From contig CAXIUT010000261.1 in assembly GCA_964035545.1 (NCBI GenBank), positions 1 to 21,123 of the forward strand: a stretch of DNA of 21,123 bases, in the 5' to 3' direction. Numbering within the stretch: the first letter of the stretch is position 1; each line of letters starts with the position of its first letter. The stretch comes from Bugula neritina. Its lineage: Eukaryota > Animalia > Bryozoa. The notes beneath the pieces are model-generated. The model made no database searches, was not told the DNA's origin, and saw only the letters and a program-made list of their open reading frames with translations. A program made the position numbers and the translations under genes. This document shows positions 1 through 21,123 of this stretch, piece by piece.

Positions 1-80
1 CCCAACCCAACCCCAACCCCAACCCCAACCCCAACCCCAACCCCAACCCCAACCCCAACCCCAACCCCAACCCCAACCCC
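1..80 (+). repeat. Left telomere (CCCCAA)n
   Basis: 80 nt of C4A2 starting CCCAA, with one unit lacking a C, ending CCCC|T. Confidence 0.98.
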
Positions 81-633
81 TAATTAATTATCCATTTAAA
101 TTATCAAAATTTAAAATCATATTCAAAATGTTATAAACCCATTCTAAAGCAATATCAGGTTATTATTTGCATCTAAATCAAGATATAAGTGTTTACAGAT
201 CAATAACTCCCATATTTTTCAAATAATTATTTTTCCCGATGACCCACCACTTGTGACTTTCCCATCTTAAACCCAACACCATCATCTACCCATCAAAAGA
301 CTCAAGACAGTCTCCTGAATCATTACCTGTCATTATGATTTTCTACTTTTGGTAATATTCACTTTGATGAGGTTGATGATTTTTTCGATGAGATCTTAAA
401 ATATTTCAGTAATTGTTAGCAGAGAAAGAACCTTATTTATTGAATTCTATTTAAGCTGTCTTATATTATTTATAGCGTTTGAACTGAAAAACCCAAAACT
501 CTAACGTATTTCTTCTCTTATAAACTCCCATTCAAATCAGTGGATTAAAAAAATAACCAAGATCGAACATAAAACAGTTTATATTAATAGAAAAATTATT
601 ATTGATTTTTATCTTACTATACTTTTAACATCA

Positions 634-1175
634 ATGAACAAATTATTGGCTCTTCTCCTCCTTTTACCCTATCAATGGGTGGCATGTATATTAGCATCAA
701 AATAGTTTGGTAATGATAAATATATACAGAGTAAAATAAATAAATATTTAGGAACAAACGGTAATTAATAGATAACTTAGAAGTATTGGTTTGATTAAAA
801 TAAGAGTATTTGAAGAAAATATTTTTTAGGACAATCATCCGTAATTAATTAATTACAAAAGTGTACAATTATTTTAATATCAGCAGAAGACTCATCAGCC
901 TCATCAGCCTCATCAGAATCAGCAGCCTCATCAGAATCAGCAGCCTCATCAGAATCCCCATCTCCTGTATTTTTAATAAATAACTCGTAAAAAACTTTAA
1001 TAAATTTAGAGGTAAAAACAAATCGACTTTAGTGAGTGTATATCTTAATATACGAAGATCTCCTTTGAAAAAGTAGAGTAACTATCAGCCAATTCAGAGT
1101 AACAATACTATAATCTAGAATCCATTGATCCTCTCCCATAATTCTAACCCATCACAATTTTTAAACTATTTTTGA
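634..1175 (+). CDS. Putative secreted Ser-rich protein encoded by a micro-exon gene (splice form and 3' end uncertain)
   Basis: ATG634 gives signal-like MNKLLALLLLL. There are 13 GTA..AG units of 20-24 nt (686-883 and 987-1118) flanking a central exon SEDSSASSASSESAASSESAASSESPSP. Splicing the second cluster gives ...VSISFEKVENPLILSHNSNPSQFLNYF-TGA(1173-1175). Confidence 0.6.
686..883 (+). other. Tandem array of 8 tiny intron-like units with 1-11 nt exons
   Basis: Units at 686-705, 710-729, 731-751, 761-780, 783-804, 806-829, 841-861, 863-883. All start GTA and end AG. Spacers are 4,1,9,2,1,11,1 nt. Confidence 0.8.
892..954 (+). repeat. 9/18-bp coding tandem repeat (SSA/SSE/SAA)
   Basis: Seven consecutive 9-mers of tcatcagcc, tcatcagaa and tcagcagcc. 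Confidence 0.9.
987..1118 (+). other. Second cluster of 5 tiny intron-like units
   Basis: Units at 987-1009, 1012-1032, 1038-1057, 1078-1097, 1099-1118, all GTA..AG and 20-23 nt. Spacers are 2,5,20,1 nt. Confidence 0.7.
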
Positions 1176-1314
1176 TTATCTTTGAAATTATTATACTTTA
1201 TTTATATCATTAAAAATGATTAAAAACCTGTCATCAATAAGATAATCTCAAACAAAAAACAACTAACAAGTAAAAGACTTATAAACTCAATAATGAGATT
1301 TACTTTTGATTGAA

Positions 1315-1719
1315 TCATTTCTAGATCTGTAGATTTTACTCTCCCCACGGAGTATAATAGATCTTGTAAGAACCATGGAAACTGCAAGAACCTCCGCATC
1401 CGCAATGAATCAGATATTGCTATCTCTGATCCCCATAAACTTGAATTCCACAGTTAGAGACCAACTAGGGATTAACACCAACGATATTTCCCGGAACTCC
1501 TCCTCTCAAATCCACAGAACATCCAAAGGCCTTAGCCGCGCAATAAGTGCAAGCTGTAACATAGTATTGAGATCCTTCTTGTACAGCACCATCAATATGG
1601 CATTTCGGGTCACTCCAACCATTCCAGACAGGGCAATGATCAGAGACCCAATGACAGTCATCACAAAGACCAACGATCAAGAACAAAGACAAAATAGTCA
1701 AAGAAAGAAAGATTTTCAT
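1315..1719 (-). CDS. Small secreted cysteine-rich protein, 134 aa
   Basis: Signal-like MKIFLSLTILSLFLIVGLC followed by 10 further Cys. With TAR=Glu the frame stays open to TGA 1317-1315 (...HCGCGGSCSFHGSYKIYYTPWGEENLQIEK*). Confidence 0.85.
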
Positions 1720-1771
1720 GTTATCAGAAACTCTTATCAAAAATAATAATTCTCTAAGAAGATTTAGAATG

Positions 1772-1864
1772 TCAAAAAAAAGTATTTCAAAAAAAGTATT
1801 TCAAAAAAAGTATTTCAAAAAAAGTATTTCTTCAAAAGTATATCAAAAAAAGTATTTCTTCAAA
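1772..1864. repeat. 14-bp intergenic minisatellite (tcaaaaaaagtatt), about 6 copies
   Basis: Direct tandem copies, the later ones degenerate, about 50 nt upstream of the Cys-rich gene ATG. Confidence 0.9.
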
Positions 1865-1937
1865 ATATAAGTCCATTGAAAGTGATATTATAAACAATTT
1901 TTACTCGTAAAGAATATGAGTTATAAATAGGAAAATA

Positions 1938-3027
1938 TCACCTCATAAATACTTATATGACTTGAAATGAGTCAAATTACCAAAAGTATTCTGAGTCTGT
2001 TCATTCATCTTCTTATCACTTTGATGCAATTCAGACACTTTTGTATTAGTCGATCGACTTGCTTTAGTCTACTAAGGAATTATCTCAGTCTAACCCAACT
2101 ACTCTTGATAAGTTCTGTCAAAACCTCTGCCTATTACTTCAGAAGGAGGCGACTCAGATTAATTTTCATCATCAGATTATGCAAATCTACCTATCAACTG
2201 AGGTTTTGAAAAGATTTTATCGAATTATTTTTATTTTGAGTTGATATGTTGATGATTTTAACCTTTTAGATTAGTTAAACTTTTTATATCTTGCTTTTTG
2301 TTTAATATTCTATCAAAACCTTCTATTTTAACTTAATTTTTAGATCTTTAAAATTAATTTTTATGTATTCCTTCTTATTCGATCTTTATTTATTTTTTAT
2401 CAATCATTTTTTATTTCTTTTATATTATCTCCATTTCTGGCACTTTGACTTCTGGATAAAAGACACCTTGCTGTTGATACCCAACATTACTTTCCATTCG
2501 TTTTTTAAATTCCATCAACTGAGGTCTCAATTGACTAACTCCTTTATTGATTGGCATCTGATGTGGCACAAATGGTTAATTAAATGCTTGATTATTTTTT
2601 CCTTTATTTCTGAAATATTGATTTTATTATTTATCTAATAAATTCATAGTAGTTTCTGGTATTTTTATATTACTACTCCATTTGTTATTTTACATATGCG
2701 ATGATGGAGTAGCCTTATGATTCCAAACTATTCTATTGTTGTAAACCGTTTCATATGTCTTATGTTTTGTTTATTTCCTTTATACTAGAAGTTATTCTGA
2801 TGTAACATCTTTTGGCTGTTCTATTTGATGCATACTAGTTGGTCTCTTTTTAGTGATTTCTTAGAATTTTTAGTTTATATGTCGATCTTCATCTATACTT
2901 TTTATCCCTTTTTCGATAAAAAAGGAACTTCTGATGGCTATGTTGGAATATTTCTTTTAAGAAAATATTTTTACTTGTCATCTTGAAGCTAACCTGAACA
3001 TCCGAAGTCAAATGAAAATTTATCCAT
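1938..3027 (-). CDS. Hypothetical charged, low-complexity protein (~350 aa)
   Basis: ATG3027 MDKFSFDFG. A 20-nt intron at 2816-2835 joins it to a long TGA-free frame. A probable second 20-nt intron at 1961-1980 gives a stop at 1938 (1943 if unspliced). Confidence 0.7.
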
Positions 3028-3225
3028 AATGAATAATCAAATAAAATTATATCTCCATCAAAATATCAACCAAAAACATCAATTCTTATTATATTGATCT
3101 CATTTCTAACTACTTAAACTAAAATAATAAACTTTATCTTATTTACACTAATAATCAACAATATGCTTTTTTACCAGTAATCAATCTAATTATATGAACA
3201 CAATATTAATAATTATCATCATTAT

Positions 3226-4811
3226 TCATTCACTTTTATTTGGTTTGTTCATTAGTTATCCCTCATGCTCATTTTCTTGAGGATAGATTACCTATATTTT
3301 ACTCTATTATTCGATTCTTTAAAACTTTTCACTCAGTCTTGTACCTGATCTTGGCCTATCTTTGATCCCCTCTGACTATTAGTCATGAAGATCTACCATT
3401 TTAGCTTTCTTTTAACTACAGCATTTACCTACAATAACCAAAGCGAGTAAACAAATTAGTAAAATACCCAATATGATGGCAAAAAGATTAAATATTTAAT
3501 CTTTCTATTAAAATACTGCATCTATATATGTTGTTGGACCTCTGTTAATCATCACAGGCAGCTATTTCTTGCTACTCTTGCTTTATTAAGTACAAATAGC
3601 ATTTTTAAAGATTTATATATTCTTTTTTTATAAGTTAAACACAATATCTCGATCTACCATCCAATTCGCTCCTAATATATACCTATCATAACTCTATATT
3701 CCCAGACAAATCTCATCTCTATTCGAACTCTTCGCCAAAAGATACTTAGTAGGACTCCAAGATACAACCTCTCCTTTAATCTAGATATCTAATGAAGGAA
3801 ATATCTCTTGTATGAGATCGAAGATAGTCTCACCTTTATCAGTAGATATTTTGAAACACACTCCTTTGCCAGATTTAGATACTTGACATTTCTAACGATA
3901 CTGTGCACATGAATTTTTCAATATCCTCAGAGCTATTTTATAATTAGCTGATGGAAAATATGTAAAAGTAGATCCTGAATCAATAAATACTCCATAAATG
4001 CCCAAATAATCTCCCATTGATTTAATCAACTCTTTTCCCATTCTGAACTAACCCACATCATTTAGTGTATAAACGTTATGCTTATCACTGTATGAAGTAA
4101 CAATAGAGGTATTCTAGACATGAGTTGAAGGACTTGATCGACCGATAGCCAACTTCCCTCCGTTTTTAGATAAACACAAAGAAAAGAGAAACTGTTCTTT
4201 TGTTATTTTTGAATGTTTCTAATATAAATGATCTAGTAATTTGAAGTTTCTTGTAGGACTTAGGCCGAAAATTCCATTGGCAGCTTGAGTATAAAACAAG
4301 TTAGTTTCTCTTGTAGTGCAACCAAATATAGTCTTGATCGATTCTCCAACACTATCCTTCTCGAATTGTATACTATCTTCAATAATAATGCCTGATAATG
4401 AACTTCCTTCAGCATAAGATATCGAAAAAGAACAAGGATCCTCTCCTTTTTTGTTTTTACAAGTATTTTTACACAACTAATGTTTAGAATTCTTGATATT
4501 AATACTTATACGCAGGTGATAAAGTGACTGGATTTGCTATCTCCCAGCCGAAATGGCTGCTGAATATGCTTTTTACCACAGTAGGTGCATTTGCTGCAGG
4601 GAAGAGCGAGGAGACCACTGCCAGTGTCCATGATGACTGATTGTTATTGGGGAGGAGAGCCGATGTATATGTTAGCGTAGTAGTAGCCGAGAGTGGCGTT
4701 TCCGTAGAGAGTGATTGTGTGAGCTGGAAGGGAAGGAGGAGGAATAGGAGAGGTGATATCGTAGACTGAAGTACTTGAGGCTAGGAACAGGATGAAAAGA
4801 AATATGATCAT
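3226..4811 (-). CDS. Membrane-anchored A1 aspartic protease, plasmepsin V/ASP5-like
   Basis: Signal peptide; YYYANIYIGSPPQ..VIMDTGS; Cys insert CSKCTYCGKKH; YAEGSSLSG; FGCTTRETNLFYTQAANGIFGL; second catalytic motif DSGSTFTY; ILGANW; C-terminal TM helix. One 20-nt intron at 4492-4511; TGA 3228-3226. Confidence 0.93.
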
Positions 4812-5098
4812 TTGATGATTGATTATATTTAAATCAAGAATTATATGATTCACAAGTGGAAGTTAACAAATAGATTTAATTAATTTTAAGATATTAGACT
4901 TTGATTTCATAGTAATTTAACAAAAAAAATAAAATATTAGAAATATATATTTTTTAATTATTTATTATTTACTTTATATGATTTACCCCTCATCGCTTGT
5001 CTAAAGAATTATTTGCTTATTTATAAAATTGTGTTTCTTATAAATTGCATCATAGCCTCGAATTCACCTTACTAGTATACTGATCTTTAAGGTTTTTA

Positions 5099-5179
5099 CC
5101 CAACCCCAACCCCAACCCCAACCCCAACCCCAACCCCAACCCCAACCCCAACCCCAACCCCAACCCCAACCCCAACCCC
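5099..5179 (+). repeat. Internal telomeric tract (CCCCAA)n, 81 nt
   Basis: Perfect CCC(AACCCC)13 in left-end orientation. Confidence 0.98.
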
Positions 5180-5352
5180 TTATTATGGATATAATTTTTA
5201 TATATATTTGATAACTTTTTCAAGATGATTTTTTATACTATCTAATAACTATCTTTCATTTTACAACAAATATGATAAAAATTCAAAATACATCGAATAA
5301 AATAAATAATACTTTGATGATATAACATAAGATGATTAAAAATAGTGCTTAA

Positions 5353-6530
5353 TCATTATGCCTGAACTTCTATCTATTTCTACTAACAAACTTCAACATC
5401 AACCATCTACCCCTACTCCACATATTACTCTTCTTCCAACTGCTTCGATATAGTCGACTCAATCATATCAATCTAAATCTCCCTTTATTTTTAAACATCC
5501 TTCTTCTAAGGTTACATTTCCACCTTCACTTATTATTTCGGTTTTAGCTCATTCATTTCTTTCTACGAATGTATTTCTTTATGATCTTAGATTATTTCCT
5601 GGTTTTATATTGATATCGCTTGCTATGAACCCCTATTCGATGTATTATTCGATTCAGTAGTGTCTAACTACTTCTACTCATTCAAGGTATCTACTGCTGG
5701 AGGTTTAATATACTTATAATACACTATTTGCAGTATGAGGGAGATATCTGCCATCTATTGGATCGCATTTACCAGAATGAATTGCAATGGTTGACCCTAT
5801 ATATCATCATATTTGTACAAATATTATAACAAAAATAAGTTAGTTGAGATCTTGAAGAGCATTGAGGAAAGCAAAAGTATGAGAGACTCCTTTGACTCGA
5901 CTTTGCCTCAAATTTTACAACAACTGAGGCACAAGCAGTGAAATCTGAGATAAATACAAAAATACATCAACCAGCATAGCACAATAACCCATAAGCTATC
6001 CAAGCAGTGTGAGTTAGTAGTTAGCAATGATCTATCCTAGTAAGATAACAGAACTAACAAAAATAATGATACAAATTACTAGAATAATAAAGATAATACC
6101 ATATTTATTCATAGAAGACCAATACCAGAAATGTTACTATTGAGCCATGATTTATTATCCATTCTATTCTCTTCTATCTCCCTTTTACTACCCCTTCTTC
6201 AAAAAATATCCCTCTTTGTTCATAACGCCAACACACAACTTCAAAAGACAAATCTGCATCTATTCTTATCTACTTGCAAACATATCATCAGAGCTGCCTG
6301 GATAAGCAAGGCCTTTGAAAAGTTTTTAAAGATAAAAAAACCAATTTTAAGAGTATTGCTCATCAACAAAGTCGCACATACTTTGATAGAAAATGAACCA
6401 ACCGATTGCCGTCTCCTAATCAAAAAGTACTGCACGACAAAACCTATCAACGGACACACCACAATGCCTACCTCATAGAGTATGTACCTAAATTATAAAG
6501 ACCAAAGAGAAGATCAGCAATGACAGTCAT
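5353..6530 (-). CDS. PQ-loop repeat membrane protein (SLC66A2/PQLC1-like), paralog A
   Basis: Motifs QSVGSFSIKVC..LLMSNTLKIGF, LLIQAALMI, HFWYW, LLVPQLLENLRQSRVKGVS, GQPLQF; long acidic tail. Introns at 6468-6487, 6254-6273, 6079-6099, 5945-5965, 5797-5818. Confidence 0.88.
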
Positions 6531-6582
6531 ATTGTTTTGATTATAATTAGACAGACATTTAAAAGTTCAATTTGATATAATA

Positions 6583-7540
6583 ATGCTTCCACCAGCAGTC
6601 AGTCTCATCTGGGATATCGGTATAAATTGAGATAACTAAGGTATTGCAGTTGGACCTGTTATTGGCTATATCTATCAGTACTATCTGCTTAGACAAAAAA
6701 AAACTATCGGCACCTTCTCCATCAACCTCTGTGGATTTCTACTTTTTTGCAATATCCTCAGACTAGGATTCTACTTCTTCCAAAAATACTAAACCGCTTT
6801 AGTCGTTCAGTCCATCTTAATGATCATCGTTCAAGTATGATTAGTGAGATTGTAGATATTTTTGTTGCAACTTTGTGTGAAAGTTATGAACCTTGAAGGC
6901 ATTTTTCAAAGAGAATACTAACAGAGAGAAGATAACTCTTTTACTAAAACATTTTGGCGATGGAAAAATTTCTATAAATATCGTAATATTCAATTAAATC
7001 AGTTTTCGTTGTAGTTGCTTTTGGTTTCATCGTGCTACTGACGTCAGTATACCTCAGTCGAAAAGGATTCACTACTATCGGATAAATCATCGGCTACATC
7101 TCTCTCATATCTGAGGTATAAATACTATTAAACAAAGAGTTTGATAATGTTACCACAAGTAGTATAGAACTATCGACAAGGCCGAGTGAAAGGTCTAAGT
7201 CACTTTCTTGTAATAATGAACAACATCGGTGATCTTTTGAAACTGGCCTACTTCTTTATAAAGGTACTAATCTTGGATAGTATAGATGCAACCACTCCAA
7301 TTCAAAGTGTGCGGATTTATCCAGGTACTACTCGACATCACTGTTATTGTTCAAATTATATACTATTCATATAAGAACAAAGACGAGAAAGAAATCGATG
7401 CCTAATCTGATAAAAATTAAGTGAAATGCAGTAGCGAAGGGAAGGAATCTTAACCTTAGACTGACTAGAAAATGGATTAAAAATAAATTGGCAAACAACC
7501 TCTTGATTATAATGAGCTATAAGAAGATATCGCCTCATGA
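6583..7540 (+). CDS. PQ-loop repeat membrane protein (SLC66A2/PQLC1-like), paralog B
   Basis: Motifs TIGTFSINLCGFLLFCNILRLGFY, YETALVVQSILMI, FWRW, MLPQVVENYRQGRVKGLS, IGDLLKLAYF, QPLQFKVCGFIQVLLD. Introns at 6620-6640, 6835-6855, 6983-7002, 7116-7137, 7264-7285. Confidence 0.92.
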
Positions 7541-7635
7541 TGCTTGATGTTATTATACTAACTTGTTTAAGAATAAAATATTATACTAAGATATCTATTG
7601 TAGTATATTTATGAAGCAATTAAAATTTATTGTAA

Positions 7636-10472
7636 TCATTATTATTTATTTTTACGTCTACTCATCAGATCTTTCATAACATCTTCTGCCAATTTTTAAG
7701 ATTTACTAACTTGCTAAGCCAAAACCTCTTAAAACTAAACCCTCTGTTTCTCCAACAACTAATTCTGTGATTTGATAACCCTCTACATATAAAACAACTT
7801 CTGCTACATCGACTGAGGACATTTCCCCACCCCCTTTTTCTTAAGATCACCCAAAAAGGATTCATAATTCATCACCTGCTACATATTCAACTTCTATTCC
7901 CTCTCAAGACAACTTAAAACCTGCTTGTATTTAGCATACAATTCCTTCATATCTTCGTCTTAGTTATAATGACTCTATTTTATCTACTTGACCTTCTATA
8001 TCATCGCCATGAAAAATTTTTAATCGATAGTAGTTGATTCTTTAGTCTCCTTTACATTCTATGTGTCAGTTTGTTTTTTAGAATGAGGCAACTACTGCTG
8101 CAACAGTGATATCAGTGGAGTATACAAATCTTACACCATAAATTACTTCTATTATTTTACAGGATAATCTCCCTTTTACTACTAATCCATCTTATCTATC
8201 TTCTATTTGTGCTAATCCTCTTTTGATTTTTTCGATGATTTTTATAAAATCTATAGTGCTAGTGTTTGCAAGTCATCAGCAAATGATTTGGATCTTTATG
8301 TATCAGCTTTGTTTTTGATATAATTGTATTATTTATGACTAGTAATAGGTTTTACATTTTGATTGATATTCAAACTAAATTTCTTTTTAACTCCAGCCTC
8401 TTTCTTATCAAAATAAGAATCAACACTCAACTCATATCGATTATCTTTCTTCAAATTCATATTCACCCTTATCAACTCGATCAAATTCTACAAACGCTAA
8501 ATCAACTACTCAGGCATCAACTTGTTCAAACAACTATTAAATAAAGTCTACAATGATAATTTGATAATATTATCATTGCTATTGGTTATCTGATGAATCT
8601 CTCTCGTATTCTCCTTCAAACTCTAGTATATCTATGATAACGCCAACACCTACAACCTCTGAAGCTCTTCTCTCACATTCAAATTTTATAACTAGTATGT
8701 TAGGTTTTTCTATCGCTAGATGTTCTTTTAAATTTACTATCTTACTCTTAACTGCTATTCTTGTATCTTTTGCTTTTGATTCAGAAGTCTCTAATTTTAT
8801 TATTAGAGATCATGTTTTTATTGTTATAGATGATTTTTTTATTATTTTATTTTTGTGTTTTCAGATTTTAGTTGCTATTGCTGCTATTGTAGATATATAT
8901 TTTATTTTTAGTAATGAAGGCATTTCTATTGTATCTGCTATTTTTATTTTTAAAGAGTATTGTATTTCTTTATCTTATATTCACTTTATTTCTCAAGAGC
9001 TATATATCTTTATTATATTATTCTCTTTTATTACTATATCATCTTCTTCTACTACGAAAGAACTATATTTTCCTACTTCATTGCCTACTTCTCCTGCAAT
9101 AAAGTCTACCTCTCTTTTTATATCAATTTCTTTTACTCCACTAAATTCTGATATTAAATCTATACTTTTTTAAGCTAGCTTTTCATCTAGCCAACTCTCA
9201 CCTCGATATTATCCCTCTCCTCTTTCAATGACCGATTCTGATCATTAATATCAACGTACTTCTTCTAGCTAACTCCAAAATAATAACCCATCAACTTCTC
9301 AGGATCATCAGTCTATATATCCCCCAAACCCTTATTACTAAATTCCTTTTTAATAAAAAATACCAACTTATCAATCACCCTCCCCGACTCCTTTATCACT
9401 TCCTACATCTTTGTTATTAATAAATTTTTTGATTACTACTGCTCTTGGAAAAATAACTTTTTAACAAAAAGACGATAAGCAGAATCGATCTTGCTCTCTT
9501 TATGAAGAGAGGGTACATGAACTATATCACTATTCAATTCCAAACAAAAAGGGTCTTACTTTATCTGATGCATTTTATTTGCTGACAGTAAAGGTTTACA
9601 TAGATTTTACTCTTATATTTAATTTTCTAGACCAACTTTTCTACTATTTTTATTAAACAACTCATTCATAAAAACAATCTCCTTCTCATCAGCACAAAAC
9701 TCCCCGAACTCTCCCTCCAATTTCTCTATTTTATTTCCTACCATATTCTAAAAAGACCCAACAAAACCCTCCAAAATCTAACTCCTGTCCCCCCCATTCA
9801 TCCGAATGATCTCCTCAACTATCTCCTCATAAACCTTCTCCTCTTCTAAACAATCTTCAATAGTTATCTCTTTTTAAATCATCAACCTACCTATATTATG
9901 CTCTATCTCTTTCCTACTATTAAATAAACCTATACAACTAGAAAGCGATATCTCTGATAACTTACTATCATACTCCTTCACTTTTTATATAATATTCGAT
10001 ATGTATTTCTACTATTACTTATTTTGACGATAACCATCCACCCCCTTCACCGCCCTAAACCTCTCCTCTCTCTCCTCAACCAACTTACCAATCATTTTAT
10101 CATAATCTAATTTTCTCTAGGTCAAAAAATGACTAATCAACCTCAAACACTTCTCCTCTAACACCCTAAACTTCTAATCATCTTTCTTAATGGCCTATTT
10201 GACGTATAACTTCATCTGCTAGCATTTATCTTTGAAACACCCCTTAGGATTATTTCTAACTATCGCCTGTATACGACCAAATTACTACATCTTCATCTCC
10301 TTCTTAACTGATAAGTAATTATTGATGTATTTTATATTTATCTACTACAATTTGTACAACCTCCTCAGGATACTACCCTCATGCATGCTAAATTGTTAGA
10401 TCATCTTTAGTGTTGACTCACGCTATAGGACTAGTTGGCTTGATAATTTTTATATCTAGGTGCTTTGATCTG
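7636..10472 (-). CDS. Long coiled-coil protein, 5'-truncated (at least 944 aa)
   Basis: One TGA-free, E/K-rich frame runs from the telomere junction at 10472 to TGA 7638-7636, with no AT-rich upstream region. Confidence 0.85.
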
Positions 10473-10559
10473 CCCAACCCCAACCCCAACCCCAACCCCA
10501 ACCCCAACCCCAACCCCAACCCCAACCCCAACCCCAACCCCAACCCCAACCCCAACCCC
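10473..10559 (+). repeat. Internal telomeric tract (CCCCAA)n, 87 nt
   Basis: Perfect CCC(AACCCC)14 in left-end orientation, abutting an open reading frame. Confidence 0.98.
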
Positions 10560-10757
10560 TTTTTATATTATTTAGGTTATTTATTTATATAAAACAAAAA
10601 ATTAATATTTGTTCTTTTGGTTTTATTATTATAGTAAATATTCTACTATATTCTACTATATTGTTATTTATATTTGTTTTTAGATTATATCCGTTCTTAT
10701 TCTACAAATTTATTCCTACCTCTATTTTTATATTAAAATAGAAGAACAACAATTTCG

Positions 10758-11534
10758 ATGTCAGGTTTTTCTACTCTCAAAACATACTACGAACAGCCAT
10801 ACGATCAATCCCTCAAAATCTTATCCTCCAAATAATCCCTCCTACCACTTCTCTAGAGCAGAGTACTAGTTACTTTCCTCAAACATCTTGAAACGCTTCC
10901 ATTATCTGCCCCTCTCTAATCAATAAAAACCCTCATCCTAACAATCCACCTTCTAAAACTCTCCCCAAAAACAATCAAAACAATCTTCCCCCACCCAAAT
11001 CTAAAAATAAAATAAAAAAAAGATAAAAACATAGACACAACCCTCACCCATCTACTCATAGACAAACTAACCCGATATCTGAATTATCTACTGGTTCAAC
11101 CTTAAAGTTAAACAACAAAAGAATAATAACTAGACATTCTAACAAAAGATATCAACCAATTTAAAAATATACAATATGCTAAAAATGAAATTATCATAGG
11201 ATATGCCTAATACGTATACTGGTACATAGAATAAACCATCTTTCAACTATGGATCAGAATCGCAAGACAAATACCTTAACTATCAGTGCTTTCAACTGAG
11301 ACTTTTATTGTTTTTTATCAACAATATTCTCTCTTTTGCACTTATAAACGAAAAATACCTATAATTAGACATAAATATCTAAAAACTGTAGTGCTGGATG
11401 CCCAAATCAACACCAAAATATAAAAAATGTATCGATCTATACAATAACCTCAAGAATGTGAGAGTATTTTAGGGTAAAATAAAGGTATGAGTAAGTTGTT
11501 GGATATGATGGAAGATATCGACGATGATTTTTGA
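10758..11534 (+). CDS. Hypothetical protein, 258 aa, possibly a divergent ANTH/ENTH-like helical domain
   Basis: Open from ATG10758 to TGA 11532-11534. IKTLILTIHLL and LTRYLNYLL loosely recall ANTH motifs; the domain call is weak. Confidence 0.7.
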
Positions 11535-11619
11535 CATTTATTATCAATATTTATTATCTATATTTATATCAAATTAACTGATAAATAAAAGATTAATACG
11601 AGAAAGATTACAAAAGAGA

Positions 11620-11970
11620 TCAAGATTGCTAGTGTAGATATCTGGCAACAGATTAATCCGATCGTAATCGTTTGTAGGGTTAGTCATTATCAGAATAGAT
11701 ATTTATCTACTGCATCTAGTTGAACTTTTTGACTTGTTTTCTGAATTTACAGCACATGAATATGACAATAGCAGTCAATAGGAGACAAATACCAGAACAG
11801 ACAAAAAGAGCAAGGAAAATTCCATTAAAATAAGATGTTAAAATGATGATGCCTAATCCAATATCAGTCATGAATGTAAGAACAGCTCCTAAAAATATTA
11901 TTTTGAAACAATGAGATTGACACAAGAGTTGTTTGATTGTTATTTTGCTGATGGGGTCGATTGGTTACAT
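11620..11970 (-). CDS. Small two-TM membrane protein, 116 aa
   Basis: MEPIDPISK..., two hydrophobic segments, juxtamembrane CCKFRK, TGA 11622-11620. Confidence 0.8.
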
Positions 11971-12671
11971 GAATCTTTGTTGAGAAATGTTTATCAAATC
12001 TATTAAAAAACTAATTGATAAGACTTGATTTATTTAATAAATATTGGAAATATCATTTAGATGATGCTCATGAATTGATTCAATTTTAATAAAATGGAAG
12101 AACATCTTTTATTTATGAGGAAAAATTATTTTAGAATATAAATCAGAATATCCTACTTTATCATTGATTTCAAATCTAATTTATATTGAATTTAAAGTCA
12201 AACCAATCGATATATAGATATTGTTCTTAAAAGTTTAAAATTTGAAGGGAATAATCTAATTTAGTAGTACTTATTGGACAATTATCTCGGGTTAATTTCA
12301 TAGCTTAATACTAAGACCTAATAATATTATGAATGGCCCATAATACATAAGATTCAATTGATTTTTCTTTGAGTTTTTATAGTACTACTTTAATACACTT
12401 TTTCTAGAACATTTTCCTCTTCATTAAACCTTCTACACTATCATAAAATTCAAAAAATGACTATTTCATTGATTATTTCCTGATAGTCCAACTACTTCAA
12501 CTTCCTATATTTCAAAATAGATGAGTCCATGCTCAAATTATCCTCCTCCATGGTCTACATCCATTTATCACCCTTCTTTTTGTTCTTTTGCAATATCAAA
12601 ATATATCATTTTAGGTCCCTTTAAGCCCAACTTATGCGTTGCACATCCTATAATAGTTAAATAATTGAAGC

Positions 12672-15600
12672 ATGGAAAGGTTCATAGAAAGAGATATTGC
12701 AGACAGAGACATCTAGTTTTCTGATCGCAATGAAGCTCTCAACCAAAACAAACACTAAGAAGACTACTAACCTTAGATAACTGAGCCCTGCCCTCATAAA
12801 GATCTATTCCGTTACTCAGATTTCTGGGACAAACTTCTGATGATTCTAGGAAGCATCTTCTCAGTAACCAACGGATTTTCTGTTATTTTCTACGCAAGAC
12901 CTCTCAAAGACCTCATCAACGCCTACCGACCAGATTACAACTACTAACAACAAGTCCAAAACATAGCCAACGCCTCGAAATCATTCGCTCTCAACGGAAT
13001 ACTCGTATTCATCAGTTGCGCATGCATGAATATCTGCTGGACTATTGCCAGTCAACGCCAACTGATCAAAATCAGAAAGCTTTACTATAAGTCACTGTTG
13101 CAACAAGAACTATCTTGGTATGATAAAAATAAACCCGAATAAATATGTAGTGATATGTACGTTCAAACCCAAAGAGCCCAAAACGCATTCGTATAAAGTG
13201 TCACAAGCATGCTAACCTGTCTAAGCATGTCTTTGGGTTCAATAGTTGTTTCCTTTATTTTAGGTTGGAGACTAGCAATAGTTTTGAACTCCTATGTACC
13301 AGTGATCGTTGTTTTGAACTACGCCAGATCAAGATACAACATCAAAGCCAAATCCAAAACCTCAGATCTTACCATGAAACTCAATGGAAGTGTATTCTAG
13401 GTTTTCTAGAATATAAAAACAGTCAAATATCTCAACGGATAGGATTACTAATAAGAAAGATATACAAAAAATTTGAATAAATACAGAGATATTAGTATAA
13501 GACTCAACAAGAAGATGTCTGTGATTTGGGCCATTACAGCCTTCGCATCCTATGCTGCTGTATTCGCCTTGGGATTTTGGTATGGAACCAAAATGGTTAT
13601 CTAAGGAGTTTATAATAGCAATACTGGTTAAATATATACCATTGGAGATGTCATTTCCATATTTTTTTGCATGTATATATCAGCAGTCAACTTTAATCCT
13701 CTCTCTGGACATTTCGCTAACCTCACAGGATGCAGGATAGCTCTAGCCAAAATCATACAAATAATCTAAAGAAGGCCGCGTAAATCTCAAGGATTCCAAA
13801 CCTGCATGACCAACATAGAATAAATATAATTCAAAAATATAACTTTCCACTACAACAAACCTCTATTCGCCAACTTCAACATGACAATCAGAAGAGGAAT
13901 CACAGCTCTAGTCGGCACCTCAGGAAACGGCAAAAGCACACTCTTAAATCTACTAATCAAATTTTACTAACCCTTCCACGGAGATATCATTCTATGCAAT
14001 GACAATGTAGAACAACTAGTTCGAGATATAGATTAGAATAGTCTCAGAGATAAAATTGGATATGTAGGACAGTAACCTGTTTTACTAGGAAGAACACTAA
14101 GAGAAATATTAGTCAGTACTGAAGGAGTAACCGATCAACGGATATGGGAAGTATTGGATATGTGTTGTATTGCCGATCTTATCAGATAGGTGCGATTAGA
14201 CACTCCGTATAACATGGTCAGTGGAGGTCAAAAACAAAGATTGGCCATTGCTAGAGCTATCCTCAGAAATCCCTAAGTTCTTATTCTTGATTAAGGAACT
14301 TCAGCTCTCGATAGCATCAACTAAAGACATGTACTGGCCAATATAAAACAACATTCTGGCATTCCTTTTATTATTATGATCGCACATAGAGCAGAAACTT
14401 TATCATAGGCCAACCAAGTCTTCAAAATAACAAAGGGAGAAGTATAAGAAGTCAGAAAGAGTTAATTTGAACGCGTGATGAAAGATATCGAAGAAAACTA
14501 AGCTGAAGAAATGATTGATGAGTAACAAAGAGCATTTGAGGAGATGTAGATCTAAAACGAAAGGATATCATAGAGAATAACCTAAAATTCATAGAGAGGT
14601 TCAAATAATGGATCATTATAGGAGTAAAAAGTTAAATTCAAATGGTCATATTTCTGGAAACTAATCGATATCAACAAAAGATACAAAAAGAAATACATAA
14701 TAGGTATCATCGCAGCTATCCTACTCGGTGCCATCTTCCCCAGCTTTTCATTGATACTCGCCACCCTCTGTAACCTAGGAGTACAAGTCTAGAGTACAAG
14801 CGATGCCAATTAAATAGAATAACTTACATCAAGAAGTCACGTCCTATCACTCTTCCTCTTCATTGTTGCTTTTTTGAATCTTATCATGATCATTGTCAAG
14901 GAATGGTCTTTCGTAGATATTGGAGAGAATCTTAGTGTGGTTCTTAAAAAAGCAGCATTCAAAACTACAGTCAACTTGCCTATGGCATAGATATAAAAAA
15001 GAGGAAAATCTTCATTGGTTCATCTGGTTAATACCAGTACTGATCATGCTAAAAATTTAGCATCTATCACCATATCGAGTTTCTTTGATGTTTCTGCCAC
15101 CATGGGAGTAGGTCTAACTATTGCCTTTGTACATTCCTGGCAGATAACAATAGTGGCATTTCTTTTGATACCTCTTGTTGTGGTTTCAGGTTTTATTCAA
15201 AACAAACTTCTTACGACTTTATCAGAAAATGCAGATAAAATATATAAACAAACTCACTAGATGGTTCTATAATCCATCATAAACAATCGCACAGTCGCAA
15301 GTCTCAACCTTCAAGAACGCTACATAAAAGAATACGACTTCAAACAAGATGAAGGCATGAAAATAACAAAAAAAAATTCAGTTTACTCCGGTCTAACCAT
15401 GGCAATCTCACAATGTTTAATGGCTTTTACTATATGTCTGATCTACTATATTGCTGCAGTGATATGTTAGAGTTATAACGTTAGTTTCGCTGATAGTTTT
15501 ATCGCTATCTATGCTATCATGTTTTCTGGCATTCAAGCAGGCACCAATATCTAATTTATCGGAGGCATGTCCAATGGATTTCTAAGAACAGCTCAATACT

Positions 15601-16496
15601 TTGATGTTGTAAAACAAAATAGCTAAACTTTAGATTATAACTATTCTAAAAGTAGTTCTCAATATCATAAATTTTAAGATTAGGAAGGATAATTCGGACC
15701 AAATGTATAAAGATTAATGAACAGCGGAGTCCTATAATTCAAAAACGTATACTTCAAATATCCAACCAGAAAATAATATTTATTCTAGAATCTATCTTTT
15801 ACGATCAAAGCTGGATAAAGAGTGGCTATTGTTGGTCAATCAGGTACAGGAAAAACATCAATTGCTGATTTATTGTTCAATATCTATACTCCATAGCAAG
15901 GAGAAATCACGCTTGATTATGTCAACACCAACTCTTATAGAAAAAAAGGTACTAATCCTAATATTGCCATCGTATCCCAGTAACCAGCACTATTCAATCG
16001 ATCAGTCAGTGATAACATCAGATATAACATGAATTGCTCTTCAGAAGATATTGAGGAAGCATCTGTTATATCATAGGCCCATGATTTCATCGAATAGGGT
16101 AACTTTGGCAGAGAAGAATAATAGGTAAATGAAAGAAGAAGTATTCATTCGAACAAATCATGGCATCGATTGTCAGGATCAAAAGGAAATCTCTTTTCTG
16201 GCGGACAAAAACAAAGAATCGCCATTGCTCGGGCTCTTGTTAGAAAACCTACACTTCTCGTTATGGATTAAGCCACATCAGCACTAGATAAATAATCAGA
16301 GTAAAAAGTGTTAGGCAATATGAAAAAAATGTAATGCAGTCAGTTAATTATTGCCCATAGATTATCAACTATCCGTAGTTGTGATCGAATAATCGTAATA
16401 AAAGATGGTAAATTAGCTGAAATGGGTACATACTAGGAGTTGATATAGTTGTAGGGATAGTTTAATCGTTTAGTTTCAGGAAAGAAGGAGAAATGA
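12672..16496 (+). CDS. Full-length ABCB (MDR/P-glycoprotein-type) transporter, 1274 aa
   Basis: TMD-NBD-TMD-NBD in one frame. [16 protein letters not shown]; Walker [10 protein letters not shown] and GQSGTGKTS; Q-loops VGQEP and VSQEP; signature SGGQKQR twice; Walker B LILDEGTSALD and LVMDEATSALD; AHR loops. Confidence 0.97.
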
Positions 16497-16626
16497 TTGT
16501 TTGTCATTGATTTAACTAGTAATAATCTATTATTTGTGATTGTTTTAAATAAATAGAGATTATCGTGATGATTATTAGTTTAAAAAATCAAATCTGGGAT
16601 AATATATATATTTTTTCATATTATTT

Positions 16627-17012
16627 ATGCACAAAACAGGCTCAACTTCATTTCTTCGATAAGTTCTTGATCACCTCGACGACTCCTCATCCCAGAACCA
16701 TCCACATTCTATTACATTCAGAGATAAGGATCATAAACTGATCAAATAGGAGGCATAAACCAAATACAAACGCTTCGTTTAGCTCGCCCATCAAGTACTT
16801 TAAACAATATTTAGAAAAGTCAACTTAGTAGAAAGATATTAGAATTGAAATAGACATTATGTGAGATAAATCCTGAGGCTTTGGAGGAGATGGAAAGAGA
16901 TTGTGATCGGAAAGTTGGAATAGATTAGGGAAGTAAATAAAAAGATAAAAGTAAAGGGATTAAAAAGAAAGATAAGAAAAAGAAAAAGAAAGAAAGATTG
17001 TTCTATGATTGA
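16627..17012 (+). CDS. Hypothetical protein, 121 aa, Lys-rich C-terminus
   Basis: ATG16627, 20-nt intron at 16795-16814, ends KKKDKKKKKKERLFYD-TGA. Confidence 0.75.
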
Positions 17013-17103
17013 TCTTTGAACTTGATGTTACTAATATTAATAGATATCATGGAAGATTAGGGACTATATAGTTGTCAGAATGGAGATAAATTAATGAGGC
17101 AGT

Positions 17104-17624
17104 ATGCGCGTATCTTTTACCTGTTATTTAGATTGATGATTTAGTAGATAAATTAGGTCGCTTTGAGAATGATGAATCCTTATGGGGTGATTCTCTAAAT
17201 AACAATCTATCAATATTATTAATTTTTGTAAGGTAAATATTTATTTAATTTGAAAAGATTCGAAAATTAGGCAAAGCTTAACTCACTTCTATAGCTCTAG
17301 GACAGACAGATAGCTATTAAAGATCAGATGATTAGGATATTTTATCAATCTTTCATCAGAGATTTTACTATACTTCTTTCCACCATCATGATCATCTTTT
17401 GATCAAAAATTTATAAGAAATAGAAAATAACATCTTGAACCTGATTGAAAATATCCTGACAGCAACAAAGATAAATATTTACTAATAAAAAAGAAATAAA
17501 TGATCATTTTAAGAAGAACTAAGATATCTACAGCCTACATAAAGTATTAACTAAAAAATATCTTTTAAGCCAAAAGAATAACTCAACTACTAATAGTTAC
17601 ATCAAAAAGAAAGCTTCTAAATGA
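17104..17624 (+). CDS. Hypothetical protein, exon structure uncertain
   Basis: ATG17104 (or 17049), probable 22-nt intron at 17110-17131 and a second intron ending near 17257. The last exon IRKLGKAE...LIKNLEEIENNILNLIENIL... is open to TGA 17622-17624. Confidence 0.45.
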
Positions 17625-17742
17625 TACTAAATCAATTATTCAGGTCAAGAAGGAGGTTTAATCTAGAATATTCCAGAAAGTTCATGATTACCATCCAATT
17701 TGTCTTTATTGTAGCATAATTTACATTATTATCAACACAAAC

Positions 17743-18966
17743 ATGGATTTCTTCAAATACTTCTTTATGGGCCTCATACCACCTCCCTCAGAAACAAACT
17801 AGCCTCCGCTCAGAGAAATCTAACTGACAACTATCGCTCCAGAAGATAAGATCAAAGATACCGAAAGATAATTATCAGGAGATGGAATAATGTCTGAAAC
17901 TATATTCAAAAAAGAATAAAAGAAATGTCATAAATCAAGTGTCAAGAAAATGGTTAAAGCTATAACATTGAAAATAGTTCAAATAAATAAGATATCCTAG
18001 AGAAATAGATCATAACTTCTTTGCTTTGGAGATCTGATAGGTATCATCAATAGAAAAGATAAAAAATAAAATTTTTACAAAAAAACATATGAAGTTACTA
18101 TCGGCCATAATAAAGAAATCAATTCTCTATAAGCTATAAGAGATGGAGCTTTGGATTCATTGATAATCTTTTGGAATGACAACTGTTAAGAATTTGAATT
18201 AGAGTAGCTTATAAAAAGCAAATCTAGACTAGTTTTTGTTATCTAGTCGATAAAAGAACTAAATCTATTCCTTTCGAAATATTAGAATGATATCATTAGC
18301 AACTATGGTGATCAACCTCTCTAAAACTGCATGGACAAATTATTTTTAAATATCAATTATGATAAAGATAGGTTTATCATTTAATTTTAAAACAAACAAA
18401 AATCATCATAAAAATTAACATAATTTCTAATAAATAAATATTCTACTTTCAATAGCATAAAAAAACAAGAACTACTTCTAAAATATATAACAATCTAGCA
18501 ATATAAGTAACTCAAATCAGCTCAACCATAGCTAATAATCAAAAAAATAACATAAATAAAAAATATAATCTTAAGATAAATCTAAGAACTAAAAAGAAAA
18601 TAAGAATTAATAAGAATAAATCTTATATTAGAATAATAGGCTAAAAAATAATGTTAAGAGGTGATTCAGCCCGTTCGCAAAAATAGTTCTTTTTAGGCAT
18701 AGCTATAAGCAGAATACTTCAAGAAGAGATAGAGTCAAAAATAGACCAGATAAAGTGGTAGCAAAGCTGTCTAAACTGAATAATTATACTATTTTTTGGA
18801 ACTTTATGATCATAGTAATTAAGATCTTTCTCCTAGTAAAAATCAATCAACCAATTCTTTCCATCGTTCGAAAAGGGTTCAGAGAATAGTGAGATCAAAA
18901 AGTTGGAACTCACTAGCTGAAGCCAAATAATAAGAAATCGATGAGGAATTGTTCAACAAGTATTGA
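17743..18966 (+). CDS. Hypothetical protein, 407 aa
   Basis: MDFFKYFFMGLIPPPSE..., a single TGA-free frame to TGA 18964-18966, with a coiled-coil-like C-terminal half. Confidence 0.8.
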
Positions 18967-19042
18967 TATTTATTAATTATGTGTCATTTCTTCTTTAATA
19001 TTAAATCAATAAGACTAAAATCTAAATTATAAAGGCGATCGA

Positions 19043-20770
19043 TCATATTTGAGGTACAACTTGGAACACCTAGAAATCTATAATTCTGCATTGCTTTCCC
19101 TCCTTCACTCCTGTCAAAAATTTCCAACTTTCCTGGCAAGACTCAAACTGATTTTTCCAATTATAACTATTGGGGAAGTTAGTTATGCACTGAAGTGTCT
19201 TGTTTGTTTAGAAGATCTCAAGGTCTCTTAGGTTAAATAATGCTCCAAAGATGGGTCCCATATCATAATCATAGTCAATAGCACTTTTTCCATTTCTGAT
19301 ATGTTCCAATTTCTCTTTGAGATCGATAGCCAGCAAGAAGGTATTGTTTGTATTATCATGTCCATGTTTTTTAGCTTTCAAAGGAGTAAAAGCTCCTATA
19401 AGTTTGTGGTGTTAGGTTTTTATAATAGTCAATGTATTTTCAAAGGAATCGCAGACTTGATGATAATGATTCAAATTGAAGTCGTTTTACGAGGCACGAT
19501 AAATAAATTTTATTTATTTTGGAAAATTTAGACTTTCAAGAATGAAATCTGTTGAAGATTTATTCATTACCAGTTTAGATTATAATTTTGTTAGCTAATA
19601 TTGGTTAAATGGTTTTAATGCATCCTGGTAGCTACTTCTTAACCTGTTTTTTATCATTAACTTGCTTTATTTTAATTTATTCAGTATTTTTTCTTCCCTT
19701 AAATTGTTAATTTTCCTTTAATTTGAAAAGTTTTGCATCAAATCAAATAACTAACTACCAGATAGTTTCACATCTTTCTTCTCTTATTTTTTAAAGCTCA
19801 ACTTTTCTGATGATATCCCTTGATAACATAGATATTTCTTCAACATATTTCTACTATTTTAAACCTACTCTTTAACTTTTTCACCCATCAAATAGATTTT
19901 CTTAGCTATTTCTTTCTGTCTCTTTAAATTTTAGTTCACAGCTTCAACAAATTTAGATAAACCAAATTTCATAAAGCACAGTTTATGATTCTATGAACAC
20001 TTTTTACACTTTTATGATGAACAAATATAAGATTAACTTTTACAATCTTTTTATGCACAAACCATAGAAACCTACTCCCCTCCAGGACACATACCAGATC
20101 CTATGTTGAATTCACATTATTTGAAAAATTAATTAAATTTTTCATTGTTTTGTAGCTCTTAAATTTAAGAAGAGTTTTAATTTACAACTAGATTTTATTT
20201 TATTTAGTTGGTTTTTTCTTAAGGATATAATTTTTTATTTATTGACATTTCATATTATTTTCTTTCAAGATTATGTCTACAACTTGCCATCACATTAGTT
20301 CTTTTAAAAGGTTTGTATTAAAAGAAATTTTTGAATTTTTAATGCCTTATTTTCTAAAATTAATCATATCCAAATTGAAAATATTTCTTAACCTCCGCTA
20401 AACTTTTACATTCTTTCTTCGACTTATATTTTGTAACTGTTGATTTCTTTTAATCCTCCTTCAGTTTAAAATCATAAACTTATTCTTTAGAGAAGAGTTT
20501 CATTTTTTAATCATTGCTCGAAATCTCATTCTCAGTAATTTAATCAAGTGGACCACATTCCTCCTTCTTTTCCTAACTCATTCTTTCTATCTCACTAGAT
20601 TCTTCACTTTCTTTGTTTTCTTTCATTTCATGTTACACATCAATATGTTCCATCACCAGATCAGAGTCCAAGTTCTCAGGAATTTCAGAATCAGCTGACC
20701 CTCCTTCACAAATGATCTATTCAATAGTCTAACTATCCTCTTCTTCCTTGTTCATGCATTTTGCTTCCAT
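19043..20770 (-). CDS. TLDc-domain protein with a B-box-like Cys/His cluster (~575 aa)
   Basis: IYRASENDFNLNHYHQVCDSFENTLTIIKT..LIGAFTP, GPIFG and terminal DFEVFQV match TLDc. Cys cluster CPGGEEVSMVCAEKDCKSESYICSSEKCKKCSENHKLC. May start at ATG20826 via an intron. Confidence 0.88.
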
Positions 20771-21030
20771 CAACCCAACCTTCAAACGAATAACGAATAA
20801 CTGATAAATCAAACGAAAATATCCATTTTTATATAGTTAGAAAAATAATGATTTTTAAGTTATTTGGTTCAATTCTGGTCAATGACTTATTTTTAAATTA
20901 TCAATCAATTCACAAATGAAAAAAATCAAAAAATGTAACAGCACATAAAATCAAAAGATAATTTGATCATAATTAGTAATAAATCATATTTTGACAAAAA
21001 AAAACAAAATGATAATATTATAATCTACCA

Positions 21031-21123
21031 GGGGTTGGGGTTGGGGTTGGGGTTGGGGTTGGGGTTGGGGTTGGGGTTGGGGTTGGGGTTGGGGTTGGGG
21101 TTGGGGTTGGGGTTGGGGTTGGG
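21031..21123 (-). repeat. Right telomere (TTGGGG)n, 93 nt
   Basis: Perfect (GGGGTT)15GGG at the end of the window. Confidence 0.98.

Follow-up and report, generated by a model that had tools for sequence, protein, structure and literature searches.

Positions 686-883 of the plus strand raise a simple question: can a run of intron-like units, packed so tightly that some neighbors are separated by a single nucleotide, be a series of true introns, and can the letters left between them be exons? In current models of splicing the spliceosome depends on at least a little exon sequence, be it for U5 contacts or for exon or intron definition, and 1-nt exons are seen as singular curiosities. We suggest, at a probability of roughly one half, that the stretch is a true array of tiny introns with micro-exons. 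We go no higher for two reasons: the steps that lead from DNA to RNA are all ones that we infer, and partial splicing or a decaying relic would fit the same letters. Among the readings considered, removal of all eight units as introns appears to us the best single explanation, with plus-strand transcription, splicing of each unit and translation taken as its presumed steps.

The chromosome and its stand-alone introns

The window, by which we mean the whole 21,123-bp stretch of DNA that was analysed, opens with C4A2 telomere repeats (1-80) and closes at the opposite end with G4T2 repeats (about 20950-21123). It is therefore a whole telomere-capped macronuclear chromosome of a ciliate, and not part of the host animal. 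In the 216-Mb assembly of 321 contigs it is contig C270. That assembly is mixed: the host-animal contigs are very large and carry non-ciliate satellites, some 300 small, AT-rich contigs are telomere-capped and belong to the ciliate, and contigs at 45-48% G+C are probably bacterial. Pfam searches with stop-free pieces of the chromosome identify a pepsin-like protease, a PQ-loop protein and an ABC transporter. The long open frames of the window contain TAA and TAG and are closed by TGA only; one ciliate tubulin examined from the assembly is without TAA or TAG, and neither triplet occurs in the micro-exon reading set out below. TGA-free frames of 100-240 codons are frequent in this AT-rich DNA.

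The ordinary introns of this ciliate provide the standard against which the array can be measured. Across about 166-175 kb of ciliate DNA in the assembly, the spectrum of distances from GTA to AG has one sharp peak, at 20 nt. When candidates are filtered for low G+C, an A at position -6 and a TAG end, and arrays are masked, 49 are found at 20 nt, against 5-12 at 19, 21 and 22 nt, and about 85% or more of stand-alone introns are exactly 20 nt long. Their consensus consists of an A-rich exon end, GTA, a T-rich interior, A at position 15, T at position 16, any nucleotide and TAG, and there is roughly one canonical 20-nt unit of this kind for every 6.8 kb of strand. Scoring by codon usage, applied to strand, frame and homology-free introns, gave a weak signal dominated by units of 3n length inside ORFs and by the repeat described below. 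Outside arrays, no two intron-like units lie less than 6 nt apart in the ~175 kb of ciliate DNA, so that the arrays stand apart as a class and do not mark the far end of a continuum. Our view of how frequent arrays are is based on those ~175 kb and on three genome pattern scans. The scan with a 21-nt pattern found matches in host satellites only, and the pattern scans also returned host-animal satellite loci (L002-L013 and L035-L044).

The eight-unit array and the proposed gene around it

The 198 nt of 686-883 tile exactly into eight units that begin with GTA and end with AG, with nothing left over, just as the original prediction had parsed them. Unit 1 (686-705, 20 nt) ends in TAG, has an A at position 15 and is followed by the candidate micro-exon TTTG (706-709). 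Unit 2 (710-729, 20 nt, ending in CAG) and unit 3 (731-751, 21 nt, TAG) are separated by a candidate 1-nt exon, the A at 730. The 9-nt spacer GAACAAACG (752-760) then leads to unit 4 (761-780, 20 nt, TAG), the spacer AA (781-782) to unit 5 (783-804, 22 nt, AAG), and a second candidate 1-nt exon, the A at 805, to unit 6 (806-829, 24 nt, TAG), which contains a TGA at 811-813. After the 11-nt spacer GACAATCATCC (830-840) come unit 7 (841-861, 21 nt, AAG), a third candidate 1-nt exon, the T at 862, and unit 8 (863-883, 21 nt, CAG). The seven spacers, of 4, 1, 9, 2, 1, 11 and 1 nt, add up to 29 nt. Unit ends are TAG in four cases and AAG and CAG in two each; five of the eight units have an A at -6, three (units 1, 2 and 4) are 20 nt long, and units 3, 6, 7 and 8 are multiples of three and hence frame-neutral. 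The claim that these units resemble ordinary introns in both boundaries and size thus stands for the boundaries, GTA and AG being present in every unit, and only in part for size, given 20 nt in three of eight and 21-24 nt in the rest.

Such a tiling is far from random. With a chain defined as GTA..AG units of 18-26 nt separated by spacers of up to 12 nt, second-order Markov shuffling of the 21-kb window, repeated 300 times, produced chains of four units at most, against the eight observed, so that within the window the run is not as common in shuffled sequence as it is in the real one. Even in 300 sequences of 21 kb generated from the first-order composition of the 198 nt themselves, the longest chain was of seven units, and it appeared once. 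The only other chain of at least four in the window, a run of five on the minus strand (9034-9165), lies inside a long open frame rich in GTA and AG codons and for that reason looks like chance. We conclude that the eight-unit tiling is real and strand-specific.

Nor do the eight units descend visibly from one another. Tandem Repeats Finder reported no repeat in 686-883 and mean column identity among the aligned units is 46%, which bears out the earlier remark that they are not sequence repeats of each other and rules out a minisatellite of head-to-tail copies. The stretch is matched letter for letter in independently assembled Logan contigs of two short-read sequencing runs (X1 and X2), and is thus real DNA and no assembly artefact. 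Run searches yielded three runs that contain the locus, X1-X3; across 81-6000 their contigs are collinear with the DNA and have no 20-nt skips, as expected of runs that behave as DNA, and the sequence of the locus was absent from the ten same-label ("RNA?") runs searched. A BLAST search of 600-1200 against the genome returned the self-match only, with no paralogue, second copy or complement, an Rfam search of 1-2500 had no match, and a metagenome scan for the Ser-rich exon that follows the array found none either. Two further candidates were set aside on such grounds. The idea that the units are excised as small or guide RNAs of ~20 nt with targets is unsupported, given the lack of a second copy or complement in the BLAST search, and a dispersed family of introners is rejected, the units having no copies elsewhere; in both cases the same holds for a unit of another array in this genome (unit A of contig C285), which is confined to its own array.

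On the plus strand the array sits within what reads as a coherent gene, which opens with an ATG at 634 and a signal-like N-terminus of hydrophobic residues and continues with a coding repeat rich in Ser up to a TGA. Candidate exon 1 (634-685) precedes the array, and the Ser/Ala/Glu-rich exon (884-986), beginning E-D-S-S-A-S-S-A, follows it with a coding repeat of period 9/18 nt, a multiple of three. A second, smaller cluster (987-1057) comprises units at 987-1009 (23 nt), 1012-1032 (21 nt) and 1038-1057 (20 nt), separated by the spacers AG and TGAGT, and a plus-strand intron candidate of the stand-alone type (1099-1118, 20 nt) has GTA, A15, T16 and TAG. All three units of the second cluster and this last candidate share the GTA start and AG end of the array. 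A canonical plus-strand candidate within 120 nt is improbable by chance at ~1 per 6.8 kb of strand. If the second cluster stays unspliced the ORF ends at TGA 1033-1035; if it and 1099-1118 are removed, the end is TGA 1126-1128. With either end, the polymorphic indels at 1131, 1148 and 1254, none of them a multiple of three, fall in the 3' UTR. The two haplotypes differ by 2 SNPs and 1 indel in 561-1043, against 11 SNPs in 1044-1121, and the earlier of the two stops coincides with the abrupt onset of this hypervariable stretch.

A rival gene can be read on the minus strand, from 1151 to 672, as an acidic, D/E/S/A-rich protein that starts M-G-E-D and includes the motif G-D-G-D-S-D-E-A-A, with the plus-strand tiling reduced to coincidence. 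Its frame is free of TGA for 160 codons, and its acidic repeat attains the best codon score of the six frames (0.45 bits per codon against 0.17, calculated from 27 codons that are highly repetitive); beyond the repeat, however, codon scores are at noise level, and TGA-free frames of such length are, as noted, common here. When SNPs between strains in 1058-1130 were counted by hand, only 1 of 8 fell at a third codon position of the antisense ORF, versus 4 of 8 for the plus frame. The X3 contig has a 2-nt deletion at 1131, inside the antisense frame, and an eight-unit tiling by chance is very unlikely. We therefore hold a minus-strand gene to be highly improbable and return to the plus strand.

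The first exon is where the plus-strand model has to be amended. In the window, exon 1 measures 52 nt, and removal of the eight units from the frame of ATG634 leads to V-A-F followed by TGA; the predicted reading G-I-L-R begins there at another ATG (674). An additional A follows position 663, at 100% of depth, in both the X1 contig (886 nt, spanning 81-934, with no other difference from the window) and the X2 contig (375 nt, spanning 561-934). With this A, exon 1 is 53 nt long and the end of its peptide changes from LLLPYQWVA to LLITLSMGG, the whole then reading M-N-K-L-L-A-L-L-L-L-I-T-L-S-M-G-G. Signal peptidase prefers small residues at -3 and -1, and the new end, S-M-G, fits this rule. The 53 nt of exon 1 and 29 nt of spacers place ATG634, the micro-exons and the E-D-S-S-A frame in a single ORF: with the eight units removed, one frame runs from the signal peptide through I-L-R-T-N-E-R-Q-S-S-S into E-D-S-S-A-S-S-A. 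The original prediction that the joined spacers read straight into the Ser-rich exon thus agrees with ATG634 in the allele of X1 and X2, and fails in the window sequence, where that frame runs into TGA. Between the window and both read sets there are further 1-nt indels, mostly in homopolymers (1148, 1744, 2846, 3243), which makes a consensus error of the assembly a plausible source of the missing A, a third allele being the alternative.

We would not, however, make too much of the restored frame. Unspliced, the frame of ATG634 ends at a TGA after ~27 codons in the allele with the extra A and after 60 codons in the window allele (at TGA 811-813 in unit 6), and of the 256 combinations in which units could be removed, 24 give a stop-free, in-frame product in either allele. 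This permissiveness arises because TGA is the sole stop, TAA and TAG being sense, and because four units are multiples of three; frame logic hence cannot prove that all eight units are removed, and frame closure carries the weight of only about a factor of three.

The same arithmetic leaves room for partial or regulated splicing, in which some units would be removed and the rest translated as AT-rich coding sequence, or different subsets removed to yield isoforms. Four units leave the frame unchanged whether kept or removed, and the window allele needs only unit 6 to be removed. In the allele with the extra A, unit 1 plus either unit 2 or unit 4 would have to go as well as the TGA-bearing unit 6. 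Yet partial splicing leaves unexplained why all eight units have GTA and AG and why they tile without gaps, and the units that it must remove include the least canonical one, the 24-nt unit 6. The large arrays elsewhere in the genome (C285 and C209), moreover, cannot be read through in this way. We consider partial splicing quite unlikely; complete removal of the eight units, which accounts for their boundaries and their tiling, is the reading we carry forward.

Sister arrays in the same genome

Context for the locus comes from three other arrays of the ciliate. The array at C285:5816-6442 has 29 units, in which two types of 20-nt unit alternate, with 13-14 copies each. The types themselves are nearly invariant (mean per-site diversity 0.06 and 0.02), whereas variability within the array is highest in the intervening 1-nt and 2-nt spacers (0.75, 0.69 and 0.41). 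The third letter of the spacers is mostly T, as codons in this AT-rich genome would predict, and the joined spacers are in frame with the ORFs on both sides. Unit A was found, across the 216 Mb, in its own array only; a metagenome scan for the predicted spliced form of the array gave no match. Near-invariant units, divergent spacers and a unit unique to its array together point to local tandem amplification, after which the spacer letters diverged or were kept different. It is difficult to account for such a pattern if the information does not lie in the spacers.

In the other two arrays the units are heterogeneous. On C147 there are 12 of them, 18-23 nt long, with irregular spacers that total 28 nt; predicted splicing of this array connects an ORF of 262 codons, beginning M-G, with one of 92 codons that ends in TGA. 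The C209 array comprises about 84 units, among them 40 of 20 nt, 24 of 21 nt and 14 of 22 nt, and its spacers alternate 1,2,1,2 almost throughout; about 5 of its units have a broken GT or AG. If the class is defined by four or more GT..AG units, each of 18-24 nt, that tile a single strand, 686-883 falls within it. Length is kept less strictly in array units than in stand-alone introns, so that units of 21-24 nt, as in the window, are typical for the class. The 1,2 alternation of the large arrays, in which each pair of spacers would supply one codon, is missing at 686-883, where four of the seven spacers are of 1-2 nt. On these grounds the locus is probably a diverged, irregular member of this genome's class of tandem tiny-intron arrays, placed in a candidate gene for a small secreted protein. 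As test objects, C285 and C209 are sharper than 686-883.

These arrays also bear on the possibility that the 198-nt block is lost completely and no micro-exon is kept, be it as a single long intron from the GT at 686 to the AG at 883 or in steps, after the manner of recursive splicing. At the locus itself the arithmetic is favorable, since 198 is a multiple of three and removal of the block from the window sequence joins ATG634 in frame to S-E-D-S-S-A. In the allele of both read sets, though, the product leaves the Ser frame, and an intron of 198 nt would be ~10 times the fixed intron length of the genome; no spacer is of 0 nt, hence there is no AG|GT ratchet site. Applied to the C147 array, block removal fails to join the flanking ORFs, and the spacers of C285 vary like codons. 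Removal as a block seems to us very unlikely.

A relic is harder to dismiss. The array could be a decaying copy in a subtelomeric pseudogene or a non-coding transcript, its frame closure a coincidence. The locus lies ~550 nt from the telomere and has no homologue or paralogue, its unit lengths have drifted off 20 nt, exon 1 harbors a 1-nt indel polymorphism or assembly difference, and the broken boundaries of some C209 units show the kind of change that decay would bring. Against decay, GTA and AG are intact in all eight units and in three or four units downstream, and 561-1043 is almost identical between haplotypes while 1044-1121, with its 11 SNPs, is not; the read-supported allele, furthermore, has a coherent ORF with a signal peptide. 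We judge a relic to be unlikely.

If all eight units are indeed introns, the following course of events can be proposed. Positions 634 to about 1035 (or 1128) would form a small plus-strand gene for a secreted, Ser-rich protein of ~77-80 aa, with the array between the signal-peptide exon and the Ser-rich exon. The spliceosome would define each intron across its own ~20 nt, from the 5' GTA, a branch A ~6 nt before the end and the 3' AG. The eight units would be removed one by one, serial removal following from the fact that neighboring units are too close for simultaneous handling. The remaining 29 nt of micro-exons would encode I-L-R-T-N-E-R-Q-S-S-S and so bring the signal peptide into frame with the Ser-rich domain. 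For the genome at large we put forward, more tentatively and at slightly less than even odds, that some stretches of genes in this ciliate, and here and there entire genes, take the form of tandem arrays of ~20-nt spliceosomal introns with exons of 1 or 2 nt. Coding sequence would then be put together one letter after another, as splicing is repeated in series dozens of times.

Relation to known systems and meaning

The original prediction likened the locus to the micro-exon genes (MEGs) of schistosomes. In these genes, reportedly (DeMarco et al., 2010), exons are of 6-36 nt and multiples of three, introns are long, and variation arises by exon skipping. What the two would have in common is a secreted product, a signal peptide encoded by exon 1 and, directly after it, a series of very short exons. 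Here, by contrast, candidate exons are of 1-11 nt, only one of them (9 nt) being a multiple of three, and the introns would be of 20-24 nt, so that the analogy fails on the defining features of MEGs, exon lengths in multiples of three and long introns.

Tiny introns as such are well established. Those of the Bigelowiella nucleomorph measure 18-21 nt. Among ciliates, introns are of about 20-30 nt in Paramecium and of 15-16 nt in Stentor and Blepharisma, and tiny introns occur in Nyctotherus as well (PMC2633312, PMC9505925, PMC12862383, PMC13685798). The intron-like units of this genome share with all of these an AT-rich GT(A)..AG structure, a size of ~20 nt and a sharply fixed length class, which here is the 20 nt of stand-alone introns. 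The known tiny introns, however, are scattered singly among normal exons, whereas ours are tandem units with spacers of 1-11 nt. The literature that we searched describes no tandem arrays of tiny introns or micro-exons in ciliates and nothing comparable to such arrays with 1-2-nt exons, and a paper on seven peritrich genomes makes no mention of introns.

Exons of a single nucleotide have precedents in Arabidopsis (PMC4674806) and in the CYP621A gene of Fusarium (PMC12940212). In both, a 1-nt exon between two spliceosomal introns restores the frame, as is proposed here. Those exons are isolated, lie between introns of normal size and have been proven by cDNA or homology, in contrast to the three candidate 1-nt exons within 198 nt of our locus and the dozens predicted in its sister arrays.

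Recursive splicing in long animal introns passes through exons of zero length (PMC2773006, PMC4482092). It shares with our proposal the removal of a long stretch in successive steps, and differs in its ratchet, AG|GT, which retains no exon letters; in the array at least 1 nt would be kept per junction, and the letters kept are apparently coding. None of the seven spacers is of 0 nt, and a recursive splicing site was accordingly rejected as a candidate. A host gene of tandem intron-encoded RNAs, SNHG14 with SNORD115/116 (PMC11608373), offers a last comparison. It too has many consecutive introns, and the introns of the C285 array are, as in SNHG14, more conserved than the exons. SNHG14 introns, on the other hand, are kilobase-sized and carry snoRNAs, whereas the units here are of ~20 nt and have no Rfam match and no second copy or target elsewhere in the genome.

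Should the arrays turn out not to be spliced, they would remain an unexplained, strand-specific pattern of DNA. If the proposal is true, they would represent the densest packing of introns and the shortest constitutive exons known, handled by a spliceosome without need for exon context. They would also reveal genes that gene finders and RNA-seq aligners overlook entirely, since the lower limits that these programs set on exon and intron size would exclude them. The origin of arrays would then become a question in its own right, to which C285 may hold an answer in pointing to local tandem amplification of a unit made up of an intron pair plus a codon, followed by diversification of the codon letters. 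To this picture the locus at 686-883 would add that arrays also occur in diverged, irregular form within an otherwise ordinary gene for a small secreted protein. If arrays of 8 to about 84 units are spliced, intron recognition can rest wholly on ~20 nt of intron, introns closer together than the footprint of the spliceosome can be removed in series, and a coding sequence can be kept in pieces as small as one nucleotide.

Other intron-like arrays in the assembly

Tandem arrays of putative tiny introns are also found on other contigs of the full assembly. The array on contig C285 (locus L014, 5816-6442) comprises 29 units, in which two 20-nt intron types alternate; both types are nearly invariant, and the 1-nt and 2-nt spacers between them are variable. 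These spacers spell 15 codons in a frame shared with the flanking ORF, and unit A of this contig is confined to this array. On the minus strand of contig C209 (loci L033/L034, ~13300-15300), approximately 84 GT..AG units, each 19-24 nt long, follow one another in tandem over ~2 kb with a spacer pattern of 1,2,1,2. The donors there include GTT, GTG and one GC, and about five units lack either the GT or the AG. A minus-strand array of 12 units on contig C147 (locus L016, 5387-5658) lies within a 364-codon gene, the predicted product of which begins with M-G-T-C and carries a Cys/His-rich region, a coiled-coil-like region and hydrophobic segments at its end; the putative micro-exons would encode the Cys-rich stretch C-L-D-S-C-C-Y-C-Q.

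Most genes of this ciliate differ from its tubulin gene on contig C10 (locus L017, 2209-2835, minus strand; a 457-codon open frame), which has neither introns nor TAA/TAG codons in the matched domain.

Composition of the assembly

The assembly is a mixture. Contigs C1-C9 are very large, with coordinates beyond 33 Mb and non-ciliate satellites, and about 300 small, AT-rich contigs in the C10-C321 range bear C4A2/G4T2 telomere caps and represent the ciliate; contigs with a G+C content of 45-48% (C200, C300) appear to be of bacterial origin. The ciliate probably lives with the sequenced animal, as a cobiont or epibiont. Besides the contig ends, telomere-repeat blocks occur in the interior of ciliate contigs, on C10 (9690-9747, 10930-11011 and 19623-19680) and also on C11, C14 and C15. 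These could be sites of alternative chromosome fragmentation or of telomere addition, or could reflect the fusion of several chromosomes into one record.

Neighboring features and sequence variation in the window

Convergent with the proposed plus-strand gene studied here is a small minus-strand gene (1297-1720), whose Cys-rich product begins with a signal-like sequence (M-K-I-F-L-S-L-T-I-L..) and has no Pfam match. A tandem repeat of ~12-13 nt (AAAAAGTATTTC-like) lies between two genes at 1745-1870; it is polymorphic in length, 56 nt being absent from one contig of sequencing run X2 (joint 1786 to 1843). Long dipeptide repeats in open frames are present on the minus strand near 5100-5190 (G-V/G-L; region 5090-5190), where contigs break, and on the plus strand at 10469-10560 (P-Q).

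The segment 1044-1121 is hypervariable between strains or haplotypes, with 11 SNPs in 78 nt, three of them adjacent (1044-1046); the adjoining 480-nt block holds only two. Single-nucleotide indels, mostly within homopolymer runs, also separate the window from the contigs of two DNA-like sequencing runs, X1 and X2 alike, at 663, 1148, 1744, 2846 and 3243. The assembly consensus probably contains indel errors at about one per kb, and these bear on every frame argument made for this genome.
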